A stretch of DNA of 64,000 nt, from positions 391,964,001 through 392,028,000 of the forward strand of contig OZ024741.1 in NCBI GenBank assembly GCA_964016885.1, given 5' to 3'. Below the pieces are notes generated by a model that had not been told where the DNA came from, made no database searches, and saw only the letters and a list, made by a program, of their open reading frames with translations. The stretch comes from Eledone cirrhosa. Taxonomy: Eukaryota. The translations under genes were made by a program, and so were the position numbers. Every line of letters begins with the position of its first letter. Positions within the stretch are counted from its first letter, which is position 1. This document shows, piece by piece, positions 1-64,000 of this stretch.

Positions 1-497
1 GTGGTAATTCTGAATAGAAATTGACATAGACTGTGATGACTTGCCTAGCCAATGCCAGCATGGAAAATAGATATAAGATGATTACATATACACACACAAG
101 AATTAAAAATAATATTACTTTACATGAGATGATAAATTTAATCTCATATAATTGAGTTCATCAAAGACTTGTAGTTGAAATCTGCTTGACATTGTCTTTT
201 GTTACTTAATACCAAACAAAGTACTGAGGTAGATATAATTGACTAAAATCTCTTGAAGACAGTTCCCCAATCACAAAAGACTACATTAACCTAATTATAT
301 TAGGAAGTTTTGTAGTACTATTATACAATATTGACTAATTTATTGAACAGTGAAATACAAAATGAAAAAAGAACCCCCCCCCCCCACTCAAATTTTCAAG
401 ATAAATATATTAGATAGAAAAAAAGAAAAAAAAAGAGGATTGACTTGACAATTACTGAAACTAATTTTCACACTGATGTAATATGGTTGGCATTAGT

Positions 498-940
498 GAA
501 GGCGCATGGCTCAGTGGTTAGCGCAATGGGCTTGCGGTCGAAAGGTTGTGAGTTCAATTCTCAGACCGGGTGATGTGTTGTTTCCTTGAGCAAGACACTT
601 TATTTCACATTGCTCCAGTTTACTCAGCTGTAAAAATGAGATGATAGGACTGGGGTCCCTATCATTCCACTGCAAAGTGGTTGTGGAGGTGCCACGGCTA
701 AAAAGCACCCAGCCCACACTGTAAAGTGGACGTGTAGGTGCCACGGAAAAAAAGCACGCATCACTCACTGTAAATGAGGTTGGTGCTAGGAAGGGCATCC
801 AGCTGTAGAAATCAAACCAGAATCAGTTCCCGTATGAGCAAAACAAGGTCAGCCGACTGGACACTGCCCACAACAGGACAACCCGTCTAACCCATGCTAG
901 CATGGAAGAACGGACGTAAAACGATGATGAGGATGATGAT
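498..940 (+). mobile_element. tRNA-derived CORE-like SINE with RTE-derived 3' tail
   Basis: A box TGGCTCAGTGG, B box GTTCAATTC, CORE-like ccttgagcaagacact...ctgtaaaaatg; 3' part matches the UTR of the RTE at 55636-55910. Confidence 0.85.
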
Positions 941-1102
941 CCAGTCGTAGAAAACCAAGCCAAAGTCGTGATCACCTGAGTTGACTAGTTACATAACTAA
1001 CAACCTGTCTAACCCATACAAGCATGGAAAATGTTAAACAGTGATGATGATGATGATGTATATATAAATATATGTAAATGTTGAGTGGGTTAAGATTGTT
1101 AT

Positions 1103-1315
1103 GAAATGTAGAAAATCTAAAATGCAGTAAATAACTGTGAACATAGTTGATTGTTATAAATGATAGCTTAAAAGATTGGATAAAATAACCCTATAGATGG
1201 AAAAAGTAGCCAATTTTTCCATCTATAGGGATATTTTGTCTGATTTTTAAGGTATTATTTATAGCAATCAACCGTATTCACAGTTATTTACTGCATTTCA
1301 GATTTTCTACATTTC
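1103..1315. repeat. Long imperfect inverted repeat (arms ~100 bp)
   Basis: gaaatgtagaaaatc...ccctatagatggaaaaa / tttttccatctataggg...gattttctacatttc; mismatches mostly transitions. Confidence 0.92.
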
Positions 1316-1602
1316 CTAAGAATATAATATATATACATATATAACTATGTGTAACTGGTTTAGAATAGGGACACTGTATCCCTGTACTCCATGTTATAAG
1401 AAGTGACTAAAAGAGTTACGAAGGTCATCTGGCAATAAAACATTGCCTCAAAAAGTCTCATCCAAACAATGCCAATATGATCTAAAAATTGATGACAATG
1501 ATGATTGAAAACTCTTTTGTAAATAAAAATGAGAGGGAAAATATTGATAATTATTGATTTGGATAGAGAATTGATGTAAATATTATAACAATAGTGACTA
1601 AC

Positions 1603-1797
1603 CTGTATAGAAGCAACTCTAGGTGGTAGTACCAAACCAATATTATCTCCATGGACCATACACATAACTCCAATTGTCCGAGTAGTTAAACCCCAAGAAT
1701 TCTGGTAAACATATACTTTTTCTTGAGTTTCAGGATGCTCAAACTGAATATCAAACATCTTTGAAAAATTCTGTCCTAAATGATGTGAAGTTGCTCC
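1603..1797 (-). CDS. EPRS1: EPRS exon, ProRS motif 3
   Basis: [65 protein letters not shown]. Confidence 0.97.
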
Positions 1798-2331
1798 CTA
1801 TTGATATAAATAACATGAGAAAAAGTTAAAACCATTAAAGATTTTGGTTACAATAATTATCTCAGACATTCAAAATATTACAGGCACCCTGTCCACTCTG
1901 TAAAGTGGTCGTGTTGGTGACATAACAAAAAGCACCTGGTTCACCCTTTAAGGTGGTTGTGCTGGTGACATGATGAAAAAGTACCCAGTGCAACGTGTCC
2001 GTTGGTTGTTTTGGTGCCATGATAAAAAGCACCCAGTCTACTTTGTAATGTGGTTGGTGTTAGGAAGGGCATCCAGCCACAGAAATGAAGCCAGTTCTGT
2101 ATGAACAAAACATGACCACCTGATCTGATTTGTCTCACAATGGGTAATTCGTTTAATGGGTCGAAAATAGATGTTCAACAGTGATGGTGGTACACCGTAT
2201 CCCTGCATGTCATAAGTGACTAAATAGGTTGGTGTAAGGAAGGACACCTGGTTGTAAAACATTGCTTCAAAATTCCTCTCTAACTCGTGCCATCATGGAA
2301 AAGTTGATGTAAAAATGATAATTATTATATA

Positions 2332-3282
2332 CTAGCTGAATTACCTGGCATTGCCTGGGTTACTACTGTTCTTATTCAGATTAGTAAGCAATAAATATGA
2401 AGATATGTTTTTTTTTTCTCATAATTATTTTTAAATATCTATATTTTATTTTAAAAATATCAAAATTGTAATGATAATAGAATTTTGAAATGAAAATCTG
2501 TCAATCTTGAAGCACCTTAGGGTAAACAATATTTATTGTGTAATTTTTTGTTGGTGTCCAAATGAATAAATTGTTGCTACACACTCACACACATACACTC
2601 TCATATACATATACTAAGATAGACGCACATAGACATACATTCATGCAGACACATGCATAGCTTTTCACCTCATTTTTTTGTCAGTTGCCACATTTGTATA
2701 TGTATGTGTAGATGTGTGTGTGTGTATTTAATAACTTACCTAATGAACGCGCACAGACACATACATAATCATATACAAAATGTGACGTTGTGGTGTTGTT
2801 TTCTATTGTTTTAATCCAAATGAAAATTATCACACACACGCTCACATACAATCACATACATATACTAAGACAGACACACACAGACATACATTCATGCACA
2901 CCTATTATTTGTCTGTCAACACATGTATCTGTAGATGTGTGTGTGTGAAGATAATGTGTATGCAACTTACTAAGGCTATATGTATGTGTAGATGTGTGTG
3001 TGTTTAATTCTCTGAGGCCTAACGTATGTAACAAACTTGCAAACACACACACACTCACATACACACTCATATACAAAATGTGACATCGTTGTGGTGGTGG
3101 GGGTTTACTATAGTTGACTATAGAAATATTATTTTAGATAAAATGTTATATTGTTTTAATCCAAATAAAAATAAAAATTACATGTTGACACTCCTGGGGT
3201 CTAATAAAATTTGATTTGATTTGGTCGAGCCGTTTGAGAATGCATAGGAACAGACAGACAAAGAATTTTATATATATAGAGA
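2332..3282 (-). mobile_element. Non-autonomous Helitron
   Basis: Minus strand 5' TCTCTATATATATAAAA; 3' hairpin cccaggcaatgccagg then CAGCTAG; A|T insertion site; internal AC-rich duplication. Confidence 0.78.
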
Positions 3283-3568
3283 TAAGCTTATTTTATATTT
3301 ACAGGATTCATCACCTAAAACAAATACTGATTCAGAACTTAGGTACACACCACACATTCTCTGGGAGGATACATGTTATACAGGAAGGATAGAAATATGC
3401 TGATAAGTTGATCAGTAAAACATCATATCAACATACTTCACTAAATTTCGAATACAAACAATTTTTGATCATCCTACACAACTTTCATTATTAGTTTATA
3501 GTACCAGTAATGCACTGGGTAATTGCTGGCCTTGTGCCAAAAGTAGAAACAATTTTTAGTTTATCTTA

Positions 3569-3785
3569 GGGCAGTGGATTGGCAGTATTGTTAGAATGTC
3601 TGATGTTTTACAGCATTTAATTATGGCCCTTTGTATTCTGAGTTCAAATTTCATTGAGGTTGGCTTTGCCTTTCATCCCAATGAGGTCAATGAAATAAAG
3701 TACTAGTAACACACAGGGGTCAATTTAATTGACTTACCCCTTCCATTTAAATTGCTGATCTTGTGCCAAAAATAGAAACAATTAT
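3569..3785 (+). mobile_element. Second tRNA-derived SINE family (Meta-domain-like); further copies at ~9172, ~10040(-), ~29630(-), ~35395(-), ~39490, ~43865, ~46520(-)
   Basis: tggcag...gttag A box, gagttcaaat B box, ctttgcctttcatcc...ggtc(a/g)at(g/a)aaataaagtac body, ggccttgtgcc(a/t)aa..tagaaac tail. Confidence 0.72.
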
Positions 3786-4496
3786 TAGTTTATGTTTTTT
3801 TCCTTCTATTTTTGTTAATTAAAAGCAAAGATAACTCTGGTAACAGTGCTGAAGTAAACAAAGAAGTAACAGACTAACGTAACAAAACCATAGTTTCTGT
3901 TCTACTGTACTAGATTGTGGTATCCTGCATATTCTCAGTTGTTTTTGTTGTTCAGTTACTGACATTGTATTTATTTTGATATAGCTGTGTGCAGATTTGA
4001 TATAATTGGGTGAGAAGGATTGATTTTAGAACATTGTTGAAGTATCATTCTAAAATGATGTTAATGTCCAGATATTTGTAGCTGGTTGGCTGGGCATGTA
4101 GTTGCAAGGTCTTCATGGTTTGAAGAGGAAAGTGATAAAGAATTGTGTCCCACATATGTCTAAGAACTCAATAAGCAAGGTGTAGTGTACAGATGATGAA
4201 AAAGGGGGCTGCTTTGTAGTTTGTATTATTTTTAGTCTGGAGAAGACATTAGGGATCCAGACAAGATTGTTGTATTTATTGTGGATCTTAGATATTGTTT
4301 ATAATCCAATGTGGAAGTTTCTTTAGTTTAGCTGGATATAATTTCTGAATAAGAATGATACAAGGTAGAGGATTGTTTAGTTACAAACAACCTCTCTAAT
4401 ACTGGCAGTATGACAAAATCCACCCAGTTCATGCTGTAAGAGTTGACTGGTGTTCTCTGTTGTGTGTGCAAGATAACAAGGATTGAAACATGTAAG

Positions 4497-5565
4497 GAGG
4501 ATATACTATGTGACTAGGACTGCAACATGTGAGGATATGGTATGTGACTAGGACTGCAACATGTGAGGATATGGTATGTGACTAGGACTGCAACATGAGA
4601 GGATATACTATGTGACTAGGACTGCAACATGTGAGGATATACTATGTGACTAGGACTGCAACATGTGAGGATATACTATGTGACTAGGACTGCAACATGT
4701 GAGGATATACTATGTGACTAGGACTGCAACATGTGAGGATATACTATGTGACTAGGACTGCAACATGAGAGGATATACTATGTGACTAGGACTGCAAGAT
4801 GTGAGGATATGGTATGTGACTAGGACTGCAACATGTGAGGATATACTATGTGACTAGGACTGCAACATGTGAGGATATACTATGTGACTAGGACTGCAAC
4901 ATGAGAGGATATACTATGTGATTAGGACTGCAACATGTGAGGATATACTATGTGACTAGGACTGCAACATGTGAGGATATACTATGTGACTAGGACTGCA
5001 ACATGTGAGGATATACTATGTGACTAGGACTGCAACATGTGAGGATATACTATGTGACTAGGACTGCAACATGTGAGGATATACTATGTGACTAGGACTG
5101 CAACATGTGAGGATATACTATGTGACTAGGACTGCACCATGTGAGGATATACTATGTGACTAGGACTGCAACATGTGAGGATATACTATGTGACTAGGAC
5201 TGCAACATGTGAGGATATACTATGTGACTAGGACTGCAACATGTGAGGATATACTATGTGGCTAGGACTGCAACATGAGAGGATATACTGTGACTAGGAC
5301 TGCAACATGAGAGGATATACTGTGACTAGGACTGCAACATGAGAGGATATACTGTGACTAGGACTGCAACATGAGAGGAGTATATGGTATGTGATTAGGA
5401 CTGCATCATCATCATCATCATCGTTTAACATCCATCCTCCACGCTAGTGAGGAGTATATGGTATGTGATTAGGACTGCATCATCATCATCATCGTTTAAC
5501 GTCCATCCTCCACGCTAGTGAGGAGTATATGGTATGTGACTAGGACAGCAACATGTGAGGATGAC
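4497..5565. repeat. 34-bp minisatellite, ~26 copies plus variant units
   Basis: Unit GAGGATATACTATGTGACTAGGACTGCAACATGT; 23 units of 34 bp, three of 32 bp, then two composite units; no spacers. Confidence 0.97.
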
Positions 5566-5963
5566 ACGCTATGTGATTCTGCAACCCAAGCCAACATAGG
5601 AAAAAAAATGGATGCAGAATGGGGATGGTGATTGACTTTAGTTTTCATGTTGTGAAATATCAGTGATACTGAGTTGATTATCAGGCTTGTATATGTGTGT
5701 AAAATATAGAAGATGATGTATTCTAGTATTGCAGGTAATTAGGCTGATGGTGTATTTCATTTGTCTTGCAAAAACATTGGCTCTGTTGTTGATGTGTTAA
5801 TGTGGATTTTATAATAGGCAGATGATCTGAGAAATGTTAGGATATTGTTTATGTGGTTCTGGTGTCTAGCTTGACAGAACAGAAACAACATAAAGACATC
5901 TATTACCACATTATACCCACAATGTTTGAATGTCAATAAGTATGATAATAATAAAAAATTTAC

Positions 5964-6119
5964 CTGAATGGCTCGTCCACTAGCAGAAATGTAACACTCA
6001 ACTGTTGTTGTATAGTCTCCGCCAGCAAATTTTTCCTTCTCAGTTTTTTTACCAGCAATAACAGGTATAGCTAATAAATCTGTGTAAACACGTGAATATA
6101 AATCTAGGATGGTCAATAC
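5964..6119 (-). CDS. EPRS1: EPRS exon, ProRS
   Basis: [52 protein letters not shown]. Confidence 0.97.
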
Positions 6120-7479
6120 CTGTTGAAGAACAATTTTATAACATCCTTTGAAACAAGATAAATAATAACAATATTGTTTCTTTTATTTAGTGATTGTTAG
6201 CAATCACAATCTTTACCCACAAAACATGAATTTAATGAGGCTTACAAAGAAACATTATATAAAACAAGAAGATGGATGAGAAACATTAAACAAAAAATGG
6301 GAAGGCAAGTTAAAAATAATTATAGATACAACATACAAATTCAGCATTTGGATGGGTTAGAGAGTTGTCACATTATGAGACAAGTCAGGTCTGGAGAGAC
6401 CATGTCTTGCTCAGAAGGATCTGTATTTTAGCTTGGTTTCTACAGCCGAATGCCCTTCCTAATGCCAAGCACACATTTAATAATTAAAAGATTGTAATAA
6501 AGCACACAATAAGTAAAACAAAATGTTATTTAAAAGGACAAACTACTTATACATAGGTGGAGAAATGCAACCTATATAAATGAGGGCACCCCATACTGGA
6601 ATGTTCGGAATAGCTTTAGGTTGGTGAGTAGGACTCATGTCCTACAGGTTGTTGACATGTAAGGTATCATAAACATAAGAGCACTTTGAAATTGAACAAT
6701 GTTTTTTTTTTAGCCTGATTCCATGTTTTCCTGTCTGTATTTCACTTGAGCTAACCTTACTAGTTCGATGATTTACTTGATAAACACACCTAGTACACTC
6801 TGTAAAGTAGTTGGTAGTAGGAAAGGCATCCAGTTATAGAAAACCCGCCAAACTAAGAGTCAGGAGGAGTCTTTGACTGTCAAAGATATGACAACCTCCC
6901 TAGTGCCAGTGTTACAATAAAATGCACTCGGCAGTGTGTGGGATTGTATGTAAGCAAATTGTGATCCATCAGAACACTTAGTATGGTGCAGGCTTGAAAC
7001 CTACAGTGGGGTTGGAATCTCTACTTTGAGTACCATCCTGATCTACTGACTCCCATCCACAATCCTTGCTAGCAGGAAAGTAGATGTTACATAATGATGA
7101 TGATGATGATTAAGCAGTCATTGATTAAACTTGCAAATGTCTGAAATTCAAAGAGAGGAAAGAGGGGGGGGGTTTCTTCCACTTTTTAAATATATTTGGG
7201 TCTTTTCTCATTTCTCACAGAAGTTTTCTGGTACACCACAACCTCCATCTGCCCCTATCCTCACAAAGGAATGGGGTGGTATTGCTGTGATGAGGGGAGG
7301 AAGGAAAGCTTTAATGGTGTCTGTTTGTCAATGTCGTTGCTGTGAGTTGCTTTTTCTTTCTATTTCTTCCTCCTTGTCACCAGTGGTTATGGTAAGGACT
7401 CTTGGAGATGTGGATGAGGCCAATTTTTTTCTTGAATTGTCAGAATTGCACCTGGTGCCATCCCTGGAGTAGCAGACTA

Positions 7480-8090
7480 CGTTTAAATCTCCAGGGTAGA
7501 AAACTCTTAAATCATTTTTTACTGCCACAAGTGTAGCAGATGGGCTTTCTGTCCTGAATGGTCAGTTTAAAGGTTTTCCTCCTGGCATGCACCACATGGT
7601 ACATTTCTATTGTTGTTTTGTGTTGTTGCAAGGTAACGAGGACTTGAATGTCCATGGACTCCCTACTCAGTTGCATAACACTAAACATTACATCAGCACT
7701 GACAATCTACCCATAATGCATCATGAAAGTGTCTACTAGCCAGGAGTTGACATTGTCACTAATGCCCTTGACAAGGATCCTTGTTTCTCTGTCCCATATA
7801 TTGTGGGGATAGTTTATGAGTAGAGGTTGCCCTGTACTATTGAGGGTTGTGTTTTGAAAAGGATACATATCTTTCCATATCCTCCACTTTTGTCTATAAA
7901 AGCTACTTCTTATACATATATATGAGAGCTGCATCCTGCTGCTCCTTAGTCGGAACATGGAAGGTTCCAGTAGCTTTGATAAAGTAGAGGTATGTAACCT
8001 TTCTTCATGCTTGTACCTGGGTAATAGATTTTGGCAGAAAGGTACCTGCCTAACGGACATAATGCTGCCATACATTTTTCCTTCCATCAA
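7480..8090 (-). pseudogene. Possible decayed retrotransposon ORF1/gag-like remnant
   Basis: Minus-strand frame reads GGKTFKLTIQDRKPICYTCGSKNDLRVFYP, resembling a degenerate CX2CX4HX4C knuckle, followed by a Ser/Thr/charged stretch; frameshifted. Confidence 0.3.
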
Positions 8091-8823
8091 GATGTTTCAT
8101 GTCTAGGCTTCCTTTGTTTGAAAGAGTTCTTGGAAACAAAGAATTTTGGCCAGGGTACAAAACATTTTTGTTTGACAAAGTATGTGTGAATGTTATCAAA
8201 TGTATTGTCTGTAATGTTACTTTTGTTTTTGTCAAATGTCAATATTTTTTTCCTGTATGTTTTGTGACAATAAAGTCTTTCATTCTTTTTGTCGCAAATA
8301 TTTGATTGCTAAAAGTTGTTTTATCTGTTTTTGTTTGAGGGGCATATCCCTTTATTGTAGTGCCAGGTGCCATTGTTTACATGAGATAGCTCAAAATGCC
8401 AGAAACATCCATAAAAGTAGAAGTAGTAGTATCTCTGTTGGTTCTGATCAATGGGAATATCCTGCTTGTGAAATTAACATGCAAGTGGCTTAGCATTCTA
8501 AAGACACATGCATCCTTAACATAGTTCTCAGGGAGATTCAACAAGGCCAAGTGTGTGATAAGGCTGGCCCTTTGCATTGTAGGTACAACCCATTTTTGTT
8601 AGGTGAGTGGAATGGAGCAATGTAAAAGAAAGTGACTTCCCCAAGGACATATGATTATGAGCAGAACAGCCTAACTACTAAGCCATGTGCCTTAACGGTG
8701 GTAGTGATGGTAGTAGTAGTAAAGAAAAATAAATTTATAATTAACCCTGAATACTTCAATGCATGTTAGTTGTTGAACATATTTGTAAACCTTGAATGTC
8801 CTTGTTAATCACAAACACGTTTA

Positions 8824-8970
<147 letters not shown>

Positions 8971-10522
8971 CTATCAGAATAAAATGGTTTAGTCAAATCA
9001 ATTTAATTAAAACATTCAAACATTACATTGAGATAATGTGACAATAAAATGAAGGAATATATTTAGGATATATTAGACAACACTGTGTCTAATATATGTC
9101 TCAATAAATTAATAAAACTTTTTCTAAAAATATACACTATTAGTACTATTAATTTCTAACATAAAACAGAATTGTTAGGGCGTCAGATAAAATGCCATTC
9201 AGTATTTGTATTGGCTCTTTACATTCTGAGTTCAAATCTCCTAGAGGCCAACTTTGCCTTTCATTTGTCCGGGTCAATAAAATAAAGTACAGTCAAGTCT
9301 GTTTCTGTTCAAACTGGCTGTAACCAGCTACTCATATTTATGTTAAGGTATTGTTCTCAAAATGACTATCAACATCTCATAGATTTGATATTATGTGAGA
9401 TAATTATGTGAAATAAAGCGTTTATGGTGAAAATACAATAGTAAATATAGAATAATGTAAATGCTAAAGGGTTAAATGCATTCTTTAGCATAATTAATGT
9501 ATATCATTTTTTTTCTCAATTTAAAAAGAAAAAAAATTGTTCTTTTTATCGAGCACTAATTTTTTAAATTGTTTTGCCATATGTTACTGTATTTGCTTTT
9601 CTATCACTATAACAACTCAAACTAGCTTCTGATTTTGTTTCATGGTTCCAGTGGACAAAATAGTAAATACTAAGTCAGTAGGCACCTCTTGACCAAATAT
9701 ACACCCCAATCCACTACCCCTACCCTATCCTCCCACTCCCACCAACAGCACGAGAAAATGAGATCGAGATCGTGTAGGTGTCACGACAAAAAAAAACACA
9801 GTCCACGCTGTAATGTGGCCGTGTAGGTAACACGGTAAAAAGTTCCCAGTTCCACACTGTAAATGTGGTTGGTGTTAGGAAGGGCATCCAGCTGTAGAAA
9901 ACCTGCCAGATAGTCCTATATGAGCGAGACACGGTCACCCGACCAGCCTTGCCTCAAGCGGGACAACTCCCGTCTAACCCATGCTAGCGTGGAAAATGGA
10001 CGTTAAACGATGATGATGAACAGTGGATTATATTAACCTAAATGCTGGACTGGTACCTGGAAGGATGAAAGGTAATGTTGCCCTCAGCAGGATTTCAAAT
10101 CAGAATGTAAAATGCCGGAACAAATGCTACAAAACATTTTGTCCAATGTTCTAATGATTTTGCCAAGGTGATAAGAACTCTTAATTATAATAACTCAGAG
10201 TTCTAAAATAAAACATTAAGAAATATTAAAATAAAACCTGGTTATTTAGCCCCGGGTCAGCCCCGATTAAGTAAACATATGATCAAAGGCATTCCAGCAG
10301 CGACCCATCTATTTTTGGTATATAAGGGACTACATTGACGAATGTATCTTTATTTAAGATAGTAGGGTGTGATTTGAAAGAGATTTGTTACTACTCCTCA
10401 CAAGTCAAGCGACCATGTGGAGGTTCCAACTTTAATTTGAATATAATCAATCATACAGAAGCGTTTAATCGGGGTTCTAAACAGTTATATGGTCTTATAA
10501 AAAAATCAAAAAAATCTCTTAC

Positions 10523-10675
10523 CACAACATTGCACCACTGGTTAATACGTATTGGTAAATCTCGGTGAGATTTAACCCACTTCCTATATGAAGGGTACAT
10601 AACTGTCTCACTTGTTGGTCGAATAGCAACAGGCTCAACAAGGTCGGTTTGTCCTGACTTTGTTACCCATGCAAC
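10523..10675 (-). CDS. EPRS1: EPRS exon, ProRS
   Basis: [51 protein letters not shown]. Confidence 0.97.
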
Positions 10676-10992
10676 CTAGAAATAATGTTAATTTTGATTA
10701 AAAAGTTTTAGCATTGTAATCTGGAATAAACAGAATAAGGCACAGAGAAGAAGAAATAGTCATTGAGGACAAAAACAACCAATAACTAATAATAAAGCTG
10801 AAGTAAATGTTAAATAGAGTGTGTGTTTTTATACTGCAGTGTGAAGTGGTCGGGATTTTACAGATCTTTATACCCAGTCTGCATCTCGCTATGCATTGAG
10901 TATTCCCATGATTAGTGGTTTTCCCGGTCTCAGCAGAGCAGACTCTCTCTCTCTCTATCATCATCATCATTTTACGCCCACTTCTCCCTGCT

Positions 10993-11050
<58 letters not shown>

Positions 11051-11180
11051 TATATAGATATATATATGTTATATATTTCCGTAGAAAAGTAAAGGAAAGA
11101 AGAGTGTTCTATGTATAGTACAGAGCTATTTAATTATATAATAAACAACACAGTATAATTATATTCTGTTGTTTATTATA

Positions 11181-11228
<48 letters not shown>

Positions 11229-11305
11229 AATAAAAGGCAGAGTTAAAAACTCATTAATACCCTGTAATTAACAAGCTCAAAGTATAAATACTGAGCATTA
11301 TATAA

Positions 11306-11600
11306 TAATATATGTAGTAATAAACACAGTAAATTGTGTGTTTAAAATTACGAGGGTTGAGATACCATGTTGGTTTGACAGATTTAACCTGAAGGAAACG
11401 GAAAATACAGGATAAAGAGTAAAATGTACAGACCGTTTCAATAACTATTCGGGAGATAAATAGTTATTGAAATAGTCTGTACATTTTACTCTTTATCCTG
11501 TATTTTCTGTTTGCTTCAGGTTAAATCTGTCAAACCAATGTGGTATCTCAACCCTCGTAATTTTAAACACAATTTACTGTGTTTATTACTACATATATTA
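11306..11600. repeat. Long inverted repeat (arms ~143 bp, loop ~9 nt)
   Basis: taatatatgtagtaataaacacagtaaatt...ataactatt / aatagttat...aatttactgtgtttattactacatatatta. Confidence 0.95.
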
Positions 11601-11603
11601 TAT

Positions 11604-12295
11604 ATTAGAATCAAAAGGCCTTAAAATTAACTTGTCTAAGACTAAAGTTCTAGTATGTAGGAAGGAAAATAGGGCGGTGGTACCCTCTGGGAAATGGCCA
11701 TGCTCAGTGTGTAGGAAAGGAGTAGGCAGAAACTCCATTTTATGTCCCAAATGCAAAGTATGGGTGCATAAAAGATGTAGTGGGATCACAGGTAAACTAA
11801 CTAAGAACATATATTTTATATGTGGCCGGTGCTCAGATGCAATAAGTAGTAGCAAGTGCCCACAGGATACTAGCTCCTTCCATTGCCCAGATGGTTCTAT
11901 AGAAATAGTGGACACCTTCCGTTACCTGGGTGACAAAATCAGCAGTGGTGGAGGGTGCTCTGAAAGTACAGTAGCCAGAGTTAGAACGGGATGGAATAAG
12001 TTCAGAGAGCTTATACCACTATTGGCTGCTAAACGTTTCTCCCTAAAAATGAAAGGCAGACTATATGATGCCTGCATACAAACAGCAATGTTACATGGCA
12101 GTCAGATATGGGCATTGTGTGCAGAGGATCTGCGCAGACTGGAGAGGAACGAAGCTTGCATGCTCTGTTGAATGTGTAATAGTAATATACGTGAACGGCA
12201 AAGCATAAATGAACTAAGTGAGAAATTAGGAATAAGAGGGATCAGATGCTGTTTACTTGAGAGAAGACTACGTTGGTATAGTCACGTGATGCGCA
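11604..12295 (+). mobile_element. RTE LINE fragment
   Basis: KTKVL...GKWPCSVCRKGVGRNSILCPKC...FRYLGD...KGRLYDAC; same family as 55940-57340. Confidence 0.92.
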
Positions 12296-12640
12296 TCCAG
12301 TTCTAAATGAATGAGGTCGTGTAGGTGTCATGACAAAAAAACACACAGTCCACGCTGTAATGTGGCTGTGTAGGTAACACGGTAAAAACCTCCCAGTCCA
12401 CACTGTAAACGTGGTTGGTGTTAGGAAGGGCATCCAGCCGTAGAAAACCCGCCAGACAGTCCTATACGAGCAAGACAACCAATCTTGCCTCAGGTGGGAC
12501 AATTCCTGTCTAAACCCATGCTAGCGTGGAAGATAGACGTTAAACGATGATGATGATGATGATGTCCCACCCTTGCAAGCAGGGAAAAGCGGACGTAAAA
12601 TGATGATGATGATGACATATATATATATATATATATATAT

Positions 12641-12723
12641 AGTTTTAATATAGACGAGCTTCTACAGGACTAGAACTGTTTCATTCGTGAGAAATCATCA
12701 GGGAGCTCTTCTATATTAAAACT
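12641..12723 (-). ncRNA. Type I hammerhead ribozyme motif (sense to EPRS pre-mRNA), degenerate base of stem II
   Basis: Minus strand: AGUUUUAAUAUAGAAGAGCUCC-CUGAUGA-UUUC-UCAC-GAAU-GAAA-CAG-UUCUAGUC-CUG-UA/GAAGCUCGUCUAUAUUAAAACU. 22-position stem I with 2 mismatches; sits in a ~150-bp insert between (TA)n tracts. Confidence 0.75.
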
Positions 12724-12802
12724 TTTATACTCTGCTATGTATTGAGTACCTTACTTACTGTGGTTACCTCCAATTCAACTCGGAATAACTTATATATCTA
12801 TA

Positions 12803-12852
<50 letters not shown>

Positions 12853-13123
12853 AGAAAGGAGGAATATAAAAATAGTTAAGAATTTTGATGATAGAATGTT
12901 TCTGTAAGTTAAATAGACACCTGGCTTATTTCCATAACCAAATATGGTAAAAAAAACAAAACAACAATAAATATTTCAGTTTACTGAAACAGAACATTGA
13001 TGGTATGAGGTGTAAAATAGGGTAATGTCTGGAATACCAGGAAACTAGTGCTCTCTTTGAAGAAAGGATTCTTCTTTACCTTTTTTTTTTACCCATCAGT
13101 TACCTAATGCTTAAATGTAACTG

Positions 13124-13585
13124 CCGTATATACTCAAATATAAGTCAACCTCCTGTTTTATATTTGAGAAATGGGTGTTTAAGCCAAGGTTTGGTGCAGT
13201 CACCATTATGTTAAGATGGTGCAGTCTTGAAATTCTCATGAGTGGAAAATATATTTATAATATTTTGATATTTAAAATGTTTTAAGTGTTTAGCGTATAG
13301 TTTTTGTTTTACAACTCCATTAAGTAATTATTATTTTACCAATTTCCAACCGTTTTGAAGGCCATATTCATTCAAAACAAATCAAATTTCTATAAAGTGA
13401 AGTGGTGCAATATTCACTTCCAAAGTAAAACTGGTGTAATATTCACCTCCAGAGCAAACATTTTAGTACCTCATTTACGTAGAGTTTGAAGATAGTGAAA
13501 AATTGACGTTGAATATAAGTTGACTCCAATTTTACCATAAAATTTTTTGTCACATATTTCTTGGTTTATATGCAAGTATATATGG
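13124..13585. mobile_element. Tc2/pogo-like MITE (related partial copies at ~27745-28055 and ~42340-42750)
   Basis: ccgtatatactcaaatataagtc ... ggtttatatgcaagtatatatgg; shared internal aatattcacctcc/ggtgtaatatt motifs. Confidence 0.65.
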
Positions 13586-14849
13586 TAGTTCTTCATATCC
13601 AATGTTGAAAAATCTCTAATGACAAAGAAAAAAGAAATTCTTTCAAACATTTCTACATCTGTGGTGTTGTTGTTTAGCCCCAAGATAACTGATTGAGCAG
13701 ATGTATGATCAAAAGTATTCCAGCCATGAACATCCCATCTTTTTACATCTAAAACTACATTATTTATGACTACAAAGTGTGCTTTAAAGGAGAATTGGCT
13801 GTTATTTCTAGCCAATTGAATGACTACTTATCAATAATAATAAAGCACCGACATATCACAACTGTTTGCAGCAATTCATCTTTCTAATAGCTAATTGGCA
13901 TAGCTTCTATGACTGGATGCCCTTCCTAACAACAACCTTTTCATGGTATGTAACGAGTTTAAGTTTTCATGATACAAAGACTACCAATTTACAGTGTTGG
14001 CTGGGTACATTTTATGACACCAGCACTTCTATATTCCAGTGTGGGCTGAGCACTGAGCACCAGTTCTACCACATTTCAACACTAGGATGCTTGTATCCTT
14101 GGTTAAGCTGGAAGGATTGTTGGAACAAATATTGATACAGCTAGAGGTATTTTTTATTTCAAACCACTTAATTGTCAATTGGTGTGATAGTAATTAATAT
14201 TTAGTTACTCAGAAACAAGCAGGGGGAACACAATAACTTATGCCTATAACTCCTGTTGATAGTCAGATAGTAGTTATTTCAAATAACTTTTTTATATTTA
14301 CTTTGTTTCCTTGCCTTTATATATTCTCAGTTGAAAAATCTTTCTTCACTCAGAGAAAGCACTGAAATATCAAATTACTTTTCTCCTCACAGTATACAAA
14401 CTTGTCCAAATTCACAAACACAGATCACTATTAGTTTCCTTACTCCGTTTTAAAGCTGATAATTATTTTGGCAGTCTTTCAACATAGAAAGGCAGAAACA
14501 TACTTTAAATGGATGCAGCAGCAAACATTTAAGGCCATTTTATTCCTGCTTGAGCAGGGGTTGGCCTTGAAGGCTCCATGCTCATCATGAAGTTTTTTTT
14601 GAAGCAATGTTTTATGACTGGATGTTCTTCTTGGTGCCAACTTGTTTTATTGCTTCTTATGACACTCTGTCATGCAATGTACCTATTCTAAACAGGATAC
14701 ACATAGCATTTGCATACCTTAAATTGATGATGTTGCATAAATGACCAAAAATAATAATAATAGCTACAGAGCAACCTACTTTTATTGTGTTTAACTCATA
14801 AAAAAAAAAAAAATTAATTAATCTACAAAGAATATCAAAGTTGAAATAC

Positions 14850-15059
14850 CTCAGGAGCAAAATCTCCAATATGTGCTTTTTCAGTTTCTAAGGCTTGAGC
14901 AGATACAAAGAGAGGAAAGTAAGCATTTTCTACACCTAACATCTTAATCTCTTTATCAAAGAAATCATGAATGGCTTCCCAGATACTGTACGCCCATGGA
15001 CGTAAGATGTAACAGCCACTAACATCGTAATATTCAATCATTTCAGCTTTGGTGATCAC
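14850..15059 (-). CDS. EPRS1: EPRS exon, ProRS motif 1 region
   Basis: [70 protein letters not shown]. Confidence 0.97.
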
Positions 15060-15350
15060 CTACAAAAAGGTTAAAAAAAAAGGGAGGGGTAAGGATTAAA
15101 GTAATGTGGAAAAAAAAAAAAAAGAAAATTAACAAACGGAAATAGATTTAATAAAATTGTTATCCTATAACAATGTTATTTGTAGAAGTTATTAAAATAA
15201 CTGTCTATTAATATTTCTATCTTTGTAAATTTATAATCAAAACCCAGTTTATTCATGTAAATTTAAATTGTATAGGATCATTAGCAAGGTGAAAAAATTA
15301 TTTAAAATAAAAGAAAGTTATTTGATAAATTGTTAAATATTTCAATATAC

Positions 15351-15402
15351 CTGAGAATACCAATCAGAAAGTGATTCTTCTTTCTTGGCTTCTAGTCCAA
15401 GT
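15351..15402 (-). CDS. EPRS1: EPRS exon, start of ProRS
   Basis: LGLEAKKEESLSDWYSQ. Confidence 0.95.
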
Positions 15403-16794
15403 CTAGAATAAGAGATAAATGAAAATATAAAACATGAAGAATTCCTCCTCCTCATCATCATCATCACTGTTTAATGTCTATTTTTCATCCTAGCATGGGT
15501 TAAATGAGCTGACCCGTTGTCAGACAAATCAGATTGGGTGGTCATGTTTTGTTCATACAGAACTGGCTTGGTTTCTATGGCTGGATGCCCTTCCTAACAC
15601 CAACCACATTAGTGTGGACTGGGTGCTTTTTATCATGGCACTAAAATAACTGACGGGTTGGACTGAGTACTTTTTCATTGTGTCATCAACATGACCGCCT
15701 TACAGGGTGGACTGGGCTACTTTTTGTCGTGTCACCAGCAAGGCCACCTTACATGGTGGACTAGAGGCTTTTGTTGTGTCACCAGTATGACTACCTTACT
15801 GAGTGGACTAAGACCGTTTAGCTATTTCATGGGAGAGTGTGTCCAGCTTTCCATCCTTCTATGCATGGGTTGGACAGGAGAGGTGTATCAGATGAGGAAG
15901 GTGGGGTTGGGGGAAAATATGGTGTGTATATGCAGGAGAGGGATTGGAGAAGGTCTAAGGTGGGAGCACTTAGCTGTTAAGACACAGGGGGGGGCGTATG
16001 AATGGGCGAGAGGAGAAGAATTGGCGCATATCCTTTAGATGTTTGCTTCATCCCATGCACATGGGAAGGTGGGTTTTCTGCAGTACTGTATATTGCCAAA
16101 GATCTTGAACCTATGTCATTCATTGCCTTTGAGAGGTTTATTTAACTACCATATCTAGGATATCAGCAATAATGTCTTTTTTTCTTCTTTAGCCAGAGGA
16201 GGAATAGCAATACCTATTACTCATATCAGGGCTTTCAAGACAGGTGATGATAAAGGGAGAAGGTTGTTCTCTGACCAGAGAGGCCTAACCTGAATGTTCA
16301 CAATAGAATCAACTCTGCTAAAAATACTCAAGTCAGGCGGTGTTAAATCAGCTGTTGGATTAAGTTATAAATGTTACCAAATCTGAACATATCAGTGCAT
16401 AAATCTTCTCTATCACAAACGCATATCTATTCCTCTTTGTGTTGTTCTTGTTTAGCACCAAGTCAGTCCTGATTGGTCAGGCCTTTGATCAAAGGCATTC
16501 CAGCCATGATTATCCCATCTTTTGTTTTTTTTGTTAGATACAGTGTACTATGGACTACATTATCCAATGTATGCTTTTAAAAGACCGGTGTGATTTGTGG
16601 GGATTTTAGCTGCTATTTCTAGCAGGTTGAGCGATTGCATAAATGATGTCTTGCTGGCTTTGTGTATTCAGTCTGTATATTTAGTATATTTATTTATCTA
16701 TTAACTGTATTTACTTTATTAATATATGTTCAATCTGATATGCACTGGTGTAATCTGAATATTGAAATATTTACACCAACCATTCTTTATTGAA

Positions 16795-17865
16795 CTATGT
16801 TTCGGTCCTCAGCCCGCTCTTGTTCATTATAGTCCTCCAAGCCATAACAGAGGAGTTTAAGACTGGCTGTCCATGGGAACTTCTCTATGCTGATGATCTG
16901 GTTCTTATAGCAGAATCAGTAGAGGAGCTAGAGAATAAATTCTGGCTATGGAAACAGCAGTTGGAAGCAAGAGGACTGAGAGTGAACATAGCTAAGACAA
17001 AAATGTTGATGAGTAGAAAAGAGGACAAAACTCTGATTCTGTCACGGAAATGGCCATGTTCGATATGCAGATAAGGAACTGGCATAAATTCTATAAAATG
17101 CACACAATGCAGATCCTGGGTACACAAGAGATGTAGCGAGATAGCAGGCAAACTAACAGGTAGGGAGAAAAATGTATGCAGTAGATGTACAGGGAAATTA
17201 GACAGTAGAAGTCGCATTGATAGACACATTTTTCAAATGCAGGAGGGCGCTATAGAAGTGGTGGATAGCTTCTGGTACCTAGGAGATCAGATTAGCATGG
17301 GAGGGGGGTGTTCCGAGGCCATAGTATCTAGAATAAGGACGGGTTGGAAGAAGGGTTTCTCCCTGCTGACGAAGAAGGGTTTCTCCCTGCATCCAGTTAT
17401 ATGATGCCTGTGTGAGGAGCGCGATGCTGCATGGTAGTGAGACATGGGCAGCAACTGCAGAGGATATGCAACGGCTGGAGAGAAATGAGGCAAGCATGCT
17501 CCGTTGGATGTGCAATCTCAATGTGCGTGAACGACCCAGCATGGACGTGTTGAGAGAGAAACTGTGTCTGAGAGGGATAGAATGTAGTGTGCGAGAGAGG
17601 AGACTGCAATGGTATGGACATGTGATGCGCATGGAGGATGACTGATGGGTGAAGAAGTGCCAGGAAATGCCAGTTGAAGGAAGACATGGTAGAGGTAGAC
17701 CATGAAAAACATGGGCGGAGGTGGTGAGAACAGACCTCAGATCGCTGAAGCTCACGGTGGAGATGATGAAGGACCGTGACAAGTGGAGAGATGCTGTGCT
17801 GAATAAGACCCATCCCACCCTTGCAAACAGGGAAAAGCGGACGTAAAATGATGATGATGATGATG
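16795..17865 (+). mobile_element. RTE LINE 3' fragment, decayed
   Basis: SVLSPLLF...LYADD...RRLQWYGHVMRM with stops and frameshifts; (TGA)n tail. Confidence 0.92.
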
Positions 17866-19023
17866 TTTCAACTACAACTTAAATATACTGAGACAAAGAG
17901 GATGACCACCATAACAAATCATACGCATACAACTTTAATTAAGTGCCAAAGAAATATATATGCCCCCAGGCTATGAAGACATGCTGCCCTGTTTAGCAAA
18001 CATATTTGTTTTATAGTACTGTGAGTCAACTCACCTACCATAACAAGAATGACTACCCACTATTACTTCAACTATCTTGACAATGTATAAGAGTGAGGGA
18101 ACAACATTGCTATAACTAGAATGCCTCTGAACATACATCAGCTCAGTAGACGTTGAGCTGGGACCCAACAATAATTTGGAAGCTGAACTGGCTCTTTCAG
18201 TTTATTTCCCTTGCTATCCTCGAGGATAACATATTTACCACTGACTGCTAGGACCATGAAGCAAAATCAGCAGTAGGGTTTATTTGATATAGTGGTTATT
18301 ATCTGTGACAGAATCATTAGAGCATTGGACAGAATGCTTTGTGACATTTAGTTACAACCCTTTACATTCTAGTGAGCAAATTAGTAGTGGAGTAATGTGT
18401 TATGAAAGCATAGTGGCCCAAATAAGAATTGAGTGGGAAAAGTTCAGGGAGTAACTACATCTGCTGGCAATAAGATTCTGTCTCCAAATGAAGGGTAAAT
18501 TGTATGATGCCTGAGTATGAAGAGCAATGTTGGATAGTATCGAATGCAGAAGATGTGTAAAAGCTAGAAAGAAATTAATCATGTATGCTCTACTGGTGCG
18601 TGAACAGAGCAAATCATAGATGAGTTAAGAAGATTGCACTGGTACCGACATGTAATTAATGCTGCTCAGTGTGTGAAAAAGTGTCAGAAATTCTAAATGG
18701 AAGGAACATGTGGTAGACATAGGCCAATGAAAACTTGGGCAGAAGTAGTAAAAGCAGATCTTAGGATGCAACAATGGAGAGGTTTTGTCTAACCCATCCA
18801 AAGAGAGCAAAAGGGCATATAAATTATGACTTTTTGAGTAATGTAAAACACATTTTCTAAGGGAAAGGAATGAAATTTATGATGCTTATGTTTTTCCAAA
18901 AGTCATTTGTAAAATGAATTGAAACTATGCTAAAAATTTAGTTTTCCCTATGTTCAAAACAACTATCTGAATAACGTATTCACAATAAAAACAAAAAACA
19001 TGATGATGATAATGATAAATTAC

Positions 19024-19208
19024 CTGCTTGTTTTTTTAATCTCCTTTCCAGTATGTTCTTCACTGTTTTTATTCACAGGAGCCTTCTCTTTTTTAGGTGC
19101 AGATTGTTTTTCTTTAGTTTCTTTTGGAGGCTTCCAATCTTGGCCACAATGACTTTTGTAATCAGCTTTTAGTGAAAGCAAGATTTTTACTTCAGCATCC
19201 ACCTGTTC
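19024..19208 (-). CDS. EPRS1: EPRS exon, WHEP4 helix 2 plus linker
   Basis: EQVDAEVKILLSLKADYKSHCGQDWKPPKETKEKQSAPKKEK...KEIKKTS. Confidence 0.93.
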
Positions 19209-20376
19209 CTGTTGGTTTAAATATAATAGATACACTTTTGATTTCACTTCCCTTATTATGAACTTTACCTTTCATCCATTATTATTACTAAAATAATGCC
19301 GGTAATATACTAGGGAAATGCCATTGAAACCCTACTATCATTGACTTTGGTTTCCATTATTATTTACAATTTGTGATCTTGATGCCCAGCGTGCTTTTTT
19401 AACCCTTTTCATATCAACTCACCCTATGAAACAAAGCAATCCAAATTAAAGAGTTTTATTTAATCCTTCCAACATAATTTTATATAAGAACCATTTCTTA
19501 AGTTATGTTACAAATAATACCATCTTAATTATGAAATAATAATTTTAATAAACCTCTCCAAATTCTTCAATATTTATTTAATTTCAATTAATTGAAATAC
19601 AGTGGATTTCTAACAAAACAAAAAAGCCTTGTAATTAAAAACATATAACTTTGTTTTACATTCATTTTTATTTTTAACCTGTGTACCTGGATTAGAATAA
19701 GTACATATCTTTGCATGTTGTAAGAGACTAAAAGTGTCAGGAAGGCCTCCTGTTGTAAAACATTGCCTCAAAAAGTCTAGTCCAACCCATGCTAGCATGG
19801 AAAAGTGGCCATAAAAACAATGATGATATCAATATCCAATGTTAAGATGGTTAATTTGTAATTATTTCAAATCCTTGAAGAAGCCTTTACTACAGCTAGC
19901 TACCCAATGTAGGAGTGGAACCTGTTTTGTTTTCTCCTTCAGTAAGATTTGAACTCATGACGATATGGTCAGTAATCCATTGGTGAGTGAACAGCAAATC
20001 ATAGATGAGTTAAGAGGATTGCACTGGTACAGACATGTAATGTATATGGATGATGTTCAATGTGTGAAAAAGTGCTTGAAATTCCAAATGGAAGGAAGAT
20101 GTGGATGTCAAAAGAAAAGAGACAAGTGGATGCAATACTAGAGAGGATTTGTCTAACTATAGAGAGAAGTATAGCTCTTAAGTCAATGATCCTGTCCAGG
20201 ACAAGATTTGACAGCTACATATTTCTCTGTGTAACATAACACTGAATAACTGAGTGAAAAAGTGGGATCTAAAATATAGAATATCTTAAATGTTTAACTG
20301 AGAACTTAATATATTTTGCTAGTTTTCAGTCCCAACTCAATTAAAGTAGAATAATAGGTAAGAAATAACAATATAC

Positions 20377-20589
20377 CTTTGATGCTTTATCAGCTTTAAG
20401 TTGTCTAATTTTGTTCCCTTGCTCTGTAATCTTCTGATTTAATTCAACAACAGCTGGATCAGTGACAGCAGGTGTTTTGCCTTTATCACCATTTACTGGC
20501 AATGCATCTGGTTTCCAGACAGTTCCAGTCAGAGTTTTAAATTCACCCTTCAAGGTTAATAATATATTTACTTGAGCAGTTATTTCTTC
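20377..20589 (-). CDS. EPRS1: EPRS exon, WHEP3 helix 2 plus WHEP4 helix 1 (duplicate copy)
   Basis: EEITAQVNILLTLKGEFKTLTGTVWKPD...LNQKITEQGNKIRQLKADKASK; 213 nt, CAG/GTATAT. Confidence 0.92.
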
Positions 20590-20825
20590 CTGGAAAGAAA
20601 AAGAATTAGAAAAGATTTCTCTTAACAGTAAAGCAAACACTATAGCACCATAAATGTCTACTAAACTTCTTTATTTCATAAATGTTAGGGATTAATACGG
20701 CTAGGGTTTATCTCAAAGTTTTTCAGAATTAAGCAGAGGAGATACATTTTTCCTGGAGAGGATGATCTAGATATCTTTTGAAGAAAGGTTTAACACCTAT
20801 CTTTAGTTAGATAAACTAGGAATTA

Positions 20826-21028
20826 CCGTATATATTCAAACATAAGCTGAGCCCCTATTTTATGTCCGAGAAATGGATAAAATTTCGAACTCTGTTTATA
20901 GCTGAGAGAGTTAATCAACACATTGTTTTATGTATGGATGGCGAATATAAGCGCCCCCCCCCCCCCCCCCCATTTTACCATCAATGTTTTGGTCACATAT
21001 TCCTCAACTTATATTTGAATATATATGG
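20826..21028. mobile_element. Tc2/pogo-like MITE
   Basis: ccgtatatattcaaacataagctgag ... ctcaacttatatttgaatatatatgg. Confidence 0.72.
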
Positions 21029-21612
21029 TTAGTGTGATGTGTAGTAATACAATGAAATACTTTCTGTAGACTTCTATTGAAACTCATGAATATTACATAT
21101 GTAACTGAATTATTTAGATGGACTTTTCACAATCACATCTGAACTGAAACAACTGAAGTGACTTTCATCTACCATTCGTAATAAATTCACAATATTTTTC
21201 GTTATAATTATAAGATACATATCTCCTTTAACACAAACAATCTAAATATTTGTATCTAAATATCTTCAATTTTCTTCTCAATATAATCATATCTGATCAT
21301 CACTGATCATCATCATCTTCGTTTAACGTCCATCTTCCACGCTAGCATGGGTTAGACGGGATGTTAGTAATATTCTCACAATACACATGAAGTATTTCTT
21401 TGATCAATGGGTCAGTTAGGCAATATATCAAGCATTAGATTTACCATCAAATGGTGGTGGGCTCAATAACAGTTACATATAAAAGCACTAAATTAAGAAC
21501 TTTCTTAGACGGAACAGCTATCTCAATAATTTTGAGAATGCAAGTCCTAGAAAATTGTGGTTATCATCTCTCACATCTTATGTAGAAATTACATAACTCA
21601 GATTAAGAATTG

Positions 21613-21980
21613 TTATCATCATCATTTTACGTGTGCTTTTCCCTGCTTGCAAGGGTGGGATGGGTCCTATTCAGCACAGCATCTCTCCACTTGTCACGGT
21701 CCTTCGTCATCTCCTCTGTGAGTTTCAGTGATCTGAGGTCTGCTCTCACCACCTCCACCCATGTTTTACGTGGCCTACCTCTACTGCGTCTTCCTTCTAC
21801 TGGGATTTCTTGGCACTTCTTTACTCAGCGGTCATCCTCCATGCGCATCACATGTCCATACCATTGCAGTCTTCTCTCCCGCACACTACAACTTATCTCT
21901 CTTATACACAGTTTCTCTCTCAACTCATCTATGCTTGGTCGTTCACGCATATTGAGATTGCACATCCAACGGAGCATGCT
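21613..21980 (-). mobile_element. RTE LINE 3' fragment
   Basis: Antisense of MLRWMC...RLQWYGHVMRM...GRPRKTW plus tail. Confidence 0.88.
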
Positions 21981-22350
21981 AAATTTTAATTTTTCCCTAA
22001 GTGAGGCAGTAACAAGTAAAATATTATGTACAGTGTTAGTTTATAGCATGGCTATCTCTATGCAATGAAACAATCAACAGAATTTATTAAAAAATAGTTG
22101 CTGTTAGATCAATATAAAAGATATTGTTTATGTTTTGTTCACTACATATCCAGTTTAGCTATTAAATATTGCCTAAAAAAGAGATCCCATGATGAGCATG
22201 AAATCTGTCATGAGGTCCAACAAGGCTAACTTCTGAATTAGAAAGGAAAGTGGCCTTAAATCACTTGCGTTGTGTTGTATCACTTTCATCTAGCAGCAAG
22301 TTGAGTCATTTTCATTTATTAAAATATAAATTGAATTATAAATCACTAAC

Positions 22351-22563
22351 CTTTGATGCTTTATCAGCTTTAAGTTGTCTAATTTTGTTCCCTTGCTCTG
22401 TAATCTTCTGATTTAATTCAACAACAGCTGGATCAGTGACAGCAGGTGTTTTGCCTTTATCACCATTTACTGGCAATGCATCTACTTTCCAGTCAGTTCC
22501 AGTCAGAGTTTTAAATTCACCTTTCAAGGTTAATAATATATTTACTTGAGCAGTTATTTCTTC
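22351..22563 (-). CDS. EPRS1: EPRS exon, WHEP2 helix 2 plus WHEP3 helix 1 (duplicate copy)
   Basis: EEITAQVNILLTLKGEFKTLTGTDWKVD...LNQKITEQGNKIRQLKADKASK; 213 nt, CAG/GTTAGT. Confidence 0.92.
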
Positions 22564-22745
22564 CTGGAAGGAAAAAGAATAAGGAAAAATTACTCTTAAC
22601 AATAAAGCAAACACTATAGAACTATAAATGTCTACTAAACTTCTTTATTTCATAAATGTTAGGGATTAATATGTACAACTGAATTCACCTAAAGTGACTT
22701 TCATTTGTAATAAATTGACAACATTTTTCGTTATAATTCATAATT

Positions 22746-23707
22746 CATCATCATCATTTTACGTCCACTTTTCCCTGCTTGCAAGGGTGGGATGGGTCCT
22801 CTTCAGCACAGCATTCCTCCATTTGTCACGGTCCTTCGTCATCTCCTCTGTGAGCTTCAGTGATCTGAGGTCAGCTCTCACCACCTCCACCCATGTTTTC
22901 CGTGGTCTTCTACTGCGTCTTCCTTCCACTGGGATTACTTGGCATTTCTTCACCCAGTAATCATCATCCATGCGCATCACATGGCCACATCAATATAGTT
23001 TTTCCTCCTGCACACTACATTTTATTCCTCTTATATACAGTTTCACTCTCAACTCATCCATTCTTGGTCGTTCATGCATATTCACATTGAACATCCATTA
23101 GAGCATGCTTGCTTTATTTCTCTCCAGTTGTCGCATATCCTCTGCAGTTGCTGCCCATGTCTCACTACCATGCAGCATCTCACATCTCACACAGGCATCA
23201 TACAACCAACCTTTCGTTCGCAGGGAGAAACCCTTTGTTGTCAATAGAGGGAGCAGCTTCCATGCTGTCCTTATTCTAGATACTATGGCCTCGAAGCATC
23301 CTCCTCCCTTACTAATCTGATCACCCAGATATTGAAAGCTATCAACTATCTCTATAGATCCAACCCGTGTTTGAAAAATGTGCCTATCACTGACACTTCT
23401 ACTATTAATTTTCCCTGAACATCTACATACAAAATTTTCCTTTCCTGTTAGTTTGCCTGTTATCCCATTACACCTCTTCTGTACCCAAGATCTGCATTGT
23501 GTACATTCTATAGAACTAACTCCTTTTCTACATATAGAGCATGACCATTTCCCTGATGGAATCAGAGTCTTGTCCTCTTTCCTACTTATCAATACTTTAG
23601 TCTTTGCTAGGTTCACTCTCAGTCCCCTTGATTCCAACTGCTGTTTCCACAGCTGGAATTTATTCTCTAGCACCCCTACTGATTCTGCTATAAGTACCAG
23701 ATTGTCA
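22746..23707 (-). mobile_element. RTE LINE 3' fragment
   Basis: DNLVLIAES...LRVNLAKTKVL...FQYLGD...GRRSRRPRKTW; tail at 22746. Confidence 0.9.
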
Positions 23708-24592
23708 GGGTTTGGGAAATGTAGTAGATAATGTAAGTAGATGTATATCGTTGCCATTTTTAATTAAAAACTTTATGTAAATATGTGTGTCCGTGTGTCC
23801 TCAATTTGAGGCATCATGCAGATAAGTGTTAAAAAAATGTTATAACGTAGAGATTTGAAATGTTGTGTATATATATATATATATGTTAGATGTACATGTG
23901 CATTGTGTGTGTATCTATATGTATGTAGTTGTTTATAGGTACGTAGGGTTTGGGAAATGTAGCAGATAATGTATGTAGTCGCAATTTCCCACGCTCTCAC
24001 CCCCACTTCCGGTATACACGCCTGATGCCATACACTTCCTCTTGCAGATAGCACCCTAAATATATAGTCACCTAAAACCTCATCATCACTTTCTCTTCCC
24101 TGACCCCCCCCCCCCCCCCCTCCACATGGGATATGTAGACCCAATAAAAGTACATGAATATAATGAATAGCGGCCCATGACCACTCAGAACAGGCATGGG
24201 GTGGATGAAGGCTCTGTAAACCATAGTATAGGCAACCCGTCTAGGAGAGCAACCACTCCGAATAAATTGGTGTGCGGTGGAGAAGCCCCCTAAGTCCAGC
24301 AAGATGCCTTCCCTAATGCTGGTGGTGGCATGAATAAAAGCATCCGGTCCATGCTGTAAAATGGAGGTGATGGAAGTGGCATTCAGCCATTAAAAACCAT
24401 ACCAAAGTATGGGGTGGAGAGGGCCCCTGAGTCCAGTAAGACAACCTCTCTAGTGCTGGTGGTACAAATAAAAGTACCCAGTTCATGCTGTAAAATGGTG
24501 CTGGTATTAGGAAGGGCATCCAATCAGTATATTATTAATGCCAAATTATGAGTACAAAATACAAATATTATTATTATAATATACATATGGAT

Positions 24593-24895
24593 GGAGGCAC
24601 ATGGCTTAGTGGTTAGAGCATTGGCCTTGCAATCGAAAGGTTGTGAGTTCAATTCTCAGACCGGGTGATGTGTTGTTTCCTTGAGCAAGACACTTTATTT
24701 CACATTACTCCAGTTTACTCAGCTGTAGAAATGACAAAGTGGTCGTGGAGGTGCCACGGCAAAAAAGCACCCAGCACTCACTGTAAATGAGGTTGGTGTT
24801 AGGAAGGGCATCCAGCTGTAAAAATCAAACCAGAATCAGTTCCGTCCCACCCTTGCAAGCAAGGAAAAGCGGACGTAATATGATGATGATGACGA
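24593..24895 (+). mobile_element. tRNA-derived CORE-like SINE with RTE tail
   Basis: Same family as 498-940. Confidence 0.85.
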
Positions 24896-25516
24896 CATAT
24901 CTCCTTTAACACAAACAATCTAAATACTTCAATTTTCTTCTCAATATAATCATACCTTCACTGATGTTAGTAATATTCTCACAATACACATGAAGTATTT
25001 CTTTGATCAATGGGTCAGTTAGGCAATATATCAAGAATTAGATTTACCATCAAATGGTGGTGGGCTCAATAACACTTACATATAAAAGCACTAAATTAAG
25101 TACTTTCTTAGACTGAACAGCTATAGCAATAACAAGCAGTATAGCAGTAACAAGTAAAATATTATGTACAGTGTTAGTTTATAGCAATAGCTATCTCTAT
25201 GCAATGTAACTAACAATAGAATTTATTAAAAAATAGTTGCTATTAGACCAATATAAAATAAGATGTTTATGTAATAAGTACACCATATTTCTATGAGTAA
25301 AAAGGTTGGTCCCAGAAAGGGCATCCAGCTATATATAACACTGCTTCAAAAAAATATCCCATGATGAGTATGAAACCTGCCATGAGGTCCACAAGGCTTA
25401 CACCTGCTTCAGCAAGAAAAATGGCCTTAAAATACTTGCGGTGTGCCATTTTCATATAGCAGCAAATTTAGTCTTTTTCAATTATTAAAAGATAAACTGA
25501 ATTATAAATCACTCAC

Positions 25517-25744
25517 CTTTGAAGCTTTACATGATTTCAACTGGCGAACTTTATTTCCTTGATCTTGTATGCGTTTATTTAATTCTGAAGCGTTTTGATT
25601 AGAAACTGGAATAGATGTTTGTTGTTTCGCATCACCTTTTCCTTGAAATGATTTTGTACATCCCGGTTTCCAATCAAACCCACTCAGAGCCTTAAACTGA
25701 CTTTTGTATTCCAATAGAATTTTAACAGCTGCATCAATTTCAGG
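25517..25744 (-). CDS. EPRS1: EPRS exon, WHEP1 helix 2 plus WHEP2 helix 1
   Basis: PEIDAAVKILLEYKSQFKALSGFDWKPG...LNKRIQDQGNKVRQLKSCKASK; 228 nt, phase 0-0. Confidence 0.95.
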
Positions 25745-25857
25745 CTGGAAATATAGTAATAAAAATATAATTAATTGTATGGTGGTTCTTCAAACAGAGG
25801 CAGGAATCAGTAAAAGGGTATAAGACTATACAGGTATCAAAATAATTAGTTCAATAT

Positions 25858-26228
25858 CATCATCATTGTTTTTATGTCCATTTTTCCACGTTTGCATGGG
25901 TTGGATGGGTCCTTCTCAGTACAGCATGCCGTGTTCCTTTGTCAGTTCTCACCCCCCTCTGCCCAGATCTTTCTTGGTCTACATTTACTGTGGCTTCCAT
26001 CCACTGGGATTTCCACTTCTTCACCCAGCAATCATCATCCATGCGCACTGCATGCCTGTACCAACGCAGTCTTCTCTCTTGCACACCGCCTTGGATTCAT
26101 CTTAAACCCAGTTCCTCTATCAACTAACCCAAGCTCTGCTTTCATTTCACACTTACATTGCACTTCCATTGAAACATGGTTGCTTCATTTTTCTCTAACC
26201 TACGCATCTCCTCTGCAGTCACAGCCCA
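25858..26228 (-). mobile_element. RTE LINE 3' fragment, old
   Basis: QERRLRWYRHAVRMDDDCWVKK; (CAT)n tail. Confidence 0.8.
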
Positions 26229-26425
26229 TGAAAATATAATTCATTTTATAAAGAAAAAGTTGACAGTAACTTTACACTGATGATGACATCATCAGTCTGT
26301 GAAGACTATAGTTGTAGATACCAGTTATATGCTGAATTCCCTCTCGTGGGTGAAGTACAATGAGGTTTTTAGAGCTTAGAACCTGTAGAATTTGTAGGAA
26401 TGTCAAAAAATTGAATTGAAAAATA

Positions 26426-27693
26426 CGAGGGTGGGCTGAAAAGTTCATAGGCTGACTATAAACAAGTGATGCTAGAGCTGTGAAATCTTGCATGCATTAA
26501 TTTCAACTTATTAATAACTGCATTCTTACTTTCCCGGTAAACTGGCATCTGACTGTTCAAAGAAAACTTCAAAAGTAACTACTAGCAACTTTTGAAAATG
26601 GACAAAATTTGGCATTGTGGTGTTATCAGGTACCCGCAGAAAAAGGGTTTAGCTCCCAAGGACATTTATGCTGAGGTGGTTGCTATATTAAGGGATGACG
26701 CTCTATATTTTATCAACAGTACAAAAAGGGGCAGCTGAATTCAGGAGGGGAAGAAGATGACCCAAGGTTTGGACGTCCAGCAACTGCCACCACTAAGGAA
26801 AACATTGATCACATTCACCACATGGTGATGGATGGCAGGCGATTGACTTTAAATCAAATGGCCAATGTTATTTGCATATCCTGTGAGAGAGTTGAGAATA
26901 TTCTGCACAATGAACTTAGCATGATGAAGGTTTTTGGTCGGTGAGTGCCATGTCTTCTGAAACCTGATCAAAAGCGCACAAGAGTGATCACATCACGGGA
27001 AAATCTGGCATTGTTTGAGACAGATTCAGCTAGTTTCCTTGAACATTTCTTAACTCAGGATGAGTGCTGGGTTCATCACTTTGAGCCAGAGAAAAACCGA
27101 CAATCAATTCAGTGGAAACACCCCTCCTCACCTGCTCCAAAGAAGGCCAAGGTTGTTTCATATACAGAGAAGGTGATAGCCTCAGTTTTTGGGATGCGAA
27201 AGGCATTGTGTTTATTGACTATCTTCAAAAGGGCCACACTATAATGGAGAGTACTTTGCCAACTTGCTGAGGCAGTTACGAAAGGATATCAAGACCAAAT
27301 ACCCAGGAAAACTGATGACAGAGGTCTTGTTTTATCAGGAATGCTCCAACACACAAGTCCTTGGTTTCAATGGCTGTTGTGCATGACTATAGCTTTGAAC
27401 TGGTTGAGCACCCTCCTTATTCTTCTGATTTGACCCCATCTGACTATCATCCGTTCCCCAACATGAAAAACACTTGGCTAGGAACCAGTATCGCAGTGAT
27501 GATGACGTCATATCTGCTGTTGATGACTTTTTTTACCAACAGGATGAAAGCTTCTTCACCAATGGGATCCAAGCACTGGAACACCAAGGAATTGTGTGGA
27601 CCACAAGGGGGACTGTGTTGAAAAGTAAACCTCATTTGGTCACATTCCATGAGGGTATCTTGTTCAGCTTATGAGCTTTTCAGCTGACCGTCA
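26426..27693 (+). mobile_element. Full-length (1268 bp) decayed mariner transposon
   Basis: TA flanks; 30-bp TIRs (cgagggtgggctgaaaagttcataggctga, 24/30 match); transposase remnants *VPCLL (WVPHLL), TQDECWVHH, HPPYSSDLTPSDYH (YSPDLAPSD, D34D); frameshifted. Confidence 0.95.
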
Positions 27694-28887
27694 TATATAT
27701 TTTTATGTGAGTTTGTTTATGAGCCTTATTGGTAACAGGTAACATATATACTCGTATAGAAGTCAAGAGATATGTGACCAAAAAGAAAAATCCTTGGTAA
27801 AATGGTGTGAGTTATATTTGTGGTCACTATTTTGCCGATTTTCACCAACTTCAAAATTCTACATAAATGAGGTGTTAAAATATTTTCGTTTTGGAAGTAA
27901 ATATTACACCAGTTTCACTTTAGAGGTAAATATTACACCGGTTTCACTTTCATCACTAAATTGGTCTTCCTTATTGTTTTTGATGGGCCTACATCATTAT
28001 GTAATGGAATTGTGAAACAAAAAATATACCAAAAACATTTTAAATATCAAAATATTAAAGCTTGCATGATTCGATGGATGTATAACAGTAATAAACATGA
28101 ACAGCAAAGGATAAATGAATTGAGAGAGAACCTGGGCATAAGAGGGATCAGATAGCTGTATAAAAAGGTGTAGAGCGCTCAAAGTTGATGGAAACTATGG
28201 AGTAGGAAGACCTAGAAAGACTTGGCTGAGGTAATAAAAGCTGACCTTGCACAACTGCACCTCTCAAAGGCAATGACACAGGATCGAGATCTGTGACGGT
28301 ATGCAGTAACACAGAAGACTCACCTTCCCATGCGCATGATTTGAAGCATACAAGTAGTATGCACCACTTTTTCCTACCTCCCCCCTTCCATACATCTTCC
28401 ACATTTTAACACTTCACCCACATCCCTAGATCTACCTCCTCCACCCTAGCCCCCAGTCCACACTGTAAAATGGTCGTGTTGGTGACACAACAAAAAGCGC
28501 CCAGTACACACTGTAAATATGGTTGGCATTAGGAAGGGCATCCACCTGTAGAAACCAAGCCAGAATTTAGTTCTGTATGAGCAAGTAGCTTAGAGAATTA
28601 GATTCACAATCATGAGGTTGCCAGTTCAATTCCAAGACTGGATGATGCCTTATGACCTTGAGCAAGACACTTTACTTCATATTGTTCTTTCTGCCAGGAG
28701 TTGTGACCAGAAGATAGTATCAATAGAAACATTGTTTCCTTGGTCCAATTTGACAGGTTCCACCCCACTCAGTAAGCAAATGAGGTCTGAGATCTTATCA
28801 ATCGATATTGTCTCCAATTCACAGCAACATTCCAAAACATATTTTGAATTGATGGTAAACAAATTCACACATCAATGTAGTACATAC

Positions 28888-29037
28888 CTTGGTAGCTTTA
28901 TTTTCTTTCAGTTTACGAACAATAGCACCTTGTTGTTGAATTTGAGTATCTACATCCAAAGCTTCTTTAGAAAATACTTGAGGGAATTCTTCTTGTGGAG
29001 ATTTTTCAGCTGATTTTCCTTTCTTACTTTGTGCTTT
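28888..29037 (-). CDS. EPRS1: EPRS exon, linker plus first helix of WHEP1
   Basis: KAQSKKGKSAEKSPQEEFPQVFSKEALDVDTQIQQQGAIVRKLKENKATK; phase 0-0. Confidence 0.92.
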
Positions 29038-30465
29038 CTGAAGTGATTAAAAATATTTCTTGTACAAAATCTCACTAGAGATGATTACACATGTCTCAAA
29101 GTGTGAATCTATGACTTCTACCATGCACTAAATTACAGTAAATAACTATTACAGCATTACCTATCTGCAACATTTACTTTCAGTGGTATGGTCGTCTCAC
29201 ATATGTAAGATTAAAAAACTTTCAATTGAGATTATCGAAGCAATTAGTAGACAAAACTCCCTCTTGTGGTCTTTAAGATTTTTGATACCAAACTACTCCT
29301 GGTTCTATGAAAGAAAACTGTTTATTTCAAAACCTTCCGTCATAATTTTATGTAAGAACCTTTGTTATGTTTCAAACACCAGCTTAATAATGAGAAAGTT
29401 AGGTATATTAATAAATTCTTCCAAATTCTCAATTATTTTCAAAATTATTTGAAAGTCATAGGCAGTGTTTTTTGTTATAAATATGGTATGAAAATGGTTA
29501 AAATCTAAAAAGAAACAAGAACAACTCCACCAAAATTAGTTGATAAACTGCACCGTAAGATACTATTAGGTGTACCACGAAAGAGCAAGACTCTATTTCA
29601 AAATGTGAAATATGCAAATTGATATTAATAATGGTTTCTGATTTAGGCACAAGGCCAACAATTTTAGAGGAGGAGAAAGTAGATTAAATTACTCCAGTGT
29701 GTTACTGGTACTTTATTTTATCAACTCCACAAGGATGAAAGGCAAAGCTAATCTTGTCAAGAATTGAACTCAGAATGTAAAGGGATGTTACTATATGACA
29801 CGAAGCATGTTGTCAAATGCTCTACAAATACTGCCTTCAAATTGATATGAATAATAAAATTCATATATAACTGTCAAAATGAAAAGCAACTTAACTAAGA
29901 ACAAAGACATTGCCAAAAAACACCAAGCACATTTTTCTCATTGATTGTTTTATTTATTGACTAAAGAAAGAAGTACAAATAATTTTTAATCATCTATATT
30001 TCTACTTTATGCTATGCTAATATGTATAAATGTCTCTTTTGAATATATTTTTGATTTAAAGTACTAAGTGCACCAAAATATTTTTACTTGTTCTAAAGTG
30101 AGCTGTGAGTAAAAAGAAGTATGGGAACCACTGATACAGACAATGTAGATTAGAGAGAGCTTGGTCTTTAAAGCCAACTGGCGAAAACAATAGTTTTAAT
30201 AGACCGTTTCAGTAAAGCATATTCTACTCAGTTGCAAAGACTAAGAGTGATCAATATATATATATATATATATCCATGCTAGCAGGAAAAGCTGATGATG
30301 ATATAATCATCATCGTTTTTTACATTCACTTTTTCATGGTGGCATGGGTTGAACAGGAAGGTTTGAGATATTTTACAGCCAGATGCCATTCCAGACACCA
30401 ACCCTTTCAGTTGCCTCTTATGACATGTAGTGTACCTATTCTAAAAACCTGGATACACATGGCCT

Positions 30466-30515
<50 letters not shown>

Positions 30516-30996
30516 AAGAGAAAAGGAATGCAAAGTGACATTAGTTTCTATAGTATTAATTTATCATACTATTATGTACAATTAAATTCTATTTAGACTA
30601 ATTTCTTTGTAATCTCTGCTATGTTACTCAACTGTTATTCTCTTGTTAGTGTTTCATGTGTAACAATAACATTTTATATAACATTTAAGGTGACAGAGGC
30701 CCATTAATATGACAACTTGTGGGCACGTTTCTAAAAAATTCTTTGATCTGTTGATTAATCTCTAAATAAAATTCAATCTTGGAGTCATAATCTTTAGGAA
30801 AGCATGGGATGATCATGACTAGAATATTAAGTAAATGATCAAATTTGAAGATGAGCAACCCACCTGATCATATATTACAGAAAAGATAGAAGTAAGCCAT
30901 AGCTACAATGCATTGGTCATTCCCAAACATTTGATCAGCAGTCTCTACAACCATTTGTTCACAAGATAGGTAACAATCATTTAAAAAAGGACCTAC

Positions 30997-31120
30997 TTCT
31001 TTTGCACTAATTTCTTGAGAATGTTCTTGTTTACTGCTCAATGCAAGTTTTGATTTTTCTTTCTGATGACCATCAGGAATGTAGAAAAGGACACACGGAC
31101 TTTCTAAACCAGTGAAACGA
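30997..31120 (-). CDS. EPRS1: EPRS exon, GluRS C-terminus and linker
   Basis: RFTGLESPCVLFYIPDGHQKEKSKLALSSKQEHSQEISAKE. Confidence 0.94.
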
Positions 31121-31201
31121 CTACAAAAGAAATAATTAGAATAAAATGAAATGAAATAAAATATGGCAGCAATATTTTGGGGTTTTCAGTTTATACATTA
31201 A

Positions 31202-33025
31202 CTAGCAGTGGTTTCCGGCATTGCACGGGATAAGGTATTTTGGAACACGGGCCGCCAACAGACCTAATCGTGGAAAAACTGCATGCCTGGACAATATGTA
31301 AAGAAAATAAACCGAATACTCTGATGGCTGGATAATCTTTAAGATTTTCCTCGATGAAGTAGGAAAAATGTAGGTTTTCACCTAATGTGGCCCCTAGGGG
31401 ATCAAGAAAATGAATTTTTTTATGTGCATAATATGCCTTGAAATTTCAGGAAAATCGGCTAGACGTAACACCTCAAAAAAGCCCTAAAAAGCTGAAAAAT
31501 GAGGTTTTTCACCTAATGTGGGCCCTACGCCATAAAAAAGTTGGATTTTATTTGTTCACGGTATGAAGAAGAGACTGACTAATACATAGTTACAATTTCA
31601 AGGAAATCAGTCTACGTAACGACTCAAAAAACCCCTAAAAACCTGAAAAAACGCAGTTTTTCAACTAATGCGGGCCCTAGGGGATCAAAAAGTTGAATTT
31701 TAAGTACTTTACATGTGTATTACTTATGAAACATAAGTAATACACATGTAAAGTTTTAAAAAAGTCGGTTGGGTACTTCTCGAGTTTTAGGGATTCAAAC
31801 TCAGACACACACACATACAGACATCCTCAGGGAAGTGACGTAATGCAGACAGTCAGACATACAGACAGATATTATAAGGATGCAACGTTATATGTATGTA
31901 TCTATCTAAAAAGAGAAAGACTAAGAATTATAGAGAGAGATCGCTAAATCGCCTAATGCGGTCCCTAGGGCATTGAAAATTTGAAATTTCTTTTGCTCAG
32001 AACACTCCCTGAAACATAAGTATTATATGTGTAAAGTTTGAAAACAGTTGGTTGGGTGGTTCTCGAGTTTTAGGGATTCAAAATCACACACACACACAGA
32101 CAGACATCCTCAGTTTTATATCATAATTTATAAAGCTCAGTGTGTGGTCATGCTCCTTCGTTATAGAAATCTACGATATAGAATTTTTTCAATTGAAATT
32201 TACAATTCAGTATTCAAAATAGTTTCGATTGCGTCTTGACGCAGATAATTTTTTCAATTTCACCCACAATTACGCAAAAAATAGATAAAACTCAATATTT
32301 TACGATTTTTCTCTCTCATTTAAACTGCTGAACTCTTTCTACTACCATTCAAAATCTATACAACTTCATACTTTCTGCTACTTTCTCTTTCCAAGCTTGA
32401 TGGTGATACTGTCTGTTCACACCACTCCCTACTGTCTTAAATTTAGAAAACACATATCCTCTATGAGGTTACTAAACCTGCTAGAAACAGCAGCTAACTC
32501 TCCCCCATATCACACCCCTCCCTACTGTCTTAAATTTAGAAAACATATCTTCTATGAGGTCACTAAACCTGCTAGAAACAGCAGCTAACTCTCCCCCATA
32601 TCACACCACTCCCTACTGTCTTAAATTTAGAAAACACATATCCTCTATGAGGTCACTAAACCTGCTAGAAACAACAGCTAACTCTCCCTCATATCACAAC
32701 CCTCCCTACTGTCTTAAATTTAGAAAACACACAGACAACCATGCAGAACAACTCCATTGCAGCTCTGTTGTTCGGCTGGCAACGTCTACGCGCGTGTTGC
32801 GCAAGTACTGTGAAACAATAAATTTCAACACTTTTTTGCACAGAGATAATATCCATAGGCGAAACTACAATTGTCACTGCTGGCGCAGCTCATGCTTCCA
32901 GGTCTGCAATTCATTCACCCAGTGCCTGGCAGACAAAAAAGTGCTGCCATAAAATGGGTGGTGCAACCTAACTTTGGTAACTTAATGACCCCGAGCAACG
33001 CCGGGCTTTAATGCTAGTATATAGA
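31202..33025 (-). mobile_element. Non-autonomous Helitron, interrupted by a second Helitron
   Basis: 3' end cccgtgcaatgccgga...GCTAG at 31202; 5' TCTATATA|TATAAAACTG split by the 32121-33017 insert; internal repeats of cctaatg(t/c)gg(g)ccctagg. Confidence 0.75.
32121..33017 (+). mobile_element. Non-autonomous Helitron carrying a ~93-bp tandem repeat
   Basis: A|TC start; 3' cccgagcaacgccggg hairpin plus ATGCTAG|T; about 3.4 copies of a 91-93 bp unit at 32418-32732. Confidence 0.8.
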
Positions 33026-33441
33026 TAATCCTTAGTAGTTGGCAATTGCTGCTGCTGCACTAGTCATTGGATATGATAACCTCATGTACTTACCTGATTA
33101 ACTATGTGAGTGACCAACCTGTGTCCCACTCCATCATATATATGTACACACACACACACATATATACATGACAAGTCTTTTGTACTGAACCCATTTACTT
33201 ACAAGGTCAAGGCTACACAAGACAACATTTGTCCAAAGTGTCACACAGTTCAAACTTCCTAAAAACAGAGATATACTAGCAACTATTTTATATAAGATAT
33301 TGGCAAATCTCTCTTTCTATCTCACACACACACACACATATATACACATATCCTTTTCTGCATGTGCAAATACAATTATATAATGAAAATGAGAAAATAA
33401 ATAATAATTAGTTTTATATAGATATTCAATTAAAGACAAAC

Positions 33442-33554
33442 CTCAAATGTTCATAAGGTTGGTCACAAATATAAAATCCTTTCCGTTGAAGTTGTATAAT
33501 GTCACCTTTCTTTAAATTGGCTAAAGATGCATCACCCAATAGAAGCTCTTCTTT
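33442..33554 (-). CDS. EPRS1: EPRS exon, GluRS anticodon-binding domain
   Basis: [37 protein letters not shown]. Confidence 0.96.
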
Positions 33555-34623
33555 CTAAAGAAAATGATACACAAAACTTTTAATAAAAATATATTTATAC
33601 ACTTATTTGGAGTGGAGTAATACTGATTTCTTTCTTTTTAACATTAATAGTTACAAGAGATGCAATTTGACCATATCCTCACAGTATAACAACAATGGTG
33701 TATCACAGACAGTAGAGAGTACTTACCAGGAAAAGTATGAACAAAATATACTTAGTTTTATTTATCTATTTGTCAGTCATAGAAGAAATATGTAAAAGAT
33801 CTGTCCTTTAGAAAAAAGCCTACCAAAGAATCATCAGAGAGGTGAGCAGCATATCCAGTCAAGAAACTGAAGTCACAATGGTTCAGTCTACCTAGCTGTG
33901 AGCAGGAATTACAGGATGGCCCAGTGGTAGTACTATAAAACTGATAAACAATTTCACTAACTTAGCAGTTCTGAATGTTGATCTTTCTGTGGTTTACTAG
34001 AAACTAAAACAATGTGACTCCCATTTAATTTCAGTATCACTCAAAAGTGCAACCAACAATGAATGAGTTTTGAATCATTTATGTGAAGACTACAAAAATG
34101 AATGCTAAACTAGTAATTCATTAATATTGTTGTTGTTTAGTTTAAAGCCAGCCACATTATCCTGTCTTTTTGTATATCAGGGCCTTGATGGTCTTATGTG
34201 TCATTTAGAGATGTGGTTGCTATTTCTAGTAGGGTGAGAGACTATATATAGCTTGTATGAGAATATGAAATTTGGATGTCGTATTACTATTTGTAATAAA
34301 AATTGGATAAATTTTAAAGGTTTTATTTTAACTGAAGAATACAGATTAAAATAGTTGAATTTTTCCTACATTTTTAAGAGTTCAAAAATAGCAACTGTAT
34401 AGGGTGAAAATGAATAAACTTTGATGATACGCCTTAAGCAATATGAATAAGTATGTGAAACATTTTTGGTGATAAAACAACTACATTAGAATCTACCTGT
34501 ATGTCAATGTTCTAAGATGATTAGCCAATAAGAAATCATCTACATGGGCTGTTGATTTGCTAGGTATGTCAGTTAAATTTTTCTAATCACACTATACCAT
34601 GTCTAAAAAAAGGAAGGACATAT

Positions 34624-34958
34624 GGAGGCACATGGCTTAGTGGTTAGAACATTGGCCTTGCAATCGAAAGGTTGTGAGTTCAATTCTCAGACCGGGTGAT
34701 GTGTTGTTTCTTTGAGCAAGACACTTTATTTCACATTGCTCCAGTTTACTCAGCTGTAGAAATGAGATGATAGGGACTGGGGTCCATATCATTCCACTGC
34801 AAAGTGGTCGTGGAGGTGCCACGGCAAAAAAGCACCCAGAACTCACTGTAAATGAGGTTGGTGTTAGGAAGGGCATCCAGCTGTAGAAATCAAGCCAGAA
34901 TCAGTTCCCGTCCCACCCTTGCAAGCAGGGAAAAAGCGGACGTAAAATGAAATGATGA
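34624..34958 (+). mobile_element. tRNA-derived CORE-like SINE with RTE tail
   Basis: Same family as 498-940. Confidence 0.85.
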
Positions 34959-35795
34959 TATCATATATTGTCGTCTATGTTTGAAAAGACTGAATGACCA
35001 TGAATATGATGCCTTTTTTTTACCAGGACTGACCTGGGGTTACATAACAACAGCAGTAGCATATACTAATATGAAGTTGTTTTTTATCAGAGGGATAAGT
35101 ATCATGATGAAGTTACTTACTTAAGCAAACAAAAGAATCATAAAGCAAATTATTAATTGTTATAAACATTCTTTACAAAAGGATTCTAGTATAGCAGGTT
35201 TGGGTAATATGTCAAATCCCACATACTAAATTCAAATGAATATGTTATTAAAATATAACTTAATCTATTTGATACCAACTCACCCAAAACAACTTCTTGT
35301 TTTAAAAGGGTTCATATTTTATGTAAAACCTTTCAGCATTTTATATAAGAAGTTTTTATTAAGTTATGTATGTTACAAATACCAACTTAATAATAGTTTC
35401 TGATATAGGCACAAAGCCAACAATTTTGGAGGAGAGAAAAGCTGATTAAATTAACTCCAGTGTGTTACTGGTACTTATTGTATCAACCCCATAAGGACGA
35501 AAGGCAAAGCTAACCTCAGCGAGCTTTGAACTCAGAACGTAAAGGGACATAACCAAATGCTGCAACGCATGTCTGACACTCTACCAATACTGCTAATCCA
35601 CTGCTCTACTTAATAATTTTAGTAAATCTTTCCAAATTCTTCATTAATTGAACTGTCATGTGTTTTGTTGAGAATATGGTCACAAAAGGGTTAGTCAAAT
35701 TCTAGAAAAAAAAAACATTAAAAAATATTCTATTACTTCAACAGCTATCATCAGAAATACATTTTTAAAACTGAAACCAAAATTGAATTATTTAC

Positions 35796-35948
35796 CTTAG
35801 AATTTTTGTTCACATATTGTTTAAAATCTTCATCTTTACCCAACAATGGTTTAGAAATGATATGATCAAAAGTAACTGCAATGGTAGGCACTAAATGGCA
35901 TTCTTCAGAATTAAGTAACCAAGTAAGTTTTTGTGTTTTTTTATAATC
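35796..35948 (-). CDS. EPRS1: EPRS exon, GluRS anticodon-binding domain
   Basis: [51 protein letters not shown]. Confidence 0.95.
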
Positions 35949-36686
35949 CTGAAATTAAAAAATAAAATACATCAAATGAGGTTGTTAGTGTTAGGAATGA
36001 CATCCAGCTATAGAAATCATACCAAGTGTAATGTATGTGATATACTAAGTGTAATCGTTTAATGTCTATCTTCCATGCTAGCATGGGTTTAGACGGGAAT
36101 TGTCCCACTTAGGACCTGCCAGACAGTCCTATACGAGCGAAACATGGTCACCCGACCACTCTTGCCTCAAGTGGGACAATTCCCGTTAAAAACCCATGCT
36201 AGCATGGAAGATAGACGTTAAATGATGATGATGAATGTATGTGATGTTGATTGTCTATCAATATACTTAAAATTTACCTTGTGTCTAATGAAAATTGAAA
36301 TAAATAAATATAATAAAAAACAAAACAACACTATTGTTAATAAGTAACTAATTAATAAGTCTAAAGTCTGTCTTGAGCCCTGAAGCTCATCAGGATGGTG
36401 TTTATCCCAATTTCCTTGGCATTAAACAACTTAGAGTAAAAGGCTTCCCCCAGGAGAGGATGCCAGTCCATAACAGGGTCAAACCCCCAGCTACTGCTGG
36501 TATTCATTTTCAGCTTAGTATATGGGAGCAATGTTTTGCTTAAGAACACAACACAAAACCCAGTCCAGGAATGGAACACATGACCTTATGGCCGGAGTCT
36601 AACACCCTAACCACTAGGCCTTCACAATTAATAAATAACTACAAAAAGTTTTGAAGAAAAAAATAATGTAAAATAAATTGACTTAC

Positions 36687-36741
36687 AGTATTTTCTAAAT
36701 CCAAGCTGGCAACAATATTAGATACAGCTCCTGCATCATTC
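36687..36741 (-). CDS. EPRS1: EPRS exon, GluRS anticodon-binding domain
   Basis: NDAGAVSNIVASLDLENT; 55 nt, TAG/GTAAGT; phase bridges the neighbours. Confidence 0.9.
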
Positions 36742-38207
36742 CTAATAGAACAAAGCAAATGTTTCAATCTAATTTTGTGTGGCCATCAAGTGATTTTCAT
36801 TCAATATTTCATAAATAGAAAATGAAGTTGAACTATAATGGCACAATTTTAATGGGTTAGAATAGGAAGGACAGAGTCCATAAACCTTGGAAAGGTTTAT
36901 GGAATTGATAAACTGAAGGGAAAAAGTTATCTTTAGATTAGGGATCTAGTCTGAATACTTCTTAAGCACCAGGTGGCAATGTTAAACTAGATGCTTGATT
37001 AAATCTAACAACTGAGAGAGAACATGAATGACTCTTGTAAGGGCCTTCCACATATTTTCTATTAACAAAATTTCATTTACAAGACTTTGGTAGAAGATAA
37101 GTGCACAAGCTGCTGTGGAGTGGAATTGAATTTAAAACCACATAGTTGTGAATAAAACTTCTTAACTATACAGACATTTGTGGAAGATGAGAAATGTATT
37201 GAAGAGATAAGGGCACTAGAAATAATATACACATAAGATGGAAAAATAAGAAGCAAAGCAGAGTGTAGACAATTTTTTAATTTGTTTAGAAGAAAAATTG
37301 AGTGACATAAAATTCCCCAAACAAAACCAATTGAAACGTCCATAGTACAACTAAGGAATTAAAAGTTAAAATAAATCAGAAGAATGAACCCTAAAATAGA
37401 TTACACATAAGCAATTGGATCATTCTTATAGAGTATTCTTATCTCTGATCAAAATGACCTTGTATGCCAATTGCTCCAAACTAAAAAAACATGTTAAACT
37501 TATTTTTTTGTTAGTTTTTCTTTAATGGAAAATTAACAGTTGCTAATGCAAATCTCCCTACTCCATGTCCAAGGGAAAATAAGACCAACACAGCCTACCA
37601 CCAATTTTGTTGCAGGTGTTGCCAGAAAATCAAGCAATGGAATAGATACAAGGCATCTCGCCTGAGGCTCTAAAAATGTTGCTAAATTCACCGCCTTGGG
37701 CTGGTACTTTATTTATTGACCCAGAAAGGATAAAAGGCAGAGCAAAGAAAGTTAGAACAACTGCTGCATGATATTCCATCTGGAGCTCTAATGACAGCTA
37801 ATTTAATATTGAAGTTGTAATATGTGAAGTATAGCTTTCTTCATCAAAGCTGTCCAATGTCATAAAAAAATGGAAAGGAGCCATTATCAGATCAAACTGA
37901 GGAAATAGTGTTTCCATTGTTAATATTATCTGCCAGTTGCAACTCCTGGCAGAAAGAGCAACGTGAAGTAAAGTATTTAGCTCAAGAGCCCAACAGGCTG
38001 CCTGGTCCAAGAATTAACCCCTCATCATACAATTGTAAGTCTAACACCCTAATCACTAGGCCATATGTCTTCACAATGTCATCAAACAAAAATAAATTAT
38101 CTCCAATTTATGGAGAATTGGCAAGAACTAATAATAGAGATAATGTGAAGCACAAAACAGAAATTGATATCATGTAATTAATATTTACACCCAACTATTT
38201 CATTATA

Positions 38208-38326
38208 CAAAGTGGCCCAAAAGTCATTAGACCATTTTAAAATCTAACCTTTTTTTACAATTAATTTTTAATAAATAAAAGGGTTATTATATTTTGAAAT
38301 GGTCTAGTAACTTTTGGGCCACCCTG
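38208..38326. mobile_element. 119-bp Tc1/mariner-like MITE
   Basis: TA-caaagtggcccaaaagtcattagaccatttt ... gaaatggtctagtaacttttgggccaccctg-TA. Confidence 0.8.
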
Positions 38327-38989
38327 TAGGTACAATAAAAACATCCTAAATGTTGGTTTGATCAACTAAATCCTTTGACTGGGTTATCTATGCTTTAGTA
38401 TATAGTGTAATGAAACATTTGGATATAGAAGTGGTACTATAGAGCAGAGAGACTTATGATCAGTGACATATTCTTTGAAGAATTTCAATCTTATGCGATG
38501 CTTTTATTTTCTTTTTGTAAAATCTTGAATTATTTTGATTAAAGAGATGAGAGTGGAATCTTTTTTTAAAAATTTAGTTGGTCTGGAGAGATCAATGCTG
38601 ATGATGTTCTCCTTCAACTGTTGCTGGTCCACTCCTTTTGGAAAGACTAGGTGCAGTAGTTAGTGTGGGGTCTGGGGTGTTGAACATGAGTGAATAGAAG
38701 AGGAGAGATGAATGACTTGGGAGCGTCAAAGTAGGTGACGCAAGTTCAACAAGCTCTAAGGAGCAGAGACTATTGTACTGATGTAGAAGAAGCAGAGGGG
38801 ACAGCATATCTGTGGGTCAGAGGTTGAAGTTAAAACAAGGATATTAGAAAGACCTCTATGTTTTATGAGGAATGGGCAAACCACTTATGCTATTGTACCT
38901 TAAAAGATGAATAAAAAAGATAAACTAAAAAAAAAAAAAAATTGTAACTTTCATTTAGAGAAATGTGGTAGTTACAAATATATACCTAC

Positions 38990-39126
38990 TTTTTGATGGA
39001 GTCAATTTTTAAATTCCCCCAGTTAATGAATGTTGCAATTTCCCCTTCTTTCAGTGCCTCAGCATCTTCTTTTTCAATAATGATATTAGGGCCATACCAG
39101 ACAGGTTTTGTTCCTATGGAATCATT
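38990..39126 (-). CDS. EPRS1: EPRS exon, GluRS anticodon-binding domain
   Basis: NDSIGTKPVWYGPNIIIEKEDAEALKEGEIATFINWGNLKIDSIK. Confidence 0.95.
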
Positions 39127-39911
39127 CTAAAATATAACAAATATTGAAAAGTAATAATGCAAATAGGTTCTTGGGAAACTTCATCAATCATTACCACTGA
39201 TACCACCATATTTGTTAATTGATCTCATTTCTTCTATTGGCCTGTTTAGGATCTTATATATCAAAGTTTCTGAATCCATAGCAATTTACTTTATCAGATC
39301 TAATGCTCTAAATTGTAATTACCATCAATTTTGTTAATATTGCCCAAACATACCATGGATTAAAAACATGCACATAATTTTATCCTTTTGAATACTCAAC
39401 TACTACAGGATAACACATTATACAGAAAAATAAGAAACACAGGGAGGTATTGTGAATTTGGGCTACTCATTATCATCATTATTTAATGTTTAAATCCCGC
39501 CGAGGTTAACTTTGCCTTTCATCCTTACGGGGTCGATAAAATAAAGTACCAGTAATGCACTGGGTAATTGCTGGCCTTGTGCCTAACGTAGAAACAATTA
39601 TTTAATGTTTATTTTTCCACGCTTACATAGATTAGACAAGTTATCATGCTATGAGACAAGTCAGGTCTGGAGACCATATTTTGGTCATACAGACCTGTAT
39701 TTTGGTTTGGTTTCTACAAGTGGATGCCCTTCCTAATGCCAACAGCTACTATAGATTAACAATTAAGGGCTGCATTAAATGCAAGAATTGATGGAGCTGG
39801 TGTTATAATGTGTATTAAAGAAAAATATTTATGTGAAACTAAAACCTGAAAAAGAAAAGGGTCAGTTAAAGGATGATATTAAACAAAATGAAACGGTAAA
39901 AATGACCAAAC

Positions 39912-40022
39912 CTTGGGATGCTTTGCTACTTCTTTTGATGAAGGGACTGCATCTTTAACAATGACAGGAACAGCTCCAACTTTAGTCAGAGCAGTATATC
40001 TTGGTACAATTGGGTCAATGAC
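39912..40022 (-). CDS. EPRS1: EPRS exon, GluRS anticodon-binding domain
   Basis: VIDPIVPRYTALTKVGAVPVIVKDAVPSSKEVAKHPK. Confidence 0.95.
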
Positions 40023-41600
40023 CTGAAATTAATTATTATATAATTAGAATTATCAAAATATTAAATACATAATTAGCATTATTGAGATATTAAATACTGT
40101 TTCAGTTAATCAGTTTTCATTAAGTTACATTCAACTAATTCAATTGATGTAGGATACATAGTATAATTATATTTTTATGACCCTTTAGACAAGATGTTAG
40201 AATTTGGTATCATTGCTTACAGTCAACAAACTAATGAGAGAGCTATTAATATAAAACCTATTTGAGTTATCTGAGCATGTTTGGGTGGATTAGTGTGAAT
40301 AATTCTGAAAATACTTGAGATTTTAGAAGTTGGTAACAAATACCCAAAATTTTCATTTATGGGGAAGATTGTAAAATTTTGGACACTGTAAAAGTGGCAT
40401 ATTTTTCATCCTATCAGTGGTAGGATTTCTCATACAAGTTCTAATAACTTTTGTGGGGCAAAAGAGTTACTAATTGTAAAGAAATTTGGCATTACTGTTG
40501 GATTGTATGAGCCAAAATTTCAAATTTCTTATAGGTATGTTTAATCCAGAAAAACAGAGCTTTTACATTAAACAATCTAAAAATTATTAATTTTAAAATA
40601 TCTAGAACTTATTTCTGAGTTATCTGAGCATTTTGGGGTGCATCATTGTGAATAATTCTGAAATACATGAGATTTTCAAAGATGGTTGAAAATGGCAAAA
40701 ATTTAAATATTCTTAGTAGTAAAAAAACAGAGTTTCTACTTTAAAATATGTCCAAATTACCTATTTTAACAAATGTAGAAGCTATTAGTGAGAAACCTGG
40801 TGCATGAATATACTAACAACTGATGTTAAGAGTTAAATTTATTAAATTTATTTTTTATCATTTCAATGAATTAAAGACTGACGAGGTTCAGATTCCGGTG
40901 TATTTTTATATTTTTAACTGTGTGATAAAATTCTTCAATAAATGAATCTCCATTGTAAATAAAACTTGTTAAAAAGACAGTTTTGAATCAAGTAGTGAAT
41001 AGACATAACTTTGTTGTTTTTATTATAAAGAAAGTTTGTCTATGATTGATTCAATTCATTTTCTCTTCTTAAACTGCAAGTCCCTTGTTGTTATTAATGA
41101 GTACTTCAAAATGTGTGAAAGTCATTATTGGGATGTATGAATTTGGCTAAGCTTGAGTAATTGAAGAATATCTGAGGAAATTATAAAACCTCATTGGGGA
41201 TAAACTTGCCAATCTTCATGTCAATGAAATATAAAGCTTGGACTGGGTAGAACACAAGTAAATTGGGTATACACAGAAATTATTGGAAGTTAAAAAAATA
41301 AGAAAAGAAACACTTGTTTTACTGTGTTATTTCCAGCCAAGTCAGCCATGATAATTCACACATGTATAACTGCTTCACTTATGACTGACAATATATTGAA
41401 ATCCTGTAATCACCTAAGGGAATTTAAATCACCAAGGCTATGCAATTAGATTAAGTATTTGAAAGTAGAATTAATGATAAAAACATTAAATTAATTCAAT
41501 ATAACAGGTTAAGATTTATTGAATCTATAATAAATAGCAGATAAAATACTTTCCATTCTTCAAAGAGTAATATAAATTATTTTTTGTAATGACAACTTAC

Positions 41601-41660
41601 CTTTTTATTGATTGCCCATATTTTGTCCCATTCCATCATGACTACTGATTTTGAAGATCC
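41601..41660 (-). CDS. EPRS1: EPRS exon, GluRS
   Basis: GSSKSVVMMEWDKIWAINKK; 60 nt, TAG/GTAAGT. Confidence 0.95.
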
Positions 41661-43006
41661 CTAGAAAAAAAAAAAAATGGAAACCAATTGTTTAGATTTT
41701 CTAATAATTTTGCTATTCATTAATCTATTTTAACAAACAAATAATCCATAATTAAGGATCAAAGAGAAAACACTAAACTGTGTCTTTTTAAAAGTTTGAA
41801 ATTAAAAACAAATATCATTCACAATTGAAGTATCTGAAGCAACAAAGTAATGACTATATTTTAATATCAAGACAAACATTTACTTTACAGCAAATAATTA
41901 AATAAAAAATTAAGAAGAAAATATAAGCTATGTAATAAAAAAAAAAGCAACAAAGAATATCAATAACATTTTTAAAAATAAGTGTGTATGTTGTGAGAAG
42001 AGGGGAGTTCTGGTGTGTTGTGTAGAGACTTTCAATAAAGAAGAAAAAAGTATTAATCATCACATAAAACAGCCCCCCAAAATTCACATTTGGAAAATTT
42101 CTATATTTTTTTACACATTGCAGTTGATAACAAACATACCATATATGAGCTGAGAAATATGACTAACAAATCGGTGGGGTAGTTTATTTAATCATCATCA
42201 TCCTTTAATGTCCATCTTCCACGCTAGCATGGGTTAGATGCAATTGTCCCACTTGAGGCAAGATTGGTCAGGTGACCGTGTCTCGCTCGTATAGGACTGT
42301 ATTTGGCAGGTTTTCTATGGCTGGACGCCCTTCCTAACAACATATATGTGGTAAATATTTTGCTGATTTTCACCAACTTCAAAATTCTATATAAATGCGG
42401 TGCTAAAATATTTTTGCTTTGGAGGTGAATATTACACTGGTTTCACTTTCGACTTGAAATTCATATTTCCTATTGTTTTTTATATGTTTTGAATGAATAT
42501 GGCCTTCAAAACAGTCGGAAATTGGTAAGAAATCATTGGAGTTGTGAAACCAAAATTATGCTCTAAACGATACTGAAAACATTTTAAATATTAAAACTTC
42601 ATAAATATAATCTCCACTCATGAGAATTTCAAAACCACACCCTCTAAACATAATTTGTTGATTACTTGTCGCAGTTTATAAAATGGGTTTGGATTTTTGC
42701 TTATTTCTCAGACATAAAATAGGGGATCGGTTTATATTCGAGTATAAACAGAGATCTTTTAGGAAACGTTTAGGTAGAGGTAACATAACATTCAAAACTA
42801 GAGTTGTGAGTAAGAAAATAACATAGGATTTACTTTTTAACATTTGTAGTTCCAGGTTCACAAAAACAGCCAATCTTATTTTCATAATTAAACTATCATT
42901 TAGAAGCAAAATGTATTAAAGATAAGCATAGGAACACTGACAATATTTGTAGGGAATTTGTTACATACAAAATTCTTTAAATCTCTATAAAAAGTTCAAC
43001 ACTTAC

Positions 43007-43091
43007 TTGAGTGATTATAAACTGTTTTAAGCCTTCAATAGTCATTCCTCTTCTTAATATGCCTCGAACAGTAGGGAAACGAGGATCATCC
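43007..43091 (-). CDS. EPRS1: EPRS exon, GluRS
   Basis: [28 protein letters not shown]. Confidence 0.97.
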
Positions 43092-43273
43092 CTAGAAAAT
43101 GAGATTTATATTTTATAAAAAAAATACAAGGAAGCAAACAATTAAAATATTGATTTTACTAAAGCAGTTTATGTAGGAGAAATTTATCAAGTAGAATAGA
43201 AAGGCTACAGACAAATGTTATGAATTTTGAGCATTTGCAATCCACAAATAATACAATTATGCTATTTTATATA

Positions 43274-43769
43274 CTGTATATGCCAATGTACAAGTTGATA
43301 TTTGGAGCCTAAAAATATCTTTCCAAAACCAGGGGTCGACATGTCTGCCAAATATAAAATGTGAACCTTTACCACTGAGGGGTATACAGTGAAACTGCCT
43401 AACACTCATTGCATACCACTTACCATAACTATAGCAGCTCCCCACAATTATTTCCTACTGAATTTCATATCTCTTAAGTCTATTTAACGTAAAGATTATA
43501 ATAATATCAATGACTTGCTGTAGCTCATAGGGTAGGTTATTATAGGTCCGTTAAGGTTAGGCTAGGTTGGCTTCCTCAGTGAGTTAGAACTCACTTGTAA
43601 CTGAAGTGTTTTAGAAGAAATGTCTTAGTCTTTAGCACGCCACTAAATATTTTAAATAATTTCCCTTGCAACTGCCTTATTTTTTGGGGTCGTCTTATCC
43701 GGCAAATATAGGCCTAAACCTGAATCACACCTCAGAATTTTAGGGGTCGACCTATGCCAGCATATACGG
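43274..43769. mobile_element. Tc2/pogo-like MITE
   Basis: TA-ctgtatatgccaatgtacaagttga ... tcgacctatgccagcatatacgg-TA. Confidence 0.7.
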
Positions 43770-44529
43770 TAGTTCAGAAATATCTGTCTTCTTTTCCTTT
43801 TAATCTCTGCTAAATATATTGTATAGTTGATCATTTTGTCTTTAACAAGTAATCATATGAGACAATGAATTGGCAGAGTCGTTAGAATGTCAGATACAAT
43901 GCTTTGTGGAATTCGTTTTGGCTCTCTGTTCTCTGAGTTCAAATCCCGTTGTGGATAAAAAAAGTGCCAGTCAAGTACTGGGGTCGATTCTTCCGCCATA
44001 TCTTATCTCAGTTCTATTCACTCAATCTCTATCTAGAAGATATCTGCTGTATTCAGACATGGAAAGGGATGGGTTCCATCAGGTTTAAAAGAAAATGCCC
44101 TGGAAACACTACGTCAATACGGCGCCCCAACGACTCCCTCAGGAGTTACAGGACCACGCATGCATGCAAGTAACCATATATGGATGAAACAATGTTGTAA
44201 GAATACAAACTAAGAACATAGTTTTACTGAATATAAAACACTTAATTCAGTAGCAATGTAGTCTAAGATGTGTGTGTGTGTAGCAATAGCAATATATGTG
44301 TGGTAGGATGGAGGATAGCAGGACACCAGCATCAGCATAATAAATTTTGAAAAAAAAAACACTCATTTCAGACAGATATGCACTTCATTTATTTCATGTA
44401 GGAAGAATAGCTTCTGGTTTAGTTTATTAGGAATATTTCAAGAAAGAAAATTATAATGATAAACACAGTACTGCCTAGAGTACAGTAATGAAATAAGAAG
44501 AGGAAGGGGAAAACAAAAACAATACTTAC

Positions 44530-44638
44530 CAACCATCAACATATTTTTCATTGACAAACCAAGTAAGCTTTCGCTTAGACAAAACTGTATTTTGTAGATT
44601 TAATCGGCTATATTCATAGAGATATGGCTCACGTAAAC
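44530..44638 (-). CDS. EPRS1: EPRS exon, GluRS KMSKS-equivalent (VLSKR)
   Basis: [35 protein letters not shown]. Confidence 0.97.
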
Positions 44639-46823
44639 CTACAAGAAAAAGATTTCTAATGTTTATCTGAAGCTTATATTGCAGCATATATAATTATATT
44701 AGGTTGCTGTGTGTTTAGAATAGGTACAATGTATCTCTGCATGTTGTAAAAATGACCAAAAGTGTTTGTACCAGGTATCTGGCCATAAGTGATCAAAAAG
44801 GACCCCATAATTAACACCTATTCTCGCAGGAAAAAAATGCCCATAACCCTTTAGCATTTAAACTGGCTGTACCTGGCCAGAATTTTCTCACCTCTTTCTG
44901 TTCAAACTGACTGTAACCAGCTGCTCATACTTATGTTAAGGTATTGTTCTCAAAATCTTGTAGATTTGATTATGTGAGATAAAGTGTTTACCATGAAAAT
45001 ACAATAGTAAATATAGAGTAAATAAACACTTGCTGCTACTGCATTTGGTTCAGAATAGGTACACCATATCTTTGTATGTGGTATGAGGCAACTAAAAGGG
45101 TTTGTGCCAGAAAAGGCATCCAGCTTCAAAAAGAGTTCCATGATGTGTATGAAGCCTGTCATGGGGTCTACAAGGCTAACTCCTGATTTAGGAAGGAAAA
45201 TTGTCTTAAAAAACCTTTTTATTTTTGGCACTAATAAATATGTGTATTTTCTTATAGAAAAGTGCAATATTTTTACCAGATTAATAAGAACATGAAAGTA
45301 TTAGGACAGTCTTTGAAAAAAAACATTAGCTAACTTCAAAATAAATAACGAATGTCTATTTAACTGATGAAATTGATATAAAAAAATGTAATTTAATCAA
45401 AGAAAAAGTTGCAAGTATTTTAGTAAAATTCGAAAACATTTTCTATGTTGTATTTTCTAAAAATGAAAATCAAAGGTTTCAATCAAATCCAAATGGAAGA
45501 CATCTACCAGCAGGAAACCTCTAAAGATACTTAACCCCTTTGATACTAAATTGCATGAAACCATCTTTGTTTCTACATTACAAAACTGTTTGTTTTAAAG
45601 TGTTTATATTTATCTAAAAATTTTCCATCATAATTTTATGTAAGAACTCTTGATAACAAACAACAGCTTAATAATGAGATGGTTAGCTATATTACTAAAT
45701 CTTTCAAAATTCTCGATTATTTTCAAAATTATTTGAAAACATTTTTCATTAGAAATTTTGTCTTTAATAGATATGAACGGAATAGCCAAAATCTTATCTT
45801 CAGATCATTACTTTACATTTTAAAAATGACCTTTAATTCTTGAATGTTAATGAAAGTATTTTTGAGTGAAAATATGGAAAATGTTTGAAATAATGAGTCA
45901 CCTTCTTATTGAATGTTAACAATGAATAAATCATCATAATTTTATATCTGTTGAATGAATTTAACAAAAGTTTTAAATGTTAAGAACAGCAATAGAAATG
46001 GTATTATATTTGGATATGGCCCTGTATATCATTGAAATATTTCTAGTCAGTTTATGTTAAACTTTACTGAGTTCACACTTATTTCTAATATTACATGTTT
46101 TGTCAACACAAATCTGTTGAAGTATAAACGAACACATAAACATTGTAAAATGCAAACTTTTTACATACTTATGAAAAGCAAAGTGTAATGTTTAGAATTA
46201 GTGAATCTAGAAAACCTGCAATAAGTGGAGACTAGAGTTTGGTTTGTTGAATATGAATCACCATTATCATTTCATGCTTGCTTTCCATGCTGGCATGGGT
46301 TTGATGGTAAGGGTTCAAGTTAGTTCTTATTTGGAGTTATTTCCCCCCTAGACAGGTTGAAGGACTACATCTTACTCATAAGTTACAAATTTTTGCATGA
46401 TTTCTATGGCCGGATGCCCTTCCTAACACCAACCACTTAACAGAGTGCACTGGGTGCATTTTATCATGGCACCAGTACTAGAGAGGCTTCTTCTGTTCAA
46501 TTGCCAAGTAAATATATATAATTGTTTCTACTTTAGGCACAAGGCCAGCAATTACCCAGTTCATTACTGGTACTTTATTTTATCGACCCCGTAAGGATGA
46601 AAAGCAAAGTCAACCTCGGCGGCATTTGAACTCAGATCATAAAGGGACGTAAATATATATAATGTAAACGAACAATGCATGCTGGGTAAAAATGATGAAT
46701 GATTTGATGATAGCAGCTGAAGAGATATATTGCAGGCTTATTCTACAAATGTCAGCATGGAAAAACAATCAGAAGTATCATCATCATGATTATGATGATA
46801 TGAAAACTACTACTGACCTATAA

Positions 46824-47460
46824 CTTTTTTTTTTTAATATTAGAAAACTAATATAATTTTATTAAGGCGTAACCGTAAAAAAATATTACAAATAGAAAGA
46901 GAAAGGAAAAAAGATAAAGAAAAAAAACACGCAAGCAGGTAATACATACATCTAGGACCACATACAACAAAAGGCAAGCGAAAGGGGTGAACTAACGAAC
47001 CACGAGGAGCACTGGGGAACCTCTCTAATAATTTTTTAAGTAAGCCAGCATGCTCACAGCATTACCTCGGGTGATGGCAAGGGTGAGGTGCTGGAACAAC
47101 CAAGCGCACTCACGAACATCACCAGTTACTTCAGTTAGGTGAGCCGCCAGTGAACTTGTAGTCAGCAGCCCACCTCCCCCAAACATCTCGAACGCTACAG
47201 GCTGGAAAATGTAGTTAGCCAACAGATAACGGTATTTCAGGATTTTGTTCCATTCAGCTGCGGAAGCTGTAACTCTAGCCTTAGCCGCAGCATCCAGGAT
47301 GTGGGGAGAAACAAAAGAGTCACTAACTGTGGCGTCCCAAATAAGACACCTGCCTCTTAACCAGGGGAACAGGGTAAGACCGTTAGGTCTTTTTCCATCA
47401 ATTCTGGACAATCCAGACAGTTCCAAAATTGAGGGGATGTTTGCCTGGGCCAAAGCTTTC
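46824..47460 (-). mobile_element. 3' fragment of a restriction-like-endonuclease (RLE) non-LTR retrotransposon, CRE-like
   Basis: GLSRIDGKRPNGLTLFPW...LIWDATVSD...AEWNKILKY...FQPVAFEMFG resembles the RPD...D...K..KY RLE signature (RPD changed to RPN); poly(A)-like tail at ~46825. Confidence 0.75.
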
Positions 47461-47717
47461 TGTGTATTTTACTATGATGATGACGAGATACCCTGCATGC
47501 ATTTTGAAGAGTAAACCCACAGACTCATAGGTCAGTAATTTCCATATTGTCACAAGCATTGTTTTGTCTCTAAGAAAATGCTTACAATATAACTTAAACT
47601 TCATAATAGGAAAGGTTATTAACTCATTTGCTCTAACAATACATATATCTGTATTTTCAGACCATTAAAACCCATATAAAAATAAATTATGCTGAATCAG
47701 GAATAAACATATCTTAC

Positions 47718-47842
47718 CAAGCTTTTTCAGAATCCAGAAATATTGTTCATCTCTGTCATGATATTCAGTTGTGCGAAGTGCATGTGTCACACCCTCAACA
47801 CTGTCCACTATAGGACAAGCAAAATCATAAGTTGGGTATACT
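47718..47842 (-). CDS. EPRS1: EPRS exon, GluRS
   Basis: [41 protein letters not shown]. Confidence 0.97.
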
Positions 47843-48451
47843 CTGAGGATAAACCAAGTAAACAGTTAATACCAGAAATCTAAATATATACAAAACTGAG
47901 GCAATTAATCAGGAAACATAGGAAACAAAGATGTTGATATAAATAAACTAAATAAGTAGATTAGCCTAAAAAGAAAGGGTAATGTTTATGTTTCGGTATT
48001 AAAATCATCATCGTTTAACATCCATTTTCCACACTAGCATGGGCTAGCCGCATTGTCCCATTGTGAGACAAGTCAGATCAAGTGATCGTGTCTTGTTCAT
48101 ACAGAACTGTTTCTCGCTTGGTTTCTATGGCTGAATGCCCTTCCTAACGCCAACTACATTTTCAGTGTGAATTGGGTGCTTTTTATCGTAGCACCAAAAC
48201 AACCAACTGAAAAGTTGGACCAGGTGCTTTTTGTCATGTTACCAACACAACTACCTTACAAGGTGGACCAGGTGCTTTTGTCATGTCACCAACATGACCA
48301 CCTTAAATGTTTAATTTAAATTGTTGCAAATTTGATACTTGATTAGAGCTGAATTGAGGTTAAACAAACAAAAACGAGACATAAGGTATGATATAGACTA
48401 TTTATGTGTCATTGATTTTAAAGAGAAAAATACTTTTAAGAATGGCCTTAC

Positions 48452-48623
48452 TTATATTTATCACCCGTTCTAACATGAGTCTCAGGTTTACAACGGTAAA
48501 GTGTTGGATCACGCATGCAGCCATTGGCAGAATTCATATCAATTTTAGCACGCACACAACAGGTCTTTCCAATTTCTGAACCAGATTTCATTTCTTCCCA
48601 CAATTTCAAATTTTCAGCTACAC
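48452..48623 (-). CDS. EPRS1: EPRS exon, GluRS
   Basis: [56 protein letters not shown]. Confidence 0.96.
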
Positions 48624-50379
48624 CTGTAAAATATAAAGAAGTAAAAGACAATGAGATCTTCTATGCATTCTTTCAACCAGTTAGAAACAGCACCCAAACC
48701 TCCTTCAAACCACATCATATCATTTTTTTTAAAAAGGACACATTGAATAATGCAATCCATTGCCTGAAAAAGAAATGGGATGATCATGGCTGGAATTTCT
48801 TTCATCAAAGAGCTAAAAATAGCAAAAAAAAAAAAAAAAAAAAAAAAAGTGAAGCAAGCACTTGAGATTTATGAATAAACTTTATCAAAATTAAACTGTT
48901 GAATAAATGTTCTGTTGCCATAAAAGCAATTAACCACTTTGTTTTGTTTTATTAATATATTTTTATTTTTACTGATATTTTTGAAATGTCATTCCAGTAA
49001 GAAGTTCTGATCATGTTTTTATTAAAATAATAATAATAATGAAATATTGTGTAGTGCTCAGGTGCACTACAACTCATCAAAAAGTGTATGTATAGTACAT
49101 AGGGTAATGTACTATACATTATTGGTAGCTTTGTTCTATATTCAATGAAGATTAGTTCATAATTATTTAAAATTTGCATTGATTTATATTTCTAGAACAT
49201 ACTCCTTTCCAATTTCTAAAACTGTTGGTGATCTACACAAATGCACCCTGAACATGCTGTTAAGTGGTTGGCATCCAGCGATAGAAAGATGGCTAAATAA
49301 AGGGTTTGGAGGATCCTTCAGTTGTGTCAAGAACATGACAGCCTCCCTAGCATTGGTGGTCTATATGATAAACACACTCAGTACATGTAGTAAAATGGTT
49401 GATAATATGAAGGGTATCTAGCTGTAGAAAGCCTGCCAAACAAAGGGTTGGGAGGACCTTCAGTTGTGTCAAAGCATGACAATCTCCCCTGTGCACCCGA
49501 TAAAACATAAGACTATATGTGAGATGCTAACCTACCAGCCTGTCTAGGATGTCAGTAGCCCAGCTTTAGTACTGAATTGATCTAAATAGACCCATCCAAC
49601 CCTGGCCATCAGGGGAAGCGGATATTAAATGATGATGATGAAACAATTTATGTAGAAAATGTGGCACTAAACTAGCCTCATGGACATCAGCCCAAGCCTG
49701 ATGATGAAGGCGAATGATAAAATGTTACTCCTTAGAGTATTAACAGGCAATTTGACAAGCAATTATGCTCCACAGATAAGATTAACATAATCACAAGGAC
49801 GAGTTTTACAAGTTTCAAGAGGGAAATCTTCATTGAATAAACAAATTTTAACATTTGATGGGTTTGCAATATGGCATAACATTATTCTATAACAGTATAA
49901 TCTTGTTTGTAAGACCCAACATTTTGAGATCTGATCTTCCCACTTTTTACAACAGAGCCTTTACATGGTTGCTTAACCTACCAGAAACAGCATGCAAATC
50001 TCTCTAAAACCCTAATATTAAAAAATACATGTAGTCAGGCATACACTATGTTAAAAAAGTACAAGATGGTCATGGTTAGAATGCTTTAGATTTGTTTCAT
50101 AATGGCTGGCTTGGGGTTAAACAACAGCAAAACATTTCAATTGATTTGTATAGTTCTGTGGCTCAAGGCATGAGACGAGAGTGGGTGGAAGACCTCATGA
50201 AATGTGTAACATGAATTTACTGGCACAAACTAGACAACCACCCAATAGACAGTGGTATAGAGAACTAAATATATTTGGTCCTTTATATGTATATATATCA
50301 GGATACTACTAGTTTTAAACTAGTAAGACCATTACTCAGCAGAGTACTTGGGATAGTAAAGTGTGACTACATTAGACAG

Positions 50380-50760
50380 AGTTGGGGCCTGACTGCTGAG
50401 CTCTTGCCATTTCAACAGCTCATTCCCGAGTGGTGACAAAAACTACCTGCTGTGAAATAGCCATCTCGTCAGAGGCGTGGCTTAGGTGATTGACGTGTCA
50501 GTAAATGGATAACTGCCATTAATGAAAGTTTTAGAATAAATTGTTTGTTTTATATAATGATACACACACAAACCACACTCTGAAAATATAAAAACAAACT
50601 TTCATTAATGGCATTTAAAGAGCCATTGACTGTTTATCCATTTATAGACATGGCAATATATCTAAGCCATAAACCTAATGACATGGCTATTTCACAGCAG
50701 GTAGTTTCATCACCAGTTTGCTGTCAAGACGGCAAGAGCTCAACCATCGGAGCCCCAACT
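50380..50760. mobile_element. Fold-back MITE (~380 bp imperfect palindrome)
   Basis: agttggggc...gagctcttgcc...acctgctgtgaaatagccat...gccattaatgaaagttt mirrored by aaactttcattaatggc...atggctatttcacagcaggt...ggcaagagctc...gccccaact. Confidence 0.78.
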
Positions 50761-51204
50761 ATCTCATATATATCACCATCATCATCATCATCATCGTTTA
50801 ACGTCCATCTTCCACGTTACCATCTGTATATATATATATATATATATACATATAATCATCATTGCAGTTTAATATCCATGTTGCTAGCATGAGTTAGATG
50901 AGTTGTCTCATGAGACATGTCAGATCAGATGACCATGTCTTGCTCATAGAAAACTGTTTCTCGCTTGGTTTCTATAGCTAGATGCCCTTCCTAATGCCAA
51001 CCCCATTTACAGCGTGGACTGGGTGCTTTTTATCGCGGCACCAAAATGATCAACTAACCAGGTTGGACTGTACTTTTTCATTGTGTATCCAGCACAACTA
51101 CCTAACAGAGTGGACCTGGTGCTTTTTGGCATGTCACCAACACAACCACCTTACAGAGTGGGCTAGGTGCTTTTTGATGTTTCACCAACATGACCACCTT
51201 ACAT

Positions 51205-51523
51205 ATCATCATCATCATTTTATGTCCGCTTTTCCCTGCTTGCAAGGGTAGGATGGGAACTGATTCTGGCTTGATTTCTACAGAACACCAACCTCATTTA
51301 CAGTGAGTGCTGGGTGCTTTTTTGCCGTGGTACCTCCACGACCACTTTGCAGTGGAATGATAGGGACCCCAGTCCCTATCATCTCATTTCTACAGCTGAG
51401 TAAACTGGAGCAATGTGAAATAAAGTATCTTGCTCAAGGAAACAACATACCACCTGGTCTGAGAATTGAACTCACAACCTTTCGATTGCAAGGCCAATGC
51501 TCTAACCACTAAGCCATGTGCCT
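51205..51523 (-). mobile_element. tRNA-derived CORE-like SINE with RTE tail
   Basis: Reverse complement of the same family. Confidence 0.85.
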
Positions 51524-51561
51524 ACACTACATATCCTTTTAAGAATTGAATTCAAACTTAC

Positions 51562-51754
51562 TTTGATTTCTACATGCTGATTCTTTCCTTTCTTCTCTCT
51601 CTTGTTTCATGATTTCAGGATTAGTATTATCGACATAGGCATGACCTTCTTTGATTAGGTTGACACAGAAATCAAGCAGGGTATCAAAATGGTTTGATGT
51701 ATAGCTTAGAACATCATACTTAATACCGAGAAGTTCGACATCTTTGAGAATTAC
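51562..51754 (-). CDS. EPRS1: EPRS exon, GluRS
   Basis: VILKDVELLGIKYDVLSYTSNHFDTLLDFCVNLIKEGHAYVDNTNPEIMKQEREERKESACRNQ. Confidence 0.96.
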
Positions 51755-52048
51755 CTGTTTAAAATATAGTAGCCATATATGAAGAAACTGTTTTCAATGG
51801 TTAACAAATTATATGGAATGGGTTCTCAGCTTTTTGTTATAAAGAAATATTCAAATCTCAATGTTTAAGTATTCACAAAATTGGAAAAATTGCTAAAAAA
51901 ATCAACACCAGGTCTGCAATACTGTATGAAATGACAATGCCAATTATATTCTGGAATCTAATATTAAGTAGTAAGCTAATATCAGTAGTATTCAGATTCA
52001 TGGAAAGTTTCAATAATGGACACAGAAAATGTTAATACAGTTTGTTAC

Positions 52049-52175
52049 CTTTTCAAATTCTTCATTTTCTTTGGCAGGGTTTGTATCATCAAATCTCATA
52101 ATCAAACGACCTTCAAACAATTTTTGATAATATTGATTTAACAAGGCAGCTTTTGCATGACCAATATGAAGATAC
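52049..52175 (-). CDS. EPRS1: EPRS exon, GluRS HIGH motif
   Basis: [42 protein letters not shown]. Confidence 0.97.
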
Positions 52176-53042
52176 CTGAAAATATATTAAAATACACATA
52201 TTTTCATAAAAATAATATATTATACTCATTTCAGTCATTAGACTGATGCAATGCTGGACCACCATCTTCATTTAGTTATCACATAATCCCAGTCCTTATT
52301 TTTTCCAAATCTAGTACTTATTCTATCAATTTCACTAAATTATGGGACATAAACAGACACAAATATAAACATAAACACACATATATATATGACAGGCTTC
52401 TGCAGTTTCTGCTTACATAATTCCACTCACAGAGCATTGGTTAACCTGAGGCTATAGTAAAAGACACGTGCCATACAGTGCAACTTAATCCAGAACGACG
52501 TTGTTGTGAAGCAAACTCCTTAATAATAATATACAATATATATATATATATATATGATATACCCCTTCTTACCTTTTCTACCTCCTTGTACTTCTTTGAC
52601 CACATGTTGGACTATAGTCCTTATTCTCTTCTATTTTACTATTTCTCTCCTTTGGCTAAACTCTGGTGCACTCGGTATTTGTATAATTTGCCTACAGGCA
52701 TAACTTGTCGTTACCTGTTTTGTTGTGTCTCAATGTACACTGGAATGAAAGGTATTGACCTTAATACACCGAAACCATAATGATTTCCAATGTTGACTAA
52801 GGAGATGGGACTGTCTGTCTTTCTGTTTTTTTTCCACTGTCTGTGTTCTGTGCACACCCTATTTTGAATATATATATGTTTATATTTGAGATATTTGGAG
52901 GTAAGAATCTTAGATAAAAAGATGATTGCTTCAACTCAACCTTTCCATTCAGTGGATGTCTGAAGAAATCTCCAGCCTAATGCTAATTGATTTATGGCCA
53001 AAATAATATCTATGGAAGAATAACATAACAAATGGAACTTAC

Positions 53043-53128
53043 CCACTTGCTTCTGGTGGAAATCTCACAACTACCTCTCCTTTTATAGCATTAGGTAACT
53101 CAACAAATTTGCCTTCTTCTTTCCGACC
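53043..53128 (-). CDS. EPRS1: EPRS exon, start of GluRS catalytic domain
   Basis: GRKEEGKFVELPNAIKGEVVVRFPPEASG. Confidence 0.96.
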
Positions 53129-53560
53129 CTGGCATAAATAAACACAAGCATTATACACATATGTAAGGAAGGGCATCCAGCTGTAGATTACCAAACCCAA
53201 AACAGAGTATATGAGCAAGATGTGGTAATCTGGGCTGTCTGGTCTTATGTTACACCCTGTCTAATCCATCTAAGCATGGAAAATAGACATTAAATGGTGA
53301 TAATGACGATGTTAAATACATATATGAGAAAAGTCAACAGAGAAAAAGAATAAAATACAATATATATTAGTTTAACACATGATATAGCAGGAAAAGAATT
53401 TTAATGTTTCAGACTTTAGTCCTTCATTGGAAGACAGAAAGAGAGGCAGAAGAAACAAAAAAATAAATGAGAACAAAAACAAGAAAGAAAGAAAGAAAAC
53501 GTTTTTCAGAAGGGATACACATGTAGTTAGCCATTTTTGAGGAAAAAAAAAATATATATA

Positions 53561-54042
53561 TCTAAACTATAATAAAGTAAGAAGCGTGGGACTGCGTATG
53601 GTTTATAATTTTATATCCCATTAGTAAAATAAGTTGGATTACTTTGAATAAATAATGAATGAATATTACATAATTTATCTACTAAATTTCGTGGCTGTTC
53701 ATTAAATATATTTTATTATTTATTTAAAGATTCACTTCTTTAAAATTTTCAAATGTCAACACTTCCGGTGGCAATCGCTTAAATAAACATATTAATTTTC
53801 TGTCACTAATTTTCTCCTAATGCAGTTTATATATAATATCGTCTTTTTTTAATGTGTTCATGGATTACGTTTCTGATTACAGAAGAGAGTGTAACACAGT
53901 CTTCGTTCAATTTCTGTGTATATTGTCAATTACAATGTTATTTGATGTATCATATCTACATGCATATATACTTGCGTATAATATCAATATGCACACTACA
54001 CATGCCAGCAGAAAACCACCCTTCGGGTGGTTTTTCTGCTAG
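53561..54042 (+). mobile_element. Non-autonomous Helitron
   Basis: A|TCTAAACTATAATAAAG start; 3' hairpin agcagaaaaccaccc-ttc-gggtggtttttctgct ending CTAG|T. Confidence 0.8.
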
Positions 54043-54147
54043 TATATATAAAATTCATAGGGATATATGTATATATTTAGACATATACGAGTGTGGCTAC
54101 CTTTCACGGTGTGGCTCAATGAAGCAAATAATTATTAATCAGAGCTA

Positions 54148-55256
54148 CCATATATACTCACGTATAGGTCGCCCCGGCAGATAGGTCACATACCCACTTT
54201 TCATTTAACAAATAGGCTATTTGCCATTGACTCGCAGATAGGTTGCACTGAAATTTGGGCCGTCAAACTAGTATTTTTTATGATAATTCAAACTAATAAT
54301 CTGTTAGCTTTCCATTACTTCACCGTTGCGATATATACTCCAAACCATGTTTTATTTATAAAATAAACATTAACGTCATCGAAATTTCGTCAATTCGAGA
54401 TTACTGCGAGATAAAGCCTTTAAGCGCGAAAATTAACTCTTAATATAGTGAAACAACTTGAAATAACATGTGTTTTTTAACGTATCAACATGGCTTCCCA
54501 AAGTAGCGAATACCGACTTTAAAGGTTTTACATGCGACGACATTAGAAATTAACAAGAAACACAAGATAATATTAGTGATTTATCTTCAAATGAATCAGA
54601 CGTATTTATTTCTGATGATAATAGTTACTTTGAAAGTGAAAACGAAGATCTGACGGACACCATTGAAAATATTACAGCAACGTGGTTGAAAGATACAACA
54701 CCAATACATGTTCACACCTACTTCCAAATTCTTCTGCATAACCAACCACCTTTAATTTGAAAACTGTTTGATAACTTTTTCTCTTACCGGAATTCATATT
54801 TCTCAGTGAATTATAAAAAAAATTTCAACTATCAACTTTTCTCACTTGCTACTTTTGAAAAGCAACGCCACATGCAATAATCTGTTTCCTGTTAAAGTAA
54901 ATACGTCACAATACGTGTTCATAGCAACACTAAGACAATGAAATCACATTTTAAATACCGGGTATGCATTTCTATGGATTTTAATGACGGATGGTTCGGT
55001 CAGATAGAAAAAAACGTAAACACTACGAAGTTTTAGTAAAAAATTTAAAATCAAGAAATATATGTATAAGAAGGTCGATATATGAAATTATTATGTTAAA
55101 TAATAAAAAATATTAAGTTATTTTTATAAATACCCATCGTTGATTAAGTCTATGAAAAATCATTGATCAGTCTGATGTCGATCGGATAGGTCACACCCCA
55201 AAAATTTATACTTATTTATCGTTAAAAAAGTGCAACCTATACACGAGTACATACGG
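54148..55256. mobile_element. Tc2/pogo-like non-autonomous DNA transposon
   Basis: TA flanks; TIRs ccatatatactcacgtataggtcgc / gcaacctatacacgagtacatacgg; subterminal gataggtcaca repeats. Confidence 0.8.
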
Positions 55257-55635
55257 TATATATAAAATTGCAAGTTTGAAGAATTATTAGATAAAATATA
55301 TCCAGTCATTTTCATTGAGCCACACCGTGAAAGGTAGCCACACTCATATATGTATCTGTGACTATGTCTAAATATATACATATATCCCTATGAATTTAAT
55401 ATATACTCCCGTTCGGTAGAGTAAAAATTTAGGCGGTATCTGGCTGCTCTTTCTAGCAGCCAGCCTACCTGCCACTTGGCCACCATTCACAACCTTCTTC
55501 TTTGACCACTAGCCATGTGATGATTCTTAGTCATTTTTTAATTCATTTCTGGCGGCGATCACTGTAGAAATTTTAGTCCAAACCTGAGGGTGTCTCTTGA
55601 TAAGCTCTAAGCCTCATGGATAATACCAGGATCGG

Positions 55636-57340
55636 ATCATCATCATCATCATCATCATCACCGTTTTACGTCCGTTCTTCCACGCTAGCATGGGTTAGAC
55701 GGGTTGTCCTGTTGTGGGCAGTGTCTGGTCGGCTGACCATGCCTTGCTCATACAGGAACTGATCTGGCTTGATTTCTACAGCTGGATGCCCTTCCTAACA
55801 CCAACCTCATTTACAGTGAGTGCTGGGTGCTTTTTCGTGGCGCCTACACGTCCACCTTACAGTGTGGGCTGGGTGCTTTTTTGCCGTGGCACCTCCACGA
55901 CCACCTTGCGGTGGGGGGGGGGCATATTGTTTATATGCTTCAGCATGTACCCATGGGAGGTCGGGTACCCTGTATTACTGCGTGACGCCAGAAGTCACGG
56001 TCGTGTGTCATTGACTTTGAGAGGTGTAGTTGGGTAAGGTCGGCTTTTATCACCTCATCCCAAGTCATCTTGGGTCTCCCCACTCCGCGGTTTCCATCAA
56101 CTTCTAGTGCTCTGCACCTTTTTATGCAGCTGTCATCCTTCATACGCATCACATGTCCATACCAGCGTAACCGCCTCTCCTGCACGCAGCATTTGATTCC
56201 TCTTATGCTCAGTCTCTCTCTCAATTCATTTATGCTTTGTCGTTCACGTATATTACTGTTACACATCCATCGGAGCATGCAGGCTTCGTTTCTCTCTAAT
56301 CTACGTAAGTCTTCCACCTTCAGCGCCCAGGTCTCACTACCATGCAACATCGCTGTTCGGATACACGCATCATACAGTCTGCCTTTCATTCTGAGGGAGA
56401 AGCCTTTTGCAGCTAGCAGTGGTAGTAGTTCCCTAAACTTCTTCCATCCCGTTCTTACCCTAGTTATTGTACTTTCTGAGCACCCACCTCCGTTGCTAAT
56501 TCGGTCACCTAGGTAGCAGAAGCTGTCTACTGTTTCTACAGGGCCCTCCCAGAGATTGGTGGTACTTGTTTCCTGTGGCTGTTTGCTTGCTGTTTCAGCA
56601 CAGCTGCTGCATGTGAATCCTACATTCTTAATTAAGCTTCCTGAGATCCCGCTACATCTCTTGTGTACCCATTGTTTGCATTTGGGGCAAAGAATGGAGT
56701 TCCTACCTACACCTTTCCTACATACTGAGCAAGGCCATTTCCCTGAGGGGATCTGGGTTCTGTTTTCTCGTCTACTTATAAGGACCTTAGTCTTTGTCAT
56801 GTTGACTTTGAGGCCCTTTCTCTCTAGTCCCTGCTTCCAGGTTTGGAATTTATTCTCTAGTTCTACCATAGATTCAGCTATGAGTGCGAGGTCATCAGCA
56901 TACAGGAGTTCCCATGGGCATCCGGTCTTAAACTCCTCCGTTATTGCCTGCAGGACTATGATGAACAGGAGAGGGCTAAGAACAGAGCCCTGGTGGACCC
57001 CAACCTGTACGCTAAATTCCTCGCTATACTCATTGCCAATCCTAACTTTGCTGACTGCTCCCCTATACATGGCTTGTACCGCTTTCACAAGCCATTCATC
57101 TACTCCTAGTTTTCTAAGAGCCCACCAGATTACTGCACGTGGAACTCTGTCAAAGGCTTTCTCAAGGTCGACAAATGCCAAGTAGAGTGGCTTACTTTTA
57201 GCTAGGTACTTTTCCTGTAATTGCCTCACAAGGAAGAGCGCATCAGTGGTGCCTTTCCCTGGAACAAACCCAAATTGCATCTCGTCTATATTCACCCGGT
57301 CCCTAATCAGCTGTGCTATAACTCTTTCTGTTACTTTCAT
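55636..57340 (-). mobile_element. 5'-truncated RTE-clade LINE with uninterrupted 466-aa RT/C-terminal ORF, 3' UTR and (TGA)n tail
   Basis: ORF 55940..57340: QFGF, FVDLEKAFD, GVHQGSVLSPLLF, LYADD, Cys-rich insert (WPCSVC...CPKC...HKRC...CSSC), YLG, RRLRWYGHVMRM, GRPKMTW. Confidence 0.95.
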
Positions 57341-57731
57341 GCATATAACTCTGTGCTATAACTCTTTCTGTTACTCCACAAAGTGCGAGCGAAACTGTCG
57401 ACAGTCGGAACTAGAGGAATTTTGGTAAAGTTTATATGCATTTTTTCTTCTAACTTATATTTTAGACTTAGCTCCGTTTAATTGATTATTTGTCTAGTTA
57501 ATTTCTACGGACTAAGAGGAAAGACTAAATAAATTTTATCTGACTGTTCCGCGTGGAAAATAGTCTGTATCATTTATCTATTATTTCTTCAAAGTTACAT
57601 TTTAAACTTATAGCCCCATTTAAATGATTATTTATCTAGTTGATTTCTACAGTCTAGGGTGAAGAAAGACTGGATATATTTTATCTAATAATTCTTCAAA
57701 CTTGCAATTTTATATATATATATATATATTT

Positions 57732-57794
57732 ACACCCACTGATGAGCAAAGAATAGGTAATTCTGAAACAGCCTACCAAAATCTGTCTGGGTGT
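57732..57794 (+). ncRNA. Type I hammerhead ribozyme motif
   Basis: ACACCCA-CUGAUGA-GCAA-AGAAU-AGGUA-AUUCU-GAAA-CAG-CCUACCAAAAU-CUG-UC/UGGGUGU. Perfect 7-bp stem I, GUC triplet, 4-nt insertion at the base of stem II; follows a (TA)n run. Confidence 0.72.
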
Positions 57795-58080
57795 CAGGCA
57801 GTTGCCCAATATTGGTTTGTAATTCTTTTCTTGATTTATGGTTTTAAATTGAGTCTGGTAAACCTTATTGTTAATAGTTAGTATTTTTTTCACCCTAGCG
57901 AATCTGGTCTCTTACGATTTGAACACATATATGTTTATATCTGTGTTTATCTCTTTTTTATATTCAATTATATTACACGGCTCAGAAAAACCTCTTTCTT
58001 TGAGCTATTTAATTGTAAGAGACTATTTTGAGTTTCTAACTCAATATATACCTTTGATATATTTGCATAATAAACAACAC

Positions 58081-58171
58081 AATATAATTATTTCATTACC
58101 AAAGGTTTCAAGAAACTAGATGATTCTTGCAAGGAACATCCAGTTCGTTCGTCAGACAAAATAATTATATT
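58081..58171 (-). ncRNA. Type I hammerhead ribozyme motif (sense to EPRS pre-mRNA)
   Basis: Minus strand: AAUAUAAUUAUUUUGU-CUGACGA-[ACGAACUGGAUG...CAUCUAGUUUCUU]-GAAA-CC-UUU-GG-UA/AUGAAAUAAUUAUAUU. 16-bp stem I (two G-U), long stem II, 3-bp stem III, GUA triplet, predicted cut between 58097 and 58096. Confidence 0.82.
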
Positions 58172-58175
58172 TTGG

Positions 58176-58260
58176 ATAATTATTATTTCTGAAGAATGAA
58201 CTGGATGTTCCTTGCAAGAATCATCTAGTTTCTTGAAATCTTCGGTAATGAAATAATTAT
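58176..58260 (+). ncRNA. Mirror-image type I hammerhead motif (weakened stem I)
   Basis: CUGAAGA at 58189-58195, the same stem II, GAAA at 58235-58238, UC-UUC-GG-UA; stem I is mismatched next to the core. Confidence 0.62.
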
Positions 58261-58856
58261 ATTGTGTTGTTTATTATGTAATTTAATAGCTCTGTACAAT
58301 ACATAGAACACTCTTTTTTATTATGGCATCAGCATTAGAGAGGTAGTTATGTGTTTGGCAAAACTGAAATGCTCTCTCTACCCTACACTTTCTCCATTCA
58401 ACTGCCAGCAGCTACCAGAACTAAAGAAATCATATTCATTTTTGTTTGGAGAAAAATAGTATTTTTTATCCTAATATGCAGTAGTTTGCTAAACCACCTT
58501 AAGCATGATACTAGTGTTGTTTCCAAGCATCTCCAACACAATGGTCAAATGAATAAGCTGTTGGCCTAGTGACTGAAAAGCTGAGATCGTATTCCAGCTT
58601 TAACCAGCTGAACAGATAAGAATAGAGAATAAATTTGATGAAGTTCTAAATTTACAAGAAATTAAACAAATACTTTAGTAGCTTACAGTACCAACATCAA
58701 ATCTTAAAGCCTCCTTCCAAGTATTCTCAATCCCCTTTCTCAGGTTATTTGAGAGAGATAAATCTACAATCTTTTTGCATCAAATAATAAAGGTTAATAA
58801 TTATTTCTTTTTATTTGCCACAAGGGCAATAAGGTTAATAATAGCATAAAACTTAC

Positions 58857-58999
58857 TTCTTTTTCCCTTTCTTTGAGTTTAAGAGAAGGGTTACTAAGTA
58901 CTGATTGGAAAATTGGTTGTGAAGTCAAAAAATTATAGAAGCGTAATGCATTTTTGGGTGTTGTTGATTTCTGGATCATTTCTTGCCATTTTCTGTTGA
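58857..58999 (-). CDS. EPRS1: EPRS exon, end of GST-like domain
   Basis: NRKWQEMIQKSTTPKNALRFYNFLTSQPIFQSVLSNPSLKLKEREKE; CAG/GTAAGT; phase fits both neighbours. Confidence 0.88.
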
Positions 59000-60593
59000 C
59001 TGTAAAAGATTTTATTTAAAAAAAATCAATTATGAAATAATTTCACGAGAAAAAACATGGTTAGAATGCTGGACTACAAATACAACAGGTCACAATTGTG
59101 CTGCTGTTTAACCAAAGATCAGCTCTGATCAAGCAGACCTTTGGTTAAAGGCGTTCCAGCTGTGACTATTTCATCTTTTCAGAAACTGTATATCTAGGAC
59201 TACATTATTGAAGGTGCTCCTCTATTTTTAAGATAGTAGAGTGTGAGTTGGTTATTGTTTCTAACAGACTTAGCAATCACAAAGCAGCTCTTTTATTGAC
59301 TTAAGTGGCATTGTGTTATGTCCTTAAGAAAGCTTATTTCAATTGCTTCAAAGAGGAGTTATTTGCACTTCAGAGTGGTATGGGTGAAGAGAAACATTCA
59401 GCCACAATAATTAACGCAAATAACTCCTAAAATGTATATTGATATGTGGTTAAACCCCAATGGGATGATCAGGGAGTATTTTGTTCACATAACTGATCTA
59501 ATTGTAATCAAAAGAGGCTATACTTAACACAATTATGTAAAAAAAAAAGAAGCATATTTAGATTCAATATGTTTGTAATCTTATGCAATCTTTGATGTCT
59601 TTTCCATATGATTCAGAAACTGTAAAATCTCTTTTTTTTTGTCAACTGTCAATGATATTCACGCTCTCTTCATAAACAAAATCAGAGAGTGAATGAAAAC
59701 ATCACTGATTTTGACATGTCAGTTGTCCTCATATGCTAAAAATTATCTTAACATGACTAACCAAAATGAAAACAGTGGACTGATTAGACTGCAGTACTTT
59801 TGATAACTGTAAATAAAAGATGTGATACAATGTCTTTACATGTTCTTCAGTAATTTGAATTCACTTGTAATCAATGTAAACAAAAGACAAATGTTAACAC
59901 CATTAATGTTCTCAAATTCGGGCTACACATTGTATGGCTAATTAAATAATCATAGGACATTGAGATCTTGTTCAGATAAGGTTTGAATGTAAATGACTTG
60001 ATATAAATAGTGTATAACAGGAATAGATATCTTCTGAGATGCCTGCTTCTATAATTCTATTGGATACAGTTAATATAAAGAATGGTGTGCTCAGGCACAG
60101 AGATGTTATAAAATAGAGTGAAGACCCTTAAAGACGAAAAAAGAAGTTGCCATCAGCTACTGCTTTTTATCATAAGTTTTGTAAAATAAAAATATAAAAT
60201 AATATAATACAGTCAAGCCAATTGCTGACAACCATTCAAGAAATTAACCCTATATTGTTTCTGTAAAACAGTTTGTGATTGAATGGAGACAATATAGGGT
60301 AGAGAGGACACTTCAGATTCGCTAAGTACATGACAACTTTTCTACTACTTGTGCAATGGTAAATTACATCCAGTACACGCTGTGCTTGTACTGGTGCGAT
60401 AATAAAATGCACCACATACACTCTGTAAAGTTGATGGCATTAGGAAGAGCATCAAACCATGAAACCAAGTCATATATGGGATGTATGAACAAGACATGAC
60501 TTTCCAAACAGTTTAGCCTTGAACCGTGATGACCCATCTAACTCATGATAACATAGAGATCAGATGAAAAATGATGATAATAAAAATACTTAC

Positions 60594-60747
60594 AATGCAG
60601 TTGTTTCCATATAAAAATATCTGCCAGAGTCAGCTGATGTCCTACTAAATATGTAACTGGTCCTAGAACTTTATCTAGGTGATTAATATTGTCATCAAAT
60701 GAACCACTGGAGAATTGAACCTGAGCGAAATCAATCCAAAAGTCGAT
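60594..60747 (-). CDS. EPRS1: EPRS exon, GST-C-like domain
   Basis: IDFWIDFAQVQFSSGSFDDNINHLDKVLGPVTYLVGHQLTLADIFIWKQLH; TAG/GTAAGT; 154 nt. Confidence 0.92.
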
Positions 60748-62178
60748 CTAAAAAATAAAAACAAATCGCATTTAAAAATATAGCACGAGTATATGGAAAT
60801 AGTTGGGTTAAATATGATAACAAGGTAAACTTAAAACATCTTATTATAAATTATATAGCCTATCTTAAATGAGAATCATCATTGTCTTTCTAAGTCTGCT
60901 TTTCCATGCTTGCATGGGTTGGCCAGGTCTTTTTAAGTACAGCTTCCCTTCATCTTCCCTGTCAGCTTTAGCATTTTGAGATCAACTCTCACCATTTCTG
61001 GCAAAATCTTCTTTTTGTACTCGAAAGAGAAAGTGGTTGTGCAATCAATTGATAATCGATGGGTTCTTGCACATGGCTAAATTAGTTACCCCACAACTGT
61101 ATGCAGCACCAACATGATTAGTGTTAGTCCTGTATACACAATTATCTTCAATGCTGTATTTTGTGCTAGTCATGAATTTTTGGCAAAGTTTTCTGGCTGG
61201 ATGTCCCTCCTATCACCAACCATGTTACAGCATTCTCTGGGTGCATTTTATCATGTTACAAACATTAGTAAGGCTGTCTGACAGGACTTAATACTATGAG
61301 AGAAAGACAAAAGGGGGGGGGGGGGGCCTTAAGCTGGAGACCTAGCCCAAATTCTTGTAACAGAGTTGACTCCACTGAAAGCACCTAAGAGCCAGATAGT
61401 GGTATTAAACTGGATGACAGATTAAGTGTATCACCCAAGAAAGCCATGGCAGGATTTGAACACTCAGAGCATAAATGTCTGTAAAGTGTTGGTGATCATT
61501 GACAATGTAGAGTAGAAAAGACTGTTTAGTTGTGTAGAAGACTTGACAACTTCTCTAATGATAAAATGCAGCCAGTTCATGCTGTAAATACACTGATATT
61601 AAGGCCATCCAACTGTGGTATGTTTGTATGTATGGATCTGTAATTCCTGATAAAATAACTTGGTGGGATTTGAACTCAGATAGCCAGAACAAATACCACA
61701 AGATAAACTTTAACTTTCATTGCTTTCATCTAAAAAAGTACCAGTCTAGTACTGGGATCAACTTTTCCTCTATTCCTCTTTCTCACTATCTGAATAAGTA
61801 TTGAGACAAGTCGTCCATCAAGCCCATGCCAGCATGGAAAGCAGATATGAAATGATAATAATGATAGGCACACAATACATTGTAGAAAAATTTACTTAAA
61901 ACATTACCCCCCAAACAGCTAAACCTAAATTTTCACAAGTCTGGTATTTGGCAACAAAGAAACCAACATGGAGATCAACTAGACTAGAGATAATTCTGTC
62001 TGTATGGAACTAAACATTATTGGGGCAATCCAGTTCTATTTACAATATATCTATCAACAATTAACAGATGATGCTATATGAGATATATAGTGGTAAAAAA
62101 AAAACGAATTACAATAATAACCTCATTGAATTTCAAATCACTGATAATATTAATTTCAAGATTAAGTACAAATTTTAC

Positions 62179-62275
62179 CTCAGTTGCTTCAAGCAAAGAA
62201 GAGCCATATAAAGGACTTGCATTTGAACGAACCAAGTAGCGACAAATTGATGCATCTCCCTCAAGAGTGGTTTTA
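62179..62275 (-). CDS. EPRS1: EPRS exon, N-terminal GST-like domain
   Basis: KTTLEGDASICRYLVRSNASPLYGSSLLEATE; CAG acceptor, GTAAAA donor; 97 nt. Confidence 0.88.
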
Positions 62276-62458
62276 CTGTGAAAATAAATTATAACAGGGC
62301 TTAGGAATGAAACTATAATGATACAAACAACATAAATATTTTTTCCATTCAATGCAGCACAAATAAAAATTTAAAAAATTAAACATTTGCAGTTGACTTA
62401 TTAATATGAATTATGTTGATATCATTTAAGGTTGATATCTCCCTAAACCTGATACTTA

Positions 62459-63365
62459 ATAATAATAATAATAATGAAATTATTGTGTAAAGTGCTCAGG
62501 TGCACTACAACTCGTCAAAGGTGTATGTATAGTACATAGAATAATACACAAATGTCAGGGAAGTGAATAGTGTATGAGTCATGGTATACATGTGTGTATG
62601 TGTATGGAGGGGGAACATTAGCTGTAGTGTTGGCGGATCTCGGTAAGCATCGAGGCCTTAAAGGATGCAGTGTCTCGACAGCTAACAACTGATGCAGGTA
62701 GTTTGTTCCATGCTTCAGCAACTCTGAGCGTGAAAAAATGTTTCCGAAAGTCATGGGAACTGTGCTGTTTCTGACTTTGTGGGCATGTCCACGTGTGTTA
62801 GACACATGGAGATAAAAAAGGTACTCAGGGTTGTTGTTGGCAAGATGGTTAATAATTTTGTGGGTGTTTACCAAGTCAGTTGTCAGACGTCGGAGCTTCA
62901 ATGTATCCATGCCCAGGGTAGCAAGGCGCTCAGAGTATGGTAGATGCCTGATGGAGGGTATGCGCTTGGTTGCACGTCTCTGAACAGTTTCCAGGCGGTC
63001 AATGTTCTGAGCAAGATAGGGGTTCCAGACTGGTGATGCAAATTCTAAGTGTGGCCGCACCATAGCCATGTACTGCCTTAAATAGATATCTGGAGAGCGG
63101 TTGACAAAGGTCTTGCTGAGTAATGCTAAGACACCCTCGGCCCTCTTGATAATTTTAGAGACGTGCTTCGTCCAACGCAAATCGCTGCTGACCGTAATGC
63201 CCAGGTCACGTTCACAAGAAGACTTCTTGGTATTAATGCTGTGGAGGGAGTATGTGGACGCTGGGTTTTTACTCCCAAAATGCATGGTGGTGCACTTGTC
63301 CACAGCCAGCTTGAGTTGCCAGTCTGAGATCCATTGTTGCATTGTGTCCAGGTCAGACTGCTCGT
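62459..63365 (-). mobile_element. 5'-truncated CR1/L2-group LINE
   Basis: WQLKLAVDKC...ERDLGI...VRPHLEFASPVWNPY...LETVQRRATK...PYSERL; 3' stem-loop gtagtgc-acctga-gcact; (ATT)n tail; a short copy of the 3' end at ~49025-49100. Confidence 0.9.
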
Positions 63366-63714
63366 AAATTACTAGATCGTTGTTTAGGGAAACTCCACAA
63401 GATTTGTAGTTGCAAGGGTGTCTGAAAATTAAAAGAATCAGCAACTTGTAGTGTTTCATCTTGCCTGGAATTGGCTATTTGCTGATAACCATAGAAAGTT
63501 ACAAATAAGTTTCATTTGATACTATGTAAAATAGACATGCCTTGTCTGTTTGCATTCAATTTGCCGTTCACTAAATTGCCATGCTCAATCGTATCTTTAT
63601 GGTTCCTGACATGCTTCTAAAAGGTTTTAGCTATGATAACAATAGCCCTCATTTACTTTTTTTTGAAAAGATTTGCATAAAGTTTTCATAGAACTGTTTC
63701 CAATTCTCACTTAA

Positions 63715-63922
63715 CCCTTTAGCATTTACAATACTCTATATTTACAATTGTTTTTCCATGGTAAAGACTTCACCTCACATAATATCGAATCTATGAGATT
63801 TTGATATTATTTATTTTGGGAACAATACCTTAACATCAGTATGAGCGCCCGGTTACACCCAGTTTGAACAGAAAGAGGTGAGTGAATTGTGGTCGGATAT
63901 GGCTGGTTTAAATGCTAAAGGG
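63715..63922. mobile_element. piggyBac-like MITE (partial copies at ~9300-9475 and ~44845-45015)
   Basis: TTAA-CCCTTTAGCATTTA ... TAAATGCTAAAGGG-TTAA. Confidence 0.85.
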
Positions 63923-64000
63923 TTAAGGGATTTAAGTAGAAAATGTAGTAGTTATCACAATGCAATTAACCCAATTTTCTGCTGGGAATCCACCCACATT

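Follow-up and report, generated by a model that had tools for sequence, protein, structure and literature searches.

The hammerhead-bearing palindrome in an intron of the Eledone cirrhosa EPRS gene is very probably a 5'-truncated insertion from a Penelope-like element (PLE) family, likely a Hydra-clade one, in which a terminal repeat (pLTR) that bears the tail lies head to head with an inverted copy that has no tail; the presence of ribozymes of opposite polarity is likely a by-product of integration. The palindrome is one copy of a dispersed repeat family and is not singular to EPRS. The gene occupies the minus strand of the window (the whole 64,000-nt stretch of DNA that was analysed), as indicated by GluRS, WHEP and ProRS matches, and the features that concern the insertion are as follows.

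53129..58856, minus strand: EPRS host intron, 5,728 nt, running from 58856 to 53129, with bounds taken from splice signals
58051..58062, no strand: insertion site, the TA-rich end of an adjoining repeat
58063..58168, minus strand: inverted tail-less pLTR copy, with a type I hammerhead motif of intact core, sense to the EPRS pre-mRNA
58169..58175, no strand: spacer at the head-to-head junction, 7 nt
58176..58281, plus strand: element-sense pLTR copy, with a decayed hammerhead motif
58282..58319 (end approximate), plus strand: one-sided element tail, incomplete here, approximately 38 of approximately 65 nt
11062..11185, minus strand: second copy of the palindrome family in EPRS, with a full tail, a short head-to-head stub and (TA)n on both sides

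The palindrome sits 575-793 nt downstream of the 5' splice site of the EPRS intron. Its two arms (58063-58168 and 58176-58281), each of 106 nt, are 93% complementary and, together with the 7-nt spacer, amount to 219 bp, with a folding energy of -140.2 kcal/mol (z = -26); the sequence-only reading had described 213 bp, and the inverted repeat is real and slightly longer. The spacer is a shortened version of a longer centre present in other copies, that of copy L024 being perfectly palindromic. In two of three runs, all from one sample that is possibly the assembly's own, the centre was spanned by a 107-nt contig that showed no difference. Because the tail lies on the plus side of the window, the element's own sense strand is the plus strand and runs antisense to EPRS, which makes the intact minus arm the extra inverted copy. 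No target-site duplication could be identified at the palindrome (58051-58062), and a ribozyme core is absent from the second EPRS copy (11062-11185).

The surroundings of the palindrome contain further repeats. A different high-copy repeat adjoins it on the plus strand (57735-58056; best 40 of 3,503 candidates scored); this repeat opens with a hammerhead-like motif of its own (core at 57739), lacks approximately 15 nt of stem II relative to its other copies, finishes in (TA)n, forms short inversions and is likely another Penelope-like terminal repeat. Where the element tail breaks off, an inverted repeat begins, the 85-nt halves of which (58317-58401 and 60279-60363; 74% complementary, 1,877 nt apart) bracket the EPRS exon ending at 58857. 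The same EPRS intron contains, on the minus strand, a LINE reverse transcriptase open frame of 471 aa with a PHD-like finger (55943-57355), and elsewhere on that strand two nearly identical WHEP-domain EPRS exons (20344-20670 and 22339-22644) constitute a tandem exon duplication.

The sequence-only reading had proposed a search of the genome for further copies, and a dispersed family was recovered. In the 3.0-Gb genome, 2,283 candidates were obtained, the best 40 of which were scored, and two arms of at least 85 columns were present in 17 of the 21 distinct places examined. The anatomy of the copies follows a common order, namely (TA)n, an inverted arm with a constant end base, a variable centre, a sense arm and a tail of approximately 65 nt that, in full-length copies, ends in (CA)n/(TA)n. 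An exact 27-mer from the tail occurs 278 times in the genome (control, 0); 100 of these matches were listed and one duplicate was removed, which left a tail-anchored set of 99 copies. A head-to-head inverted arm was found within 400 nt in 48 of the 99, and no inverted arm was detected in the remaining 51. The tail end is constant, while the 5' ends of the 99 copies reach from +39 back to -110 or further, counted from the cut site, a pattern of fixed 3' end and variable 5' truncation. The tail is one-sided in 29 of 33 other head-to-head elements and undetected in four, the sole two-sided exception being L297, in which it follows both arms (1 of 48). Insertion flanks consist of (TA)n/(CA)n, as judged by eye, the palindromic part varies from 86 to 233 bp, and no target-site duplication was seen; most copies have been reduced to under 250 bp. 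Tandem units of the same polarity were absent from the loci examined for this family; the palindrome consists of one unit and its mirror image.

Both arms span the ribozyme in only 6 of the 99 tail-anchored copies, with two strict cores in three, and 42 of the 48 inverted copies are without at least one full ribozyme. Strict cores survive in 15 of the 24 tail arms and 7 of the 16 inverted arms that span the ribozyme, and in 39 of 81 own-family arms when these are anchored on stem III alone, truncated arms included. Copies decay after insertion. Additional hammerhead-like families with a palindromic (TA-type) stem III were noticed at L076:933-1531, L079 downstream of 1750 and L148 upstream of 1430; they adjoin or separate copies of the palindrome family, and one of them forms a head-to-head palindrome of its own.

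The CUGANGA, GAAA and UH core is present in type I order in both arms, which bears out the proposal of the sequence-only reading that each arm is a type I hammerhead, the minus copy intact, with a 16-bp stem I and sense to the EPRS pre-mRNA, and the plus copy weakened in stem I. In the minus copy (CUGACGA; C3 at 58155, G12 at 58109, predicted cut at 58097/58096) the core is kept, stem III is ACC/GGU with a 3-nt loop and stem I consists of 16 contiguous pairs. This copy was the sole match in a motif scan of the window, with 0 matches in 20 Markov-shuffled windows, and in the isolated arm the hammerhead fold equals the minimum energy, with an ensemble P of about 0.1. In the plus copy (CUGAAGA; C3 at 58189, G12 at 58235, predicted cut at 58247/58248) pairs 2 and 4 of stem I, adjoining the core, are disrupted and stem III carries one change; the predicted probability of the hammerhead fold is near 1e-11, and the plus-strand hammerhead is predicted to be dead. 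The EPRS-sense arm has no disruptive change and the other arm has three, while the arm-to-arm difference in minority bases (4 versus 2) is too small for testing. The G10.1-C11.1 pair does not close stem II at the core, where an A-U pair and then a C-U or U-U mismatch precede G-C, and each of the three families examined, the palindrome family and two sisters, has a stem II with a non-canonical base. The Rfam check that had also been proposed returned no hammerhead: in the window every family stayed below its gathering score, the 20 weak matches obtained in E-value mode for 57800-58600 included no hammerhead, and the matches near the palindrome were generic hairpins (miRNA-type) only, below threshold. 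A dimer model was considered and rejected, since loop 3 is not palindromic and co-folding of the two arms gave no extended stem III, the latter being weak evidence either way.

Conservation of the fold was assessed in 30 arms chosen for an intact core out of 136 collected. Cells at stem positions were paired in 85.5% of cases, compared with 32-50% in slid controls, and four of nine stem I pairs vary on both sides across families. Two-sided changes affected 62 cells, where shuffles gave 23.8; neither of two pair-count measures in the same 30 arms exceeded its shuffled level. The hammerhead fold is under selection in the mobile lineages. The conservation of CUGANGA, GAAA and NUH that the sequence-only reading had anticipated holds for core and stems across related families; among individual copies, cores decay.

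The relationship to PLEs, which had been raised from the sequence of the window, is established by linkage of the terminal repeat to an RT-EN open reading frame. An 18-letter pattern covering stem III and the cut site has 7,373 exact genomic occurrences, including those in sister families (control, 0), and this search exposed two sister families with a different stem II. At the sister locus L211, an inverted pLTR with tail is followed by a pLTR, an ORF and another pLTR.

L211:2307-4361: 685-aa sister ORF

This ORF contains RWK, DKT, YRDD and CxCx5C motifs, a degenerate GIY-YIG and a CxxC, with no CCHH-like motif. The lineage is likely the Hydra clade on the basis of these motifs, because they match the signature given in the relevant passages of PMC8557442 (RWK, DKT, a CxCx5C linker and no CCHH), and a likeness of the RT to a passage of the Hydra-1_Obim protein in the supplement of that paper was noted by eye. 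A Pfam search of the 685-aa ORF gave no significant family. Partial tandems of the order pLTR-ORF-pLTR occur in the sister family (L178/L179 and L211), with units of 2,549 and 3,645 bp, compared with less than 3 kb for the Hydra clade. For the window's own family, neither an intact ORF nor a partial tandem was found. At L220, a broken RT-EN ORF is followed by a simple-repeat UTR and then by a palindrome-family pLTR with tail, the ORF sharing 59-72% identity with the sister in RT and 43% over linker and endonuclease; at L213, an inverted palindrome-family pLTR abuts an EN fragment. Both of these own-family ORFs are broken, with DKT and CxCx5C altered. A window-type pLTR lies within 1.5 kb in 11 of 30 loci matching the EN/UTR junction of L220, seven of them with ORF matches as well, and no pLTR is present in the 1.5-kb flank of the other 19. 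Among the own-family tails listed and checked for run-on into an ORF, microsatellite or unrelated DNA follows.

The sister endonuclease, used as a query, yielded 150 matches of 84-100% identity, all of them near the query. A Pfam GIY-YIG search of the genome gave 150 matches and was set aside: the 30 loci examined belonged to different PLE-type endonucleases, whose DNA resembled the palindrome element in microsatellites only. Of 8,000 candidates that were scored for the 685-aa ORF, 1,309 are relatives, many of them located on contigs of 2.2-3.2 kb, and the endonuclease part of L211 has 48,774 genomic candidates, which suggests a very large expansion. A U4-to-C variant of the core, CCGACGA, is present in 10 of 22 sister-family hammerheads (L154, L162, L168, L175, L178, L179, L186, L194, L206 and L212) and is fixed in one sister sublineage that includes coding copies.

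The two arms of an element are more similar to each other than to the arms of other elements (distance 0.119 within versus 0.162 between elements; 17 elements, 0 of 5,000 permutations). Minority bases are common to both arms in 54 of 165 cases, compared with 17.6 expected, and six private variants are shared by partner arms; an arm lies closest to its own partner in only 6 of the 17 elements. This similarity fits an insertion in which a single template gave rise to both arms, or conversion between them at a later time. Several centres coincide with short self-complementary words or with stems I and II (by eye), which fits the self-priming proposed for inverted Penelope copies in the pertinent section of PMC3846280. 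Simple fold-back cannot account for all junctions, because only 12 of 48 are near-symmetric, and the asymmetric ones would also accommodate priming of both strands, or deletions at a later stage. The Anolis PLE protein, as described in part of PMC11167929, cleaves and extends both strands, with two start sites defining the tail. In the proposed route, the element protein would nick a TA run and reverse-transcribe from the tail end. The mirror arm would derive from that template too, through fold-back self-priming of the cDNA (at short palindromes or at stems of the ribozyme itself) or through a second round of priming on the opposite strand, with microhomology at the join. A transcript through the locus is predicted to form a hairpin of approximately 105 bp that blocks the hammerhead fold, so that the insert would act as inert intronic double-stranded RNA and decay neutrally.

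The 5' ends of the copies offer a hint of in vivo cleavage. Among the 45 tail-arm 5' ends located between -58 and +12, 11 lie in the interval -3..+2 around the predicted cut (p = 0.001 versus uniform, the width of this interval having been chosen after an earlier look at the data), compared with 1 of 26 inverted-arm ends; a pile of 5' ends near -70, where two of five references end, was left out. The modes of the cluster are at -1 and -2 and not at 0, and some cases are internal deletions. The cluster was rejected as proof of cleavage: in a palindrome, both strands of stem I are present as direct repeats, so that deletion or fold-back yields the same ends. For the Anolis element, the corresponding passages of PMC11167929 report that cleavage is dispensable in vitro and that no RNA-seq ends occur at the site.

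The long hairpin is predicted to sequester the ribozyme, as the sequence-only reading had supposed. Folding predictions favour the hairpin over the hammerhead, with a margin of 82 kcal/mol for the minus strand, 93 kcal/mol for the plus strand and 75-82 kcal/mol for nascent minus-strand RNA, and with differences of 75-93 kcal/mol sequestration is plausible. A purpose-built device that silences itself and that an essential gene can therefore tolerate is not supported: the head-to-head form is an ordinary insertion product (48 of 99 copies), most inverted copies are without one or both ribozymes, cores decay and the arrangement has been published for PLEs. A weaker version, in which the geometry is an insertion by-product but intact sense ribozymes in introns persist mainly when locked in a palindrome, with editing or a helicase as possible keys, is rated improbable. 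The 75-82 kcal/mol by which the hammerhead fold is less favourable in nascent or whole minus-strand RNA, the ability of the isolated minus arm to attain that fold at minimum energy (P about 0.1) and the undamaged state of the EPRS-sense arm, opposite a partner with three disruptive changes, are all in its favour, as is the under-representation of retrozymes in Xenopus introns, which nevertheless hold 42-44% of copies there according to the relevant part of bioRxiv 10.64898/2026.07.22.740005. It is opposed by the family-wide occurrence of the arrangement, by the 42 of 48 inverted copies without at least one full ribozyme and by the limited survival of strict cores among ribozyme-spanning arms, 15 of 24 on the tail side and 7 of 16 on the inverted side. 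Sections of the literature also speak against it, since metazoan PLE hammerheads are described as nearly inactive as monomers (PMC4209133), the Anolis PLE hammerhead required the element's protein (PMC11167929) and cleavage by an intronic hammerhead did not block splicing (PMC2995048, citing Dye 2006 and Fong 2009). Little silencing would be needed if, as reported, such cleavage leaves splicing unblocked. Its fullest form, in which head-to-head insertion disperses double-strand-gated ribozymes, the intact sense ones owe their survival in introns such as that of EPRS to being locked, and cleavage of the pre-mRNA could be set free by A-to-I editing of the AU-rich hairpin, is equally doubtful; release by editing or a helicase is not supported, and nothing shows selection for, or regulation of, hairpin sequestration.

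A MITE or another DNA-transposon palindrome with an incidental likeness to a hammerhead would also be short, AT-rich, palindromic, abundant and sited in TA runs. The ends of the present element are unequal, the tail being one-sided, its centre differs from copy to copy, its palindromic part (86-233 bp) is not uniform and is accompanied by no visible target-site duplication, 51 of 99 copies show no inverted arm, long copies reach into the RT-EN ORF and stem I covaries across families, all of which make such an origin very unlikely. Hammerhead motifs on both strands might equally recall an integrated copy of a retrozyme-like or viroid-like RNA circle that self-cleaves in both polarities, an analogy that had been drawn from the sequence of the window. 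Against it, the second ribozyme is no more than the first one in reverse complement, the junctions vary and the loci examined contain no tandem units of the same polarity, and this origin is considered the most improbable, close to negligible. The preferred interpretation remains a 5'-truncated PLE insertion with an inverted second copy.

Opposite-strand hammerhead pairs and head-to-head inverted PLE copies have already been published, and this family was not found described. Passages of PMC4209133 ascribe opposite-strand hammerhead pairs, 100-700 bp apart, to truncated PLEs, the head-to-head arrangement is given as the most frequent in PMC3846280, and entries in the supplement of PMC8557442 include Penelope-13_HM, which has an inverted copy at its 5' end and hammerheads on each of the two strands, as well as a Hydra family from a cephalopod, whose hammerhead is different. 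The literature covered, in part and including PMC13282606, contained no description of this particular family.

As far as the cited portions of these sources go, the closest relatives are the Hydra-clade PLEs of Craig et al. 2021 (PMC8557442; Hydra-1_Obim and Penelope-13_HM), with which the lineage shares an ORF with a C-terminal endonuclease, RWK, DKT and CxCx5C without CCHH, a pLTR hammerhead with a stem III of 3-4 bp, (TA)n targets and a tail at one end, and, in the case of Penelope-13_HM, a 5'-truncated inverted copy that puts hammerheads on both strands. The hammerhead of Hydra-1_Obim differs from that of the palindrome family, in which stem II is long and mismatched close to its base and stem I has up to 16 pairs; the family's tail is approximately 65 nt rather than 30-40, its UTR is long and rich in simple repeats, and most of its copies are shorter than 250 bp. 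The minimal metazoan PLE hammerheads (Cervera and de la Pena 2014, PMC4209133) are likewise of type I, with a short stem III, an enlarged stem II, an extra nucleotide after A9, many dispersed truncated copies and opposite-strand pairs, whereas in the palindrome family the 3-nt loop 3 is not palindromic, stem I is far longer than 4-5 bp and G10.1-C11.1 is displaced by two nucleotides on each side. The inverted pLTRs of Adineta vaga Penelope (Arkhipova et al. 2013, PMC3846280) are also head to head and shorter than the direct one, with an optional tail, junction palindromes and a self-priming proposal; they often have target-site duplications of 8-10 bp, and none is recognisable in the palindrome family because its targets are microsatellites. 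The non-LTR retrozymes (bioRxiv 10.64898/2026.07.22.740005) are similarly non-coding, PLE-derived and equipped with a type I hammerhead, but consist of same-polarity tandem repeats, in contrast to one unit and its mirror image.

The palindrome belongs to ordinary transposon biology, that of a hammerhead-bearing Penelope-like lineage that likely falls in the Hydra clade and is represented by thousands of copies in the genome. Its many short natural insertions provide material for studying how PLEs make inverted copies and whether PLE hammerheads cut in vivo. If true, the reading of such insertions as gated ribozymes would connect the geometry of transposons with RNA editing and with the integrity of introns in a new way.
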